IMG/VR virus record: IMGVR_UViG_2713896908_000007
Origin: a virus
Lineage: Duplodnaviria > Heunggongvirae > Uroviricota > Caudoviricetes
Direction: 5' to 3' (one strand)
DNA: 64,000 nucleotides
In this document: positions 1 through 64,000 of the stretch, one piece after another
How positions within the stretch are numbered: position 1 is the first letter of the stretch
How the letters are laid out: every line of letters begins with the position of its first letter
The notes under the pieces: model-generated
Seen by the model: the letters and a program-made list of their open reading frames with translations, nothing else
The model's database searches: none
What the model was told of the DNA's origin: nothing
Translations under genes and position numbers: made by a program

Positions 1-1790
<1,790 letters not shown>

Positions 1791-1819
1791 AAAAAGCCCG
1801 GCGTTCGGGCTTTTCTGTT
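1791..1819. terminator. bidirectional rho-independent terminator between convergent genes
   Basis: A-run, AGCCCG-GCGTT-CGGGCT hairpin, T-run; lies between the two convergent stop codons. Confidence 0.6.
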
Positions 1820-1836
1820 ATGACGGGTTCAATTTT

Positions 1837-2835
1837 TTATCCGTTACCGCGCGACGGTTTCTGCGTGATAAACGTATCAAGCATCTTTTCCGCAATTGCC
1901 GACCAGGTGTGACACTGGACCTTTTCAGCATTTTTCACGCGATCAATGCGAGCAATAACCTCATCCCAATCAATCCGCGACTTGATAACCATATGGTTCA
2001 CCAAAGCCAGGCGATCCGGCGGAAGACAATCGGGCGGCGTTAATATCAACGCCCCACACATTGCCGCCTCAAGAACAGTTAATCCAAGGCTTTCGGGATG
2101 CGTAACGATAAAAACGTCACTCTTACGCAATTCAGCTGCAAATTCGGTTGCTGGTACCGGCGTCCGTCTGTATGGGGTTACCGATATATTCCCTGGATCA
2201 ATGGTAATCAATCCGTCATCGGTCAACGTTCTGGCCTCATACGGAACGGTCAGACGCTGAAGGTTCATAAGGATACTTAAGGAGTGATCAAAACCACTAA
2301 CATCAAATGCAGCGTGGTCTACAAAAATACGCAGAACATCGTCTGTTTTGGTTTCCAGATGGAACAGCTCCTGATTCGCTGCCCATCCAACATGTTTGTT
2401 AAAACGATTATGGCGCTCTAACCTGCCGGGATTATCCAGGTACCGCCAGGTATCATCGCGGACAGTAAAAGTAATATCGACTGGTGCCGAATCCAGCATA
2501 GAACCGTCGTATACCTGGGCTACCCATCCAGTAAATCGACGACGCAGTTGCACGCCTATTTCCCTGGGCACCGTAGTAAAATACCTCAATCCTGGTGCCA
2601 AAATGGCCTTCGCAGAACATGCGGTCGCAGCAGTCAACACAGCTTCAACATAATCCTCCGGGCTTTCGACGCCGGGGGAATATGGACGATGGTATTGCAA
2701 TGTTACCCCAGCCTCACTAAAGGCGCAGGCCAGGTTATAAGCCCACATTTCCGTATATGTTTTCACATCACTGATGGCTTCAAATTTTCGCCCAATGATC
2801 AGGATGTTCATCGGCTTTTCCTCATTCCATTGCAT
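1837..2835 (-). CDS. glycosyltransferase-like protein (GT-B C-terminal half), at the P1 dbn position
   Basis: C-terminal THPESLGLTVLEAAMCGALIL resembles the GT-B E-x7-E region; stop/start overlap with ban. Confidence 0.45.
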   Translation of the reverse strand: MQWNEEKPMNILIIGRKFEAISDVKTYTEMWAYNLACAFSEAGVTLQYHRPYSPGVESPEDYVEAVLTAATACSAKAILAPGLRYFTTVPREIGVQLRRRFTGWVAQVYDGSMLDSAPVDITFTVRDDTWRYLDNPGRLERHNRFNKHVGWAANQELFHLETKTDDVLRIFVDHAAFDVSGFDHSLSILMNLQRLTVPYEARTLTDDGLITIDPGNISVTPYRRTPVPATEFAAELRKSDVFIVTHPESLGLTVLEAAMCGALILTPPDCLPPDRLALVNHMVIKSRIDWDEVIARIDRVKNAEKVQCHTWSAIAEKMLDTFITQKPSRGNG

Positions 2836-4199
2836 TAATAATCCTCTTGCCAGTCAGCACCAGCATAGTTATCAAATCGTGAATACTGGCCGTTAAAAGC
2901 CAATCTCACCGTGCCAATCGGGCCATTTCGTTGCTTACCAATAATCACCTCGGCAATGCCCTTCATTTCGCTATCCGGGTGATAAACCTCGTCGCGATAC
3001 AGAAACATGATCAGGTCTGCGTCCTGTTCAATTGCTCCAGATTCACGCAAATCTGAATTTACCGGTCGTTTGTCCGCACGCTGTTCAAGCGAGCGATTAA
3101 GTTGTGACAATGCCACCACCGGCACCTGTAATTCCTTCGCCAACGCCTTAAGTGAGCGAGAAATCTCGGCAATTTCCAGCGTTCGGTTGTCTTGCAGCTC
3201 GGGGACGCGCATAAGTTGCAGGTAGTCGATCATGATCATGCTCAATCCGCCATTTTCTTTATAAACACGACGAGCACGGGAACGAAGCTCTGTAGGTGTC
3301 AGGGCGCTTGAGTCATCAATAAAAATATTCTGCTTGTCCAACAGAATCCCCATTGCACCAGAAACACGCGCCCAATCCTCGTCGTTAAGTTGCCCCGTTC
3401 TAATACGAGTCTGATCAACACGTGCAAGAGAGGCCAGTGAGCGCATCATCAGCTGGTGGCTTGGCATCTCAAGGCTAAAAACCAATACAGGCTTATCGCT
3501 ACGGACTGCGGCATTTTCGACAAGATTCATCGCAAACGTAGTCTTTCCCATAGATGGGCGGGCGGCGACAATAGTGAGATCGGATGGCTGAAGCCCTGCC
3601 GTCTTCTTATTGAGATCGGTAAATCCGGTATCAAGCCCCGTTACACCATCATGCGGTCGCTGAAACAACTCTTCTATGCGAGATACCGTTGCATCGAGAA
3701 TGCTGGCGATATCTTTTGGACCACTACCGCTCTTTTGTCGTTTTTCAGCTATTTCAAAAACGCGGCGCTCGGCCATATCCAGCAATTCATTGCTGCTCCG
3801 GCCATCCTGCGCATATCCAGCTTCGGCTATTTCATTTGCGACGGAAATCATTTCACGAACAACCGCACGTTCACGAACGATATCCGCATAAGCACAAATA
3901 TTTGCCGCGCTGGGCGTGTTCTTTGACATCTCCGCAAGGTACGCAAAACCACCGGCGCGTTCTAATTTACCGTTCTGTTCAAGTGCTTCAGCAAGTGTTA
4001 TCAAATCAATCGGTTTGCCATGACTTAATAACCTCTCCATCTCACTGAAAATTTCACGATGAGCACTGGTATAAAAATCATCAGCAACTATACGATCTGC
4101 AACTTCATCCCAGCGGCAGTTATCAAGCATTAAGCCACCAAGCACAGCTTGTTCTGCACTAAGGGAATTTGGCATGGATTCAAGAGGGGATGCAGACAT
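2835..4199 (-). CDS. ban: replicative DNA helicase, DnaB family (P1 Ban-like)
   Basis: N-terminal AEQAVLGGLMLDN and Walker A GKTTFAMNL; RecA-like core; likely start is the ATG two codons inside the track ORF, preceded by GGAG. Confidence 0.85.
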   Translation of the reverse strand: MSASPLESMPNSLSAEQAVLGGLMLDNCRWDEVADRIVADDFYTSAHREIFSEMERLLSHGKPIDLITLAEALEQNGKLERAGGFAYLAEMSKNTPSAANICAYADIVRERAVVREMISVANEIAEAGYAQDGRSSNELLDMAERRVFEIAEKRQKSGSGPKDIASILDATVSRIEELFQRPHDGVTGLDTGFTDLNKKTAGLQPSDLTIVAARPSMGKTTFAMNLVENAAVRSDKPVLVFSLEMPSHQLMMRSLASLARVDQTRIRTGQLNDEDWARVSGAMGILLDKQNIFIDDSSALTPTELRSRARRVYKENGGLSMIMIDYLQLMRVPELQDNRTLEIAEISRSLKALAKELQVPVVALSQLNRSLEQRADKRPVNSDLRESGAIEQDADLIMFLYRDEVYHPDSEMKGIAEVIIGKQRNGPIGTVRLAFNGQYSRFDNYAGADWQEDY

Positions 4200-4484
4200 T
4201 AACACTCCACCCTGGTGTGCTGAATGTCAGATATAATCGGCATACTCAAATCACTCCTAACGATATGAGTCATCACCAGAAAATCAGGATTAATGCGCCG
4301 GACTCTTCCCGGCTGTCACACCGAATCGCCAGGATGGTGAGTCCCTGTATCCGCTATCCCTCCAACGGTGACTTGCACATTCCGGCTACCTGGTTTGTTG
4401 CCTGAGCTAGGGGAAAAGGTAACCCCTTTAACGTCACCAGACCGCTAACGACGCATGTGCCAGACGCCGTGTTACAACCAAATG

Positions 4485-4560
4485 TGGTGACCCCTACCGG
4501 ACTTGAACCGGTGACCGTGCGATTATGAGTCGCCAGCTCTAACCACTGAGCTAAAGGGCC
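4485..4560 (-). tRNA. tRNA with anticodon CAU (Ile2-lysidine type or Met)
   Basis: 76-nt cloverleaf GGCCCTT...CTCATAA...GGTTCAAGTCC...CCA; 7-bp acceptor stem; T-loop consensus; encoded CCA. Confidence 0.85.
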
Positions 4561-4563
4561 GGA

Positions 4564-4671
4564 TTACTGTTTCCTAAGTGCTTCAATGGCGCTAACAACG
4601 CCGCCTACAACTATGGCAACAATGATAATGAGAACAATTGGATACTTGTCAGCAAAATCCCAGAAGCCCAT
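4564..4671 (-). CDS. 35-aa hydrophobic single-pass membrane peptide
   Basis: MGFWDFADKYPIVLIIIVAIVVGGVVSAIEALRKQ; start overlaps the upstream stop (TGATG); below the ORF-track size cutoff. Confidence 0.35.
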   Translation of the reverse strand: MGFWDFADKYPIVLIIIVAIVVGGVVSAIEALRKQ

Positions 4672-4835
4672 CACTGATCCTTCGAAGCTGTTTTAAATAT
4701 CGGCCATACCAATGTTACAGCCACTGCCACCAACGCCCCGTCCGATAAAACTGACAGGATTGTGCTGGTGAAATCCACCAGCACGGACAGCAAGAGAAAA
4801 CCAATGGCGATTGCGATACGTGCCTTGCTTGCCAT
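4671..4835 (-). CDS. 54-aa hydrophobic membrane peptide
   Basis: MASKARIAIAIGFLLLSVLVDFTSTILSVLSDGALVAVAVTLVWPIFKTASKDQ; ATG overlaps the TerB-like stop (TAATG). Confidence 0.35.
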   Translation of the reverse strand: MASKARIAIAIGFLLLSVLVDFTSTILSVLSDGALVAVAVTLVWPIFKTASKDQ

Positions 4836-5269
4836 TACAGATAATCTTCCACACGAAGACCTAAACGACGGCCTACTTCTTCCAGTACTTTGTGTTCTGC
4901 TGGCTCGATTTCACCGTCCGCTTCTGCAATCGTCAGCATGTTAACGAATACTTCTTCCGCTTCTTTTGGGTCGTTTTTGATATCTTCAATTTCGCGAAGG
5001 ATATTCATGCGACCAACACGGAAGCCAGCTTCCAGTTGCTCGGTAAAGCGGGTAATTGTTGCGGTAATTTCGTTACCAAAATGACTAAGACGCGGATTAG
5101 AGCGGATAAGCTGATCAAGTTTCGCTGTTTCTTCTTTTTTGATTTCACCATCAGCGGCAGACACCAACAAACAGCCACCGATAATGGCCTCCATCAGATC
5201 GCGATTCTCAACTTTTTTCAGCTCTACTTTTGCAGAAGCGACTTTCTTGCCGAACAATTTACCGAACAT
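4835..5269 (-). CDS. TerB-like (tellurite-resistance domain) protein
   Basis: 144 aa with paired acidic DGE motifs (AADGEIKKEE, AEADGEIEPAEH) typical of the TerB fold; first gene of a coupled operon. Confidence 0.55.
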   Translation of the reverse strand: MFGKLFGKKVASAKVELKKVENRDLMEAIIGGCLLVSAADGEIKKEETAKLDQLIRSNPRLSHFGNEITATITRFTEQLEAGFRVGRMNILREIEDIKNDPKEAEEVFVNMLTIAEADGEIEPAEHKVLEEVGRRLGLRVEDYL

Positions 5270-5531
5270 TGGTTATCCCTCAATAAAAGTGACATATTTA
5301 TTAGATTGCGGTGCCGGGTGCCTCCCGGTGACGTTAACCAGTTAACAATTAACGCCGGAATGTTTAATCATCAAGGAGGATTGTTTTAACTGTTCCGCGT
5401 GCGCTTAGCCGAATTCACCGCAATGGTAAGAGCACTTGGCTGGCTGGGCGGCGATGACGCCTGTACGCATTTGGTGATCCGGTTCTGCTTCCGGCATTCG
5501 CTTAATTAGCCAAATACTCTTAACGTTGCGC

Positions 5532-5618
5532 TGGTGGAGAGTAATGGAATCGAACCATCATCGCTTGCGCAATGGGACGGTTTTCAAGACCGCTTGAGCG
5601 CCATACTCCCTACTCTCC
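5532..5618 (-). tRNA. tRNA-Ser (anticodon UGA), type II with long variable arm
   Basis: 87 nt; anticodon loop CTTGAAA; variable arm ATTGC-GCAA-GCGAT hairpin; T-loop TTCGATT; encoded CCA. Confidence 0.7.
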
Positions 5619-5859
5619 AATGATTGTGGTGGTCGGTGCTGATCTCCGACTGCGCCTCTTTTTTTCATAGCCCATAAGGCCGGTCAGTGCGCTTGATGAC
5701 TGAGGCATCGATATTTACTACGCCGCCTCGTTGCCATAGGGCGGACTTGCGCGCCAGCAACGCGCATTCACCACAACGGAAAGAGCATTCACGTCTCGCA
5801 TCGCGGGAAAAAGCCCACGGTAGAGAGTCGAACTCTACAAATGCTCTTACCTGTTGTGC

Positions 5860-5992
5860 TGGTGCCGGTTAACGGATTCGAACCGCTGACCTCTGGCCTA
5901 ACATCGAATCGTTGTCATTTGACCAGCAAGGCTGTCTACCGAAGTAGAAACGATGCTTTGGCTCTCGTGCTCTCCCACTGAGCTAAACCGGC
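5860..5992 (-). tRNA. atypical 133-nt tRNA-like gene: tRNA 5' and 3' portions separated by about 57 nt of inserted sequence
   Basis: 5' GCCGGTT-TA-GCTC-AGTGGGA-GAGC (acceptor and D arm); 3' AGCGG-TTCGAAT-CCGTT-AACCGGC-A-CCA; acceptor halves pair; no canonical anticodon arm found. Confidence 0.35.
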
Positions 5993-5994
5993 AT

Positions 5995-6070
5995 TGGCGA
6001 TGGTGGGTGGATTCGAACCACCGACCAGTTAGTTAACAGCCAACTGCTCTAACCGCTGAGCTACACCATC
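5995..6070 (-). tRNA. tRNA-Asn (anticodon GUU)
   Basis: 76-nt cloverleaf GATGGTG...CTGTTAA...GGTTCGAATCC...CACCATC-G-CCA. Confidence 0.85.
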
Positions 6071-6730
6071 ACTTGCCGGGTACGTCTCCGGCGAGGGCTT
6101 CCACCTCCGTATGCTTTTCGGCGCACCGCGCCCTGGCTGCAATTCGGTAACAGGGGATGCATAACCCTGGCTTCCAGCGTGATTAGCGCTTTCAGCATGA
6201 CGGGATATACCCGTAAATTCGTGGAACTGTACCCAAAGTGCTGTTAAGCACCGCTGTTACGCTGAAAAGAAGACGCAACAGGAAAGGACGCTGACCAACA
6301 GATGGCCCCTTCTCGTTCATCTGGTTAATCACACCAGCGCCCTTACCTGTTGTGCCTCCCCGTTCCCTAATACACAGACGGGGACACTCTGCGGTCGATT
6401 TTTTGACGGGGGACGACTCATACCCCGTGGCGTCTGGCTTCTTAGGCCGCAGCCATCATCAGATCATCGTTTGCATTTACTTTAATGGTCAGTTTCTAAA
6501 CCGCCGCAAAGTCGCTAACCATGACGAAAACCCTGAAAAAACGCCCACCCGAAGATGGGCAAACAGGATGTAAGCTCGTTACGCATTTCGGTATTGCCAC
6601 TTAGGCGTATGGTCAACCTGGCAACTCGGCGTCATGAGGGGGAAGGAGTCACTACCCCGCCATACTTGCCGCCGCGCCTGTCGCGGCTAACAGCTAAATC
6701 GCTCTATAAATCACGATTCATTGAAACCAT

Positions 6731-6758
6731 ATTACACTAATAAATTTATTAGAGCAAT
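6731..6758. promoter_or_regulatory. pair of overlapping, inverted P1 C1-repressor-type operators
   Basis: AAATTTATTAGAGCAAT (17/17 to the remembered consensus ATTGCTCTAATAAATTT, reverse orientation) overlapping ATTACACTAATAAATTT (15/17). Confidence 0.6.
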
Positions 6759-9700
6759 ATAGCAATAACGTCATGAGCTACACCACGAGTGTTCCCCTTA
6801 CAAGACACAGAACGTCTGGCAAAAAGAGGTTCCACTCTGAAGCCACTGTCTTGGTAAAGCTCCCTGATGTTTGGCGCACCACTATTAGTAATGAGGATCT
6901 TTGCACCTCGGCGATGAGCATCCATTAGCAGAGATACCAGGCGTTTTTGCTCTTCAAACTTAAAGTCATGACCGGAATAGTTTGTAAACCCCTCTGTATT
7001 GGGGAGCGGTTCATACGGAGGATCGCAAAAGATGACATCTCCTTCTCCGGCAGCTTCAATCACCGCTGAAAAATCACCACATACAAACTCAGAACGCCCT
7101 TCAGCACCAAGGAAGGCTTCCATCTCCTGTAATGGGAAATACGGAGTTTTATACTTCCCATAACCAACATTAAACTCACCGGCCTGGTTGTAACGCGTCA
7201 ATCCGTTAAAACAATGTCGGTTCAGGAACAAAAACGCTGCTGCACGATGTAAATCATCATAGGCTTGTTTGTTAAACGCATTCCGTACTGCCAGGTATCC
7301 TTCCTGTGTGTTGTAGTCCTGGAAAAACCGATGCGCCAGAGTGATAAGTGAATGACCCTCACGTTGCAGAGTCCTGTAAAAGTTAATCAGGTCAGCATTC
7401 ACATCATTTAGCAGATTTTCTTGATATCCGGCATTTATGAAGACAGCTCCGCCACCAACGAAAGGCTCGATCAGGCGCTTTCCGTCAGGTAAATGCCTAA
7501 AGATTTGTTCAAGAACACCAAATTTTCCGCCGACCCATTTAAATATGGGACGGTCAAATTCTGCCGTTAGCTTAACTCTCCGTTCTGTTGCTTCATGATT
7601 TTTTGCCTGCTGATATGCAGCCTTAATAATCCGCTCACCAATCCATCGCATTACTGGTATCGCCATGCTATTGCCGATCGCTTTGTAACGCGGTCCGTCA
7701 GCTGCAAGCATCGCGGCCTCTTCTTCGCTTAAATCTGGATAGTGATTGCGAAGGTATGCCAGTTCATCTGAAGTAACTTTTTTACGCTTTTCCGTCGGGA
7801 TCAACGTATGCCCATCAGGAAAACCTTGCAGTCTTTCACATTCGACAGGGGTAAGACGGCGGACAGCTACTGCTGCGTTTCCTACGTCATAGCAAACGGC
7901 TGTTGTATTTTTGGCCATTAAAGATGGTGAAGTATTCTTAGTTGCAGCATGTTGTGTACCGCTCATACGCTCAGGAAAAGCCAATGTAACAAGATGCTCA
8001 TGGCTTTCTTGCTCACGTGCCCGCAATGTACCATGCCCTTCTGACCAAAAACCTGCTCCTGTGCTGCTAAAAACTGCAAGGTCAGTGGCATCTTTAAAGT
8101 CTCTCGCCTTTACTGTCGATGCGGTTTCATCGCCAATATATTCCCCAAATGCCGCCATCCTGAAAGCGTTTACGGCTTTCGTCGATTTCATACCGGGGGT
8201 AATGTCAGCGTGTAGGCATGGATTTAGGCTTTCGCCACTGATTGCAGCGCCATTTGCAATAATGGCGGAAGCGATTTCCTTCTTTTTTCGGCTCGGCGCA
8301 ATATTCCGGCGCACGCCTTCGAACTCAAAAAGTACCGTTGCGGGATCGAGGTCTGTTCGAGCACTTGCGACAACAAACACGCGTCGGCGTCGTTGTGCCA
8401 CTCCGAAGTATTGGGCATCAAGGATTCTCCAGGCCACCTTTCGCTGCGGTCCATAAATACAACCACACTGCGGCCACTTTGGAGCATGGCAACCGGTTTT
8501 GCCATCCCACCGCCAGAACGCGTTACTTTTTCCTGATTCAGGTCGATCACCTGGTTCAAATGGCGCATCTTCTCCAGCCAATCCGGCAAGGAAACATCCG
8601 AAGGCGTTATCTGCCGATGACAAGACTCCTGGGACATTTTCCCAGACGATAACGGCTGGTTTGAGAAATGACTCAGCCCGTTTGTCGTCAATTGCATTTG
8701 CAAGCTCCACATACTTTAAAGTTAGCGCGCCACGCTCATCATCAAGCCCACCACGTAATCCCGCGATACTGAATGCCTGACAGTTATGGACCACCGCACC
8801 ATTGAGAATATAGGAATGATCACCTTCGACTTCTATGTTGTATACAGTATCTAGGCCTACCGATTTAAACTCTTTGACTGTTCGTAAAAGCATTCCATGA
8901 GCCAATCTTGATTTACGTGACAATTTCTGCGGGCAGATTGTTACCTGATAATAATTCCGTTGATTTACCACGCGATCCTCGATCACTTTTTTGGGCTCAA
9001 CTTCAATAAAGCTGACCGAAGAAACATAACCACAAGTCTGTGACACCCCCGCAACGCCCCAAGCAAGCGCAGGACTAACACTATTAATTCTAAATCCCGC
9101 TTTACCACTTGGTGTCCCATCAGTATCAAGATAGCCTTGTAAAAACACATGACGCAATGGATGCGACATCACCCATGCAGGGATACGCTTAGCATGGCTT
9201 AACTCGCCAAAATGTTCATTAAGCCAATTGGCATAACACGTATCATTCAAGGTTACTTTGATGCTCCCTCGGATTTCTCTTGCCACGGAAAATATGTTTT
9301 CTGGTATGCGACAATGAAACTTTCTCAATTTCTGGCAATTTATGCCAAAAACAACCGCCTTCTTAGATTTACCTCTCCATCTCCTAATATATCCATCGCC
9401 AACATAAGCGCCCGCAAGATACATAGCCTGTTCTTCAGACAAGAACCGAGAACAAATATCTGGAGATGCAATATTGAAATTAGTTAGAGCGCACCATTGA
9501 TATCCTGGCATATCACATGCTGCTCGCCATTCCGGTTCAGACAACAACTCTCTCTTAAAATATGTGCCATTTTTCCGGGTGTTTTGGGCTTTCCACCGAA
9601 CAGCCAGGAAGGGATGGTCATTGGTTGTTCTTATACCTAAAGGCTGCCCAACGGCATTAAGTAACCCCGTATTAGCTATTTTTGAACCAACTCTTTTTAC

Positions 9701-10036
9701 TTGTTGTAACCGCCCGAGATGACTGACTACGTAATCGCCAGGGCAAACATCTTCTATTGGTTTATAACCATTTTTACAAAGAACCATATGCCCCGCGGTA
9801 AAACATGGTGTTCCCCCGACGAGCACGTCAGGGGATTCGATTTCCCCAGCCAGGACTTTTTTGGCAAGTTTAGTCATGTCGTCAAGGTTGGCGACATGGG
9901 GCCAGCGGTGCGCAAGAACGGCCGATGGAAAAGACTCGATTTCAGCAAACCACGCCGGACGCATACCCAACGGTTCCCAGGCAATACTCGCGGCTTCAAT
10001 TCCACTGCAAACAGATCCATAGCACAGCTCTTTCAC
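6749..10036 (-). CDS. dmt: bifunctional DNA methyltransferase (N-terminal C5-cytosine MTase, C-terminal Dam-like N6-adenine MTase) with an intein
   Basis: C5 motifs ([30 protein letters not shown]) then Dam motifs ([22 protein letters not shown]); GTG start overlaps the hrdC stop. Confidence 0.85.
8783..9805 (-). other. intein (341 aa) with LAGLIDADG homing-endonuclease motifs, inserted before the catalytic Cys of C5-MTase motif IV
   Basis: GGTP|CFTAGHMVL...TNDHPF...[10 protein letters not shown]...[10 protein letters not shown]...[13 protein letters not shown]|CQAFSIAG; excision restores [12 protein letters not shown]. Confidence 0.8.
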
Positions 10037-10938
10037 TGCTTAGCCTCTCCACCAAGGGCATTTACCAGAGCATCAACCAGGCACGAAATTTCACTGGTCA
10101 ACAGGAAGAAATCTGCGTCCAGTCGCTGCGCGACATCTTCACTATCAATATCAGAGTTCTGCTCAAGCAATTCATCCGCAAATTTGACGCTGGTAAGGCT
10201 GAAGTTATGGTCCAGTGTAAATTTAATGCGGTTCTGCCAGTCGAGTGCCAACTTAGTGACGAGCTTGCCAGCTTCCAGGTGTGTGGAAATTTCATCGCTT
10301 CCCAAATCCTGCTTTTTCACTCGGGCAATACCGCCATCCTCAAGCACTGCCTTAAGTTCTGCCGCATCCCCCATTTGAAATCCCTGTGGAGCACTACCAT
10401 CACGTACCCAGTCGGTCAGCGTTAATTCAATGGGATTTTCAACACTTAGGGGAACAACAGGAAGAGAACCCAGAGATTTACGCATAAGCGCGAGCATATC
10501 CTCTGCCTGCCGCGCGCTGGCATTGATATAGATACGTTTAGTTGAACCGTCGTAGATCGCCTGGATAACAGAAAACTTTGAAAAAGCCCGTGGCAGAAGA
10601 GAATGCAGAACTTCGTCTTTCAGGGAGTCCTTCTCTGTTTTCTTCAGTTTACGCGCTTGTTCTTGCTCAAGTTTTCCAATTTTTTCTTGAATAGCTCGCT
10701 GGATAACCGGCGGGGGAAGAATTTTTGTTTCGCGCTTTGCTTCAACAAGGATAAAACCATTTCCATGCATAGCGATAACTTCGGAATTATCACCAAATGG
10801 CGATACAAAACCGAACTTGGCCATATCCTGACTACCGCATGGCGTGAAAAGGATCATTTTCGTTTTATCTTCTAAGTCGGTCAGATCCGCCTCACGAGAA
10901 AGTTTATAAATAGTAATGTTTTTCCAGTGCTTAAACAT
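10033..10938 (-). CDS. hrdC: recombination-associated protein RdgC homologue
   Basis: Collinear with remembered E. coli RdgC ([40 protein letters not shown]); start ATG at 10938 overlaps the upstream stop. Confidence 0.85.
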
Positions 10939-11287
10939 GTTGTAACCCTTGAATATCAACCACAGAAAGCTCGTCTTTGTAGAAAAATGCCAGGTTGTGG
11001 CCCCCCCTCGTTTGAGCGTATGAGCTGGGACCAATTTCGTTCTTCCAGACAAATGGCTTCAAATCCGTACGGCGAAGCATAAAAACGCGATTTGTTCCGC
11101 TCTGATTCCCAATGAGGCAAAAGCCTTCTTTCACCTTGATAGCCTGCAAGTTGTCGAGTTCACCGCTGGTTACACGGCTATCGAACTCCTTGCGGCTTAT
11201 TAGCTCCATCTGCATCTGACGACTCCAAACAAATGCCCATTGAAGGGCGATGGCTGAATAGTACCGAAAACACGACATAAAAAACAA
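10931..11287 (-). CDS. small protein upstream of hrdC (uhr-like); true start probably an internal Met
   Basis: ORF coupled to hrdC; the track start is a TTG inside the operator, so MQMELISRK is more plausible. Confidence 0.4.
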
Positions 11288-11303
11288 TATTCATTAGAGC
11301 AAT
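11287..11303. promoter_or_regulatory. C1-type operator upstream of the uhr-hrdC-dmt operon
   Basis: ATATTCATTAGAGCAAT, 15/17 to the reverse-orientation consensus. Confidence 0.5.
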
Positions 11304-11384
11304 TTTACAGCAAGTGAATGCCATGTAGACCACAAACAACCTAAGTTAAAATAACGAAAATCAGAGCAAATCATTGGTGATGAC

Positions 11385-11669
11385 GTGACAAGTATTGCAA
11401 CAAAAGACAGCATTTGTTCGGGGCACGGAGGATTCCCATCCAGACCTCCTGTAGAGAGTGAACCACTACTTAAAGTCAACGGAGTCGAAGTGTTAGTTGA
11501 TGGTAAGCAATATGCACAGCATACCGATGGAAACAGTACGCACGGTGGGCAAGCTATATCAACTAGGGCATGGTTTACCGTCAATGGTAAAGGGGTCGTA
11601 TGCGTTGGTGACCCTGTTTCATGCGGCTCTACCGTAGCGTCAGGAGACGCCCTGGTTCAGGTAAGTTAG
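11385..11669 (+). CDS. small Gly/Cys-containing protein, possibly PAAR-like
   Basis: 94-aa ORF with GTG start; SICSGHGG and VCVGDPVSCGS motifs; assignment weak. Confidence 0.3.
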   Translation: MTSIATKDSICSGHGGFPSRPPVESEPLLKVNGVEVLVDGKQYAQHTDGNSTHGGQAISTRAWFTVNGKGVVCVGDPVSCGSTVASGDALVQVS

Positions 11670-11677
11670 GAGATATC

Positions 11678-12466
11678 ATGCTGGAAAAAGACTACCAGTT
11701 ATCCGCATATAAAAAATTGGCCGCAGCCGGTGGGATGAAAACACCTGGTGCCATAACATCGGCACGAAACAGCGCTAACACAGCAAAACAGCTTGCAGAA
11801 GAATTGACCGGATTAATTTTGGATACAATTGTCTATCCCGACACTATTACCAGCTATGTTTCAACGATCAGAACAACCACAACCGGCTTAACGAACATTG
11901 GAGAACTGGCAACTAAGCACGCGGACCTGTTGGCTGGTTATGCAGATCTGTCAATGCTGCTTCAACTCGATATTGGTTGGGATGTTTACTGCCGTGCTAA
12001 TGAGCGAGAAGTATCAGAACTGCTGATCTCTATTGCCATTGGTGATGTGACTATTACTAAATCGCTTGAGGACGCTGTAAACGCGCTTAATACATCAAGT
12101 TTAGTCGCTGCTATGGGGGAGATTAACCAGACCATTAACACTGGCTCAGGAAGTTCGTCAGGCACTAGTTCAGGCGGCGGCACTGCCACTCCCCCACCAG
12201 CACTAACAGAAAAGCAAATTGAGGCTCTGAAAGTAGCAACTGAACAGTTTGGGGTAGTTTTCAACCAAACAACAGCGCCCACAGTTGCATTGCAACAGCA
12301 GTATGAACGAGCGAAGGAAAGCGCCAGCGTAGCCATAACTGCTTATAACCATGCTATCGGAACCGCGCTGGCGGAAGCATCAGCAAATAAGGCCAGCACC
12401 GCCAGCGCAGTCGCAGCTTTGGTTCCTGATTCTGTTCTTGATGAATTAAACAAGGCGACACTTTAA
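11678..12466 (+). CDS. hypothetical protein with Ser/Gly/Thr-rich linker
   Basis: ATG at 11678 preceded by AGGAG; low-complexity GSGSSSGTSSGGGTATPPP segment; no domain recognised. Confidence 0.45.
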   Translation: MLEKDYQLSAYKKLAAAGGMKTPGAITSARNSANTAKQLAEELTGLILDTIVYPDTITSYVSTIRTTTTGLTNIGELATKHADLLAGYADLSMLLQLDIGWDVYCRANEREVSELLISIAIGDVTITKSLEDAVNALNTSSLVAAMGEINQTINTGSGSSSGTSSGGGTATPPPALTEKQIEALKVATEQFGVVFNQTTAPTVALQQQYERAKESASVAITAYNHAIGTALAEASANKASTASAVAALVPDSVLDELNKATL

Positions 12467-12505
12467 CAAAGGACTTCACAGATAATTTTTCTTCAGGAGG
12501 AAGAA

Positions 12506-12928
12506 ATGTCGTTTTTTTCAACGTTAAAAACAGCTTTGTCTTTGAAGGAGAAACTTGCTGTTACTGGTGTTCTTGTCCTGATTTGCGCACTCGTTGGTGC
12601 TGGGTTTGCATGGGAACGTCATCAGCTAAAGCAAGCCATGGAGAAAATTGGCAGTCTTGATCAGGCTGTTAAGGAACGTGATAAGTCAATAATGGATCTT
12701 AACCAGACCATTGAGACGATGAACAAAGCAGAGCAACATTTTCACAGCCAGGAAGTGAAAAATGAATCAGAACAAGCCAAGTATGCTGACAGGCAAATGG
12801 AACGAAAAGCTGAAGTTCAGAAACAACTTGTTGCGGCGGGTAATGTTCGCCAGCGCATTCCTGTTGACACTCAGCGGTTGCTCCGGGAGTCGATCAGCGA
12901 ATTTAACGCCGACGCCGACAAAGGTTAA
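12506..12928 (+). CDS. candidate i-spanin (Rz-like): N-terminal transmembrane helix plus coiled coil
   Basis: ATG with AGGAGG RBS; TM segment LAVTGVLVLICALVGAGFAW; charged helical remainder; overlaps a lipoprotein gene in another frame. Confidence 0.5.
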   Translation: MSFFSTLKTALSLKEKLAVTGVLVLICALVGAGFAWERHQLKQAMEKIGSLDQAVKERDKSIMDLNQTIETMNKAEQHFHSQEVKNESEQAKYADRQMERKAEVQKQLVAAGNVRQRIPVDTQRLLRESISEFNADADKG

Positions 12929-13094
12929 TCACCCTGCCCCCAAAAGTGCATTTATGTGCAGGATGCCAGAGTTTAGCAGTGAATATTTTGATGATCTGCC
13001 AGCCTATATCCTTGATACAGAAACGATGCTGATGGGGATTAACAGGAAGAATCGCAACGTTAATGATTACAACCGCGCTATCAGCGGTAACTAA
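12843..13094 (+). CDS. candidate o-spanin (Rz1-like) lipoprotein
   Basis: Lipobox FLLTLSGC then Pro-rich mature region; starts inside the 3' end of the i-spanin candidate in an alternative frame. Confidence 0.5.
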   Translation: MFASAFLLTLSGCSGSRSANLTPTPTKVNHPAPKSAFMCRMPEFSSEYFDDLPAYILDTETMLMGINRKNRNVNDYNRAISGN

Positions 13095-13105
13095 AAGGGA
13101 TTTTT

Positions 13106-13498
13106 ATGTCTGATAAAGTAACAGTAAAGCAAACTATCAACAAAGCGACTTCAATCTACAAAATTGAGCAAATCACTGTTGGCAAGCCAGGATCTGAACA
13201 ATACCGTCATGCTTTCGAGCTTGCCGATCAGCTTGGTTTAAAACATCCAGATTGTATCGAGCATGTATTTCCGACCTATGCTGATGAGCAATGTACTCAT
13301 GTTCTTACCGAAGAGGATTTTTTCAGCACTGAAGAACGAGAAGGCGTTGATCGCTGCATTGGTGTGATTTGTTCTTCGGTAAGTGATGAGTTATTCCCTA
13401 ATGTGCCTGAATATGGTGGTATTGGATACCAATTCCTGTACGAGGGCGATGAGCTTAAATGCTATGAACATGGTCTTCTCATCGAAAGCGTAGAATAA
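13106..13498 (+). CDS. hypothetical acidic protein upstream of the replicon origin
   Basis: 130-aa ORF with RBS, followed by a terminator hairpin; no domain recognised. Confidence 0.5.
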   Translation: MSDKVTVKQTINKATSIYKIEQITVGKPGSEQYRHAFELADQLGLKHPDCIEHVFPTYADEQCTHVLTEEDFFSTEEREGVDRCIGVICSSVSDELFPNVPEYGGIGYQFLYEGDELKCYEHGLLIESVE

Positions 13499-13512
13499 TA
13501 CGGCTTCCTTCC

Positions 13513-13540
13513 AACCGGCTTTGTTGGCCGGTTTATTCAA
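13513..13540 (+). terminator. rho-independent terminator
   Basis: AACCGGC / GCCGGTT hairpin followed by a T-rich tract. Confidence 0.5.
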
Positions 13541-13541
13541 C

Positions 13542-13620
13542 TTATCCACAGCATAGATCCAATAAACAGATCCAAAAGAGAACCCTAGAAGATCCAAATA
13601 AGATCCCGGATCGCTGCAGG
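13542..13620. promoter_or_regulatory. oriR-like origin elements: consensus DnaA box plus a cluster of five GATC sites
   Basis: TTATCCACA at about 13542-13550; repeated AGATCC heptamers within about 60 bp; immediately upstream of the iterons. Confidence 0.6.
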
Positions 13621-13650
13621 CCGCGCCATGTCTGGCCTGAAACGTGATCA

Positions 13651-13758
13651 ACATTGACTATATGCGATTTTATGTTGACTGTACACGATTTATTGTTGAC
13701 TACACGCGATTTTATGTTGACTATACGCGATATAAACATTGACTGTACGCGATTTTAA
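13651..13758 (+). repeat. iteron array: five direct repeats of about 21 bp (incC-like)
   Basis: Consensus TGTTGACTRTACRCGATTTTA at 21-22 bp spacing directly upstream of repA. Confidence 0.8.
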
Positions 13759-13833
13759 AGCCTGAATATTCACAGCTGTTGATAACAGCCATCCAAATTG
13801 ACGTCAGGCCGCGCCACACATGGAGAAACCACG

Positions 13834-14718
13834 ATGCCGGAAGAAAGTAAAGGCTTCCTTAGCGTTGAAGAAGTTGCAGGAAATACAGGAGAAATCCACA
13901 GCCTGAAACCCAATAACAACAGCACTATACAACCCATCGCTTTGTTGCGCTTAGGTGTGTTTGTGCCAACCTTAAAATCTACCAATGTGGCACTACGTCG
14001 CGGATCGTCAGTTACTACAAACACAACGAACGCAACCGAAGAACTATCAAGCCTCAAAATTGTTGAGCAGGAAGGCTATGAGGGAATTGAAATTCATGGT
14101 CCACGCCTGGATATGGATACTGATTTTAAGGTGTGGGTGGGCATAACCTCCGCGTTGTTTGACTATGCACCTGATGATGACGGTATAATTACCCTGCCAT
14201 TCTCCGAGTTTGCCGATCGATGCGGCTATCCACGTAAGCGCCTTTCAAAGGCGTTCCGTAAAAGTATTGATGACTCTCTGACACGCATTCAGCAGACAGT
14301 TGTCAAATTCCGCTTCCCGGCGGCAAAAGGTCATCTCAATAACATTAACGTCAACTTGTTGGCATATAGCAGCCTGAATACCGAGCTTGATGTTATCGAG
14401 ATCCAGCCGCAGAAACAGCTATCTGAACTTTACTATGTTGACTATAAGCGAATCCTGAAGCTGAAGATGCTGGATAAGCTCGGGCGCAAAGAGACGGCCA
14501 AGGTACTGTATACATTCTTTGAGGCTCTACCTGCCAACCCAGCACCTGTCAGCATTGAGCGCCTTAGAGCAAGGCTTAACCTCAAATCATCCGTTAGCGT
14601 GCAAAATAGCGTTATCAGAAAAGCCATGAAAGATTTGGAAGCTATTGAATATCTTAAATTTTCAGAGATAAAAAACGGCAGGAAAATCGGCTTCCAGATC
14701 CATAAGCGCAATCCATAA
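13834..14718 (+). CDS. repA: iteron-binding plasmid replication initiator RepA
   Basis: Shares PIALLRLGVFVP and GPRLDMDTDFK blocks with remembered P1 RepA but diverges elsewhere; ATG at 13834 with GGAG RBS. Confidence 0.8.
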   Translation: MPEESKGFLSVEEVAGNTGEIHSLKPNNNSTIQPIALLRLGVFVPTLKSTNVALRRGSSVTTNTTNATEELSSLKIVEQEGYEGIEIHGPRLDMDTDFKVWVGITSALFDYAPDDDGIITLPFSEFADRCGYPRKRLSKAFRKSIDDSLTRIQQTVVKFRFPAAKGHLNNINVNLLAYSSLNTELDVIEIQPQKQLSELYYVDYKRILKLKMLDKLGRKETAKVLYTFFEALPANPAPVSIERLRARLNLKSSVSVQNSVIRKAMKDLEAIEYLKFSEIKNGRKIGFQIHKRNP

Positions 14719-14720
14719 TA

Positions 14721-14980
14721 TTGACTATATGCGATAGCGAGAAGTTGACTATAGGCGACATTCGTTGACGCTGGTGGATTTTTGCTGGCGTCAATATTCT
14801 GCAAGTCGCTATTGAGATGGCTTTTAGGGTCATTTCATCGCGTATAGTCAACGTTTCTCCCGACAATATCTTACATAGTCGATCTTTGGTGGAGTTAAAT
14901 CGACTACAGTCAACTTTTGACTGTGGTCATATCGCGCATAGTCAACTATTCACATTAACCTTCGCGCATAGTCAACATTT
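14721..14980. repeat. second iteron cluster downstream of repA (incA-like), both orientations
   Basis: Eight or nine TTGACTATAYGCGA-type copies, direct and inverted, between the repA stop and the next gene. Confidence 0.7.
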
Positions 14981-15010
14981 GCGCGGTTCTCATCAAGCAG
15001 TGGTATTGAT

Positions 15011-15820
15011 ATGCAAGAAGAGAAACAACACTACCTCTACATTCTGGTGCCGGAGAACGGAGATACTTTTAAAATCGGCATTTCATGTGGTCCATTGGCA
15101 CGGTTTAAAGGGCTACAAGTGAGTCCCGATATTGCGCTTTCACGAATCTATCGTGGTACGCGTTTGGCAATGGTTAATCTTGAGCGGGCTTTACACGCAA
15201 CCTTTTTCCCCTGGAATGCGCCGTGGGAGAAAAGCGCCGGTGGCGGGTATACTGAATGGTTTACACGAGAGTGTCTTGATAAGGTTTTGGCTCATATCGA
15301 ATATCTAAATGATATGTGGGGAGGGATTCTCGAGCTCATTAAGTCGAATGATTTACTTCAGCGTCCAGTAGATGCTGCTCGCTCTTTCGAAAAAGAACTG
15401 GATGTTACTTCTATCGTGACTTTCAAAGATGACGCAGGAATGAGGGACGTGGCTTATGTCTCCATATCTGGCTATGACCCGGACGCGATCCGCGCTCAAT
15501 GTGAATTGCTGAAAGCAATGTTTATGCTTCGGACTAAATATCCCTGGGAGACAGGGCGGGTGTGCTTCCCTATGGAAGAGTTAACCGCCACCATTGATTC
15601 CCAGCTTTACCACGATAATCCAGAGAAGTTTTTTAGCCTTTTAACCGGTAATGGGCTTAACTGTGTGTCCGGGCTGGGGCGAAGTAGAATCCAACATGCC
15701 TCGCTCTTCGGTCCCTTCTTTTACGATCGACACGGGTACTTTGAGGCTGAACTTCCGGCGCTTACGCGTGCTATAGATACTATCGATTTCGAACGATTAT
15801 TCGCTGCTCTTAGCAAATAA
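15011..15820 (+). CDS. T5orf172 (GIY-YIG-like) domain protein
   Basis: N-terminal YLYILVPENGDTFKIGIS ... GGGYTEWF resembles the T5orf172/MUG113 domain; own terminator; sits between the incA-like iterons and parA. Confidence 0.6.
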   Translation: MQEEKQHYLYILVPENGDTFKIGISCGPLARFKGLQVSPDIALSRIYRGTRLAMVNLERALHATFFPWNAPWEKSAGGGYTEWFTRECLDKVLAHIEYLNDMWGGILELIKSNDLLQRPVDAARSFEKELDVTSIVTFKDDAGMRDVAYVSISGYDPDAIRAQCELLKAMFMLRTKYPWETGRVCFPMEELTATIDSQLYHDNPEKFFSLLTGNGLNCVSGLGRSRIQHASLFGPFFYDRHGYFEAELPALTRAIDTIDFERLFAALSK

Positions 15821-15827
15821 CACTGAT

Positions 15828-15848
15828 GCCCCTGAACGGGGCTTTTTT
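15828..15848 (+). terminator. rho-independent terminator
   Basis: GCCCC-TGAAC-GGGGC hairpin followed by TTTTTT. Confidence 0.8.
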
Positions 15849-15988
15849 GTGCCCTCCTTGCAACGCTCAATCGTGCAAAATGAACCAAACATGCAGAGAA
15901 TGCTATGTACAAGCATCTGCGCATACATTATTATTTTATGTAGCATTTTTAATTAAATTCAAAAATACAGCATAAAGGATGACTTTCG

Positions 15989-17185
15989 ATGAGTGATTCC
16001 AGCCAGCTTCACAAGGTTGCTCAAAGAGCAAACAGAATGCTCAATGTTCTGACTGAACAAGTACAGTTGCAAAAGGATGAGCTACACGCGAACGAGTTTT
16101 ACCAGGTCTATGCGAAAGCGGCACTGGCAAAATTGCCTCTACTGACTCGAGCGAACGTTGACTATGCCGTAAGTGAAATGGAAGAAAAGGGTTATGTTTT
16201 CGATAAACGCCCTGCTGGCTCTTCAATGAAATATGCGATGTCAATTCAGAACATCATTGATATATATGAACATCGCGGAGTGCCAAAATACCGGGATCGC
16301 TACAGCGAAGCGTATGTTATTTTCATCTCCAATCTTAAAGGCGGTGTGTCAAAAACTGTATCGACGGTTTCTCTGGCGCATGCAATGCGTGCCCACCCTC
16401 ATCTTCTGATGGAAGATTTAAGGATTCTGGTTATTGACCTTGATCCGCAATCTTCAGCAACGATGTTTTTAAGCCATAAACACTCTATTGGTATCGTAAA
16501 CGCAACATCTGCACAGGCTATGTTGCAGAATGTAAGCCGTGAAGAGCTGTTAGAGGAGTTTATTGTTCCTTCTGTTGTACCTGGGGTTGACGTTATGCCT
16601 GCGTCGATTGACGATGCCTTTATTGCATCCGATTGGAGAGAGCTGTGCAATGAGCATCTACCGGGTCAGAACATCCATGCTGTCCTGAAAGAAAATGTGA
16701 TTGATAAGCTGAAGAGCGATTATGATTTTATCCTCGTTGATAGTGGTCCTCACCTTGACGCCTTCCTGAAAAATGCTTTGGCCTCGGCCAATATACTGTT
16801 TACACCTCTGCCACCAGCAACGGTCGATTTCCACTCATCGCTTAAATACGTTGCCCGCCTTCCTGAGTTGGTGAAACTCATTTCGGATGAAGGCTGCGAG
16901 TGCCAGCTTGCGACTAACATTGGTTTTATGTCCAAGTTGAGTAACAAGGCAGACCATAAGTATTGCCATAGCCTGGCGAAAGAAGTGTTCGGTGGGGATA
17001 TGCTCGATGTCGTCCTACCTCGCCTTGATGGTTTCGAACGCTGCGGCGAGTCCTTTGACACTGTTATTTCTGCTAATCCGGCAACGTATGTTGGTAGTGC
17101 TGACGCACTGAAGAACGCGCGCATCGCCGCTGAAGATTTTGCAAAAGCAGTTTTTGACCGTATTGAATTTATCAGATCTAACTAA
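15989..17185 (+). CDS. parA: partition ATPase ParA (P1 type Ia)
   Basis: 398 aa; deviant Walker A KGGVSKT; N-terminal HTH extension; sequence matches remembered P1 ParA. Confidence 0.9.
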   Translation: MSDSSQLHKVAQRANRMLNVLTEQVQLQKDELHANEFYQVYAKAALAKLPLLTRANVDYAVSEMEEKGYVFDKRPAGSSMKYAMSIQNIIDIYEHRGVPKYRDRYSEAYVIFISNLKGGVSKTVSTVSLAHAMRAHPHLLMEDLRILVIDLDPQSSATMFLSHKHSIGIVNATSAQAMLQNVSREELLEEFIVPSVVPGVDVMPASIDDAFIASDWRELCNEHLPGQNIHAVLKENVIDKLKSDYDFILVDSGPHLDAFLKNALASANILFTPLPPATVDFHSSLKYVARLPELVKLISDEGCECQLATNIGFMSKLSNKADHKYCHSLAKEVFGGDMLDVVLPRLDGFERCGESFDTVISANPATYVGSADALKNARIAAEDFAKAVFDRIEFIRSN

Positions 17186-17201
17186 GGAGTAAGAAAACGC
17201 C

Positions 17202-18203
17202 ATGTCAAAGAAAAACAGACCAACAATTGGGCGAACCCTTAATCCTTCAGTATTAAGCGCATTTGATAGTTCCTCTGCCTCTGGTGATCGGGTTGAGCAG
17301 GTATTCAAGCTATCAACTGGTCGCCAGGCTACATTCATTGAGGAGGTAATCCCTCCAAACCGGGTAGAAGGCGATACCTTTGTTGATCAGCATAACAACG
17401 GACGTGATCAGGCAGCTCTTACACCAAAATCATTAAAAAGCATCAGAAGCACCATTAAGCATCAGCAATTTTACCCAGCAATAGGTGTTAGACGGGCTAC
17501 AGGAAAAATTGAAATTTTGGATGGTTCCCGGCGTCGAGCTTCTGCCATCTTAGAGAACGTAGGGTTGCGGGTTTTAGTCACGGACCAGGAGATCAGCGTC
17601 CAGGAAGCGCAAAATTTAGCGAAAGACGTTCAGACAGCATTGCAGCACAGCATTCGAGAAATAGGTCTGCGTTTGATGCGAATGAAAAATGCTGGGATGA
17701 GTCAGAAGGATATTGCAGCCAAGGAAGGGCTATCTCAGGCGAAGGTCACGCGTGCTCTCCAGGCAGCGAGTGCTCCGGAAGAATTAGTCGCCCTTTTCCC
17801 TGTGCAGTCGGAATTAACCTTTTCGGACTACAAAACGCTTTGTGCTGTTGGCGACGAAATGGGGAACAAGAATTTAGAGTTTGATCAGCTTATTCAAAAC
17901 ATATCCCCGGAAATAAACGACATCTTATCCATTGAAGAAATGGCCGAAGATGAAGTTAAAAATAAAATCCTGCGCTTGATAACAAAGGAAGCCTCACTAC
18001 TCACGGATAAAGGTTCTAAAGATAAGTCCGTAGTTACTGAATTATGGAAATTTGAGGACAAAGATCGCTTTGCAAGGAAGCGCGTGAAAGGCCGTACCTT
18101 TTCCTATGAGTTTAATCGACTCTCTAAAGAGTTACAGGAAGAACTTGACAGGATGATTGGGCATATCCTAAGAAAAAGCCTCGATAAAAAGCCGAAACCT
18201 TAA
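17202..18203 (+). CDS. parB: centromere-binding partition protein ParB
   Basis: 333 aa; ParB box GSRRRAS; follows parA with RBS; matches remembered P1 ParB. Confidence 0.9.
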   Translation: MSKKNRPTIGRTLNPSVLSAFDSSSASGDRVEQVFKLSTGRQATFIEEVIPPNRVEGDTFVDQHNNGRDQAALTPKSLKSIRSTIKHQQFYPAIGVRRATGKIEILDGSRRRASAILENVGLRVLVTDQEISVQEAQNLAKDVQTALQHSIREIGLRLMRMKNAGMSQKDIAAKEGLSQAKVTRALQAASAPEELVALFPVQSELTFSDYKTLCAVGDEMGNKNLEFDQLIQNISPEINDILSIEEMAEDEVKNKILRLITKEASLLTDKGSKDKSVVTELWKFEDKDRFARKRVKGRTFSYEFNRLSKELQEELDRMIGHILRKSLDKKPKP

Positions 18204-18204
18204 A

Positions 18205-18300
18205 CTTTCGCCATTGAAATTTCATTGGTAACATTCTGTTTTTAAAGAAAATTCATCTAAAATTTCAAGGTGAAATCGCCACGATTTCACCTTGGATTTT
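18205..18300. promoter_or_regulatory. parS-like partition site
   Basis: TCGCCA and ATTTCA(C/T) box motifs, including inverted GTGAAATCGCCACGATTTCAC, just after the parB stop. Confidence 0.7.
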
Positions 18301-18350
18301 ACCCTCCTCCCCTATCCCTACAAAAAATAAAAAAATTACTTTTCGCGAGA

Positions 18351-18377
18351 AAGTCAACAAGTGACTTTCAATAAAAT
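18351..18377 (+). promoter_or_regulatory. candidate late promoter upstream of the capsid gene
   Basis: Inverted repeat AAGTCA-ACAAG-TGACTT, then AGTGACTTTCAATA and a TAAAAT -10-like hexamer. Confidence 0.35.
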
Positions 18378-18407
18378 CTCTTCCGAAAAGGGATTCACAC
18401 AAGTGCC

Positions 18408-20135
18408 TTGTGTTTAAGGAAGAGTAACTTGAGTAACTTACGCGAATACCAGAATCGTATTGCAGATATCGCAAAACGCTCTAAATCCGTTCTTGGCTGG
18501 ACAAGCACTGCGCAGTTCGGCACCGATAATCAATTCATTAAAGATGATGCCGCGCGTGCCGCATCTATCCTTGAGGCTGCTCGTAAAGACCCGATTTTTG
18601 CGGGTATCTCTGATAATGCCATCGCTCAAATCGCTACAGCGTGGGCAAGCGCACTGGCTGACTACGCTACAACACATAAATCTATGCCGCGTCCGGAAAT
18701 TCTGGCCTCCTGCCACCAGACGCTGGAAAACTGCCTGATTGAGTCCACCCGCAATAGCATGGATGCCACCAATAAAGCGATGTTGGAATCCGTCGCGGCA
18801 GAGATGATGAGTGTTTCTGACGGTGTTATGCGTCTGCCTTTATTCCTGGCGATGATCCTGCCTGTTCAGTTGGGGGCAGCTACCGCTGATGCGTGCACCT
18901 TCATTCCGGTTACGCGTGACCAGTCCGATATCTACGAAGTCTTTAACGTGGCGGGTTCCTCTTTTGGTTCTTATGCTGCTGGTGATGTTCTGGACATGCA
19001 ATCCGTTGGTGTGTATAGCCAGCTGCGCCGCCGCTATGTACTGGTTGCAAGTTCCGACGGTACCAGCAAAACAGCGACCTTCAAGATGGAAGACTTCGAG
19101 GGCCAGAATGTTCCGATCCGCAAAGGCCGTACAAATATCTATGTTAACCGTATTAAGTCTGTTGTTGATAACGGCTCCGGCTCACTGCTTCACTCGTTTA
19201 CTAATGCTGCTGGTGAGCAAATCACTGTTACCTGCTCTCTGAACTACAACATTGGTCAGATTGCCCTGTCGTTCTCCAAAGCGCCGGATAAAGGCACCGA
19301 GATCGCAATTGAGACGGAAATCAATATTGAAGCCGCTCCTGAGCTGATCCCGCTGATTAACCACGAAATGAAGAAATACACCCTGTTCCCCAGCCAGTTC
19401 GTTATTGCAGCTGAGCACACGGTACAGGCGGCGTATGAAGCACAGCGTGAATTTGGTCTTGACCTCGGTTCTCTACAGTTCCGCACTCTGAAGGAATACC
19501 TGTCTCATGAACAGGATATGTTGCGTCTTCGCATCATGATCTGGCGTACTCTTGCGACAGACACATTTGACATCGCTCTACCGGTTAACCAGTCCTTTGA
19601 TGTATGGGCAACCATCATTCGTGGCAAATTCCAGACTGTATATCGCGATATTATTGAGCGCGTTAAATCTTCTGGTGCGATGGGGATGTATGCCGGTGCT
19701 GATGCGGCATCTTTCTTCAAACAGTTGCCGAAGGATTTCTTCCAGCCAGCAGAAGATTATATCCAGACACCATACGTTCACTACATTGGCACTCTGTTCG
19801 GTAACGTCAAAGTGTTCGAAGTACCAGAAGGTATTTGCACGAACCTGACCGCCGAAGGTATTCAGTTCAGCCCGATGGATGTGCTGTGCTACGTCCGTGA
19901 TGAAAATCCGGGCAAAGCGGGCTTTGTGACTGGTGATGCAGTTCCAGCTATCCCATTCCAGCATCCAACCACCCCGGCACTGGTCAACCGAACCACTCTG
20001 TGGGGTTCGGCTATCAACGATATGCATCCACGCAACGGTGCTGACTACTTCACCCGTGTAACTCTGACTATGGCCAAAAATGGCGGAATTAACTTCCTGA
20101 CCGGTAACACGATTGATGCTGGTGACTCTGAGTAA
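18408..20135 (+). CDS. putative major head protein (P1 gene 23 position)
   Basis: Large ORF after parS and before the sheath gene; no N-terminal ATG, so start is TTG (18408 or 18429, the latter with AGGAAG RBS). Confidence 0.5.
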   Translation: MCLRKSNLSNLREYQNRIADIAKRSKSVLGWTSTAQFGTDNQFIKDDAARAASILEAARKDPIFAGISDNAIAQIATAWASALADYATTHKSMPRPEILASCHQTLENCLIESTRNSMDATNKAMLESVAAEMMSVSDGVMRLPLFLAMILPVQLGAATADACTFIPVTRDQSDIYEVFNVAGSSFGSYAAGDVLDMQSVGVYSQLRRRYVLVASSDGTSKTATFKMEDFEGQNVPIRKGRTNIYVNRIKSVVDNGSGSLLHSFTNAAGEQITVTCSLNYNIGQIALSFSKAPDKGTEIAIETEINIEAAPELIPLINHEMKKYTLFPSQFVIAAEHTVQAAYEAQREFGLDLGSLQFRTLKEYLSHEQDMLRLRIMIWRTLATDTFDIALPVNQSFDVWATIIRGKFQTVYRDIIERVKSSGAMGMYAGADAASFFKQLPKDFFQPAEDYIQTPYVHYIGTLFGNVKVFEVPEGICTNLTAEGIQFSPMDVLCYVRDENPGKAGFVTGDAVPAIPFQHPTTPALVNRTTLWGSAINDMHPRNGADYFTRVTLTMAKNGGINFLTGNTIDAGDSE

Positions 20136-20195
20136 TCAGAGGAAGCTCTCCGTTTAACATAGCGCCCCTGCGCGGGGCGCATAACAGGGAAAGTT

Positions 20196-40816: not shown

Positions 40817-43800
40817 ATGAATGACGTTACAGTTGTTACATCGGTCACTTACCCATCACCCGAGTCGTTGGCTCTGGTGGCTGATGTGCAATACCACGAA
40901 CCATATCTGTCAGCCGCGCTAAACCGAAAATTCAGGGGAATTGTTGCCCCTGGATTTTATGCCGGTTTCTTGCCTAAGCCTGGTGGTGGGATGAACCTGT
41001 TAATCACCTCAGTGGATGGTGATAAAACTGCTGGCGCTGCGTCAGTGGATATTGGTGAATTCTACCAGGTAACTATTCAGCACCGTAAGGATATTTCTCT
41101 TGCACTTAGTGCAGGTAAGAAATATGCAATTGTGCTGAAGGGAAGATACCTCCTTGGAGAGGATACCTATCAGGTTAATACCGCGTCACATATTCATGCG
41201 GCTGAATTTATTGCCAGAATCTATACCGATTCATATCAGTTGGGAGATGGGGAGCTACTTGTTTGTACGGTAAATATCCCTGCTGGCGTATCTGCCATTA
41301 CCCAGGAGATGATTGATACATCTGAGCGTATCAACCGCACGATCGGCATTGAAATATCAGACTCTGTAACCAGCACCAGAAGTGATGTTGCGGCAAGTTC
41401 GCTGGCAGTTAAAAAAGCCTACGATCTGGCGAAAAGCAAGTATACGGCGCAGGATGCAAGCACAACGCAAAAGGGATTAGTTCAGCTCAGTAGCGAAACT
41501 AACAGCGACAGCGAAACAATGGCGGCTACCCCTAAAGCCGTTAAGTCTGTAAAAGATCTTGCTGATACTAAAGCGCCAATAGAAAGCCCGAATCTGACAG
41601 GGAAACCAGGTGCCCCGACTGCGGCCCCTGGTACAAACAGCAATCAGATCGCAAATACAGCATTTGTTCATGCCGCTATAAACGCGCTTATCAACGGCGC
41701 CCCAGGAACACTGGATACGCTGAAAGAAATTGCGGCCGCTATCAACAACGATCCGAAGTTCGGCACGACTATCAATAATGCGCTGAATCTTAAGGCTCCT
41801 TTAGCAAACCCTGCATTCACCGGAATACCTACCGCGCCTACAGCACCGCAGGGTACAAATAACACACAGATAGCAACGACTGCTTATGTTAGGGCGGCTA
41901 TTTCCGCATTGGTCGGTTCATCTCCTGAAGCTCTGGATACTCTGAATGAGTTAGCTGCGGCGCTTGGCAATGACCCGAACTTTGCGACAACCATGACCAA
42001 TGCACTGGCAGGGAAACAGCCTCTTGATGCAACCTTAACCGCGCTCGCTGCCCTTGCGACTGGTGCAAATAAACTGCCTTATTTCACCGGTAAGGATACG
42101 GTAGCGCAGACTGATTTAACGTCAGTCGGTCGCGATATTCTGGCTAAAACAAGCACACTGGCCGTTATCCAATACCTTGGTTTAAGAGAACTTGGCACAA
42201 GCGGTGAAAAGATTCCCCTGTTGAGCACGGCTAACACATGGAGTGCACGCCAGACTTTCAACGGCGGGATCACCGGGGCGCTGACAGGGAACGCCGACAC
42301 CGCTACAAGATTGCAGACGGCGAGAAAAATTAATGATGTTCTATTTGATGGTTCAAAGGATATCACTTTAACTGCCGAAAACTTAAAGCTTGAGCAAACA
42401 GTAGAATTAGCTGCTGGTGCTTTACAGAAAAAACAGAACGGCGCAGATATTCCAGATAAGGGTGCTTTCCTGAACAATATTAACGCGGTCAGTAAAACAG
42501 ATTTTGCTGCTAAGCGTGGGATGCGTTATGTGCGAGTTAACGCTCCGGCAGGTGTAACGCCCGGAAAATATTACCCTGTTGTTGTAAAACGTAACTCGGG
42601 TTCAACAAGTGAACTTGCATCAAGGGTAGTTATATCCACTAAATCTGTTGGTGGAGCAGATCCTATGAACAACTGCGAGTTCAGCGGATTTGTGATGCCT
42701 GGCGGCTGGACTGACAGAGGGCGTTATGCCTATGGAATGTTCTGGCAATATCACAACAATGAACGAGCAATTCATTCGATAATGATGAGTGCTAAGTCAG
42801 ATGATTTGCACTCTGTATTCTATGTTGATGGTGCTGCTTTCCCTGTCTTTGCATTTATTGAAGATGGCCTGTCAATATCCGCACCGGGTGCTGATCTCGT
42901 TGTTAATGATACGACCTATAAGTTTGGGGCAATAAACCCGGCGACAGAATGTGTCGCGGCTGACGTTATCCTTGATTTTAAAAGTGGGCGTGGTTTTTAT
43001 GAATCTCATTCGTTAATTGTTAACGATAACTTGTCGTGCAAAAAACTTTTCGCAACAGACGAAATTGTAGCGCGTGGTGGTAATCAGATTCGAATGATAG
43101 GCGGGGAATACGGTGCGTTATGGAGAAATGACGGCGCTAAAACTTACCTGCTGCTTACCAACAAAGGTGATGTTTATGGCGAGCATAATGCATTAAGACC
43201 GTTTGCTGTTGATAACGCAACTGGTGAACTGACTGTTGGAACCAAACTATCCGCAAGTCTGAACGGTAACGCATCGACAGCAACCAAGTTACAAAATGCG
43301 ATAAATATTAATGGCGTTAAATTTGATGGTTCCAGTGATATAAATATTAATACGTTAGTATCCCGAAACCGTGTTACAGCATTAAGTGGGAGCGCAAAGG
43401 GTACGCCAGGTATCCAAATGTATGAAGCGTACAACAATGGATATCCTTTTACTTATGGTAACGTTCTTCATCTTACTGGCGCAGCAGCAGTTGGCGAAGG
43501 AGAGTTATTTATTGGGTGGAGTGGGACCAGCGGCGCTCATGCTCCGGCATATATTCGCTCCCGACGAGATACCACAGATGCTAACTGGTCGCCGTGGGCG
43601 CAGCTTTACACGTCAGCTCATCCTCCGGCAGAGTTTTATCCAGTCGGTGCCCCAATTCCGTGGCCTTCTGATGTAGTACCTACAGGTTATGCTATTATGC
43701 AGGGGCAAACTTTTGATAAGTCCGCATACCCAAAACTTGCAGTGGCTTATCCATCTGGTGTTATCCCTGATATGCGTGGATGGACAATCAAGGGTAAACC

Positions 43801-44248
43801 CGCCAGTGGGCGTGCCGTATTGTCTCAGGAACAGGATGGCATCAAGTCGCACACCCACAGTGCCAGCGCATCAAATACTGACCTCGGTACTAAAACGACC
43901 AGCTCATTTGATTACGGGACAAAAACGGTCAGCACGTTTAACCACGGTACAAAAACGACAAACAATACAGGAGCGCATACGCATACTGTCGGTGGTCGTT
44001 ACGGTGGTGACTCCATCGGGGGTAAACAACGCGTACAGGTATCAGGAACCAACCAGGTGTCAAGCTCTGCCGGAGCACATGCCCATACTGTCGATATTGG
44101 TCAGCATAACCACACCGTAGGTATTGGTGCCCATGCGCACACTGTGGCATTGGGTGCGCACGGACATACCATCACGGTTAACGCTACTGGTAATGCGGAA
44201 AACACCGTAAAAAACATTGCATATAACTATATTGTGAGGCTTGCATGA
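40817..44248 (+). CDS. S: tail fibre protein S with C-terminal HxH repeats
   Basis: ATG at 40817 after AAGGA; repeated collar motifs; C-terminal GAHTHT/GAHAHT/GAHGHT repeats of the T4 gp37-type metal-binding tip. Confidence 0.75.
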
Positions 44249-45114
44249 TTAAGTTAATTCTTTCAGCGCCAGTACATGAAATGGCTGAAGCATTTAAGCG
44301 GGTATTCGCAAATGCAGATAATGTGGATGTTGTAGAAAAAACATTTGAAGCAATCCCGGAATTTGACTGCATGGTCAGTGCGGCAAACAGTTTCGGGCTA
44401 ATGGATGGCGGCGTTGACGCTGCCATTACTGCATTCTTTGGTACTCAGTTACAGACACGTGTTCAGAATCATATTCTTCGTGAATATCTTGGTGAGCAGC
44501 CTGTAGGCACTGCATTTGTTATTGAAACGGGGGATAACAACCATCCCTGGCTGGTACATGCGCCAACAATGCGCGTTCCGCTGACCATTGACGGAACAGA
44601 CGCTGTATATAACGCCACGTGGGCTGCTTTACTTGCCATCTTTCAGCACAATAAAAATGCAACGACAGACAGGAAAATAAAGACGGTGGTATTCCCTGCA
44701 ATGGGGGCCGGATGTGGTCAGGTGCCGTTTGAAAGTGTTGCCCGGCAGATGAAGCAGGCATGGGATAACTTTAATAAAAAAACAGAAGCAATTAACTGGG
44801 AATACGCACACTCCCGCCAGTTGGCAGTATTTAATACATGCGCGTACTGCCCGGGTACTCCTGTTTGTCGTTATGCGGATATTAAATATATTGGACTTGG
44901 CGATTACCGGACGTATTGCTTACGGTCGGGGCAGGTATGCATTAATCCTGAACATCAGGTTGATGACGTGCTGACTAATAATCGTTCTCGCCCGGGGGCG
45001 CATATGCATCAGATTAATCCGGTAAAATCCGTAGGTAATATTGCCATTGGCGCACACAGCCACGGAAGGAATATCACCATTGGTGCTCATTCCCATACCC
45101 CACATAAACAATAA
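44245..45114 (+). CDS. macro-domain protein with C-terminal fibre-tip HxH repeats
   Basis: [18 protein letters not shown] and [14 protein letters not shown] match macro-domain signatures; C-terminal [17 protein letters not shown]; ATGA overlap with S. Confidence 0.75.
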
Positions 45115-45138
45115 TTCTTTCTCTGATTAGAGGTGAAA

Positions 45139-45717
45139 ATGACTTTCAGAATGAGTGCTGAAGCACAAACCATTCGCGTATTTAATTATCTCGATGGTAC
45201 AAATGAATTTATTGGAGAAAGTGATGCCTATATTCCACCACATACAGGGCTTCCGGCAAACAGCACAGATATTGCTCCTCCTAAGATTCCAGCTGGTTTT
45301 GCCGCTATATTCGACACAACCCGAAACTTATGGAATTTAATAGAGGACCATAGAGGAAAAACTGTTTATCACACTGAAACAGGTGACGCTAAAACTATAT
45401 TTAAATTAGGCGCTTTGCCTGAGGATGTTACGTGCATTCCTCCTGATGATGAGTATCAGAAGTGGAATGGAAATCAATGGGTTACAGACGATGAGGCGAA
45501 GCATCAAGCTCAGATAACCTATGCAAACTCAAAGAAAAATGAGTTGTTAAAGCACGCAAGCGTAGAGATAGCGATCTTACAAGATGCTGTTGATTTATGT
45601 ATTGCAACAGATGAAGAGAAAGTTTTATTAAATGAATGGAAAAAATACAGAGTGCTTGTAAATAGGTTAAATGAAGATGACATCATTCAAATGAAAGTCC
45701 CTGAAATACCAGTTTGA
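45139..45717 (+). CDS. U: tail fibre assembly chaperone
   Basis: Tfa-like protein (FAAIFDTT...W, DEEKVLLNEWKKYRVLVNRL); immediately follows the fibre locus. Confidence 0.7.
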   Translation: MTFRMSAEAQTIRVFNYLDGTNEFIGESDAYIPPHTGLPANSTDIAPPKIPAGFAAIFDTTRNLWNLIEDHRGKTVYHTETGDAKTIFKLGALPEDVTCIPPDDEYQKWNGNQWVTDDEAKHQAQITYANSKKNELLKHASVEIAILQDAVDLCIATDEEKVLLNEWKKYRVLVNRLNEDDIIQMKVPEIPV

Positions 45718-45771
45718 TTTATATATTAATAAGCCACTGTTGACAGGACTGTTTTACAGTGGTTTGTTTTA

Positions 45772-46920
45772 TTATCCAAACCAATTTTCTAGAACATTTT
45801 CAAATTTATGGGTAACTTGCCACCATAAATAGTTCTCTAATACATATTTCTTTCCGTTATTTGCAATTTGTTCTAATTTTTCGGAGTGTAATGTTTCATA
45901 TATATCACTAGCTAAACTTTCTGGCAACATTGGTTCATTTATATGAAATCCTGTATGGTTATTTTTTACAAATTCAACCATTCCACCTCGAGTGCTAACT
46001 AAAACGGGTTTTCCTGCCCCCATAGCTTCTATAGCAACCATGCAGAACGGTTCTTGAAACTGAGATGGGATTACAACTAGATCGGCTATAGGATAGTAAC
46101 GGTACATATCATCTGGTTTTACCCCGCCAACAAGATGACAACGCGAACCAATAGTTCCAGCAAGTTCCCTTACTTGTTTTTGATATGCAGCTTTTTCTCC
46201 TTTATCTTTATTATTGTAGTCACCAACAACTACAAGTTCTATATTGTCACATGATTTTATCAATTTTTTAAACGCTTGTAATAGTAAAACAGTCCCTTTT
46301 TCAGGGGAGATCCTTCCCGCATAAAAGATAACTTTTTTCTCAGAGGGAATGCCTAAATCTTGTTTTGTTAGCGGGGGTAGCCCTTTATCTAGATTGTGTG
46401 GTTCTGTACCATTAGGAACTATACAAATTTCAGCGTCAGGAAGATGTTTTTCATAAAAATCCTTTAAATACTGACTTGGAACAAGCATTTTCACATTGCT
46501 ATCTAGCCCTTTCGGTGTAAAGGCATTATGCATATGCATTATCATTTTTGCGTCAGGAGCTTTCTCTCTAATTTGACGATAAAGTTTCATGCTGTTATGA
46601 ACAATAATAATGCTATCGTTTGTGATATTGAAATCTTTAGCAATGTTTAACACTCGTTGTGAATATGGAATAGGATCTATTCTGCTCCATTTTTGAAATA
46701 TCCGTTTATAAAGACGGCTAAACCCTATTCTATGGATAGAGCATCGCTCATTAACAATATCTTTTTCTGAGAAACCATCCTCTCGAATGCATGCTATACG
46801 ATTTGGTATTCTTGTTCTCTTTGCGACTTGATATATCCAAGTTTCAACAGCTGCTGCGCCACGAGGTGGTATTGAAAATATTGGTGTAACTGTAAATATT
46901 AATTTGTCAATCATGAGCAA
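45772..46920 (-). CDS. GT-B fold glycosyltransferase (GT4-like)
   Basis: 382 aa; C-terminal EPFCMVAIEAMGAGKPVL fits the GT4 E-x7-E region; AT-rich; overlaps the upstream acetyltransferase gene. Confidence 0.7.
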   Translation of the reverse strand: MLMIDKLIFTVTPIFSIPPRGAAAVETWIYQVAKRTRIPNRIACIREDGFSEKDIVNERCSIHRIGFSRLYKRIFQKWSRIDPIPYSQRVLNIAKDFNITNDSIIIVHNSMKLYRQIREKAPDAKMIMHMHNAFTPKGLDSNVKMLVPSQYLKDFYEKHLPDAEICIVPNGTEPHNLDKGLPPLTKQDLGIPSEKKVIFYAGRISPEKGTVLLLQAFKKLIKSCDNIELVVVGDYNNKDKGEKAAYQKQVRELAGTIGSRCHLVGGVKPDDMYRYYPIADLVVIPSQFQEPFCMVAIEAMGAGKPVLVSTRGGMVEFVKNNHTGFHINEPMLPESLASDIYETLHSEKLEQIANNGKKYVLENYLWWQVTHKFENVLENWFG

Positions 46921-47458
46921 CTATCCTCTTATAATCTTTTTCCTTTAAATGTTTTTTTGGGGTTGCGGGAGAGCCCGCATACATTGTATTAGCAGGAACA
47001 TCAGTATTTACAACGCTATTTGCAGCTATAACACTATTGTCTCCTATTTTTACACCTGGTAGCACAGTTGTATTTGCCCCAATCCAAACATTACGGCCTA
47101 TTTTTATTGGAGCGCAAATTGTTTCTTTGGGACGTTTGCTTGGTGTTAGTGGATGCGTGACAGTTGTTAATACAACGTTGGGGCCAATGGCAGAGTTACA
47201 TCCAATATCTATTGTTTTTGCATCGAGAAAAACACAATTTGCGTTAATGAAGACCTTTTTATCAATAATTATATTGCCATTCTCAAAATAAAATGGAGCT
47301 GTTATTGTTGAGTCTTCACTTACTTTAACTCCTGTTTTTTTTAATGTGATTAATTTTTTTCTTTTTGAGATCAAGGTATAATTAAATATATGTCTTGCTT
47401 TCTTTGCTTTCTTTTTTTGAAAAATTATATAGAAATAATATGTTAGCAAATCAAACAT
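46907..47458 (-). CDS. hexapeptide-repeat acetyltransferase
   Basis: Tandem left-handed beta-helix hexapeptides (IGRNVWIGANTTV, IGDNSVIAANSVV); AT-rich. Confidence 0.7.
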   Translation of the reverse strand: MFDLLTYYFYIIFQKKKAKKARHIFNYTLISKRKKLITLKKTGVKVSEDSTITAPFYFENGNIIIDKKVFINANCVFLDAKTIDIGCNSAIGPNVVLTTVTHPLTPSKRPKETICAPIKIGRNVWIGANTTVLPGVKIGDNSVIAANSVVNTDVPANTMYAGSPATPKKHLKEKDYKRIVAHD

Positions 47459-47482
47459 TGTTGTTTTACTTCCATTTAAAAT

Positions 47483-47812
47483 TTAACTATCAAATGTGGC
47501 TCCTATTTCTCGCATTTTGTTAAGTATGATGTTTATTTCATTGCTACCGAGAGAAGTTTGGGCAGCTATGAAAAAAAGTATGTGCAATGACATAGATCTG
47601 TTATTTTCTTTGTTTATATATTTTCTCCACTGGCTATCGCTGCTGACCCCGGCTAGTTCTGCCATTTGATTCCCTGTATACCCAAGCGTTTCTTTGAATT
47701 GACGCAAATCTTGTGATTTGGGGGGGGTGTAGTTGTTTATTAACCTCATATTAAACCCATTATTGGTAAGCTTTCGTTGGTGTAATGGTAGCACCAATGG
47801 GGCTGCTGTCAA
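47483..47812 (-). CDS. small HTH-like protein at the head of the GT/acetyltransferase cassette
   Basis: ORF with a probable HTH (LGYTGNQMAELAGVSSDSQW); start uncertain (track TTG, or internal ATG at 47749). Confidence 0.35.
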   Translation of the reverse strand: MTAAPLVLPLHQRKLTNNGFNMRLINNYTPPKSQDLRQFKETLGYTGNQMAELAGVSSDSQWRKYINKENNRSMSLHILFFIAAQTSLGSNEINIILNKMREIGATFDS

Positions 47813-47889
47813 GCGTCTTTTCTTTATAAATATAGGGAGCCATCAAAATCTGACATTAATTATCTATCGAAATATTTTGAATGACTGGT

Positions 47890-47910
47890 GAGAAGTTACT
47901 TTGCATACCA
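47890..47910 (+). promoter_or_regulatory. candidate late promoter upstream of lydA
   Basis: GAGAAGTTACTTTGCATACCA; the AGTTACTTTGCATA core recurs upstream of other late genes. Confidence 0.35.
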
Positions 47911-47939
47911 TTACCTCCTGACAACGTAGGAGGGAACTT

Positions 47940-48269
47940 GTGCTTGACACACAGGAATTAGCTCCAGTTGCTATTGCGCTCCTGCTTTCAGTAATTGGTG
48001 GGATAGGCACGTTCCTGATGGATGTCCGAGACGGTCGCCAGTCTGGCAATTTGTTGGGATTGGTTACGGAGATCTTTGTTGCAGTGACAGCTGGCGCGGT
48101 GGCGTACCTATTGGGGCAACACGAGGGCTGGGAGTTATCAATTACGTACTTAATGGTAACGATAGCCAGCAATAACGGTCATGAGGTGATTTCAGGGATG
48201 AAACGAGTGAATATCGATAGCATTCTGAATGTTCTTACAAGTTTGGTGAAAAAGGGAGGCGGGAAATGA
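47940..48269 (+). CDS. lydA: holin
   Basis: 109 aa with hydrophobic helices and basic C-terminus; GTG start after AGGAGG; coupled to the next gene. Confidence 0.65.
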   Translation: MLDTQELAPVAIALLLSVIGGIGTFLMDVRDGRQSGNLLGLVTEIFVAVTAGAVAYLLGQHEGWELSITYLMVTIASNNGHEVISGMKRVNIDSILNVLTSLVKKGGGK

Positions 48270-48709
48270 TTGGCTGGGGTGTATGCGCTCTTGCGGCAGC
48301 CTTAGCTGATCGCTATTTGCTAAAACGCAAGGACATCACGAATTTAGAGCTTGGTGATGTGGAAATTAAACCGGGATTTATCCGGGTGCCGTTCAAATAT
48401 CGGTCTAAATTCCCGTTTTTGCGCGGTGCAACGGTCAGATATTGGCTCCGTGATGTTCAGAAGCCGACGACAGTGATTGAAGGCGAACAACGTTGCCTGA
48501 CGTCGGCTGAACAGGGCGAAAACAGTGAATGGTTGTACATACCCACTGAATATATGGGTAAAGGAGAACGACTGTGGCATTTCAACGTCATGGTTACGCA
48601 CGGCGACTCGTTCATTAACCCGTTGTATCGGATTTTCCCTGTTACTCAGCAAATCCGCAGAAGTTACGTAATAAATCTCGCACAGGATGTGTCAGATGAC
48701 GAAAAATAA
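48266..48709 (+). CDS. lydB: lysis regulator (antiholin-like) LydB
   Basis: 147-aa ORF coupled to the holin, as in the P1 lydA-lydB pair. Confidence 0.55.
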   Translation: MIGWGVCALAAALADRYLLKRKDITNLELGDVEIKPGFIRVPFKYRSKFPFLRGATVRYWLRDVQKPTTVIEGEQRCLTSAEQGENSEWLYIPTEYMGKGERLWHFNVMVTHGDSFINPLYRIFPVTQQIRRSYVINLAQDVSDDEK

Positions 48710-49298
48710 GTATGCAACGGTCGATTTTGACCAGGTTAATGAAAAGGGGCTTAAATCCCTTATCACGGCGATCAATAAAACCGGTGTTACGGTAATTGAG
48801 GTTGACTCCAGCAACCGCGCAACTACGAAAGATGGCGTTAAAGTTAAAACCGCAAAGTTGGTTCTTAACGACGGACAAATTCTTGCTATACAGGTAAATG
48901 ATACTGGCGATATATCGTCTGTGAAACTGAATGGAAAAGCTATTCCTAATGCTCAATCGCCAGATATCAAGACGCTTGGTACCGTCATGGGGCAAGCGGC
49001 CCACAAAAACGCTGCAAAATTCCAGAAATCACTGATCGCCAAAGCTAAACGTGTTGCCAATCCGGTAGACAAGAAACCGGCAGTTAAATCCAACTTTCAG
49101 CGCCTGCAAGAGGCAAAACAGCGGAATGCTCAGGTGGTTGCCGCTTATAAATCCGCGCAGAACTCGGTGTCTTTCAATCAACAGCAGATCACTGATTTGC
49201 GGGCGAAGCTGGATAAGGAGACAGGTCGACTCAATAACGAAAAGGCCAGGAATGGCGAACTCAAACGCCGTCTTAAGCAACTGAAAGCAGGAAATTAA
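48696..49298 (+). CDS. Dar-operon protein (hdf-like)
   Basis: About 200-aa ORF immediately upstream of and coupled to darA; basic coiled-coil C-terminus. Confidence 0.45.
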   Translation: MTKNKYATVDFDQVNEKGLKSLITAINKTGVTVIEVDSSNRATTKDGVKVKTAKLVLNDGQILAIQVNDTGDISSVKLNGKAIPNAQSPDIKTLGTVMGQAAHKNAAKFQKSLIAKAKRVANPVDKKPAVKSNFQRLQEAKQRNAQVVAAYKSAQNSVSFNQQQITDLRAKLDKETGRLNNEKARNGELKRRLKQLKAGN

Positions 49299-49299
49299 C

Positions 49300-51219
49300 A
49301 TGGAACAGTTCAATATCAATAAAGGGGTGACGATCAAACCTGGGCTTGACGTGCTTCCCCCGCCAGTGACTGATGATGAATATCGCGCATTAATGGCCGG
49401 TGAGGACCGCTATCTGATGACGGAATCCAACACCCTGGAGGAAATCGAGGCTACGTTCTTCTATGACAAGCCGATCCACTGGTGTGCTACGGATTTACTG
49501 GAGGCGATTAGTTCTACTCGTTTGCAGTTACACCGGACCATGCAGGCATTTGTCCGGGCATTGAACCAGAAGCTGAATGGTACCGGAATCTCTGCGGGGA
49601 GTGATAAAACGGGGGATGTGGCCCAGAGCGGCGCGCGCGCGATCGGCGGCGCTGAAATTGGTCGGGCACGTAACGTTAACGGGCTGCCGGTCCTGCCAGC
49701 CATTATTCCGCTCAGTGATGGTCAGACTATCAGCATTTTGTTTCATAGCCCGACAGCGGAAAACCGGATCACCAATAGCGATACGCTGGTTGCTTTCCAG
49801 TTCTTACTGAATAAAAAAGACGTTACTCACACCGTTGCTCCGATGAGTGGACGTGATATGACGCTGGCGCAGGTCACCATGAAACTTGCCAACCTTGCAG
49901 AGAAAAACTCGGCAAAATTCCAGCGTGCGCAGAAGAAGAAAAAAGCCCTGGTTGATGAAATAACCCAACTACAGGCTGACAGTGACCAGAAAGAGGATGC
50001 CATGAGCGACCTCGCGGATCAGGTGGCAGCGGTAGAAGGCCAGAAGGCAGATCTGGAGCAGAAAATTAACGCGGTTGCTTCGGAAGCGGATTCTCTTTAT
50101 CAAGAAAATGAGCGTTTGCAGGCGGAGATTGAGCAGCTCAATCGCACTGGTGGGCGCGATACCATTGCTCCAACGGGGATGACTGGTGGGCACTCTCGCG
50201 CGCTGACGGATCGCCTTGCCAGTATCAAAAATCGTATGCATATGGACGGGGAAGCGACGCTCAGTAATGGTGCATCAATGAAGCAATTCATTGGGGACGG
50301 CAAAGGGTATGTCCAGTTAACCGATCCGGATGGCAGCGTGTACATGATCAAGGCTAAATCCATACAGGGTGTGGACATGGCAGATGCGATCGGCAAGCTG
50401 TTTAAAGCCTATAAAGCGGGTAACGTATCGGAATATCTGGTCCAACCAGAAGAGCCTAAACCGGAAAACGTCGAACCTGAACCAGCGGAAGATACCGGTA
50501 GCTCTTCGCCTGAACCAGAAGTCTCTGTAGGTGCATATCGATATGCCCTGCAAATGCGTCCGGCGGCCCCAGGCGCGATACCTGAAGGTAACAAAGCAAT
50601 TCTGCCGTGCCCTGATGAAGGTGACCCGTATTATGAATATGCGCGCTACGGCATTGTTACTTACGATACCCCGCTTTCTGATCAGCAAATGAGTGAGTAC
50701 GACCTGAAGTTATTGCCTCGCGAGGATTCTTTCGACTTCCTGGCGAAGACACTTACTAATGGTCCGTTTGGCAAATATGCACAAAAAGCTCTGGAGCTGG
50801 CCACCAGCTCACCAGACGAGTTCCGCGTAATGCTGAAAACTCAGTTTCAAAAAACTTTCCCCAATATTGCGTTTCCGGGGGGCGCAGGCACCGAGAAAAT
50901 GGTGCAGAGCATGATCAATGCATTGCAGGCCGAAGTCGGTGAGATTACTCAACCAGAATCGGCCCCGGAACAGCATGATGAAAAGGTTAGCGAAGCAGAT
51001 GCAGAGGCTAATAAAGCCATTGAATATCTCAATAACGTGATGGATATGCAAAGCACTGACATGGCGGAGATCCGCAACGCCAGGGGCAATGTCAGGGAAG
51101 CGATTGCTGCCCTTCAGGCTGCCGGACGTTTTGATGAAAACGAAGAGCTGGTTAACGGCGCAGCTCGCCACCTGGCTGATCTGCTGGTAGCAATCCAGAA
51201 AGCGGGAGGAGCGGCATGA
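49300..51219 (+). CDS. darA: antirestriction capsid protein DarA
   Basis: 639 aa, same length and operon position as remembered P1 DarA. Confidence 0.65.
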   Translation: MEQFNINKGVTIKPGLDVLPPPVTDDEYRALMAGEDRYLMTESNTLEEIEATFFYDKPIHWCATDLLEAISSTRLQLHRTMQAFVRALNQKLNGTGISAGSDKTGDVAQSGARAIGGAEIGRARNVNGLPVLPAIIPLSDGQTISILFHSPTAENRITNSDTLVAFQFLLNKKDVTHTVAPMSGRDMTLAQVTMKLANLAEKNSAKFQRAQKKKKALVDEITQLQADSDQKEDAMSDLADQVAAVEGQKADLEQKINAVASEADSLYQENERLQAEIEQLNRTGGRDTIAPTGMTGGHSRALTDRLASIKNRMHMDGEATLSNGASMKQFIGDGKGYVQLTDPDGSVYMIKAKSIQGVDMADAIGKLFKAYKAGNVSEYLVQPEEPKPENVEPEPAEDTGSSSPEPEVSVGAYRYALQMRPAAPGAIPEGNKAILPCPDEGDPYYEYARYGIVTYDTPLSDQQMSEYDLKLLPREDSFDFLAKTLTNGPFGKYAQKALELATSSPDEFRVMLKTQFQKTFPNIAFPGGAGTEKMVQSMINALQAEVGEITQPESAPEQHDEKVSEADAEANKAIEYLNNVMDMQSTDMAEIRNARGNVREAIAALQAAGRFDENEELVNGAARHLADLLVAIQKAGGAA

Positions 51220-51602
51220 CACTATCAGCTATTGAGTTAATGGACCTCAGCGATAAGTTGGATGCTCTGATGTCCAAAGCTGCTACCGCGAGTGGCATGG
51301 AGTTGCTGGATATCAGCGATGAAATTGACCAGATCATGCAACAGATGGGGTACGGCGCGTCCGGCGGCGGTAGTGGCGAGGAAAAACAACCTTCAGTACA
51401 TGATGGTGTGCCAAAACTGGTTGCTGATTTCCTGGCTGATAAATTCGTCGATCAGAGCACCGATGCATTTATCGGCACCTTGCAGGACTTGAGTCAATAT
51501 GTTGGCACATACATCGACCTGGACCAGGTTAAACAGCACACGGCGGCATGGATAGCCGCCAACATTAAAGAGGCTTCAGGTGTTCGCAGCAACTCTACAT
51601 GA
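51216..51602 (+). CDS. DdrA-like small acidic protein
   Basis: 128-aa ORF coupled to darA. Confidence 0.45.
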   Translation: MTLSAIELMDLSDKLDALMSKAATASGMELLDISDEIDQIMQQMGYGASGGGSGEEKQPSVHDGVPKLVADFLADKFVDQSTDAFIGTLQDLSQYVGTYIDLDQVKQHTAAWIAANIKEASGVRSNST

Positions 51603-51663
51603 GCTGTAGTTTTCGAAGATTCTCACAAGTTCATTTCGCGTAGGTATTTATTTAACCATTAAA

Positions 51664-51701
51664 GCCGAATGCGGCGGGCACACCACATTCGGCAATTTTT
51701 T
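51664..51701. terminator. rho-independent terminator between convergent ddrA-like gene and gldA
   Basis: GCCGAATG ... CATTCGGC hairpin followed by AATTTTTT. Confidence 0.65.
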
Positions 51702-51735
51702 GAAAACTATCAATGAATTAAATAATCAGAGGGGC

Positions 51736-52839
51736 TTATTCCCACTCTTGCAGGAAACGCTGACCGTACTGGTCGGCTACCAGCAGTGCAGCATAAACCT
51801 GATCTGGCGTTGCGCCGCCAGGCATGTTGTGGATGGTTTCACCTTCTGCACATGCCGCTTCTGCGACAATCCGCATTTTCGCCGGGATATCTTCTTTAAT
51901 ATCCAGTTGTGCCAGGGTAATTGGCAGGCCGACAGCATGGCACAGCGCAGCTACGGTTTCGATTTCTTCAACTGGTGCGTTTTCCAGAACCAGTTGCGTC
52001 AGCGTACCGAATGCCACTTTCTCACCGTGATAATAGTGATGCGCATCCGGAATGGCCGTCAGGCCATTGTGCACCGCGTGCGCCGCCGCCAGGCCGCCGC
52101 TTTCAAAGCCCACGCCGCTCAAATAGGTGTTAGCTTCAATCACACGTTCCAGCGCCGGAGTCACCACATGCTGTTCAGCGGCAAGCATCGCTTTTTCGCC
52201 TTCTTCCAGCAGGGTGTTGTAGCACAGTTCAGCCAGAGCCAGTGCTGCCTGAGTACATTTACCGCCCGCCATCGTGGTTGCGCCGCTGCGGGAACAGGCA
52301 CGTGCTTCAAACCAGGTTGCCAACGCATCGCCAATACCCGCCGCTAACAGACGTGCAGGTGCGCCAGCAACAATTTTGGTATCCACAATGACGCGTTCCG
52401 GGTTGTTTGGCAGCATCAGATAACGTTCAAACTCACCATCATCGGTGTAGATAACGGAAAGGGCGCTGCAAGGTGCGTCGGTTGAGGCAATGGTTGGGGC
52501 AACTGCAACAGGAACGCCCATAAAGTGTGCCAGTGCTTTGGCTGTATCGAGGGTTTTACCTCCGCCGATTCCCAGAATTGCGCTACACTGAGCATTCTCT
52601 GCAATACCCCGCAGACGATCGATTTCATTTTGCGAACATTCACCGCCGAACGGGGCAATTTCTACCTCTATTCCAGCATCTTTAAAACTTTTCTCAATAT
52701 TAGTTTGAGCAAAACCTAACACAAATTTGTCACCTACCACCAACCAATGTTCTGCCAGCGGTTTCAGGTATTCACCCAGGCGATTAATGACATCTGCGCC
52801 TTGGATGTATTTACCCGGTGATTGAATGATGCGGTCCAT
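51736..52839 (-). CDS. gldA: glycerol dehydrogenase (iron-containing ADH family), host-type metabolic gene
   Basis: 367 aa; first ~190 residues match remembered E. coli GldA almost exactly, C-terminal half more diverged; own AAGGAG RBS. Confidence 0.9.
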
Positions 52840-52986
52840 AATTGCTCCTTTAGAGATGAGTTATGCTAAATGTTTTGTTATTCCCGGATGACCTTCTGTA
52901 TATATCTTAAGTCAACATTATAAGTTGACGCCAATATTCCGTAGAAGAGATGTTACTTCGCGAGCAGTATGACTCCATAGGTTTCT

Positions 52987-53005
52987 GAGACGTTACTTTG
53001 CATAT
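52987..53005 (+). promoter_or_regulatory. candidate late promoter
   Basis: GAGACGTTACTTTGCATAT, sharing the GTTACTTTGCATA core with the lydA upstream motif. Confidence 0.3.
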
Positions 53006-53142
53006 GATATTGCTGAGGCAAATACATTCAATGCCGCATTTTTGTGAGATTTTAAGCCAATCTACATCACCATTAGGTAAGAGTATCTTTTTTTGGTGGT
53101 GATGGCGCAATGTATCAGTGGACAGCATAAGGTGTAACAGGG

Positions 53143-54831
53143 ATGTGTTTGAACGATCATACAGTTATGGCCACCAGCAGCGGCTACATCGGTGTGGCAC
53201 CGTATACCCGCTTGCTATTACATCAGGCATCCGGCATCAAAGATATTATTCACCTGATCAGGCTGCTTTCCCGTACAGATCCCCAGGATGAACAGCTTGT
53301 TCAAGTGCTTGCGCATTTTGTCCGAATGCCTGTTGCCGACGTGAAAAAATGGTGCCGATTATTCGGTATCAGCAATTCGTTACTTCGCGGATTGTTAAAT
53401 CACGCATCCTCCCTTGGGCGCGACGGATTTGATGAGATAGCGCAGGCGATAAAAAACGGAGATATGCCACCAGCTATTGACTGGTTTTCCATTCGCCCAA
53501 CCAGGGTGAAAGCATTCCTTAGTGCGGCGCAATCAGCATCACCATTGGCAGAAATGGTTCAGAGGTTGTCGCTCATATTCACAGATCATACCGCGTTCGG
53601 TGATCTGGCTCTGGACGAGATGAAAGAAGCCTCCATTCAGTGGGCCGCTCAACAAAATGAGGTTAACTCAGACTTCTTGCCAGCATTCAGGAAGGCCGTT
53701 AGTAAAGCGGATGATGCCCGTGGAATTCTGAAGGCATTTAAGGCATTGCAAAGTCGGGTTAATAAACATGTCGGTGATATCGATGGGGTAACGGCGGAAG
53801 GCAGGGATATCCTTAAAGAGCACGGCATAACGCCAGAGTTTATTGATGAGATCAGGACGGATATGCAGCGTGAGGTCGTATCGTCCCTGCAAATTGTAGC
53901 CAGAGCGTTGGCGGATGCTAATCCGAAGAGTGCGGCCATTGTTAACCGGGTTATTGGTGATATTGAAGCATCGGAGGGCATGGGGGCGCTGAAACTCTTC
54001 CTTTCGCGAGCGTTTAATCCTAACGGCAATATTCTCCCTGGCATTATTGGTGAGGCTAAAAGGTATGTCAGTGAAGAAGAACTTGAGCAGCTTGACCAAC
54101 TACTTAAGCGATTCTCATATAACCCGCAGACACGCTGGCAAATGAATCAGCGAAGTATGGGTTCGGTCCACGAGAAAGTGTTATCTGCCATGAACAGTGC
54201 GATCGCAAACTCATCCGTATCTGAAGAAAAAGCTCTTGAGTGGGCCGACTCTTTTATCACGGAAGAAGTGGAAGAAGCCCGCGCTGGACAGAATGGTGGG
54301 ATAGACCTGCGCAAGGAACTTGCTGATATTTATCGCCTGACCGGCGGTAAAATTTCGACCCTATCAAAGATAATTCACCACCAGGGAAGGGCATATGCAA
54401 ATCTTAATGGTATTGTTGCTGTCAATTTGAACGATGAAAATGCAAGCGCACTGTGGCACGAGCTTGGTCATCATCTTGAGTACAGTAACCCTGGTCTGTT
54501 AGAGAAAGCCAGGTCATTCCTGAAGGCCAATGTTGAAGGGGATAAGCCATCTTTCGTTAATATCGGTGGGCGTGGTAAACCTGAATGGTGCTTCAGATCT
54601 CGATTGAGTAATATTTATATGGCGAAGGTATACCCGCCAGCCTCAGTGAGTAACTCCGGGAAAATTCGGCAGAAAGCACCGACTATTTCCAAAACGTCAG
54701 CAACGGAAGTATTCTCTATGGCTCTTCAGTTGTATCATGACAAAGAGGCCGCTGCCGCATCACTGATGAATGGTGACGGATTGCTGGAACTGTTATTAGG
54801 TGTGGCAAAGGAGCTAAATAATGCAGATTAA
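53143..54831 (+). CDS. large protein with C-terminal HExxH zincin-like motif
   Basis: 562 aa; WHELGHHLEYSNPG near the C-terminus; coupled to a small acidic ORF; occupies the region where P1 has ddrB. Confidence 0.45.
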   Translation: MCLNDHTVMATSSGYIGVAPYTRLLLHQASGIKDIIHLIRLLSRTDPQDEQLVQVLAHFVRMPVADVKKWCRLFGISNSLLRGLLNHASSLGRDGFDEIAQAIKNGDMPPAIDWFSIRPTRVKAFLSAAQSASPLAEMVQRLSLIFTDHTAFGDLALDEMKEASIQWAAQQNEVNSDFLPAFRKAVSKADDARGILKAFKALQSRVNKHVGDIDGVTAEGRDILKEHGITPEFIDEIRTDMQREVVSSLQIVARALADANPKSAAIVNRVIGDIEASEGMGALKLFLSRAFNPNGNILPGIIGEAKRYVSEEELEQLDQLLKRFSYNPQTRWQMNQRSMGSVHEKVLSAMNSAIANSSVSEEKALEWADSFITEEVEEARAGQNGGIDLRKELADIYRLTGGKISTLSKIIHHQGRAYANLNGIVAVNLNDENASALWHELGHHLEYSNPGLLEKARSFLKANVEGDKPSFVNIGGRGKPEWCFRSRLSNIYMAKVYPPASVSNSGKIRQKAPTISKTSATEVFSMALQLYHDKEAAAASLMNGDGLLELLLGVAKELNNAD

Positions 54832-55126
54832 AATCGCAGCGCCATTAGGCGGAGATGCAATTATCGAATTTGATGATAATGAAGAAGTTTCCGGGCGTTT
54901 AAGCATTATCTCCGGTGACATTACCGAGGACATGATCGCTGAAGCCATAGCTGGAGCAAATCCCAATAGCTATATGGGATTCGTTAACTCCCTTGATGCT
55001 CCCGCAAGCGATGTTCTCCGAACGCTGCATCTTTACGCTGGCTGGTTTGTTGATTGGCCAGCAGTAGAGGGTGGCGATGAGGACGACGATGATTTCGGTG
55101 ATAATATTAATCAGATTATATTTTAA
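54821..55126 (+). CDS. small highly acidic protein
   Basis: 101 aa, Asp/Glu-rich with EGGDEDDDDFGD; start overlaps the end of the HExxH protein gene. Confidence 0.4.
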   Translation: MQIKIAAPLGGDAIIEFDDNEEVSGRLSIISGDITEDMIAEAIAGANPNSYMGFVNSLDAPASDVLRTLHLYAGWFVDWPAVEGGDEDDDDFGDNINQIIF

Positions 55127-55285
55127 CCCATATGAGATATAATCGTTCTAATGGCATAAAGTTAGATTGTTCTTATATTCGACTTTGTGCCATCATTAGG
55201 ACTAATCATTTAGGGGTTCTTTTAGGTAGAAATTTAGCAATACATGTTTAGTATGGCAATATTTTCTAAAGGAGTTAGGTAAAAA

Positions 55286-56164
55286 GTGAAAAGAATTATT
55301 CCTGATAAAAAATGGTTAAAAGAAGAAAGCAGTAAGCGACAAGTGCCATCAGAATGTCCCTATGCAAATTCATATCGATGTCCTAGATATCACGAAAGTG
55401 TTATTTTGTTCTCACAGATGCAAATGATTGATGGCATGTCATATAATAAAGAGAAGGAGTTGAAACAGTTCTGGGAGAGAACCGACCTCTCTTCTTTATG
55501 TAATGGAGAAACCCCGTTGGTCTCAAAAAATGATAAAGGCGGGATTTTCTCTATAGATAATTTCTGTCCAGAAATATCGTTTAGATATTTAGGTTACTAT
55601 GCAGACTATATGCTGAGATACATTGATGAAGATGCTCACACTATAGGGTATGGCATAGCTAAAAGAGATCAGAAAGAAAATGATTGGAAGTATGATTGGT
55701 CCGAGGTCAATGCTGTTTTCTATGAGGATTGTTACCTCTTTGAGAGAGTTAAACAATTCAATAAAGAACTTCATGATAGTTTCTTTAAAAGACTACATCC
55801 GAATATTGTAATGCAAATAAGTAGAATGGATAAGTGTTTGGACTCAAATGACCCAACCGGTGTTTTGCATGCGGCATCTAATATTCTAGAAACAATGGCT
55901 AAAGAAATATTAGATGATCCAAATGTATTAAATAAATCGTTTGGCTCTTTTTTTGAGAAGTTTAAAAAAGAGTCAAAGTTGCCGTTAGGGTTTATTAATG
56001 CAGTTAAAGATATTTATGACTTACGTAATAAAATACCTACTGCTGGTCATGGGGGGGTGGGGATGCCTGGGTTATCTTTATCTGATGCCATAATGATTGC
56101 TGCATCAACAAAGGCTATTGTAGAGATTGAGTACAGAAACATTGATGTGGCTGCTATTGATTGA
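55286..56164 (+). CDS. AT-rich orphan protein, function unknown
   Basis: 292-aa ORF with AAGGAG RBS after an AT-rich promoter region; Cys-rich N-terminus; no domain recognised. Confidence 0.45.
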   Translation: MKRIIPDKKWLKEESSKRQVPSECPYANSYRCPRYHESVILFSQMQMIDGMSYNKEKELKQFWERTDLSSLCNGETPLVSKNDKGGIFSIDNFCPEISFRYLGYYADYMLRYIDEDAHTIGYGIAKRDQKENDWKYDWSEVNAVFYEDCYLFERVKQFNKELHDSFFKRLHPNIVMQISRMDKCLDSNDPTGVLHAASNILETMAKEILDDPNVLNKSFGSFFEKFKKESKLPLGFINAVKDIYDLRNKIPTAGHGGVGMPGLSLSDAIMIAASTKAIVEIEYRNIDVAAID

Positions 56165-56228
56165 GCTAATATAGCGAGGTTCCTTTTTGTATCGTTCGAA
56201 TTATCCCCGCCTGTCGGCGGGGTATAAC

Positions 56229-57011
56229 TTAATCACTTTCTACCTCTTCCGTTGAGTTTTCCAATGCTGCGCGACACAATTTCCTGGCATTGGTTATAGC
56301 CACACTTTTTACCTCATCCGTCATTGTACAGGTAATGTACTGATCGAGTTCTTCAGCTCGGATGATGCTTTTCCCAATCATAAACTCTATTTGCCAGAGC
56401 AGATCGGCATCCATCGTCAGTATTTCAGCCTGGCCTTCTGGGCCTGCGGGGAAGCAAACATAAGACTGTTTGCCCAGGCCGATAACTCGACAACTTGCTT
56501 CAAGAATTGCACGCTTGAGGTCTGACTTTGTAACTGAAACAGGTTGATTTTCACCTGTGATTACGCCGTTGGCATGGACGTGGAAGGGCATGTAGCTTGA
56601 AATTCGCTCTACTTTCCATACGCCAGCAAGCGATCCTTCATGCAGCACAATGGGGGTAACCGCGAGTTTCATCTCACCATATAACTGCTGGCAGATAGCT
56701 GGATTGCTGAATACATCCAAAGGTTCACACTCAAACAGCGGTGCAATCTGCATGAGGTCCATCATGGTCATACCAGGGGTACGAGCAGTAATGAATCTGC
56801 GCATTCCAGTATCCATTGTGCGCCAGATAGCTACACCATGCTTTTTGCTCACTTCTTCAGTAAAGCCAAGGTGGCACATGATGGTTTTTTCGATAGCCAG
56901 ATCAGAGATAGAAACCTTTTCGCCTGGCACGCCATCATTATTGATGGTCACTTCGACACTCTGGCCATTACGTAGGCGGTATTGAATGGTTTTAGTATTT
57001 TGTGCTGTCAT
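56229..57011 (-). CDS. hypothetical protein downstream of ssb
   Basis: 260-aa ORF on the ssb strand; no domain recognised. Confidence 0.4.
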   Translation of the reverse strand: MTAQNTKTIQYRLRNGQSVEVTINNDGVPGEKVSISDLAIEKTIMCHLGFTEEVSKKHGVAIWRTMDTGMRRFITARTPGMTMMDLMQIAPLFECEPLDVFSNPAICQQLYGEMKLAVTPIVLHEGSLAGVWKVERISSYMPFHVHANGVITGENQPVSVTKSDLKRAILEASCRVIGLGKQSYVCFPAGPEGQAEILTMDADLLWQIEFMIGKSIIRAEELDQYITCTMTDEVKSVAITNARKLCRAALENSTEEVESD

Positions 57012-57208
57012 AGTCTTTTCTCTGCTTAAAAACTGATGTATTGCGCCTTCAGGTTGGTTAGGAATGTTTTCCCACCAGCGAAAGCAATATCTCGGGGTGT
57101 TCTATTCGTTAAAATCGCGTGCCATTGCCAACTTTGGCGTTTTTTAGCGAGTTCGTGCTTTTGTTGGCGCCTGGACCACCGCTTTTCTTTCAGTCGTTTT
57201 TTACACAT

Positions 57209-57697
57209 TCAAAACGGAATATCGTCGTCAAAGTCCATTGGAGGTTCGTTATTGGCATTGCTCTGAGGTTTACCGCCACCGCTGTATTGCTGGTGGTTTT
57301 GAGGTTGGTTCGATTGCCCCCAGCCATTTGAGGACTGCGAATCGTCACGGCGAGTGCCAATCATTTGCATGGTGCCACCCTGGCTGACGATAATTTCCGT
57401 CGTATAACGTTCTACACCGACGTCATCTGTCCACTTACGGGTTTTAAGTTTCCCTTCGATGTAGACCTGAGAACCTTTTCGTAAATACTCACTCGCAATT
57501 TCAGCAAGTTTTCCGAACAAAACGACTTTATGCCATTCTGTTTGCTCTTTCTGTTGGCCCGTTTGCTTGTCGCGCCATGATTCATTCGTTGCGATGCTGA
57601 GTCTTCCGACTGCGCCGCCATTTGGTATATATCTGATCTCCGGGTCTTGTCCCAGGGTACCAATCAGGATGACTTTGTTTACACCGCGTTGTGCCAC
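57209..57697 (-). CDS. ssb: single-stranded DNA-binding protein
   Basis: OB-fold N-terminus ([19 protein letters not shown]), Gly/Gln-rich linker, acidic tail DFDDDIPF; GTG start. Confidence 0.9.
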
Positions 57698-57716
57698 TTA
57701 TCTTACCTAATAAAAT

Positions 57717-57733
57717 AAATTAATTAGAGCAAT
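57717..57733. promoter_or_regulatory. C1-type operator upstream of ssb
   Basis: AAATTAATTAGAGCAAT, 16/17 to the consensus, about 20 bp upstream of the ssb start. Confidence 0.55.
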
Positions 57734-57865
57734 AATGTATATCTTTGAAACGTAGCTAACAAGTGATTTGCATTATCCTGTGCCTTCTAAAGGGATCGAG
57801 TCAGTCGGTATTGGCTGTGAATGGGTGTTTGTCCTGGAGCGTAAAATTTCGCTTATGAGGTCTTT

Positions 57866-58423
57866 ATGAAGGGAAAAACAGCCGCAGGAGGCGGTGCAAT
57901 TTGCGCTATCGCGGTGATGATTACCATCGTGATGGGTAATGGCAATGTGCGAACCAACCAGGCGGGGCTTGAGCTGATTGGTAACGCTGAAGGTTGCCGA
58001 CGTGATCCATACATGTGCCCGGCAGGGGTATGGACTGACGGGATCGGTAATACACACGGGGTAACGCCGGGTGTGCGAAAAACAGACCAGCAAATCGCCG
58101 CTGATTGGGAAAAGAATATCCTGATCGCTGAACGCTGTATTAATCAGCACTTCCGGGGCAAAGACATGCCCGATAATGCCTTCAGTGCAATGACAAGCGC
58201 GGCATTCAATATGGGATGCAATAGCTTACGGACCTACTACAGCAAAGCGCGAGGCATGCGAGTAGAAACATCCATCCACAAGTGGGCGCAGAAAGGGGAA
58301 TGGGTGAATATGTGTAACCATCTCCCTGATTTCGTGAACAGTAACGGCGTGCCCTTGCGAGGTTTAAAGATTCGCCGTGAAAAAGAACGCCAGCTTTGCC
58401 TGACTGGGCTGGTCAATGAATAA
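57866..58423 (+). CDS. lyz: endolysin with N-terminal SAR domain
   Basis: 185 aa; Gly/Ala-rich weakly hydrophobic N-terminus then a T4-lysozyme-like catalytic region; same length as remembered P1 Lyz. Confidence 0.85.
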   Translation: MKGKTAAGGGAICAIAVMITIVMGNGNVRTNQAGLELIGNAEGCRRDPYMCPAGVWTDGIGNTHGVTPGVRKTDQQIAADWEKNILIAERCINQHFRGKDMPDNAFSAMTSAAFNMGCNSLRTYYSKARGMRVETSIHKWAQKGEWVNMCNHLPDFVNSNGVPLRGLKIRREKERQLCLTGLVNE

Positions 58424-58670
58424 ACTCCGGCAGCTCCGCCGACTTTCGACAATGAAGTTATCGCTGGCGGCGATAGTTTTTGACTCGATTTTCATGGCGG
58501 TATATGTGCTCAATGAGACGTGGCCACTGGAACCGCTATTATATGCCGGGCTTCGGCTGTGCCTGACATTTTTGAGCATGGCTGCAAGATTGATGCAGCA
58601 GAAAGAAACCGCTTCAGATTGTCCACGCCGTGCGGTGCGCAAATATATGGCACGCAGGCGAAAGCGATAA
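58416..58670 (+). CDS. small membrane protein overlapping the lyz 3' end
   Basis: 84-aa ORF with two hydrophobic segments and a basic tail; followed by a strong terminator. Confidence 0.35.
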   Translation: MNKLRQLRRLSTMKLSLAAIVFDSIFMAVYVLNETWPLEPLLYAGLRLCLTFLSMAARLMQQKETASDCPRRAVRKYMARRRKR

Positions 58671-58681
58671 TAGTTAACGAG

Positions 58682-58709
58682 AACCCCGGCAGCCGCCGGG
58701 GTTATTTTT
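58682..58709 (+). terminator. rho-independent terminator
   Basis: AACCCCGGC-AGC-GCCGGGGTT hairpin followed by ATTTTTGG. Confidence 0.85.
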
Positions 58710-58714
58710 GGTGG

Positions 58715-59734
58715 TTATTTAAATGGATTGATTGAATTATTAAACGTGATGATGCTTGTCTCACACGGTGCCTGGACGTTAGCCGCTTGCGGAACCTCCT
58801 TAATTTTCTTGGTGACAGGCAAGTTGCGTGCTCCAACTTTGATCAGAGATTCGAAAAGTGTGGCAACGATTTTTGCATCACCAGGTTCTTTGAGGCGGAA
58901 TGCGTCTTTTTGGGCGGCGGAGACGAAGATTGGGAGGTTATCCAGTTCGTCTTGCATCGCTGCCAGCACATCATCGCGGATACCCGCTGTTTCCTCCAGC
59001 AAAGCGATTCGCGCTTCAGCATCTGCGATCTTGGCCATTGCTTCGAGGTGGCGGCCCTGGCTTTCGAGTAGTGCAGTTTCCAGTTCTGCCGTACGCTCTG
59101 TCGCCTCCACCATCATTTCCAGTTCAGCCATTTTGCCGTAATGGGATATAACGGCCTGCACTGACTCGTCGGAGTACCCATGCGCCGCCAGGGACTCTGC
59201 CAGTAAGGATTTAGAATCCGCGCTTTCAAACATTCCGGCGCTGGCAGGATGATCCAGGCTGATATAGTTCGGCGTTGTCACATAATCCACACCATGGAAG
59301 CTGGTGGTTACAGCGATTTTCCCGGACTCACGCCCGCCAGTGGCCCAGCTCCAGCCACCAGCTCGGCTTTCGATCATCGCGGCGACAATTTTACCCGGCT
59401 CTGTGTTAAGAATTTCCTGTGTATGGGTAACGATTCCGTTGTCGTCAACAGATATAGCCACTGTGCGGCACGCTGGAACATTGTCGATTACGACCGGGCG
59501 ACCTTCCACCATGATCACGCTGGTTTCTGGTACTTCCAGTTTGCCGGTCAGCTGTCGGCGACCGTGACCGTAATAGCCGAAAAGCTCACCAAGGCGTAAA
59601 CCTTCCTGAGTTTCCTTGCTTTCAAGCATGGTCTTAACCGCGCTTAATACATACTGTCGCCCGTTCTGGCGACCTTTTCGAGCATTGCTATAGAGACAAA
59701 AGCGGTCAGTGACCGTTTTCAAAACATCAGTCAT
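58715..59734 (-). CDS. head morphogenesis protein (protease/scaffold-like, P1 pro position)
   Basis: 339 aa with a coiled-coil C-terminal half; position between lyz and portal candidate. Confidence 0.4.
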   Translation of the reverse strand: MTDVLKTVTDRFCLYSNARKGRQNGRQYVLSAVKTMLESKETQEGLRLGELFGYYGHGRRQLTGKLEVPETSVIMVEGRPVVIDNVPACRTVAISVDDNGIVTHTQEILNTEPGKIVAAMIESRAGGWSWATGGRESGKIAVTTSFHGVDYVTTPNYISLDHPASAGMFESADSKSLLAESLAAHGYSDESVQAVISHYGKMAELEMMVEATERTAELETALLESQGRHLEAMAKIADAEARIALLEETAGIRDDVLAAMQDELDNLPIFVSAAQKDAFRLKEPGDAKIVATLFESLIKVGARNLPVTKKIKEVPQAANVQAPCETSIITFNNSINPFK

Positions 59735-61009
59735 TATATTGCCCTCCAGCTACCTTACCTAATGTCTGTTGGTATATTGGCTTTGATAACATTTTCGTCC
59801 GTGTATTCATTTATATACTCATTAGTTTCAATGTATTATATAGAACATGAAGCGTGCCTATAAATATCGATTCTATCCAACTCCCGAACAAACCGAGCTA
59901 TTAGCCCGGACTTTTGGGTGTGTGCGTTTTGTCTATAACAGCCTCCTTCGCTGGCGTACCGATGCATACTACGCACGCCATGAGAGGGTCGGCTATGCAC
60001 AAGCCAGCGCCAAATTAACGGCACTGAAAAAAGAACCAGAATTCGCTTGGCTGAATGACGTTTCCTGCGTCCCCCTCCAGCAGTCTCTGCGCCACCAACA
60101 AACGGCTTTTGCTAACTTTTTCGCCGGGCGTGCTGCATACCCAGTTTTTAAGAGCAAGCGGCATAAACAGGCCGCAGAACTAACTGCCAGCGCATTTAAA
60201 TACCGTGACGGCAAGCTGTACATGGCAAAGAGCAAAGAGCCGTTAGATGTTCGCTGGAGCCGTCCGTTGCCGTCTGCTCCATCCACTGTCACTATCACCA
60301 GGGATGCTGCCGGACGATATTTTGTATCCTGTCTCTGCGAGTTTGAGCCTGTATCACTGCCGATCACCGTTTCCACGGTCGGCATTGATATTGGTTTAAA
60401 AGATTTGTTCGTCACCGATACCGGTTTCAAAACTGGCAATCCTCGACACAACGCTAAATACGCGAAGCGATTAGCAGTGTTACAGCGCAGATTGAGCAAG
60501 AAACAAAAAGGCTCAAAGAACCGCGCCAAAGCACGTTTAAAGGTTGCCCGCCTCCACGCGAGAATAGTCGATTGTCGGATGGATAACCTGCATAAGTTGT
60601 CCCGCAAACTGATTAACGAAAACCAAGTTGTTTGCGTCGAATCCCTTAAAGTGAAAAACATGATCCGTAACCCGAAGCTGTCTAAAGCAATAGCTGACGC
60701 AGGCTGGAGCGAACTTGTACGCCAACTCCAGTACAAAGGAGAATGGGGTGGACGTAGCATTGTCGCTATCGACCAGTATTTCCCTTCTTCCAAACGTTGC
60801 AGCAGTTGCGGCTTCACCATGCAAAAAATGCCTCTTAATATTCGTAAATGGCACTGCCCGGAATGTGGCGCAGAGCATGATCGTGATATTAACGCGGCCC
60901 GTAATATAAAAGCTGCCGGGCTGGCAGTGTTAGCCCTTGGAGAGTCTGTAATTCCTAAGCCGCTTCATGTGGTTTAGGTCGGACTCTGTGAATTGGGAAT
61001 GTTTGCCGT
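59735..61009 (+). mobile_element. solo TnpB element (IS200/IS605 family, no tnpA), filling the gap between two structural genes
   Basis: Single tnpB ORF plus about 110 bp left and 30 bp right flanks; element ends not defined. Confidence 0.55.
59847..60977 (+). CDS. tnpB: TnpB, RuvC-like RNA-guided nuclease
   Basis: Hallmark N-terminus MKRAYKYRFYPTPEQ; RuvC motifs (GIDIGLKD, ...E..., HDRDINAARNI); zinc finger CSSCG...CPECG. Confidence 0.85.
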   Translation: MKRAYKYRFYPTPEQTELLARTFGCVRFVYNSLLRWRTDAYYARHERVGYAQASAKLTALKKEPEFAWLNDVSCVPLQQSLRHQQTAFANFFAGRAAYPVFKSKRHKQAAELTASAFKYRDGKLYMAKSKEPLDVRWSRPLPSAPSTVTITRDAAGRYFVSCLCEFEPVSLPITVSTVGIDIGLKDLFVTDTGFKTGNPRHNAKYAKRLAVLQRRLSKKQKGSKNRAKARLKVARLHARIVDCRMDNLHKLSRKLINENQVVCVESLKVKNMIRNPKLSKAIADAGWSELVRQLQYKGEWGGRSIVAIDQYFPSSKRCSSCGFTMQKMPLNIRKWHCPECGAEHDRDINAARNIKAAGLAVLALGESVIPKPLHVV

Positions 61010-62740
<1,731 letters not shown>

Positions 62741-62806
62741 TTAATTAGAATAATTCGCATCGTGTTTTAACGGAATTTAACACTAGTCACTTGTTAAGGA
62801 TTACCA

Positions 62807-64000: not shown

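Follow-up and report, generated by a model that had tools for sequence, protein, structure and literature searches.

The stretch of DNA analysed here (64,000 nucleotides, hereafter the window) belongs to a P1-like phage-plasmid. By local BLAST it mapped to P1 (AF234172) from position 75493 to position 16044, in reverse orientation, with several segments of P1 replaced. Identity to phage P1 and other Punavirus genomes was approximately 95-97% over window positions 47000-49000 and 1-25000, and positions 39870-64000 were 99.97% identical to pEA16-1_1 (NZ_CP117651.1), a P1-like phage-plasmid of Escherichia albertii. Positions 47894-47907, which read AGTTACTTTGCATA, lie upstream of lydA. To the left of this segment, the tail-fibre and invertible-segment region (42355-47879) differs from that of P1. 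Where P1 has cin, the annotation of the matching plasmid places a macro-domain protein (44245-45114) and, on the minus strand at 46907-47458, an acetyltransferase of the DapH/GlmU-like type; an unrelated minus-strand ORF of 109 aa (47483-47812), for which Pfam gave no match, occupies the place of lydC. To the right, the darA anti-restriction operon is split between ddrA and a ddrB-like gene by an insertion that carries gldA.

A first-pass annotation of this DNA had noted near-identical words in front of several genes and proposed that they serve the phage late activator as a common late-promoter element. The listed sequences were all found where it placed them, at 47894, 52991, 18359, 40323 and 62785; they include AGTGACTTTCAATA at 18360-18373, AGTTACTT at 40323-40330 and AGTCACTT at 62785-62792, and the window contains just two exact copies of the 13-mer GTTACTTTGCATA, at 47895 and 52992. 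The proposal itself was borne out by the P1 reference genome AF234172, in which LPdar, LP23, LPs and LPpro are annotated at these places. Specifically, window positions 47893-47911 are identical to the P1 sequence annotated as 'late promoter LPdar', on which AF234172 marks a '-22 region' and a -10, and also to the '-22 signal' of AJ000741. From these sequence comparisons, the recurrent AGTTACTT-type word very probably represents the upstream half of the phage P1 late promoter. In this architecture an imperfect inverted repeat of 9 bp with the consensus AAGTNACTT, centred near -22 and in most cases following AC, is separated by exactly 4 nt from a sigma-70 -10 hexamer TANNNT; there is no -35 element. 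The coordinates of the sites and of the inserted DNA are collected in Table 1.

Table 1 Late promoters, candidate late promoter and features of the gldA insertion in the window
Feature	Position	Strand	Sequence	Context	P1 AF234172 counterpart
LP23	18359..18377	+	AAGTGACTT-tcaa-TAAAAT	51 nt upstream of major capsid gene 23 (start 18429)	58825-58843, 'predicted late promoter LP23', identical
LPsit	32126..32144	+	AAATGACTA-ctcg-TAGAAT	31 nt upstream of pmgC (32176); heads tail operon pmgC-tub-pmgB-sit	46608-46626, identical
LPs (Ps)	40322..40340	+	AAGTTACTT-ctct-TACAAT	30 nt upstream of R (40371); heads tail-fibre operon R-S-U; preceded by a GC-rich hairpin	38318-38336, one spacer mismatch
LPdar	47893..47911	+	-22 box AAGTTACTT 47893-47901; spacer TGCA 47902-47905; -10 TACCAT 47906-47911	28 nt upstream of lydA (GTG, 47940); would drive lydA-lydB-hdf-darA-ddrA	31212-31230, identical
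Insertion (~1.54 kb)	51582..53121		 	between ddrA and ddrB-like gene; gldA, with the candidate promoter at the right end	
Terminator-like hairpin	51664..51700	+	GCCGAATG...CATTCGGC then AATTTTTT	between ddrA stop and gldA 3' end	
Candidate extra late promoter	52990..53008	+	ACGTTACTT-tgca-TATGAT	134 nt upstream of ddrB-like HExxH ORF 53143-54831 (562 aa)	
LPlyz	57761..57779	+	AAGTGATTT-gcat-TATCCT	86 nt upstream of lyz (57866)	20969-20987, identical
LPpro	62774..62792	-	box AAGTGACTA 62792-62784; -10 TAAATT 62779-62774	42 nt upstream of prt (start 62731)	17251-17269, identical

Of the eleven late promoters that AF234172 annotates in P1, with a '-22 region' and a -10 as features, six belong to the portion covered by the window, and all six were present at orthologous positions (18359, 32126, 40322, 47893, 57761 and 62774) with 0-1 mismatch per 19 nt. 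Four of these had been listed in the first-pass annotation, which missed LPsit (32126) and LPlyz (57761). Every one of the six is intergenic and co-oriented with the gene downstream. The earlier estimate that the elements lie 20-40 bp before gene starts did not hold throughout, as start codons lay 28-86 nt from the -10 at the six P1-type sites and 134 nt from it at the additional copy at 52990. When these seven sites were examined together, a TANNNT hexamer followed the box by exactly 4 nt in 7/7, and, with spacings of 16-18 nt allowed, none of them had a -35 matching at more than 2/6 positions. The inverted repeat was perfect at 18359, 40322 and 47893, with 2 or 3 of 4 arm pairs complementary at 32126, 57761 and 62774.

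Enrichment of the motif depended on how the motif was defined. The 13-mer singled out by the first-pass annotation was not enriched over shuffles when up to three mismatches were allowed (23 occurrences vs 20.9 expected), and it was replaced by a box-N4-(-10) definition. With that definition the background-corrected search that the annotation had suggested did separate signal from composition. The consensus AAGTNACTT occurred at 6 sites (~1 expected), AAGTNACTT-N4-TANNNT at 3 (0.01 expected) and the relaxed pattern ADRTNAYTW-N4-TANNNT at 6 (0.94 expected); each of these counts was reached in 0/200 dinucleotide-preserving shuffles, and the matches to the relaxed pattern were exactly the six orthologues. 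A position weight matrix (PWM) built from the four P1 late promoters outside the window placed 5/6 orthologues in the top 6 of ~128,000 positions. With a PWM from ten P1 late promoters the six sites all reached 19 bits or more and the runner-up 15.4, a gap that is partly circular because this matrix includes the P1 versions of the six window sites. LPsit, absent from the earlier list, scored 20.6 bits.

These results bear on the alternative that the recurrence is a compositional accident, in which an AT-rich word happens to precede several genes. The frequency of the 13-mer with three mismatches allowed, which is that of the shuffles, fits such an accident, and an exact 13-mer common to two intergenic regions is not rare by itself (~0.7 expected pairs by our estimate). 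However, the combined box and -10 architecture was reached in none of the shuffles, the six top PWM matches are all intergenic and co-oriented, the sites are identical to P1 annotations that have an experimental foundation, and among relatives the Cronobacter phage JK004 conserves box and spacing while phage D6 has replaced the box. An accident of composition is ruled out by the shuffles, the PWM placement and the JK004 conservation, and we give it a vanishingly small probability.

Conservation within the closest relatives was of limited use here. The six orthologues are ~95-100% identical to P1 together with their flanking genes, so that conservation among Punavirus genomes adds little independent evidence. 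Similarly, LPdar was invariant in 80 P1-like viral contigs carrying lydA loci (IMG/VR), with at least six unrelated upstream contexts and a break in homology 4-13 bp upstream of the box, but all 80 loci were 99% identical downstream; because lydA itself is conserved to this degree, the invariance mainly maps where mosaic boundaries are tolerated. Real divergence came only from JK004 and D6. In JK004, whose capsid protein is 81% identical, box, 4-nt spacer and -10 were found at 6/6 orthologous positions. The box was 83%, the -10 81% and the spacer 67% identical to the window, compared with 43-47% for 30-nt flanks. At the LP23 orthologue, JK004 keeps the box, the spacer and 5/6 -10 bases.

Phage D6 (MF356679.1) is more distant, with a capsid protein 45% identical and a diverged lpa, and no P1 box was found in its genome above the background-corrected level. 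D6 instead carries AAATCACA-N7-NANNNT 8 times vs 0.24 expected, in front of orthologous late operons, from which we infer the D6 late promoters. D6 motif positions in MF356679.1 are 19215, 25221, 27727, 38115, 45491, 54124, 67393, 71013 and 72100. The predicted D6 promoters resemble those of P1 in their positions before R, prt, capsid, gp26, mat and the lysis gene and in a layout of activator box plus -10 without -35, and D6 encodes an lpa homologue; they differ in that the D6 box is of other sequence, is non-palindromic and lies 7 nt from the -10. The comparison of JK004 and D6 suggests that promoter positions are conserved in the group and that the box changes with the activator, which is the behaviour expected of an activator-binding site. 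The comparison with D6 also offers a straightforward case in which to test co-evolution of the activator with its box in the P1 supergroup.

The gene assignments of the first-pass annotation stood for LP23 (capsid), LPs (R) and LPdar (lydA), but the site at 62785, which it had assigned to darB, is LPpro and points toward prt/pro. On the plus strand, 14 nt separate the end of the box from the darB ATG (62807), and AGGATT, the hexamer found in place of a -10, overlaps the darB Shine-Dalgarno region. The box therefore cannot serve darB, as the would-be -10 coincides with the Shine-Dalgarno region, and no same-strand -10 was found upstream of the ribosome-binding site. Conceivably the box at 62784-62792 is bidirectional and also supports Lpa-dependent transcription of darB, since it is nearly palindromic, since in the P1 annotation a single -22 box serves the divergent promoters LP26 and LPpmgL, and since darB encodes a virion protein for which late synthesis is expected. 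Against this, AGGATT does not match TANNNT, a start ~7 nt beyond it would fall at or after the ATG, and P1 annotates a separate sigma-70 promoter, PdarB, further upstream. We consider a bidirectional box very improbable and retain LPpro as a promoter directed toward prt. Within the prt/pro region, a TnpB-family (IS200/IS605-type) gene at 59847-60977 (+), annotated in the matching plasmid as 'RNA-guided endonuclease TnpB', lies between prt and pro on the strand opposite the LPpro operon. A search upstream of pro found no late-promoter-like site, so that pro would depend on read-through across the TnpB gene.

Other boxes were found in the window. The site at 26429-26447 (+), equivalent to P1 50726-50744 (-), combines a perfect -22 box with a weak -10 (AAGTGACTT-tagc-CAGCAT), is 16/19 identical to LPmat and lies antisense to repL, across its start codon. 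The site is also conserved in P1, without annotation there, and could be either an Lpa-dependent antisense promoter against the lytic-replication genes or a chance match. Perfect AAGTTACTT boxes without TANNNT at the -10 position also occur in coding regions, at 37302-37310 in sit and at 7771-7779 in a dmt-like ORF; the box in sit is conserved in P1 at 41412.

We then considered the copy at 52990-53008, which is located in the DNA inserted between ddrA and the ddrB-like gene. Local BLAST found no P1 homology across 51575-53184. The inserted gldA (51736-52839, minus strand) encodes a bacterial glycerol dehydrogenase, as judged from the Pfam family Fe-ADH and from the plasmid annotations, and shares ~88% identity with gldA of E. 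coli. Where P1-like plasmids lack gldA, 12 nt with no promoter separate ddrA from the same 562-aa ORF. This ORF is the HExxH gene that the first-pass annotation had placed downstream of ~52991, and a HELGH motif was indeed present at residue 439; no Pfam family was found for the protein. The insertion was recovered at full coverage in 16 plasmid records, 15 of which are E. albertii P1-like plasmids, and in no record of the phage collection. Related copies are present in an E. albertii IncF plasmid (pEA32_1) and in an E. coli plasmid (pZ1323HEC0477-2). Between ddrA and gldA, the 76-nt stretch 51640-51715 that contains the terminator-like hairpin folds at -19.8 kcal/mol (z = -2.97 vs shuffles), and the remaining copies of the module retain the hairpin. 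It would be expected, from this predicted fold, to stop LPdar transcripts before they reach the ddrB-like gene.

The origin of the DNA beside gldA was sought in several collections. Positions 52873-53122 gave no match in the phage collection in distant mode and matched one plasmid only among E. coli complete genomes; two exact-pattern scans of 185,000 species genomes returned no matches for this region, and an exact 17-mer scan of IMG/VR for the gldA-side DNA returned three unrelated chance matches only. Two further elements were noted in this DNA. A perfect inverted repeat, GTCAAC-N7-GTTGAC (52911-52929), lies upstream of gldA, overlaps a TATAAT on the gldA strand and is preserved in each of the four module copies; it may be a gldA operator or promoter. 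A second GTTACTT box at 52951-52975 (+), 40 bp upstream of the 52990 site, reads ATGTTACTT followed after 9 nt by TATGAC; this spacing resembles the 9 nt of P1 LPhot, but the last T is missing from the -10.

The 52990 site has no P1 counterpart, since the DNA that carries it is absent from P1 and from every record of the phage collection, and its promoter function is predicted from sequence features. It is 18/19 identical to LPdar, the TGAG flank included, with 3/4 arm pairs of the box complementary, as in LPlyz and LPpro. Apart from altered homologues in two non-P1 plasmids, the site is confined to gldA-carrying E. albertii P1-like plasmids, which at 96.8-100% identity are too little diverged for an informative conservation test. 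The 4-nt spacing, the good -10 (TATGAT), the lack of a -35 and the orientation toward the ddrB-like gene all speak for promoter function, as do the hairpin upstream and the close ddrA-ddrB' linkage of the gldA-less plasmids. Comparison with relatives points the same way: D6 has a late box in its ddrA-ddrB gap, after a hairpin and before the ddrB homologue, and the LPsit orthologue of JK004 also carries C at box position 2. Against it stands the 134-nt leader, longer than that of any P1 late promoter. On this evidence we put at a little under an even chance the reading that 52990-53008 is a lineage-specific twelfth Lpa-dependent late promoter which would restore late expression of the ddrB-like gene. 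That this promoter derives from LPdar, by descent or by copying, at the border of a gldA 'moron' of host origin, and so would offset a polar insertion carrying a terminator, is a proposal we likewise hold with slightly less than even confidence.

The competing explanation, to which we assign an even chance, is that the site is not a late promoter and that its resemblance is a coincidence or a relict in non-coding DNA that travels with the gldA cassette. The DNA would then be the divergent regulatory region of gldA or debris of the cassette edge, and the ddrB-like gene would be served by read-through or left unexpressed. With the ten-promoter PWM the site scored 9.4 bits and ranked 17, a low score that results from the C at box position 2 and the G in the -10. 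The BLAST-short match to LPdar had an E-value of only 0.012 against the window, and the same 253-nt segment matched an unrelated part of D6 equally well (18/19), which indicates that such matches can arise by chance; no longer similarity of the region to P1, D6 or JK004 was found beyond the 19-mer. A minus-strand sigma-70-like element, TTGAAT-16-TATCAT, overlaps the TATGAT -10, and the 134 nt to the ORF again favour this explanation. So do the two non-P1 plasmids, both lacking phage context: segment 52873-53015 accompanies gldA in pZ1323HEC0477-2 with a 5-nt spacer that breaks the P1 architecture, and pEA32_1 has ACATGACTT. However, the IncF copy in pEA32_1 has P1-derived flanks, and the non-phage copies may instead descend from a phage copy and be decaying. 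A coincidental or relict match would also have to coincide precisely with a functional late promoter, LPdar, while being intergenic and in the correct orientation and sharing the unusual TGAG flank, at a place where the hairpin of the insertion creates a need for a new promoter and where the D6 ddrB homologue has a late box of its own.

P1 late promoters and their activator Lpa have been in the literature since the early 1990s. The late promoters of the window are already known, being annotated for P1 in the reference genome, and the mechanism gains nothing new from them; the sole new element is the LPdar-like candidate promoter copy beside the gldA insertion. The analysis does show that a real regulon signal can be recovered by a reader from the sequence alone, and its practical value is a corrected late-promoter list for an E. 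albertii phage-plasmid, with six promoters in the window and one moved from darB to prt/pro. If the 52990 copy is active, it would show phage-plasmids keeping late operons working after acquiring host genes. In that case promoter recruitment would have repaired an operon split by cargo acquisition, and a ddrB-like virion/anti-restriction gene would stay late.

The activator gene itself maps outside the 64-kb window (lpa is at 89991-90443 in P1), and in the 99.97%-identical plasmid pEA16-1_1 positions 6736-7188 code for a 'Late promoter-activating protein'; LPpac and LPmat of this plasmid are identical to those of P1. According to published work on P1, Lpa (gp10) is made early from a C1-repressed promoter and binds the inverted repeat of the box. 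Together with the host RNA-polymerase-associated protein SspA as co-activator it then recruits E-sigma70, whereby the morphogenesis, lysis, packaging and anti-restriction operons switch on late. Lpa binding, SspA dependence and transcription starts at the window sites are predicted by extension from this literature. The 11 late promoters of P1 each contain an inverted repeat of 9 bp, which is the site for Lpa (PMC10695390). According to Hansen et al. 2003, as summarised in PMC1891329, Lpa activates by binding DNA sequence-specifically and requires host SspA as a co-activator; SspA is proposed to touch RNA polymerase and DNA-bound Lpa at the same time (see also PMC8201110).

The Lpa-dependent set of P1 comprises LPmat, LPpro, LPlyz, LPdar, LPs, LPsit, LP23, LP26, LPpmgL, LPhot and LPpac. 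The six window sites share with it the -22 repeat, the 4-nt spacer, the -10, the lack of a -35 and the downstream operons, and no difference was found, whereas the 52990 site has no counterpart in the set, a C at box position 2 and a longer, 134-nt leader. A similar arrangement is known from the middle promoters of phage T4, in which a MotA box replaces the -35 of a sigma-70 promoter and a second, RNA-polymerase-associated protein is needed. The T4 proteins are unrelated, however, and the MotA box, centred at -30, lacks dyad symmetry; in addition, the T4 co-factor AsiA is a phage product that remodels sigma region 4, whereas SspA, the co-factor in P1, comes from the host. The MglA-SspA/PigR system of Francisella also parallels P1, as its DNA-bound activator is proposed to act via an SspA-family protein attached to RNA polymerase, and the authors of that proposal name P1 Lpa/SspA as the precedent (PMC1891329). 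It differs in being a bacterial virulence regulon with another activator and another DNA element.

Follow-up and report, generated by a model that had tools for sequence, protein, structure and literature searches.

How a complete gene for a host-type glycerol dehydrogenase, gldA, came to lie within the Dar antirestriction locus of a P1-like element, and whether it serves the phage, the bacterial host or neither, is the question raised by positions 51736 to 52839 of the IMG/VR virus record IMGVR_UViG_2713896908_000007. The whole stretch of DNA that was analysed, 64,000 nucleotides in length, is referred to here as the window.

The window region was found to be 100% identical to the Escherichia albertii plasmid pEA16-1_1, and 14 further complete E. 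albertii plasmids of 96-103 kb showed 96.7-100% identity to the same region. At the DNA level, phages P1 and P7 share 96-97% identity with the sequences that flank the gldA insert, and the genes follow the order lydA-lydB-hdf-darA-ddrA...ddrB-hxr. As in P1, the genes lydA-lydB-hdf-darA-ddrA-ddrB-hxr are collinear behind the late promoter LPdar, and the following elements of this operon were identified outside the insert and its two neighbouring genes:

47893..47911, plus strand: LPdar, the P1 late promoter of the lydA-lydB-hdf-darA-ddrA-ddrB-hxr operon, with 19 nt identical to the P1 RefSeq annotation
49300..51219, plus strand: darA, 639 aa, collinear with P1 darA and about 97% identical to it
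54821..55126, plus strand: hxr-like gene, 101 aa, the final gene of the operon, collinear with P1 hxr

Copies of darA on related contigs matched the Pfam families DarA_N and DarA_C. The flank identity to P1 and P7, the P1 gene order and the presence of LPdar together indicate that the window represents a P1-like phage-plasmid of E. albertii. The initial annotation, made from the sequence alone, had described a host-type gldA embedded in the Dar locus, and this description holds for the late Dar operon of such an element. The operon resembles that of P1 and P7 in its gene order, LPdar and flanks, but differs from it in having a ddrA with a 9-codon foreign tail, a ddrB of 562 aa, and a 1.55 kb cassette between the two genes.

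P1-like phage-plasmids were recently reported in 41% of UK isolates of E. albertii, a host of high prevalence, where they form host-specific clades, and Dar genes were present in every P1-like element surveyed in this species (2025 preprint, bioRxiv 10.1101/2025.09.12.675607). The text of that survey does not mention gldA, and our literature search yielded no paper in which E. albertii plasmids or P1-like elements are connected with gldA or glycerol dehydrogenase. Public plasmid records already annotate the gene as gldA. The window shares its backbone family with P1-like phage-plasmids that carry cargo (RCS47, SJ46 and the E. albertii elements); the reported cargo consists of resistance, virulence, defence and anti-defence genes, whereas that of the window is gldA.

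A complete and near-canonical GldA

51736..52839, minus strand: gldA, NAD-dependent glycerol / L-1,2-propanediol dehydrogenase, 367 aa, intact, as judged from the open reading frame, equivalog and structure matches, and motifs

The open reading frame is uninterrupted from ATG to TAA and encodes 367 aa. It is directly preceded by a ribosome binding site (RBS) of the native E. coli type, AAAGGAGCAATTATG, and it faces the ddrA-like gene at 51216-51602 in convergent orientation, so that both its completeness with an RBS of its own and its orientation were correctly described at the outset. The protein scored 749.5 bits (cutoff 700) against NCBIfam model NF047954, the equivalog for the bifunctional L-1,2-propanediol/glycerol dehydrogenase GldA, with residues 1-365 of 365 covered, and it also matched the Pfam Fe-ADH family PF00465. 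The E. coli GldA structure 5ZXL matched residues 1-367 without gaps (E=1e-235), and D171, H254, H271, the GGGKTLD turn and D37 were all found in the expected positions. Based on glycerol dehydrogenase structures, we take Asp171, His254 and His271 (E. coli numbering) to be the zinc ligands and GGGK to be the glycine-rich NAD turn, and GldA belongs to the family III metal-dependent polyol dehydrogenases. The gene is a real and complete gldA.

The chromosomal GldA of E. coli (5ZXL, 8GOA), which is encoded in the ptsA-fsaB-gldA operon, is identical to the window protein in 351-353 of the 367 residues and resembles it in length, RBS, metal ligands, NAD motif and a passing score in the equivalog model. 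However, the window copy is borne on a plasmid or prophage, is severed from fsaB 33 bp upstream, and has a foreign promoter region and a foreign terminator.

Compared with E. coli 042, 14 of the 367 residues were different, with 12 located in residues 1-183 and only 2 in residues 184-367; compared with K-12 (5ZXL) there were 16 differences, of which 14 were in the N-terminal half. It had been proposed that the N-terminal half is nearly identical to that of E. coli and the C-terminal half clearly diverged, and the opposite proved to be true. At the DNA level, the identity to E. coli 042 was 86.2% in the first half of the gene and 91.5% in the second half. The same gradient, with lower identity in the N-terminal half, recurred in the comparisons with Citrobacter or Salmonella, which suggests that the N-terminal domain simply evolves faster. 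In this domain, the plasmid lineage carries about 10 private substitutions.

Insertion junctions and the short form of ddrB

BLAST analysis of the gene with its flanks, a check proposed along with the initial annotation, gave clear junctions and an allele of Escherichia type. P1-type sequence ends at 51574 and resumes at 53123/53124, with 1 nt (C) that can be assigned to either side. The parts of the insert and the genes on either side of it are as follows:

51575..53123, no strand: inserted gldA cassette, 1,549 bp, from blastn junctions against P1 and the gldA-less plasmid pEA18_2
51216..51602, plus strand: ddrA, 128 aa instead of 121, with the last 9 codons and the stop (51575-51602) from the cassette
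52840..52872, minus strand: native Escherichia 33 bp upstream of gldA, comprising the RBS and the fsaB 3' end; limit of the chromosome-derived DNA
52873..53123, no strand: AT-rich flank upstream of gldA, 251 bp, 38% GC, which matches other gldA cassettes only
53143..54831, plus strand: ddrB short form, 562 aa, without the ParB-like domain of P1 DdrB but with the HELGH metallopeptidase-like motif kept

The cassette adds 1,549 bp without the loss of a single backbone base, and its insertion site is the penultimate codon of ddrA. The C terminus of DdrA consequently reads ...KEASGVRSNST before the stop in the window, compared to ...KEAA in P1 and ...KEAV in pEA18_2, and 53124-53145 now holds the ddrA stop, displaced by the insert, followed by the 12 bp spacer and the start of ddrB. 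In a repeat scan of the cassette ends, neither terminal inverted repeats nor a target duplication was seen. A cassette borne by a transposon or IS element was rejected on the lack of inverted repeats, the junction ambiguity of only 1 nt and the absence of a transposase ORF.

Only 51736-52872, which comprises the ORF and 33 bp, is derived from a chromosome. The identity of about 91% to the chromosomes of E. coli, E. albertii and E. whittamii stops exactly at 52872, and the Citrobacter homology upstream of gldA stops near 52843, at the start codon. Both the upstream flank and the downstream flank of the cassette (161 bp, 40% GC) had matches only in other gldA cassettes when compared with plasmids, 5,426 E. 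coli genomes, phages and 80 Enterobacteriaceae gldA loci. An Rfam scan of the cassette gave no match at E<=1. A 73 aa ORF at 52907-53128 on the minus strand was rejected as coding, as it had no family match and its frame is broken by indels in the homologous IncF sequence. Between two phage-plasmid clades, the upstream stretch 52840-53126 showed 3-4 differences in 287 nt, compared to 13-15 differences in 160 nt for the downstream flank and a dS of about 0.1 for the neighbouring genes. Conservation of the flank is about 10-fold higher upstream of gldA than downstream, and the low upstream divergence could reflect a recent recombination tract instead of constraint.

The gldA gene had been placed where P1 carries ddrB, and it had been suggested that it marks a recombination that replaced ddrB. 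The position was imprecise: gldA lies between ddrA and ddrB, and ddrB is present at 53143-54831. At the amino acid level, the window DdrB was 96-98% identical both to the product of the 562 aa ORF in pEA18_2 and, in P1 DdrB, to residues 449-995. In pEA18_2, a gldA-less E. albertii plasmid, this ORF has the same N terminus, starts 12 bp after ddrA and is 96.8% identical. P1 DdrB (995 aa) has the first dozen residues and residues 449-995 in common with the short form, and its extra segment of about 433 aa (residues about 13-445, about 1.3 kb) contains the ddrB-ParB domain PF18763. This domain matched P1 DdrB at residues 36-167 and gave no match in the window DdrB, which is thus not the full-length, 995 aa protein with its ddrB-ParB domain.

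The segment specific to the long ddrB was found in 445 plasmid records and represents the majority form. The uninterrupted junction between ddrA and short ddrB was found in 21 records (6 from E. albertii, 4 from E. fergusonii and 11 from E. coli), and the short form with gldA in 15 records, all from E. albertii; gldA is absent from the 21 short-form and about 445 long-form relatives. As short-form plasmids without gldA exist, the deletion of the ParB domain is an event separate from the gldA insertion, with the cassette a plain insertion into a short-form backbone, and short ddrB is a genuine variant rather than a remnant of the insertion. In the gldA-bearing plasmids, ddrB had a dN/dS of 0.09-0.15 and was intact in 15 of the 16 copies examined, the window included, and it was disrupted in at least one of these plasmids, p2RM15115.

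If recombination had replaced ddrB and crippled the Dar system, with gldA left as its footprint, this would explain why about 1.3 kb of P1 ddrB, including the ParB-like domain, is missing with gldA roughly in its place. However, an in-frame 562 aa ddrB with an identical N terminus (MxLND...SSGY) follows 12 bp after ddrA in the 21 plasmids without gldA, relative to which the cassette is a pure insertion, and ddrB is under purifying selection in the plasmids that carry gldA. We therefore consider such a replacement very improbable. The comparison with the ddrA-ddrB regions of P1-like genomes, which had also been proposed, recovered the junctions and showed that ddrB is retained.

Candidate terminator and promoters of the cassette

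Sequence elements that may govern transcription across the cassette were located as follows:

51664..51701, no strand: hairpin between the convergent ddrA and gldA, candidate bidirectional intrinsic terminator, from folding energy and z-score
52990..53008, plus strand: P1 late-promoter-like element, named LP*, facing ddrB, with -22 box ACGTTACTT, spacer TGCA and -10 TATGAT
52911..52929, minus strand: palindrome GTCAAC-N7-GTTGAC enclosing a perfect TATAAT, candidate -10 or operator, from reading of the sequence
53004..53031, minus strand: sigma-70-like promoter candidate for gldA, TTGAAT-16 nt-TATCAT, tentatively assigned from a consensus scan

The hairpin lies at 51664-51693, downstream of gldA. 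On the plus strand it had a folding energy of -18.1 kcal/mol (z -4.2) and is followed by AAUUUUUUG, and on the minus strand the values were -23.9 kcal/mol and z -4.7, with UUUAAUGG following. The stem is retained, with changes, in the copy on an IncF plasmid, and P1 has only 12 bp at this position. The hairpin looks like a bidirectional terminator between the ddrA and gldA transcripts.

The element LP* reads ACGTTACTT-TGCA-TATGAT, compared to AAGTTACTT-TGCA-TACCAT for LPdar, and the stretch TGAGACGTTACTTTGCATATGAT (52986-53008) matched TGAGAAGTTACTTTGCATACCAT of LPdar at 20 of 23 positions, with a chance expectation of 9e-5 in the window. It is located 135 nt before the start of ddrB. The degenerate pattern GTNAYTT-N4-TANNNT had 5 matches in the 64 kb where 0.98 were expected, and none of 100 shuffles reached five; these matches were LP23, LPs, LPdar and LPlyz, all annotated in the P1 record, and LP* only. 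Using late-promoter definitions based on the P1 RefSeq annotation, LP* conforms to the late-promoter pattern (AAGTKAYTT-like -22 box, 4 nt spacer and -10 TAnnnT) with one mismatch in the box, at a single position of the AAGT core (ACGT). All 15 of the other phage-plasmid cassettes that we examined have exactly this site, which is degenerate in the copies on the IncF plasmid and on pZ1323HEC0477-2. It most likely restarts the late transcription of ddrB and hxr past the putative terminator.

The promoter candidates for gldA itself are weak. The hexamer enclosed by the palindrome was found in all four cassette lineages (TATAAT or CATAAT), and the sigma-70 consensus scan of 51100-53400 gave a single match, at 53031-53004 on the minus strand and back-to-back with the late-promoter -10, which is no better than chance. 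The C1 operator consensus recovered seven sites elsewhere in the window, including the known positions, and none in the cassette, and control of gldA by a C1 operator was rejected on these grounds. No late-promoter motif was found on the gldA strand.

Taken together, these elements suggest the following course. A cassette of 1,549 bp has inserted into the penultimate codon of ddrA within the late Dar operon and would provide the lysogen with a second, diverged GldA isozyme. In the plasmid-prophage state, gldA would probably be transcribed from its own sigma-70 promoter region, and the hairpin terminator would separate the convergent ddrA and gldA transcripts. LP*, on the strand opposite to gldA and in its upstream flank, would then restart the late transcription of short ddrB and hxr. 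We infer the activity of the promoters and the terminator, the expression in the lysogen and a metabolic benefit with respect to glycerol, dihydroxyacetone or propanediol.

The arrangement is similar to that of phage morons, lysogenic-conversion genes and auxiliary metabolic genes, in that one host-derived gene, absent from close relatives, is located between two phage genes together with its own promoter region and terminator, the promoters being candidates only. Like a moron, gldA runs antisense to the late operon, and the phage can do without it, because 21 sister plasmids lack it. In contrast to the usual moron products (toxins, surface modification, immunity), GldA is an oxidoreductase of central metabolism, and unlike in the usual description of a moron, the cassette seems to bring along a late promoter of phage type by which expression of the downstream phage genes is restored. 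We regard it as possible, but somewhat doubtful, that the cassette is a fully self-insulating moron, with a bidirectional terminator and a bona fide Lpa-dependent late promoter, and that GldA in addition confers a benefit specific to the niche of E. albertii. The late promoter would then have been copied from LPdar or converged on it, the antisense host gene could sit in the middle of the operon without silencing the downstream antirestriction genes, and the isozyme, long maintained in E. albertii phage-plasmids only, would help the cell to metabolise glycerol, dihydroxyacetone or propanediol in the gut of birds or humans. That the host species already has a chromosomal gldA makes the benefit of a second copy less obvious.

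A component of the Dar system would be expected to be late-expressed, co-oriented and packaged; gldA was found on the opposite strand, with no late promoter on it. Its location inside an antirestriction operon, adjoining a late-promoter-like element, and the private N-terminal substitutions of the plasmid lineage could nevertheless be taken to mean that GldA was recruited into the lytic or anti-defence biology of the phage, for example in NAD/NADH balance or together with Dar proteins. This is highly improbable in our view, as gldA is antisense to the late operon with the late-promoter motif pointing away from it, the protein is near-canonical, and the cassette is also maintained outside phages, on IncF and other plasmids. 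In a search of defence and anti-defence models, there were no matches for GldA or DdrB.

Origin, selection and spread of the plasmid gldA

The window gldA had a DNA identity of 87.9-89.6% to the gldA genes of E. coli, E. whittamii, E. albertii and other Escherichia, which corresponds to 10-12% divergence from every sampled Escherichia species, and of 79-81% to those of Citrobacter and Salmonella. In a neighbour-joining tree it was placed inside the Escherichia clade, beside the copy on plasmid pZ1323HEC0477-2 (91.8%). The E. albertii type strain has a chromosomal gldA in the native ptsA-fsaB-gldA-yijF context, to which the window gene is 87.9% identical. Given this identity and the presence of the native gene, a recent capture from the host chromosome was ruled out, and the plasmid gldA is a second, diverged copy in the host species. 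To account for the divergence, a donor from a different genus or a mosaic gene had initially been put forward. The first is contradicted by the position of the allele within Escherichia in the tree and by the retention of the 33 bp Escherichia-specific fsaB-gldA junction, and the second was rejected because identity to the sampled species did not exceed 97% in any sliding window of 120 nt.

The dS of gldA between the two phage-plasmid clades was about 0.10, compared to 0.05-0.08 for darA, 0.12-0.13 for ddrA and 0.08-0.12 for ddrB. The dN/dS of gldA between the plasmid clades was about 0.10 (binomial P against neutrality 3e-10 to 9e-10). These values indicate that gldA has co-diverged with the backbone under purifying selection and, as its dS is similar to that of the backbone genes and its dN/dS is low, that the cassette is old relative to the E. 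albertii phage-plasmid lineage and was kept functional. The dN in the plasmid lineage was 2-3 times that between chromosomal orthologues, which could point to some relaxation of constraint.

The same ddrA-gldA-ddrB junctions were found in 15 complete circular E. albertii plasmids from independent laboratories in the USA, Poland and elsewhere. The exact window allele was present on 35 contigs and the allele of clade B on 21 (56 in total), none longer than 103 kb, and for all ten further contigs whose context was fetched, the ddrA-gldA-ddrB arrangement was seen with ddrB intact. In every copy, on the 15 plasmids and the 56 contigs, gldA was intact. A misassembly that joined plasmid and chromosome, the concern raised with the initial annotation, is excluded by this recurrence of the junctions in circular plasmids and dozens of draft contigs, and the 12% difference between the allele and the chromosomal copy of E. 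albertii likewise leaves an assembly artefact with a negligible probability. Outside these plasmids, none of the 19 P1-group phage records that were matched carries the gldA cassette, only mis-binned bacterial contigs and distant Fe-ADH genes matched gldA in other phages, and the conserved 32-mer of the cassette had no exact match in IMG/VR and JGI metagenomes.

Two non-phage plasmids, pEA32_1 from E. albertii and pZ1323HEC0477-2 from E. coli, have the same fsaB truncation point and upstream flank as the window. In pZ1323HEC0477-2, gldA differs from the window gene in being 4 codons short. The IncF plasmid pEA32_1 also has the downstream flank and the hairpin in common with the window cassette, and about 100 bp covering the ddrA stop and the ddrB 5' end persist in it as a decayed remnant with a broken frame. 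This remnant argues that the pEA32_1 copy must descend from a P1-like element. In pEA32_1, the flanks show 89-91% identity to the window, whereas the body of gldA resembles that of E. coli (96.5%) and has a dS to the window of 0.60, which indicates that a chromosomal allele has replaced the gene body through homologous recombination in one of the two lineages, that of pEA32_1 or that of the window.

It could be argued that the gene is a neutral passenger, acquired through illegitimate recombination and carried along by an E. albertii phage-plasmid that is itself successful, without function for phage or host. In favour of this, the insertion, with 1 nt of microhomology and a lack of transposon ends, does look like the product of illegitimate recombination, the host is already supplied with gldA on its chromosome, and the dN of the plasmid lineage is somewhat elevated. 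Against a passenger stand the intactness of gldA in all copies, a dN/dS of 0.10 over a dS of about 0.1, which departs strongly from neutrality, and the conservation of the RBS and the upstream flank, and we consider this explanation unlikely.

The reading that we favour, and hold to be probable, is that gldA is an insulated metabolic cargo (moron) gene inserted in ddrA of a P1-like phage-plasmid of E. albertii and is not a component of the Dar system. The auxiliary metabolic gene, one of the two options of the initial annotation, fits the purifying selection on gldA and its conservation across the lineage, and maintenance by selection, as expected of an auxiliary gene, is indicated by the dN/dS and the co-divergence with the backbone.

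Genes of the moron or auxiliary kind are well known, and what is new here is modest: the gldA gene itself, its restriction to the E. albertii element and the apparent repair of the operon. Two mistakes of annotation can be corrected, as the short ddrB is not a remnant of the insertion and gldA is not a recent copy of a host gene. P1-like phage-plasmids are common in E. albertii and diarrhoeagenic E. coli, and interest in them has centred on their resistance, virulence and defence cargo. In the present case, one host-restricted lineage has stably maintained, under purifying selection, a gene of central metabolism that has later spread from it to conjugative IncF plasmids. If the late-promoter-like element works, the locus would also show how an operon is repaired after the insertion of cargo. 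The gldA cassette clearly illustrates that phage-plasmids can act as vehicles for metabolic genes and as a source of them.

Two forms of DdrB

Among P1-like plasmids DdrB was found in two forms, of 995 and 562 amino acids (aa). The 995 aa form, which carries the ddrB-ParB domain, was present in 445 records, whereas the 562 aa form is in frame, without residues ~13-445, and was found in 21 records that lack gldA and 15 that carry it. The short ddrB is often missing as a CDS from PGAP-derived gene tables despite an intact ORF. In the gldA-bearing plasmid p2RM15115, an insertion of ~1.18 kb (5963-7146) interrupts ddrB; the inserted DNA, which contains an oppositely oriented ORF of 227 aa, may be an IS element.

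ddrB loci compared for the two DdrB forms
53143-54831, window
4395-6083, compared locus L005
4595-7582, compared locus L001

Other variable regions of the window

In the interval separating the gene for tail-fibre assembly from LPdar, the late promoter of the dar operon, P1 has cin-lydC, whereas the window carries three ORFs on the minus strand (45772-47812).

ORFs within 45772-47812
minus strand, 382 aa, LPS N-acetylglucosaminyltransferase according to the annotation of matching records
minus strand, 183 aa, hexapeptide acetyltransferase (PF00132)
minus strand, 109 aa, XRE/HTH-like

The same three-ORF module is shared by 14 P1-like plasmids (E. albertii, E. coli, E. fergusonii) and possibly represents a second cargo module with a role in surface modification. 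Between hxr and ssb, P1 has isaB-IS1-isaA, whereas two other ORFs are found there in the window, neither of which gave a match in Pfam, NCBIfam-style or PADLOC models.

ORFs within 55286-57011
plus strand, 292 aa, no family match
plus-opposed (minus) strand, 260 aa, no family match

The hxr-ssb spot varies from one sister plasmid to another, and in some of them a Tad2-like gene is found close by.

Repeats in the gldA cassette

A late-promoter -22 box occurs twice in the flank of the gldA cassette, the insert between ddrA and ddrB, with the copies 40 nt apart (52950-52958, ATGTTACTT; 52990-52998, ACGTTACTT), and a usable -10 follows the second copy only. Additionally, close to each end of the cassette (51588-51609 and 53055-53076) there is one copy of an imperfect 22 nt direct repeat, with 16/22 positions identical. 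The repeat is not clearly related to the cassette junctions and is probably due to chance.

The gldA cassette on a conjugative plasmid

A gldA cassette was also found on the conjugative IncF plasmid pEA32_1, where it adjoins a decayed P1 ddrA stop and ddrB 5' end (~8527-8627). The gldA body of this plasmid is E. coli-like, yet the flanks of its cassette are 10% diverged from the window. The remnant of ddrA and ddrB beside the cassette shows that a conjugative plasmid acquired the gldA cassette from a phage-plasmid.

Follow-up and report, generated by a model that had tools for sequence, protein, structure and literature searches.

A natural short form of ddrB that lacks the ParB-type N-terminal half and is kept with hxr in P1-like phage-plasmids

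Introduction

The Dar system of bacteriophage P1 acts in cis, shielding the DNA that the phage injects against type I restriction (PMC12810830, PMC12707154), and DdrB is one of its six head proteins (PMC9024508, PMC12810830, PMC12707154). DdrB is made late and is processed to about 76 kDa (PMC5512222 for the processing). Mass spectrometry of virions has located the full-length protein in the P1 head, where the role listed for it is to aid the addition of DarB to the capsid (PMC9024508). Neither ddrB nor hxr is essential in P1 (PMC10695390).

A metallopeptidase domain at the C terminus of DdrB was predicted some time ago (PMC5512222, PMC3650047). In the survey of polyvalent proteins by Iyer et al. 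2017 (PMC5512222), the zincin-like metallopeptidases (MPTases) combine an HExxH motif, a variable insert and a segment with a conserved Glu, as DdrB does, and lie at the C terminus of large phage head-associated proteins, with DdrB itself used as the example. A second point of comparison is Ulx, a 17-kDa protein that "aids DarB localization" in P1 (PMC9024508). As a small helper dedicated to one large packaged Dar protein and encoded near it, Ulx may serve as a working analogy for Hxr and DdrB. Ulx was detected in P1 virions, whereas the main text of the same proteome study, with its list of the proteins detected, nowhere names Hxr (PMC9024508).

Here, we describe a natural form of the ddrB-hxr pair in which the first of the two proteins is little more than half its usual length.

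Results and Discussion

Identity and context of the pair

The window, a 64,000-nt stretch of DNA (IMG/VR virus record IMGVR_UViG_2713896908_000007), belongs to a P1-like phage-plasmid of Escherichia albertii, with 100% identity to NZ_CP117651.1. An earlier note on this DNA had singled out two coupled ORFs of 562 and 101 codons as a possible anti-defence or packaged-effector pair, placed between the dar operon and ssb in variable DNA. By megablast, P1, P7 and their relatives match the pair at 96-97% DNA identity and carry it annotated as ddrB and hxr. By blastp, codons 1-12 of the larger ORF correspond to residues 1-12 of P1 DdrB, and its residues 11-562 correspond to P1 DdrB 444-995 with 95.7% identity over 552 residues. 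The protein matches PHROG 2299 with E = 0, covering profile positions 445-995 of 995. The 101-aa product shows 97.5% identity to residues 1-80 of P1 Hxr and matches PHROG 2292 (E = 2.6e-56). These alignments make it virtually certain that the two ORFs are ddrB and hxr.

The gene order, lydA-lydB-hdf-darA-ddrA-[gldA cassette]-ddrB-hxr, is colinear with P1, and the pair is by this homology the distal end of a P1-type darA operon (coordinates in Table 1). In P1, likewise, ddrB and hxr are the last two genes of that operon, so the placement outside the dar operon does not hold; variable DNA does flank the pair on either side, in the form of the gldA cassette at 51575-53122 and a non-P1 segment at 55128-56221. 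Nor does the implied novelty survive such unambiguous homology, which had been named beforehand as the outcome that would speak against it: what looked like a "new anti-defence pair" has long been annotated in P1 as ddrB-hxr and is not a discovery. In Pfam, NCBIfam and PADLOC searches, neither protein reached the threshold for any family. The one unusual point about this known pair is the natural short form of its ddrB, from which the ParB-type N-terminal half has been cleanly lost.

Table 1. Coordinates of the features discussed, as positions in the window
Feature	Position	Strand	Description
LPdar	47893..47911	+	Late promoter of lydA-lydB-hdf-darA-ddrA-ddrB-hxr; exact match, AAGTTACTTTGCATACCAT, to annotated P1 LPdar
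ddrA	51216..51602	+	128 aa, compared with 121 aa in P1; last codons replaced by cassette insertion
Foreign cassette	51575..53122		1548 bp; separates ddrA from ddrB, inserted at one P1 coordinate
gldA	51736..52839	-	Inside the cassette; Fe-ADH match in Pfam
Late-promoter-like motif	52990..53008	+	ACGTTACTTTGCATATGAT, i.e. ACGTTACTT-TGCA-TATGAT; 134 nt upstream of the ddrB ATG
Shine-Dalgarno of ddrB	53129..53134	+	AAGGTG, 8 nt before the ATG; authentic ddrB ribosome-binding site
ddrB, short allele	53143..54831	+	562 aa, 61.8 kDa; P1 DdrB 1-12 fused in frame to about 446-995
HELGH codons	54457..54471	+	Residues 439-443; predicted zinc-binding/catalytic motif
Glu522 codon	54706..54708	+	In an invariant [ST]E[VI]xSM[AG]LQ predicted helix
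Shine-Dalgarno of hxr	54808..54813	+	AAGGAG, in the 3' end of ddrB, 7 nt before the ATG
hxr	54821..55126	+	101 aa, 10.9 kDa, pI 4.05; 11-nt overlap with the end of ddrB

An in-frame deletion that ends in a linker

Compared with P1 DdrB (P1_gp022, YP_006491.1; PHROG 2299), the short protein has the same operon position, the same HELGH motif and the same overlap with hxr, and the ribosome-binding site and first 12 codons of its gene are homologous to those of P1 ddrB. Positions 53123-53179 of the window are 81% identical to the P1 ddrA-stop/ddrB-start region (L001 4640-4696), and the alignment keeps the ATG in register. What is absent are some 433 residues (P1 ~13-445), including the ParB domain PF18763 (ddrB-ParB), which spans residues 36-167 of P1 DdrB, and the antisense iddB ORF. 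Aligned with P1, the short ddrB thus reads as a gene that has lost about 433 internal codons in frame. The N-terminal module went with them, while the C-terminal HExxH module remains complete and the gene still has its authentic ribosome-binding site and start codon, followed by the first 12 codons. In a Pfam search PF18763 was not matched by the 562-aa protein, which is therefore a DdrB allele by descent and not a member with the full architecture. For the same reason, the loss of its ParB effector domain, the short DdrB is no longer "polyvalent", unlike the proteins described in PMC5512222.

The deletion junction falls in a Gly/Ser-rich linker, and in other P1-like elements the same linker marks a mosaic (recombination) boundary. 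Two of these (L044 and L049) have an N-terminal module 80-92% identical to that of P1 followed by a C-terminal module of only 22-53% identity and an Hxr of 48%, a co-variation of C-terminal module and Hxr that is also expected from simple physical adjacency. In both, the switch occurs at residues ~435-448 of P1 DdrB, matching the position of the junction in the window. Counting the form in the window, we found four independent in-frame deletion or fusion forms of DdrB, and all four retain at least the last 341 residues.

Unlike in P1, the short ddrB is split from ddrA by the 1.5-kb gldA cassette, and we considered whether this insertion had truncated the gene. Two findings led us to reject this. 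The cassette was inserted cleanly ahead of ddrB and leaves the start of the gene intact, and 21 plasmid records have the same short ddrB but no gldA.

A short homologue in Klebsiella

P1-like contigs of Klebsiella encode, at the equivalent operon position, a 558-aa DdrB homologue (P0034-P0036) with 35% identity, followed by an Hxr homologue with 44% identity (E = 2e-23). The likeness to the allele in the window extends to the gene order, hdf-darA-ddrA-X-hxr-ssb-lyz with X being the short ddrB, to the point in the linker at which the protein begins and to the invariant HExxH block. Its N terminus, however, is unrelated to residues 1-12 of P1 DdrB, and the Klebsiella form therefore probably has an independent origin. 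A word-index homologue search with a profile built from the short DdrB and the Klebsiella proteins returned no match beyond P1-like elements.

Is the short allele functional?

Among 477 plasmid records, 36 show the same junction, and 21 of these have no gldA. The 562-codon frame is intact in 8/9 copies examined, all eight of them distinct; the ninth (L015) is broken into three ORFs. Variable sites are distributed 31/19/78 over the three codon positions, a third-position excess, and dN/dS among the eight intact alleles (dS up to 0.13) is 0.10-0.23, although these low values could in part stem from polymorphism imported by recombination from full-length alleles instead of selection on the short form. 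Judged by its open frame and these substitution patterns, the short allele has stayed intact and is subject to purifying selection, and it is probably functional.

A different view is implied by RefSeq, where the short ddrB of NZ_AP024522.1 bears the PGAP pseudogene call "incomplete; missing N-terminus"; skipped locus tags in other RefSeq-derived records suggest that the same call was made there. By that account, the gene would be a dead remnant whose frame is open only because the deletion is recent. The dar region is deletion-prone, one of the nine copies is indeed broken, and ddrB is dispensable for P1 plaque formation (PMC10695390); since ddrB and hxr are non-essential in P1, a loss of function would be tolerated. 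Nevertheless, we regard the remnant as unlikely. Alignment with P1 places an authentic start and the first 12 codons exactly where PGAP reports the N-terminus missing, so the label is wrong on this point. A decaying gene also fits poorly with eight distinct alleles that keep their frame at this level of divergence with low dN/dS and a third-position excess, with a junction lying exactly on the boundary between linker and module, and with a Klebsiella lineage of the same short architecture.

These natural alleles show that the ParB half of DdrB is cleanly removable at the linker, with selection still acting on the HExxH half and on hxr. They also bear on the question of which part of DdrB is packaged and works, which according to PMC5512222 has not yet been shown, and they provide a ready-made minimal construct.

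The HExxH domain

The zincin-like motif reported in the earlier note, WHELGHHLEYSNPG, is present at residues 438-451 of the 562-aa protein, though the protein does not end in it: about 110 residues follow. Absence of the motif from homologues had been named as a result that would count against the proposal. Instead, [W/Y]HExGHx[IL]E is invariant in seven sequences at 26-50% identity, Vibrio and Xanthomonas phage proteins included. The residues invariant in this set are H439, E440, G442, H443, E446, E481 and E522; among the downstream Glu residues (E446, E481 and E522), Glu522 is the best candidate for a third zinc ligand.

Database comparisons beyond this family returned little. A profile of the catalytic domain gave a single match in the PDB, to anthrax lethal factor (2L0R), at a nonsignificant E = 0.44. 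In this match the HExGH motif and downstream Glu helix of the lethal factor catalytic domain, a gluzincin, run colinear with the DdrB profile, and the E522 helix is aligned with the NEAEFFAEAF helix of lethal factor; at such an E value we take it as a consistency check on motif geometry and not as family membership. Full-length sequence searches of the PDB with the short DdrB and the Xanthomonas homologue yielded nothing significant, and none of the Pfam/NCBIfam peptidase models reached threshold, whether for the protein of the window or for its Klebsiella and remote phage homologues. Below the cut-off, the highest-ranking families were DUF4932 (E = 0.0014) and Peptidase_M10 (E = 0.12). An AlphaFold2 model of the short DdrB, based on a five-sequence alignment, had a mean pLDDT of 51.6, with values below 50 at residues 399-529; it is thus unreliable across the HExxH region, where the zincin core fold (a three-stranded sheet, one N-terminal and two C-terminal helices) would be expected. 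On the strength of the conserved motif and the published prediction, we lean slightly toward DdrB having peptidase activity.

Hxr, an acidic protein tied to the C-terminal module

Two further observations of the earlier note proved accurate: the arrangement is that of translational coupling, with the start of hxr and its ribosome-binding site inside the end of ddrB, and the small protein is highly acidic (21 Asp+Glu against 3 Lys+Arg). P1 Hxr (P1_gp021, YP_006490.1; PHROG 2292) has an equal 11-nt overlap and an identical Shine-Dalgarno sequence, which is kept as AAGGAGCT in Klebsiella; the P1 protein differs only in the length and sequence of its acidic tail. Ahead of the tail, Hxr has a conserved W75/W79-P80 region. 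In every lineage examined, hxr follows ddrB with an overlap of 11-17 nt. All 29 viral-contig loci matched by an Hxr profile (29/29) have a DdrB-like ORF with an HExGH motif upstream, overlapping by 11 or 14 nt, and the pairing recurs in L016, L018, L019 and L024. We somewhat favor Hxr being a partner of the C-terminal module of DdrB.

The small ORFs that follow a DdrB-like domain in Vibrio phages (VAP7, D509, YC) were considered as Hxr relatives and rejected (hhalign probability ~1%, not acidic), as was a relationship of Hxr to the small acidic Dar protein DdrA (hhalign probability 0.1%). Mimicry of the C-terminal tip of SSB (DDDIPF) by the Hxr tail was considered as well; the terminal residues of the tail are not conserved (F, Y or N).

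The P1 genome record offers another identity for Hxr, that of an Xre-like transcriptional repressor, noting that residues 23-80 are 28% identical to an Xre repressor, and many records have since taken over this label. We consider it extremely improbable. None of nine members of the Hxr family matched a helix-turn-helix family at E <= 1, a pI of 4.05 and only three basic residues are a poor fit for a DNA-binding repressor, and all lineages show translational coupling of hxr to a late structural gene. The widely propagated label has no support in any member of the family.

The earlier note had tentatively read the pair in another way, as an unrecognized metallopeptidase joined to an acidic mimic of DNA. 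Part of this stands, in that the zincin-type motif is conserved and the pair belongs to a packaged anti-restriction system; a new pair it is not. Known DNA mimics, such as anti-restriction proteins of the Ocr/ArdA type, are acidic like Hxr, yet they carry their charge on a rigid surface array, whereas much of the negative charge of Hxr lies in a C-terminal tail of variable length. Hxr and its relatives matched no Pfam family at E <= 1, and a PDB search with the Hxr profile gave no match, so that nothing beyond charge speaks for mimicry. Even with a conserved HExxH and a location in an anti-restriction operon in its favor, we hold a new anti-defence pair with a DNA mimic to be quite improbable. 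A structure model of Hxr from six near-identical sequences reached a pLDDT of 39.5, too low to be of use.

A proposed division of labor

Taken whole, with the identity of the pair, the function of the short allele and the roles proposed below, we believe that the present explanation is likely to be right. Its most specific formulation is put forward tentatively, as a possibility that we would not yet bet on: DdrB may consist of two modules joined by a linker, with the C-terminal HExxH module plus Hxr as the invariant unit and the ParB module as a facultative effector that at least two lineages have independently lost or exchanged. On this formulation, the "pseudogene" calls in RefSeq would hide a working minimal form. 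In the wider explanation, the main work of DdrB would be done by its C-terminal module, the ParB module being a facultative add-on. Hxr would be made in fixed proportion to DdrB through translational coupling and would bind the C-terminal module as its dedicated partner (a specific chaperone, an inhibitor or an assembly factor), not act as a repressor. The HExxH...Glu site, for its part, might be that of a gluzincin-like metallopeptidase that processes DdrB or a neighboring head protein.

Alternatively, the peptidase could be an injected effector that cleaves a host target after delivery, while in the producing cell Hxr would inhibit it or confer immunity. Processing of Dar proteins could be the work of Pro, the T4 gp21-like prohead protease, and would then favor neither reading of the peptidase. 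Effector action is listed among the possible roles of polyvalent-protein MPTases (PMC5512222), all natural deletion forms retain the C-terminal module, and a dedicated, coupled small partner would be typical of toxic enzymes; that Hxr goes unmentioned in the virion proteome paper (PMC9024508) fits a partner left behind. However, the only role listed for DdrB is to help DarB into the capsid, and we regard an injected effector as rather unlikely.

Proposed transcription across the gldA cassette

In ddrA, homology to P1 breaks off at 51574, which is 8 nt short of the stop codon of P1 ddrA; it stops and restarts at the same coordinate of the P1 locus (L001), 4640. The ddrA product still matches PHROG 1855 (DdrA-like; E = 1.3e-57). 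The gldA in the cassette is 89% identical to the chromosomal gldA of E. coli and 91.6% identical to a copy on a non-phage plasmid, and the cassette occurs in 15 E. albertii plasmid records. With gldA lying antisense to the operon, ddrB-hxr would be transcribed by read-through from LPdar across the cassette.

A further start may lie closer to the pair. As the earlier note had observed, a late-promoter-like motif is located upstream of ddrB, at 52990-53008, with one mismatch to the general P1 late-promoter pattern (AAGTNAYTTNNNNTANNNT; a 9-bp -22 box, a 4-nt spacer and a TANNNT -10), the same layout of -22 box, 4-nt spacer and -10 as in LPdar. The mismatch is in the -22 box, and 16/19 positions equal the element's own LPdar. 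By chance, ~0.006 such matches are expected per 300-nt, one-strand upstream zone; perfect matches to the pattern number four in the window, LPdar and LPlyz among them. The motif thus fits the pattern as a putative P1 late (Lpa-dependent) promoter, from which ddrB-hxr might possibly also be transcribed. It is identical in the gldA-type copies L004 (the window's own record), L010 and L011, and reads ACGTGACTTTTGAATATGAT in L008. The copy on a non-phage plasmid has three differences, all of them away from the consensus.

ddrB-hxr in an internally deleted form

Plasmid pEA16-1_1 of Escherichia albertii (NZ_CP117651.1) matches the region at 100% identity, and phage P1 and hundreds of P1-like phage-plasmids are colinear with it. 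LPdar, the late promoter of the dar operon, is followed upstream of the pair by lydA, lydB, hdf (DarA_N), darA (DarA_N + DarA_C) and ddrA; downstream lie an isaA-like gene, ssb, lyz, pro, prt and, at the window end, the start of darB. Both ORFs described in the earlier note are borne out. The 562-codon frame carries its HExxH within WHELGHHLEYSNPG at residues 438-451, that is, ~110 residues ahead of the C-terminus and not at the end of the protein, as had been stated. The 101-codon frame opens at an ATG that precedes the large frame's stop codon by 11 nt and has AAGGAG upstream of it at 7-nt spacing, and its product is indeed acidic (21 acidic versus 3 basic residues, pI 4.05).

Features in and around the ddrB-hxr pair (window positions)
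Feature	Position	Strand	Product or remark
LPdar	47893-47911		exact P1 match; upstream of the pair
gldA cassette	51575-53122		1548 bp
gldA	51736-52839	-	glycerol dehydrogenase, intact, 367 aa; antisense between ddrA and ddrB
Late-promoter-like motif	52990-53008		134 nt 5′ of the large ORF
ddrB, short allele	53143-54831	+	562 aa
hxr	54821-55126	+	101 aa
Low-GC segment	55128-56221		35% GC versus 47% for the window
ORF in low-GC segment	55286-56164	+	292 aa, Cys-rich N-terminus
tnpB	59847-60977	+	376 aa (IS605 OrfB; HTH_OrfB_IS605 + Cas12f1-like TNB domains)

By megablast, positions 53185-55127 are 96-97% identical to P1 ddrB-hxr, and the large protein is hit by PHROG 2299 (E = 0), but within profile positions 445-995 of 995 only. 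In a second, short alignment, 53123-53179 falls on the ddrA-stop/ddrB-start region of P1, and the ATGs are in register; in the translated product, residues 1-12 correspond to P1 DdrB 1-12 and residues 11-562 to P1 DdrB 444-995 (95.7%). Because both the P1 start and the C-terminal part are represented, the large ORF is ddrB with an in-frame 433-codon deletion; ribosome-binding site and start codon are the gene's own. A new gene or a 5′-truncated fragment is ruled out by the match of the ddrB start region and the first 12 residues to P1. The deleted part includes the ddrB-ParB domain (PF18763, P1 residues 36-167) and the antisense ORF iddB, both present in P1 and absent from the window allele.

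The pair is the known ddrB-hxr, with ddrB in a ParB-less allelic form. The earlier note had presented it as a novelty, which the clear ddrB homology, named there as grounds for refutation, overturns; the proposed functional direction of an HExxH protein with an acidic partner is partly supported, and for the suggested DNA-mimic role of Hxr we found no positive evidence. The P1 head packages six Dar proteins, among them DdrB, which was detected in virions at 59.5% peptide coverage and is listed as aiding DarB addition to the capsid (PMC9024508). Acting in cis, the Dar system shields the injected DNA against type I restriction (PMC12707154; PMC12810830), and neither ddrB nor hxr is needed for plaque formation (PMC10695390). 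hxr is not mentioned in the P1 virion proteome paper (PMC9024508), and we found no functional data on it in the papers covered.

A probably working allele rather than a remnant

RefSeq calls the short ddrB a pseudogene, "missing N-terminus" (NZ_AP024522.1, LDO00_RS24525; positions 473-2131 of locus L009). This feature begins 42 nt 3′ of the actual ATG; the first 12 codons, authentic start included, are present. Locus tags are skipped in three other records derived from RefSeq (L002, L003 and the window's own record, L004), consistent with the same call. Apart from the label, decay would be suggested by a copy in E. fergusonii (NZ_CP070875.1; L015 2317-4003), annotated as three ORFs and the sole broken one among nine examined, a break that could be true decay or an assembly error. 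A pseudogene nevertheless appears improbable to us, given that the full 562-codon frame with the same start is kept in eight of the nine copies, all mutually different. Among these eight, pairwise dN/dS is 0.10-0.23 (dS up to 0.13) and 128 variable sites split 31/19/78 by codon position, a synonymous bias that could partly be recombination import from full-length alleles.

The position of the junction likewise argues against a pseudogene. In a Klebsiella P1-like lineage, a 558-aa protein at the same operon position, 35% identical over its full length, starts where the deletion in the window ends. Two viral contigs (L044 and L049) encode an N-terminal part (P1 1-445) that is 80-92% identical to P1, followed by a region matching P1 residues 446-995 at just 22-53%, the switch falling in the Gly/Ser-rich GGLFESVSGGSYNG (within P1 residues ~435-448). 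One Gly/Ser linker is thus deletion junction, mosaic breakpoint and start of a natural short form. Other forms join DdrB 1-176 to 522-995 (P0021, 642 aa) or 1-206 to 655-995 (P0030, 537 aa) in frame, or fuse DarA 1-347 to DdrB 645-995 (P0028, 693 aa; 74 contigs), all in P1 DdrB numbering; the last 341 residues or more are always retained. In our reading of these comparisons, DdrB consists of two modules, the C-terminal one constant, and the short allele is probably functional.

The junction occurs in 36 of the 477 plasmid records matching the segment: the gldA cassette is present in 15 of them, all E. albertii, and missing from the other 21, which come from E. coli, E. fergusonii and E. albertii, so the deletion is independent of the cassette. 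The dar operon region is also deletion-prone.

hxr accompanies the C-terminal module of DdrB

The small ORF is hxr: across the first 80 residues its product and P1 Hxr share 97.5% identity, PHROG 2292 matches it, and the overlap and Shine-Dalgarno sequence are as in P1. An exhaustive HMMER search returned small, acidic proteins of 96-101 aa with 35-45% identity, one 184-aa tandem duplicate and nothing else. Conserved positions (P8, G53, V55, N56, L66, R67, W75, W79 and P80) precede an acidic tail of variable length. No member matches any helix-turn-helix family, which leaves the label "Xre homologue" unsupported.

Wherever context is available, hxr lies 3′ of a DdrB-like ORF, long or short, with an 11-17 nt overlap: in Klebsiella, in metagenomic contigs L016 to L019, in L024 and in 29/29 viral-contig loci. 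Among plasmids, hxr and the peptidase-encoding segment occur together (483 versus 481 records). In mosaics, divergence of Hxr goes with that of the C-terminal module, which in L024 is limited to the last 175 residues; physical adjacency alone could explain this joint divergence. Since the translational coupling is conserved, the most economical inference is that Hxr is a stoichiometric partner of the DdrB C-terminal module. The 184-aa duplicate (P0062; L024 5001-5555) is encoded 3′ of a full-length DdrB on one metagenomic P1-like contig, raising the possibility that Hxr works as a dimer.

The HExxH domain as a candidate peptidase

A zincin was suspected in the C-terminal HExxH region of DdrB in the P1 genome annotation and in PMC3650047, and the region has been described as the MPTase domain of a "polyvalent protein", with autoproteolysis to a 76-kDa packaged form proposed (PMC5512222). 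By tblastn, remote relatives of residues ~326-539 were found in Xanthomonas phage Rb1 and in Vibrio phages of ~145-160 kb, of which two that were inspected belong to the Ackermannviridae. Invariant in a 7-sequence alignment (26-50% identity) are R416, A417, H439, E440, G442, H443, E446, E481, Y492, Y497, E522, S525, M526 and L528. These residues appear to fit the published MPTase definition, namely a helix holding HExxH and, past a variable insert, a later helix that supplies a Glu (PMC5512222). The strongest candidate for a third zinc ligand is E522, which lies in the invariant segment [ST]E[VI]xSM[AG]LQ.

The sole PDB match to the domain profile, to the anthrax lethal factor catalytic domain, is not significant (E = 0.44), with both motifs colinear; the aligned lethal factor helix bears that enzyme's third zinc ligand. 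As no curated peptidase model reached threshold for the window DdrB or the homologues checked, and the AlphaFold model is unreliable over the domain, the peptidase assignment is well motivated but putative.

In the unrelated phage Rb1 (L020 1-5564), the HExxH-domain gene is flanked by genes for an "internal head protein" and for a giant SNF2-type ATPase, an arrangement resembling a Dar-like packaged system.

A captured cassette and its neighborhood

Relative to P1, the gldA cassette interrupts the sequence at one coordinate, 8 nt short of the ddrA stop codon, and alters the DdrA C-terminus (128 aa versus 121). No target duplication or terminal repeats were seen. It is common to 15 E. albertii P1-like plasmid records, and the closest gldA copy (91.6% identity) lies on a non-phage, IS-rich E. 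coli plasmid. The late-promoter-like sequence reported in the earlier note, ACGTTACTTTGCATATGAT, is present and arrived with the cassette: the right arm is common with a non-phage E. coli plasmid up to ~53015, motif included, and the motif is identical in all gldA-type copies checked. The non-phage copy (L008 ~6250-6270) differs at three positions, all farther from the late-promoter consensus; the window's G>T, 1-nt deletion and A>C are each a step toward the P1 LPdar sequence, which could reflect promoter improvement after capture, or chance. Since the motif is present and the cassette holds no terminator-like sites on the + strand, expression of ddrB-hxr could come from LPdar by read-through, from the putative promoter motif, or from both.

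Beyond hxr, a low-GC segment replaces the P1 isaB/IS1 region, a site occupied by ompC/ompD or other cargo in other P1-like plasmids. Its 292-aa product has a sub-threshold Abi_C hit (E = 0.06) as sole family match, with none in PHROG or PADLOC, and may represent an unrecognized defense or moron gene. Farther downstream, a TnpB gene lies between pro and prt, which adjoin each other in P1.

Follow-up and report, generated by a model that had tools for sequence, protein, structure and literature searches.

A low-GC single-gene cassette of a P1-like phage-plasmid encoding a two-module protein with a predicted HEPN domain, a candidate abortive-infection-type defence

The DNA analysed here (64,000 nucleotides, hereafter the window) belongs to a P1-like phage-plasmid and is near-identical to pEA16-1_1 of Escherichia albertii. 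Between its genes hxr and isaA lies a 292-aa gene that stands out by its base composition and whose product bears the RefSeq name 'hypothetical protein'. An initial annotation, made from the sequence alone, described it as an AT-rich orphan with its own promoter and no assignable domain, and guessed at a role in abortive infection or exclusion. What does this gene encode, where does it come from, and whom does it serve: the phage in its lytic growth, the stability of the plasmid, the defence of the lysogen, or nothing at present?

A foreign one-gene cassette between hxr and isaA

The interval and its flanks contain the following features:
54821-55126, + strand: hxr, the left flank and last gene of the darA-ddrA-ddrB-hxr block (phrog_2292, P1 annotation)
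55127-56221, no strand: foreign low-GC cassette of 1.09 kb in the hxr|isaA hotspot, recognised by the homology break and its GC content
55127-55285, + strand: AT-rich non-coding stretch 5' of the gene, containing weak promoter-like sites and the Shine-Dalgarno sequence AAGGAG
55286-56164, + strand: coding sequence of the 292-aa two-module protein (WP_029791854.1; AlphaFold model)
56205-56222, no strand: GC-rich hairpin CCCCGCC-TGTC-GGCGGGG, common to the convergent 292-aa gene and isaA
56229-57011, - strand: isaA, the right flank (phrog_2326, P1 annotation)

The window is homologous to P1 and its P1-like relatives up to 55126/7 (hxr stop codon) and again from 56222/56229 (isaA stop codon). Since the homology breaks at both stop codons, a foreign 1.09-kb segment exactly fills the gap between the convergent hxr and isaA. 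This segment has a GC content of 0.355, as compared to 0.468 for the window. The same gap is occupied very differently in other P1-like elements. In some relatives it is empty except for a terminator-like hairpin separating hxr and isaA, of which the hairpin at 56205-56222 is a variant (folding z-scores of -2.1 and -3.3 on the two strands, with no T-run after it on either strand). It contains isaB and IS1 in P1, a gene of ~360 aa in other relatives, a 95-aa gene in CP101300, and in Ro157c2YLVW this same 95-aa gene, accompanied by a DUF2829 gene past isaA. The hxr|isaA interval is a true variable cargo hotspot of P1-like elements, as the initial annotation had proposed in placing the gene in a phage-plasmid hotspot. 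Next door, one relative (L030) has Tad2, an anti-defence gene, in the isaA-ssb interval.

We searched the cassette for traces of its origin and for additional genes. Its termini have neither direct nor inverted repeats, nor any common 8-mer or longer, and no transposase is encoded within it; without terminal repeats, an origin as a transposon or insertion sequence was excluded. Neither tandem repeats nor a credible Rfam match turned up in the cassette, and its sole small ORF (39 aa, 55132-55251) is devoid of a ribosome-binding site. Given the absence of repeats, of an RNA family and of a plausible small gene, we also excluded an antitoxin RNA or peptide in the cassette, which behaves as a one-gene unit.

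The 292-aa ORF itself is real. It is a GTG-initiated ORF of 879 bp, RefSeq calls the identical CDS in the matching plasmids, and the N-terminus of WP_029791854.1 aligns residue by residue with those of its homologues (MxRI[IV]PDKxW). Its GC content is far below that of the neighbouring genes, as originally remarked (0.354 versus 0.45-0.52), and so is its third-codon-position GC (0.31 versus 0.39-0.55); only 3.9% of 879-bp windows have a GC content as low. The 159 bp upstream are AT-rich, also as described (GC 0.308). The expression signals claimed for this region fared less well. A Shine-Dalgarno AAGGAG is indeed present at 55269-55274, but its distance of 11 nt to the GTG is rather long for the strong ribosome-binding site initially announced; another AGG lies 6 nt before the GTG. 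The gene's 'own promoter' was not confirmed: the top sigma-70-like sites, at 55151-55179 and 55115-55143, agree at 9 of 12 positions, which is no better than chance, as 24% of composition-matched shuffles equal them. The dar block is expressed late in P1, and the 292-aa gene lies downstream of it with no terminator between hxr and the gene and no convincing promoter of its own.

A predicted HEPN domain and a four-cysteine domain

Profile searches with the whole protein against PADLOC, PHROGs and NCBIfam yielded no matches or noise, with no PADLOC-DB v2 family at E<=1; searches of PDB sequences with the family or C-module profiles gave chance matches only, and a literature search for WP_029791854 returned nothing. 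Structure prediction was more informative. An AlphaFold model based on a 110-sequence alignment pooling both module families reached a mean pLDDT of 92.1 and a pTM of 0.76, whereas an earlier model from 25 sequences had a poor N-domain (pLDDT 62.6). Together with the alignments, it delimits two modules:
55286-55765, + strand: N-module, alpha/beta domain, putative sensor/regulator (aa 1-160; alignment of the domain family)
55787-56161, + strand: C-module, predicted HEPN fold, AbiJ/Abi_C-like, putative RNase effector (aa ~168-292)
56024-56050, + strand: codons of the R247-N-K-I-P-T-A-G-H255 motif, of the HEPN R-Phi-X-H type (R-x7-H)

In the predicted structure, the C-module is a four-helix up-and-down bundle with HEPN topology, in which R247 and H255 sit between helix 234-249 and helix 265-291. 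Neither residue varies among 38 divergent C-modules, and in a set of 110 sequences their conservation is 94-97%; over 38-87 divergent relatives, the invariant positions are R247, H255, G256, E202 and K206. The residue following the motif arginine is polar, mostly N, which corresponds to the R-Phi-X-H pattern. The 7 residues between R247 and H255 are one beyond the canonical HEPN spacing, Rx4-6H (PMC13043305), but inside the R-Phi-X(2-6)-H spread among Abi_C proteins (PMC13590631). Abi_C (PF14355) was also the only recurrent Pfam match, found in 13 of 25 family members, in every case colinearly, over profile positions ~26-79 and across the R...H motif region. Its scores stayed under the curated cutoff (PF14355 gathering threshold, 24 bits), with 13.9 bits for the 292-aa protein, 16.0 for the C-module alone and 14-23.7 for close relatives, and just 3 of the 38 divergent C-modules matched it at E<=1. 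Precomputed labels from a newer version of the PF14355 model exist for P0004, P0224, P0378 and P0383, and NCBI gives the name 'abortive infection family protein' to fragments 67% identical to the C-module. Several of its top structural matches are non-RNase HEPN proteins, namely sacsin (3o10), ANT(4') (4ebj) and MtlR (3brj); not all HEPN domains are catalytic. In other proteins, the C-module is linked to WD40 domains, pentapeptide repeats or a STAND-like ATPase, and in P0028 and P0029 to unrelated N-termini. As judged from the model, the C-terminal half is a HEPN domain of AbiJ/Abi_C-like type, and it very probably shares ancestry with AbiJ/Abi_C. The initial statement that the protein had no assignable domain is superseded because of this HEPN half: combined HMM and structure-based searches found the fold, with Abi_C under its curated cutoff.

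The N-terminal half had been called Cys-rich. The first 149 residues contain five cysteines (C24, C32, C72, C94 and C149), so that the term was overstated, but four of these five are invariant across the wider domain family, which indicates that the cysteines matter. In the alignment of this N-module, C24, C32, C94 and C149 are invariant together with P95 and E96, and E74 is near-invariant. The modelled fold is alpha/beta with 4 strands. We detected 643 relatives of the N-module, with no Pfam label over this region among the matches listed (120 of the 643 relatives), no PADLOC model covering it and no convincing solved structural relative. Neither the 292-aa protein (E<=1) nor 28 N-modules (E<=0.01) matched an AbiJ_NTD Pfam model, the comparison covering at least the NTD4 model; the literature cites models for NTD3 to NTD5, and NTD1 and NTD2 perhaps have none. 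In the description of PMC3710099, the AbiJ domains NTD1, NTD2 and NTD5 consist mainly of alpha-helices. From these sequence comparisons, the N-module appears to be an uncatalogued domain, outside the catalogued AbiJ-NTDs.

What follows the N-module is variable. In a biased sample of 224 N-module proteins, it precedes a HEPN domain in 93, a conserved amphipathic tail in 44, a single C-terminal transmembrane helix in 39, nothing in 30 and other domains in 18. The latter include TIR_2 and a CAP12/Pycsar-type TIR, which matches the TIR half of PADLOC PDC-S35 (E 6e-67); in the comparison of these fusions with PADLOC, the TIR halves alone find a match. This architecture is the basis on which we assign the N-module a putative sensor role.

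Occurrence and genomic contexts of the family

The gene is rare in P1-like elements. It occurs in 4 of the 488 P1-like plasmids in PLSDB and in 5 of 5,426 complete E. coli genomes, every time on plasmids of ~95-102 kb, and no deposited phage genome carries it. In nine plasmid records the ORF is intact, with a DNA identity of 99.6-100%. The exact protein was found in 484 blocks of an assembly collection, at the same site in 8 of the 8 places examined.

'Orphan' was a misnomer, since full-length homologues of the protein number in the dozens and relatives with a single module in the hundreds. The full-length homologues (286-296 aa, 44-73% identity, annotated as 'hypothetical' throughout) are encoded in Pectobacterium, Serratia, Hafnia, Salmonella, E. 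coli, Vreelandella, Shewanella and several Vibrio species. An exhaustive profile search retrieved 576 relatives, the single-module ones matching either positions ~165-286 or positions 1-160. Within the full-length family the N-module is less conserved than the HEPN half, with mean pairwise identities of 0.59 and 0.68, respectively, and a lower value for the N-module in 96% of pairs. The genes have a GC content of 0.33-0.38 in every host, as compared to 0.40-0.59 in their flanks.

The homologues occupy diverse locations, for the most part islands, prophages or integron-like arrays: an island bounded by an integrase, together with Hcp and a UvrD-family helicase; an accessory (moron) slot of a prophage, adjoining tail-fibre assembly genes; resolvase/integrase islands, one of them carrying a Mrr-type endonuclease; a position adjoining a Gabija-like pair (OLD-TOPRIM ATPase and helicase); a lone insertion between transketolase and alcohol dehydrogenase; and, for the V. 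cholerae homologue P0021, a superintegron-like array of small same-strand genes. No neighbouring gene is conserved across 9 homologue contexts, and the gene stands alone, without any partner, as initially proposed. A DUF4145 (HEPN-family) gene lies upstream of the homologue in Salmonella and Serratia; it is missing here and in 7 other contexts and is therefore outside the system, so that we excluded it as a partner.

Proposed function, alternatives and comparison with known systems

For the HEPN family of AbiJ, it has been proposed that variable N-domains sense a viral component and restrain the HEPN toxin (PMC3710099). The protein studied here combines, as in AbiJ, one N-domain with interchangeable toxic C-termini in the absence of a partner gene and, therefore, a defence made of a sensor and a HEPN RNase is the most likely explanation. 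We consider that the P1-like phage-plasmid probably carries, as accessory cargo, an abortive-infection-type defence made of this one protein. We infer RNase activity, autoinhibition, a trigger, an RNA target, a defence phenotype and expression in the lysogen, which could be articulated as follows. The four-cysteine N-domain would hold the HEPN domain inactive and do the sensing. Upon infection of the lysogen by a competing phage, it would detect a phage protein, a nucleic acid or an infection-induced change; the HEPN domains of two protomers would thereupon assemble a composite R...H active site and cleave cellular and/or phage RNA (tRNA, rRNA or mRNA). Translation would stop and the infecting phage would be unable to multiply. 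Since the sensor-plus-swappable-toxin design follows AbiJ-type logic, the initial guess of an abortive-infection or exclusion gene gains computational support from the HEPN half with its R...H residues, the TIR and membrane fusions of the N-module, the hotspot, the homologues in islands, moron slots and integron-like arrays, and the lack of a partner, and defence is what we infer from these features. The faster divergence of the N-module than of the HEPN half also speaks for the proposal. Of the details invoked with the initial guess, the orphan status and the missing domain were wrong, and the promoter is not demonstrable.

An extended version of this proposal is possible, although we hold it with more doubt than confidence. 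The N-module might be an undescribed four-cysteine sensor, metal- or Fe-S-binding, of a broad and unrecognised one-protein immune family with swappable killers (HEPN RNase, two kinds of TIR, membrane helix, amphipathic peptide), and the P1-borne copy a superinfection-exclusion device that P1 evolved not to trigger.

Several other explanations have to be weighed against a sensor-plus-RNase defence. The C-module might be a non-catalytic bundle binding ligands or proteins, like those of sacsin, MtlR and the kanamycin nucleotidyltransferase-type C-terminal domains, in which case the protein would regulate or serve as an adaptor, and any enzymatic activity would lie in the N-module. The non-RNase proteins among the top structural matches (3o10, 4ebj and 3brj) and the R-x7-H motif, outside the canonical Rx4-6H, are consistent with this idea, and E96, E74 and the four invariant cysteines of the N-module could make an active or metal site. 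However, R247 and H255 are invariant across divergent C-modules, the R-Phi-X-H pattern is catalytic in the RNase SadR, with a spacer length such as the present one within the range given there (PMC13590631), and the part exchanged for TIR or transmembrane effectors is the C-module, not the N-module; we thus regard a non-catalytic role as unlikely. It is quite unlikely that the gene serves the phage itself, for example by processing RNA or shutting off the host in lytic growth, or as a factor co-expressed with Dar that is injected or counters defences. Such a role would agree with its location directly after darA-ddrA-ddrB-hxr and in the same orientation, the terminator-like hairpin coming only beyond the gene, with the Tad2 found in the isaA-ssb interval of a relative and with the commonness of anti-defence genes in P1/D6 elements (bioRxiv 10.1101/2025.09.12.675607). 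Nevertheless, the vast majority of family members lie outside P1 and are unaccompanied by dar genes (in islands, integron-like arrays and the lone housekeeping insertion), its rarity among the 488 P1-like plasmids and 5,426 E. coli genomes implies that the gene is dispensable for P1, and fusions of the N-module to TIR and membrane effectors suit immune proteins rather than anti-defence factors.

A cis-autoinhibited HEPN protein could also act as an addiction or stabilisation toxin, hitting cells that lose or damage the plasmid prophage and not foreign phages. This would be very unlikely for a cassette with neither an antitoxin gene, nor a tandem-repeat RNA, nor a small ORF with a ribosome-binding site, and for a family in which no neighbour is conserved across 9 contexts, of which many are on chromosomes; moreover, a single stable polypeptide provides no obvious way to sense plasmid loss. 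Finally, the gene might be a decaying or silent passenger with no present function. It is AT-rich, foreign, rare among P1-like elements and has no demonstrable promoter, and silencing of such an AT-rich foreign gene by H-NS is possible. Yet the intact ORF with near-identical DNA in nine plasmid records, the exact protein in 484 collection blocks and a family that spans many gammaproteobacterial genera at 44-73% whole-length identity and keeps its motif residues invariant make this the least credible of all these explanations.

The preferred reading, a sensor-plus-RNase defence, can be compared with several known systems. With AbiJ/Abi_C (L. lactis Abi-859/AbiJ), the protein shares the organisation as one polypeptide with a variable N-domain and a C-terminal HEPN carrying R-polar-X-H, the fusion of such N-domains also to TIR and other toxic domains, and the location as a solo gene on mobile elements. 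It differs from AbiJ in its Abi_C score, under the 24-bit cutoff, in its N-domain, which has four invariant cysteines and no AbiJ_NTD match, in the R-to-H spacer of 7, in an invariant ETxAK in helix 2 that the cited AbiJ descriptions do not name, and in that it escapes PADLOC. SadR, an Abi_C RNase from S. aureus, requires its R, N and H residues both to degrade RNA and to defend the cell from phages and plasmids (PMC13590631). Both proteins have an Abi_C-type HEPN C-terminus with an RN...H motif, and SadR-type proteins likewise escape PADLOC. However, no similarity is detectable beyond the motif region, the N-terminal parts and the host phylum are unlike, the SadR motif RNEYGDAH has five residues from N to H instead of six, and SadR is chromosomal whereas the 292-aa protein is phage-borne.

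HepS, from the Salmonella prophage Gifsy-1 (PDB 9oik), is a proven solo-HEPN abortive-infection protein that is inactive at rest; a phage tail-tip protein, but not its own prophage, activates it, and it cleaves the anticodon loops of tRNAs (PMC13043305). We found no sequence relationship with it: HepS has 218 aa, a canonical Rx4H (R100-H105) and, in contrast with the protein studied here, no separate four-cysteine N-domain. HEPN-MNT and type III (AbiV-like) toxin-antitoxin systems differ in that, here and in the homologue contexts, there is no MNT, other antitoxin gene or repeat RNA.

A survey of more than 1,500 P1/D6 elements provides a defence list that names neither AbiJ nor HEPN (bioRxiv 10.1101/2025.09.12.675607). 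Current annotation and defence-finding tools miss this gene, which most likely encodes a self-contained defence, and, as neither the current detectors nor that large survey report it, the defence cargo of P1-like elements would be under-counted if our reading holds. In that case, a defence gene would be added to the P1-like phage-plasmids, which are widespread in Escherichia and Salmonella, and hxr|isaA would be a cargo hotspot worth mining. A defence-type gene in P1 is unsurprising to a specialist; the four-cysteine domain and its effector fusions are more interesting. If the reading is right, an uncatalogued domain with 643 relatives and at least five effector types would be a candidate new infection-sensing module, in which one trigger-recognition domain directs its output through different toxins. 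With its one gene of 879 bp, the system is small, and it comes from an E. coli-compatible source, which makes it easy to clone and to test against a phage panel.

Similar single-gene defences have been described in integron cassettes of V. cholerae, namely Taranis (Abi_C) and Esos (HEPN-like only), which cause growth arrest or death and escape DefenseFinder (bioRxiv 10.1101/2024.07.02.601686). By its description, Taranis differs in having an AbiJ_NTD5-like N-terminus, unmatched by the N-module. Both resemble the 292-aa gene in being small single-gene HEPN systems, and the family studied here has in P0021 a member within a V. cholerae integron-like array.

Other inserted and low-GC regions of the window

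Apart from the gene encoding the putative abortive-infection HEPN protein, the window carries several inserted or truncated genes, listed here with their coordinates and strand.

51736-52839, minus strand: complete gldA, glycerol / L-1,2-propanediol dehydrogenase (367 aa), between ddrA and ddrB
53143-54831, plus strand: truncated ddrB (562 aa; 995 aa in relatives)
~45300-47880: second foreign low-GC insert, between a tail-fibre assembly gene and lydA
45772-46920 and 46907-47458, both minus strand: ORFs of this second insert
59847-60977, plus strand: TnpB (376 aa) of the IS200/IS605 family, an RNA-guided endonuclease family; an insert between the pro and portal genes

Because its identity is only ~89% to the chromosomal gldA of E. 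coli and 91.6% to a plasmid copy, the gldA of the window was acquired from another enterobacterium. The same succession of ddrA, gldA and truncated ddrB is found in the Escherichia albertii plasmid pEA16-1_1, which also has the TnpB gene between pro and the portal gene. In relatives, the gap between ddrA and ddrB is either empty or occupied by an IS605-type TnpB.

The second low-GC insert codes for a GT4 glycosyltransferase (annotated as an LPS N-acetylglucosaminyltransferase) and a hexapeptide-repeat O-acetyltransferase, and looks like a cassette for the modification of surface polysaccharides (receptors). It had no match in any deposited phage genome and was present in 14 plasmids, the top matches being P1-like plasmids of E. 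albertii. The third low-GC stretch (~30316-32366) does not represent a new insert: it is the native P1 sim (superimmunity) region, with simB, simC, pmgC and icd, and shares 98% identity with P1.

The cargo hotspot and the neighbours of homologues

The HEPN gene occupies a cargo hotspot between hxr and isaA. At this position, other relatives carry a gene of ~360 aa that overlaps isaA by 8 bp (L016 641-1735, L012 1862-2956 and L014 1885-2955) and seems to be the most frequent alternative cargo; the label 'terminase large subunit' given to it in one record is probably wrong. One P1-like relative that shares this HEPN gene carries, inserted between isaA and ssb (L030 7727-8428), a gene resembling Tad2 (anti-Thoeris), so that isaA alone separates the putative defence gene from an anti-defence gene. 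The leader of the HEPN gene, which is AT-rich, contains one small ORF.

55132-55251, plus strand: 39-aa ORF with an ATG start

No Shine-Dalgarno sequence was found upstream of this ORF, which is probably non-coding.

Immediately upstream of the homologue in a Salmonella prophage and a Serratia island, we observed a gene for a 232-aa DUF4145 protein (L005 7181-7879, L009 7176-7874 and L010 441-1139). DUF4145 is another HEPN-family domain (PMC3710099). The gene is missing from the P1 cassette (the foreign segment carrying the HEPN gene) and from the remaining homologue contexts. Possible readings are an independent defence gene that accompanies the homologue, or a partner that is optional. In V. 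cholerae, the homologue ends an array of small same-strand genes (L023 1-5861; also L024 and L025), including those for acetyltransferases, glyoxalases and an HNH_5 protein, which in gene content and layout looks like the chromosomal superintegron.

Proteins containing only one of the two modules

Annotated proteins of 150 aa (P0318, P0320, P0299 and P0289) correspond to the HEPN half alone and are very common in E. coli, Salmonella and Vibrio, with P0318 found on 613 contigs. Their start is an internal methionine equivalent to residue 139 of the 288-aa relatives. Possible explanations are pseudogenes disrupted at the N-terminal end, mis-called starts or genuine HEPN-only proteins.

Short proteins of ~170-210 aa consist of the N-module followed by one of two C-terminal endings, a single hydrophobic helix or a conserved amphipathic motif.

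N-module with transmembrane tail (single hydrophobic helix): P0338, P0335, P0352; example WYKKPWGIVILGVIVTVIGGFILAWII
N-module with amphipathic tail: P0333, P0334, P0116; motif KPGFMGISxN..LLTRLxKWWLSK

One short N-module gene (L036 6001-6594) lies amid genes for Rad52, a PD-(D/E)xK nuclease and DUF932, surroundings typical of mobile elements.

Follow-up and report, generated by a model that had tools for sequence, protein, structure and literature searches.

Cas12 is descended from TnpB elements, whose own biology in nature is the subject of continuing study. The locus described here raises the question of what a solitary tnpB gene is doing between two structural genes of a P1-like phage-plasmid, how its insertion at that site has been tolerated, and by what means it has come to be shared among related genomes. 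The window analysed is a stretch of 64,000 nucleotides from a viral record (IMGVR_UViG_2713896908_000007), and the 10 kb around the insert is identical to plasmid pEA16-1_1 of Escherichia albertii. Positions 59735-61029 of the plus strand are occupied by a 1295-bp non-autonomous, IS1341-like tnpB-only element of the IS200/IS605 type which, by alignment against P1 (NC_005856), is not present in that phage. The identity, boundaries and RNA of this element are close to certain. The reading that we favour, with a probability of roughly 0.6, is that it is an active TnpB homing element without remaining transposition, and that homing is the mechanism by which it spreads. The element and its neighbours are laid out as follows.

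58715-59734, minus strand: head-processing gene pro, the native Shine-Dalgarno (SD) sequence of which is now 1.3 kb off, at 61038-61045
59731-59734, plus strand: presumed TAM, TCAT, in the left flank (on the minus strand ATGA, the pro start codon and one further base)
59735-61029, plus strand: whole element, delimited by alignment to the P1 empty site, by the right end GTCAA kept in 53 relatives, and by the ybhB-bioA pair
59735-59846, plus strand: left end, 112 nt, read directly from the sequence
59810-59839, plus strand: sigma-70-like promoter match TTTATA-18-TATTAT, just upstream of tnpB (consensus scan, 9/12)
59847-60977, plus strand: tnpB coding sequence, 376 aa (open reading frame, Pfam, ISDra2 TnpB alignment)
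61010-62731, minus strand: portal gene prt, the last six codons and stop of which (61010-61029) come from the right end of the element

The boundaries of the element are defined by two independent pairs of filled and empty sites. At the first, the empty site of P1 NC_005856 reads CAGTCAT/TATCGTTTCCC and is continuous without the element; in the alignment, CAGTCAT/TATCGTTTCCCTC in the empty genome stands against CAGTCAT, the element (TATATTGCCCTCC … ACAATTGTCAA) and then TATCGTTTCCCTC in the filled one. By itself the P1 alignment leaves a 3-bp (TAT) ambiguity, which is settled because 53 distinct relatives are conserved up to …GCAGTCAA and are unrelated directly past the right end GTCAA. The second pair is found at ybhB-bioA, where the empty site of strain BEN5202 reads TTCAT/GAACCCTCC and the filled site of E. 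coli CFT073 reads TTCAT, the element (from TAGAATGCC to CCGTCAA) and then GAGCCCTCC. Consistent with the IS200/IS605 pattern, a left flank of TCAT and a right end ending in GTCAA are observed at both pairs and in the relatives, and no target duplication was found at either pair. TCAT is invariant directly left of the left end across approximately 40 distinct insertion sites, and it is also found in the P1 empty site.

Several other ways of delimiting or classifying the insert were considered and set aside. The likeness between TATATTGCCCTCC, with which the left end starts, and TATCGTTTCCCTC in the right flank is not a target duplication, both being SD regions at the same spacing, and the notion that CAT is part of the element, such that the IS would bring a start codon with it, is ruled out by the presence of TCAT in both empty sites. 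Membership of the IS607 family was rejected because there is no adjacent serine recombinase: tnpB is the sole gene of the element and its neighbours are pro and prt. The insert is absent from P1 and from 18 other P1-like phage records. The element belongs to the same enterobacterial lineage as gipA of Gifsy-1 and a copy annotated as ISEc42, which among named elements are nearest to it; the name ISEc42 is taken here from the GenBank annotation of the P1-type copy.

The first-pass annotation, made from the sequence alone, had described a complete tnpB with intact RuvC motifs and zinc finger, and this description is borne out by the 376-aa open reading frame at 59847-60977. Specifically, the protein contains the domains HTH_OrfB_IS605, OrfB_IS605 and Cas12f1-like_TNB (PF12323, PF01385 and PF07282), all above cut-offs, and its residues 3-365 align to ISDra2 TnpB (8bf8/8exa/8h1j; E=7e-77), the best natural match among solved structures. 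In that alignment the RuvC triad is present as D181 (GIDIG), E265 (CVESLK) and D347 (HDRDINAA), and the zinc finger (CxxC...CxxC) is whole, comprising C318, C321, C337 and C340. The protein is identical to RefSeq WP_001312284.1, as annotated on pEA16-1_1. The TldR proteins are nuclease-dead, TnpB-derived repressors that have lost the RuvC catalytic residues and/or the C-terminal zinc-finger/RuvC segment (PMC10705468); since D181, E265, D347 and the four zinc-finger cysteines are present in a full-length protein, the element does not encode a TldR.

The reported lack of tnpA also stands. A tblastn search with an IS200 TnpA query returned only chance matches (E>1) in the element and across the 64-kb window. 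The same query picked up tnpA beside three distant homologues, and a tnpA in the window would therefore have been seen. Between the defined ends tnpB is the only gene, the left end being just 112 nt long. As for expression, matches of the kind found at 59810-59839 do not exceed those in shuffled sequence in this region, and that promoter match is accordingly a lead only.

How the insertion is tolerated becomes apparent when the site is compared with uninserted P1, a comparison that the first-pass annotation had proposed and that, once run, gave both the boundaries and the target motif TCAT. The annotation had the flanking structural genes as divergent; both pro and prt are in fact on the minus strand, forming one late operon, and in P1 they overlap by 8 bp (ATGACTGA) without intergenic space. 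The P1 prt stop falls inside the pro start (…AAC GAT AAT GAC TGA, with the pro ATG within AATGAC). Read on the minus strand, the CAT at 59732-59734 gives the start codon of pro, and the element begins directly after the TCAT that includes it. The insertion thus cuts the pro ATG off from its native Shine-Dalgarno sequence, now at 61038-61045. In its place CCCTCC at 59742-59747, the reverse complement of GGAGGG, provides a new SD 8 nt upstream of the pro ATG; on the gene strand the left end reads GGAGGGCAATATA-ATG, placing the new SD at the native spacing. At the other end the portal frame enters the element and closes after six codons, such that NDND* in P1 becomes NDIDNCPP*. Because the portal frame closes inside the right end, the last 20 bp of the annotated portal gene belong to the IS, and the annotation is corrected in two respects: the element, originally given as 59735-61009, ends at 61029, its last 20 bp being now the 3' end of the portal frame, and the portal protein of carrier plasmids has an IS-encoded C-terminus. 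Rather than filling a pre-existing intergenic interval, as had been supposed, the insertion made that interval, and it rebuilt both the ribosome-binding site of pro and the C-terminus of the portal protein. The GenBank record of phage vB_EcoM-673R5 carries the same insert, which therefore appears compatible with a working phage. Terminator-like hairpins on the minus strand, at 60927-60913 and 59909-59893, are also present within the element and may affect pro transcription.

The same arrangement of start codon and SD is observed in most relatives. In all four annotated relatives examined (Citrobacter trbC, CFT073 ybhB, the Gifsy-1 gpU homologue and Yersinia traX), the left end starts about 108 nt upstream of the element's own tnpB ATG, and the element is antisense to the neighbour gene and abuts a TCAT that is that gene's annotated start codon; the left end of these relatives reads nAGAATGCCTCC, the reverse complement of GGAGGCATTCT. 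The antisense orientation is accounted for by geometry, as an element 3' of TCAT lies upstream only of genes reading leftwards from CAT. Of 59 distinct insertion sites drawn from GTDB genomes and IMG/VR, 41 have an antisense frame that begins exactly with the CAT abutting the left end and stays open for 50 codons or more, and several of the remaining sites, which have no such frame, still read TCAT/CAGAATGCCTCC. The excess over a 32% null is significant (p=2.5e-9); that null is lenient, and we therefore rely mainly on five annotated gene starts and the two empty sites. Where the start-codon arrangement is present (36 sites), an SD-like motif is found in the left end at 29 sites and, within 18 nt past the right end, where the displaced native SD would lie, at 24. 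From these motifs and frames we infer that the lineage may be adapted to polarity-free insertion at ATGA start codons; targeting of such sites and survival of harmless insertions both fit the data.

Insertion at a start codon combined with a donated ribosome-binding site is an apparently undescribed way for a transposon to spare its host. If real, it would allow the element to settle in operons with closely spaced or overlapping genes, whether of phages, plasmids or chromosomes, without polar effects. It would also account for the presence of the family, gipA in Gifsy-1 among them, within operons for phage structure and conjugation. A literature search, within the library covered, for start-codon or SD-donating insertion, or for a TnpB element in P1-like plasmids, found nothing, which is no proof of novelty; ISEc42 appeared there only in lists, and GipA and TnpB were only noted as homologous. 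The kind of element is known, and it is the polarity-free insertion architecture and the putatively homing-only P1 copy that merit follow-up.

The right end of the element has a predicted second function, namely to encode the RNA partner of TnpB. RNAalifold, applied to an alignment of the terminal 150 nt of the element in 53 distinct relatives, gave the structure listed below, to which the predicted guide is added.

About 60912-61029, plus strand: omega-RNA scaffold with six helices, ending at GTCAA (61025-61029)
60912-17/60923-28, 60934-38/60993-97 and 60942-46/60982-86, plus strand: omega-RNA helices 1-3
60954-58/60974-78, 60962-63/60969-70 and 61000-08/61013-21, plus strand: omega-RNA helices 4-6
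61030-61049, plus strand: predicted guide TATCGTTTCCCTCTTTAAAG, directly past the right end, comprising the native pro ribosome-binding region and the last portal codons

The six helices comprise 30 pairs, with compensatory double changes at 23 of them. Overall 96.5% of cells are paired, compared with 35-47% when the partners are slid by 1-3 columns, and double changes occur in 141 cells as opposed to 25-35 in the slid controls; none of 500 shuffles matched any of the observed measures. In addition, pairing in the terminal hairpin is preserved by two double substitutions private to the P1-lineage copy, one from C-G to G-C and one from C-G to U-A. A scan of 58500-62000 against Rfam 15 gave no match at E<=1, this type of omega-RNA not being represented there. 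Together these data support the prediction that a structured RNA covers the 3' end of tnpB, reaches as far as the right boundary of the element and continues into a guide derived from the flank. The first-pass annotation had expected a guide RNA overlapping 60977-61009 and extending into the portal gene. That stretch belongs to the scaffold, the guide being predicted at 61030-61049; the expectation that the guide would reach into the portal gene holds, since this segment lies inside prt. The overall description, an intact TnpB element of the IS200/IS605 type that stands alone and has a predicted guide RNA at its 3' end, is supported.

By analogy with ISDra2, from which its length is taken, the guide is placed in the 16-20 nt past the right end. 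TCAT followed by this predicted guide constitutes the exact uninterrupted P1 junction. Among 89 empty P1-like IMG/VR contigs, chosen by their conserved outer flanks, the bases after TCAT match the guide exactly in 63, differ at guide position 2 (TCTCG…) in 22, a change that also converts a portal codon from D to E, and contain other single variants in 4. The carrier has the TCAA of the right end, and not TCAT, directly before its guide sequence, and this junction is the only close match there; a second near-target at 62322-62337 is at chance level. Judged from the flanks, TCAT would be the TAM, and the model requires that TnpB discriminate it from the self sequence TCAA, one base apart. The sequence that the guide would target, a ribosome-binding site together with the portal C-terminus, is functionally constrained, yet a variant at a seed position is found in 25% of empty genomes, which makes the locus a candidate for an arms race.

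While tnpB and the right end are well preserved, the left end is not. IS200/IS605 elements have subterminal hairpins at both ends, which are the recognition sites of TnpA, and the relatives studied here have an 8-bp GC hairpin in the left end (e.g., CCCCGGCC-TTTA-GGCCGGGG). No such hairpin is found at 59735-59846 in the P1-lineage copy, where the DNA fold is only -2.5 kcal/mol (z=+1.06); alignment with relatives demonstrates that the 5' arm is still recognisable (CCTTACCT vs CCTTGCCC) and that the 3' arm has decayed to an AT-rich sequence. The right end, doubling as omega-RNA, is retained. That its hairpin might pair as RNA and not as DNA was considered and rejected, the DNA fold being still -5.6 kcal/mol. 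The lineage is thus a member of IS200/IS605 of which the P1-lineage copy has lost one defining end structure.

These observations bear directly upon the possibility that the insert is an ordinary mobile IS, supplied with TnpA in trans by another IS200/IS605 element and transposed repeatedly and independently into the same TCAT. The family as a whole does transpose, as relatives are found at 40 or more sites and some genomes contain 3-4 copies, with Serratia proteamaculans CBSDS_009 and Klebsiella sp. MISC125 among the multi-copy genomes, and the P1-lineage copy has kept both the right-end hairpin and GTCAA. Against this, the copy has no left-end hairpin, the 64-kb window contains no tnpA, and TCAT is too short to account for repeated hits at one site. 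Furthermore, all copies with at least 95% identity are on P1-like plasmids of approximately 95-100 kb: such copies are found in 37-38 E. coli genomes and on plasmids of E. albertii and E. fergusonii, no fewer than 37 of those from E. coli occupy the same pro/prt site, and none off a P1-like plasmid was detected in 5426 E. coli genomes or in PLSDB. We consider continued transposition very improbable. The loss of the left-end hairpin, the lack of tnpA and the lack of copies elsewhere instead suggest a stranded element, for which transposition has probably ceased and only homing or recombination is left as a means of spread.

A stranded element might nevertheless be no more than an inert passenger, inserted once in an ancestral P1-like plasmid and inherited since, with a TnpB and omega-RNA that are intact because they are recent and that are idle in P1. 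In accordance with such a view, the copies are 99.5-100% identical and occupy one site, the left end has decayed, and carriers are uncommon: at 95% identity or more, the pro/prt region is represented by approximately 490 records in 5426 complete E. coli genomes, of which 37, or about 7.5%, have the insert. Sequence variation within the element speaks differently. The 376-aa reading frame is kept in all seven carrier loci compared, the polymorphisms of tnpB among six carriers (leaving out one outlier copy, L257) comprise nine synonymous changes to one nonsynonymous, a ratio that is unlikely without constraint, and dN/dS relative to the relatives is 0.09-0.11. These substitution patterns indicate purifying selection on tnpB within the P1 lineage. 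Compensatory changes in the terminal hairpin that are private to this lineage are likewise hard to reconcile with an idle RNA, and the decay of the left end without decay of tnpB or the right end argues for selective retention. Taken together with the presence of the insert on several flank haplotypes, detailed below, these data lead us to regard a purely passive insert as unlikely.

The diversity of the element and its flanks was compared in a small sample of carriers (7 loci). Among six of these the element differs at 1-6 of 1295 nt, whereas as many as 25 of 1000 nt differ in the 1 kb on either side, with 12-25 differences in most pairs; in one pair (L258/L259) the left flank is identical. 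The element is thus 3-10 times less diverged than its immediate flanks and is found on several backbone haplotypes. The flank polymorphisms are those segregating among empty genomes, and they begin at -101 and +98 from the ends of the element. The low divergence of the element and the shared flank polymorphisms therefore point to a young insert on several older haplotypes, with exchange points near its ends. Such a pattern fits the prediction of homing with short co-conversion tracts, albeit in plasmids that recombine freely and with seven carriers compared. Ordinary recombination in P1-like plasmids, which are highly mosaic, could also put one insert on several haplotypes unaided by a nuclease, and this weighs against the homing reading. 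Given that only about 7.5% of P1-like pro/prt loci carry the element, any drive would be weak, or encounters rare. Purifying selection, conserved RNA structure and a homing-like population pattern together lend support to the proposal, made when the locus was first annotated, that the nuclease may be active.

The same biochemistry could also serve the phage-plasmid rather than the element. In this scenario TnpB would be a recruited weapon that destroys incoming or co-resident P1-like competitors without the insert, the outcome being exclusion and not conversion. The exact guide matches in 63 of 89 empty relatives, the mismatch beside the TAM in 22 of 89, which may be an escape allele, and the purifying selection on tnpB are all as expected of a weapon, and by sequence alone it is inseparable from homing. 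That several flank haplotypes carry the insert argues for conversion, however, and the position-2 variant, which also substitutes E for D in the portal protein, may be no more than ordinary polymorphism. On balance we hold exclusion to be improbable, if somewhat less so than continued transposition.

The homing reading, by comparison, would bring these observations together in the following manner. The element would have entered a P1-like phage-plasmid directly 3' of TCAT, splitting the overlapping prt-pro junction, and would have been tolerated owing to a correctly spaced SD for pro in its left end and to closure of the portal frame after six codons in its right end. TnpB would be made from a promoter in the left end, and the 3' part of the transcript (approximately 60912-61029) would fold as the omega-RNA scaffold and continue into a guide of 16-20 nt taken from the flank at 61030-61049. 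The TnpB complex is presumed to recognise TCAT plus TATCGTTTCCCTCTTTAAAG, a combination found only in P1-like genomes without the element, the carrier being spared because TCAA, and not TCAT, stands before its own guide sequence. Any empty genome sharing the cell would be cut and then repaired from the carrier, and the element would thereby be copied in. With the left-end hairpin needed by TnpA decayed and no tnpA nearby, homing or recombination would be the only remaining routes of spread.

A wider and more tentative proposal, which we put at somewhat below even odds, is that this enterobacterial TnpB lineage has evolved to insert between the ribosome-binding site and an ATGA start, with its left-end SD and right-end stops sparing operons, and that the P1 copy, having lost the structure required for transposition, now persists solely by RNA-guided homing, as a functional counterpart of the free-standing homing endonuclease genes of phages. 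It would be driving through P1-like phage-plasmids, and the TAM-adjacent mismatch in about a quarter of empty genomes may confer resistance to it. The locus offers a natural test of TnpB homing between genomes and not within one, as P1 genetics is tractable and carriers can be crossed with empty genomes.

Several known systems provide a context in which to view this element. ISDra2 of Deinococcus radiodurans has its own tnpA, hairpins at the left and right ends, and the TAM TTGAT. Its TnpB (PDB 8exa, 8bf8, 8h1j) has the same domain order, catalytic triad and zinc finger as the protein described here, and in ISDra2, as predicted for the P1 element, the scaffold of the guide RNA takes in the 3' end of tnpB and stops at the right boundary of the element. 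The P1 element differs from ISDra2 in having no tnpA, a left flank of TCAT, and a left-end hairpin that has been lost.

Closer relatives are found in the enterobacteria. With approximately 80% nucleotide and 84% protein identity to the P1 element and the same right end, gipA of the Salmonella prophage Gifsy-1 is also a solo tnpB lying antisense inside a phage structural operon, in this case between homologues of gpU and gpZ; it abuts TCAT at the gpU start codon, and its left end reads CAGAATGCCTCC. Unlike the P1 element, gipA has kept a GC-rich left-end hairpin, and it resides in another phage at another site. It is annotated as 'Peyer's patch-specific virulence factor GipA', and the reported role in virulence has no counterpart in the P1 element. 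The ISEc42-type chromosomal copy at ybhB-bioA (E. coli CFT073, Nissle and 536), found in 342 of 5420 genomes, has 81% nucleotide identity to the P1 element and obeys the same rule, as checked against the empty site: TCAT, left end ... GTCAA, native SD. It differs in being chromosomal and in having an intact left-end hairpin.

With regard to mechanism, homing has been established for the TnpB of the IS605-family element ISGst of Geobacillus, in which TAM and flank-derived guide direct the re-cutting of a vacant site and recombination restores the element (PMC10055086). The geometry of the P1 element fits this type of homing exactly. In Geobacillus, the vacant site arises through excision by TnpA in the same genome (PMC10055086). 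The vacant sites available to the P1 element, in contrast, are those of other P1-like genomes, excision being seemingly impossible. In this respect the functional likeness is to the free-standing homing endonuclease genes of T-even phages (seg/mob), in which a nuclease gene is likewise lodged between essential phage genes; as with these, the P1 element would cut the allele without the gene and, in mixed infections, be copied into it along with short co-converted tracts. DNA recognition by the seg/mob enzymes, which are members of the GIY-YIG or HNH families, relies on contacts made by the protein. The TnpB of the P1 element, by contrast, is by homology RNA-guided and of the RuvC type, and falls outside both families.

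Across relatives of the tnpB-only element that are 70-87% identical to it (loci L003-L142), most insertions share a common arrangement with respect to the gene that they oppose. Specifically, the TCAT directly adjoining the element is the start codon of the antisense gene, read as ATGA on the opposite strand, the left end starts with GCCTCC, the reverse complement of a Shine-Dalgarno (SD) sequence, and the native SD lies displaced just 3' of the right end. This arrangement is mostly missing in sub-lineages among these relatives in which the left end begins TTATCAATTTGCGCG. The counterparts of this pattern in the window are listed below, together with the other features considered here.

Features of the element, its target and its relatives
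Window 59731-59747 and 61030-61045: counterparts of the family-wide start-codon and SD pattern
Window 60927-60913 and 59909-59893, minus strand: terminator-like hairpins
Window 59864-59835, minus strand: sigma-70-like promoter match (10/12) at the left end, facing pro
Equivalent of window 61031, empty contigs L167-L255: TCTCG variant, mismatched to guide position 2
L257 6206-6421, equivalent to window 59940-60155: cluster of private tnpB changes
L007 4003-5133, E. coli CFT073 chromosome: related solo tnpB between ybhB and bioA

On the strand running from portal to pro, terminator-like hairpins lie within the element; the scanned region contains eight where 1.8 are expected, and one of them is the complement of helix 1 of the omega-RNA followed by CTTTTATATT.

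Variation at the target site is found in empty P1-like genomes, 22 of 89 of which carry TCTCG in place of TATCG right after TCAT, a substitution that additionally results in a D-to-E change close to the portal C-terminus. This variant could protect the site from cleavage, or it could simply be an ordinary polymorphism. Within the portal gene itself, TCACTATCGTTTCCGT (window 62322-62337) resembles the TAM followed by the guide, from which it differs at two positions, including one within the TAM; this level of match is attained by 13% of shuffles.

With regard to the carriers, the window from about 53735 to 64000 is identical at every base to Escherichia albertii plasmid pEA16-1_1 (NZ_CP117651), typed in PLSDB as IncHI1B, as opposed to IncY for the other three carrier plasmids fetched. 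The private tnpB changes of E. coli plasmid pEC21Z048-103K (L257) are clustered and mostly G to A, and seven are nonsynonymous, compared with zero or one in other carriers; this copy may be decaying, hypermutated or affected by sequencing error. The GenBank record of phage vB_EcoM-673R5 (ON470615.2; L002 3047-5532) shows both tnpB and the portal gene in a fragmented annotation, probably reflecting frameshift errors of the record rather than real pseudogenes.

Of 5420 complete E. coli genomes, 342 have the related solo tnpB at the start codon of ybhB, among them CFT073, Nissle 1917, 536, ATCC 25922 and one O127:H6 strain. At least one genome without this insertion has a ybhB site that is mismatched at guide position 3 (GAA in the target versus GAG in the guide).
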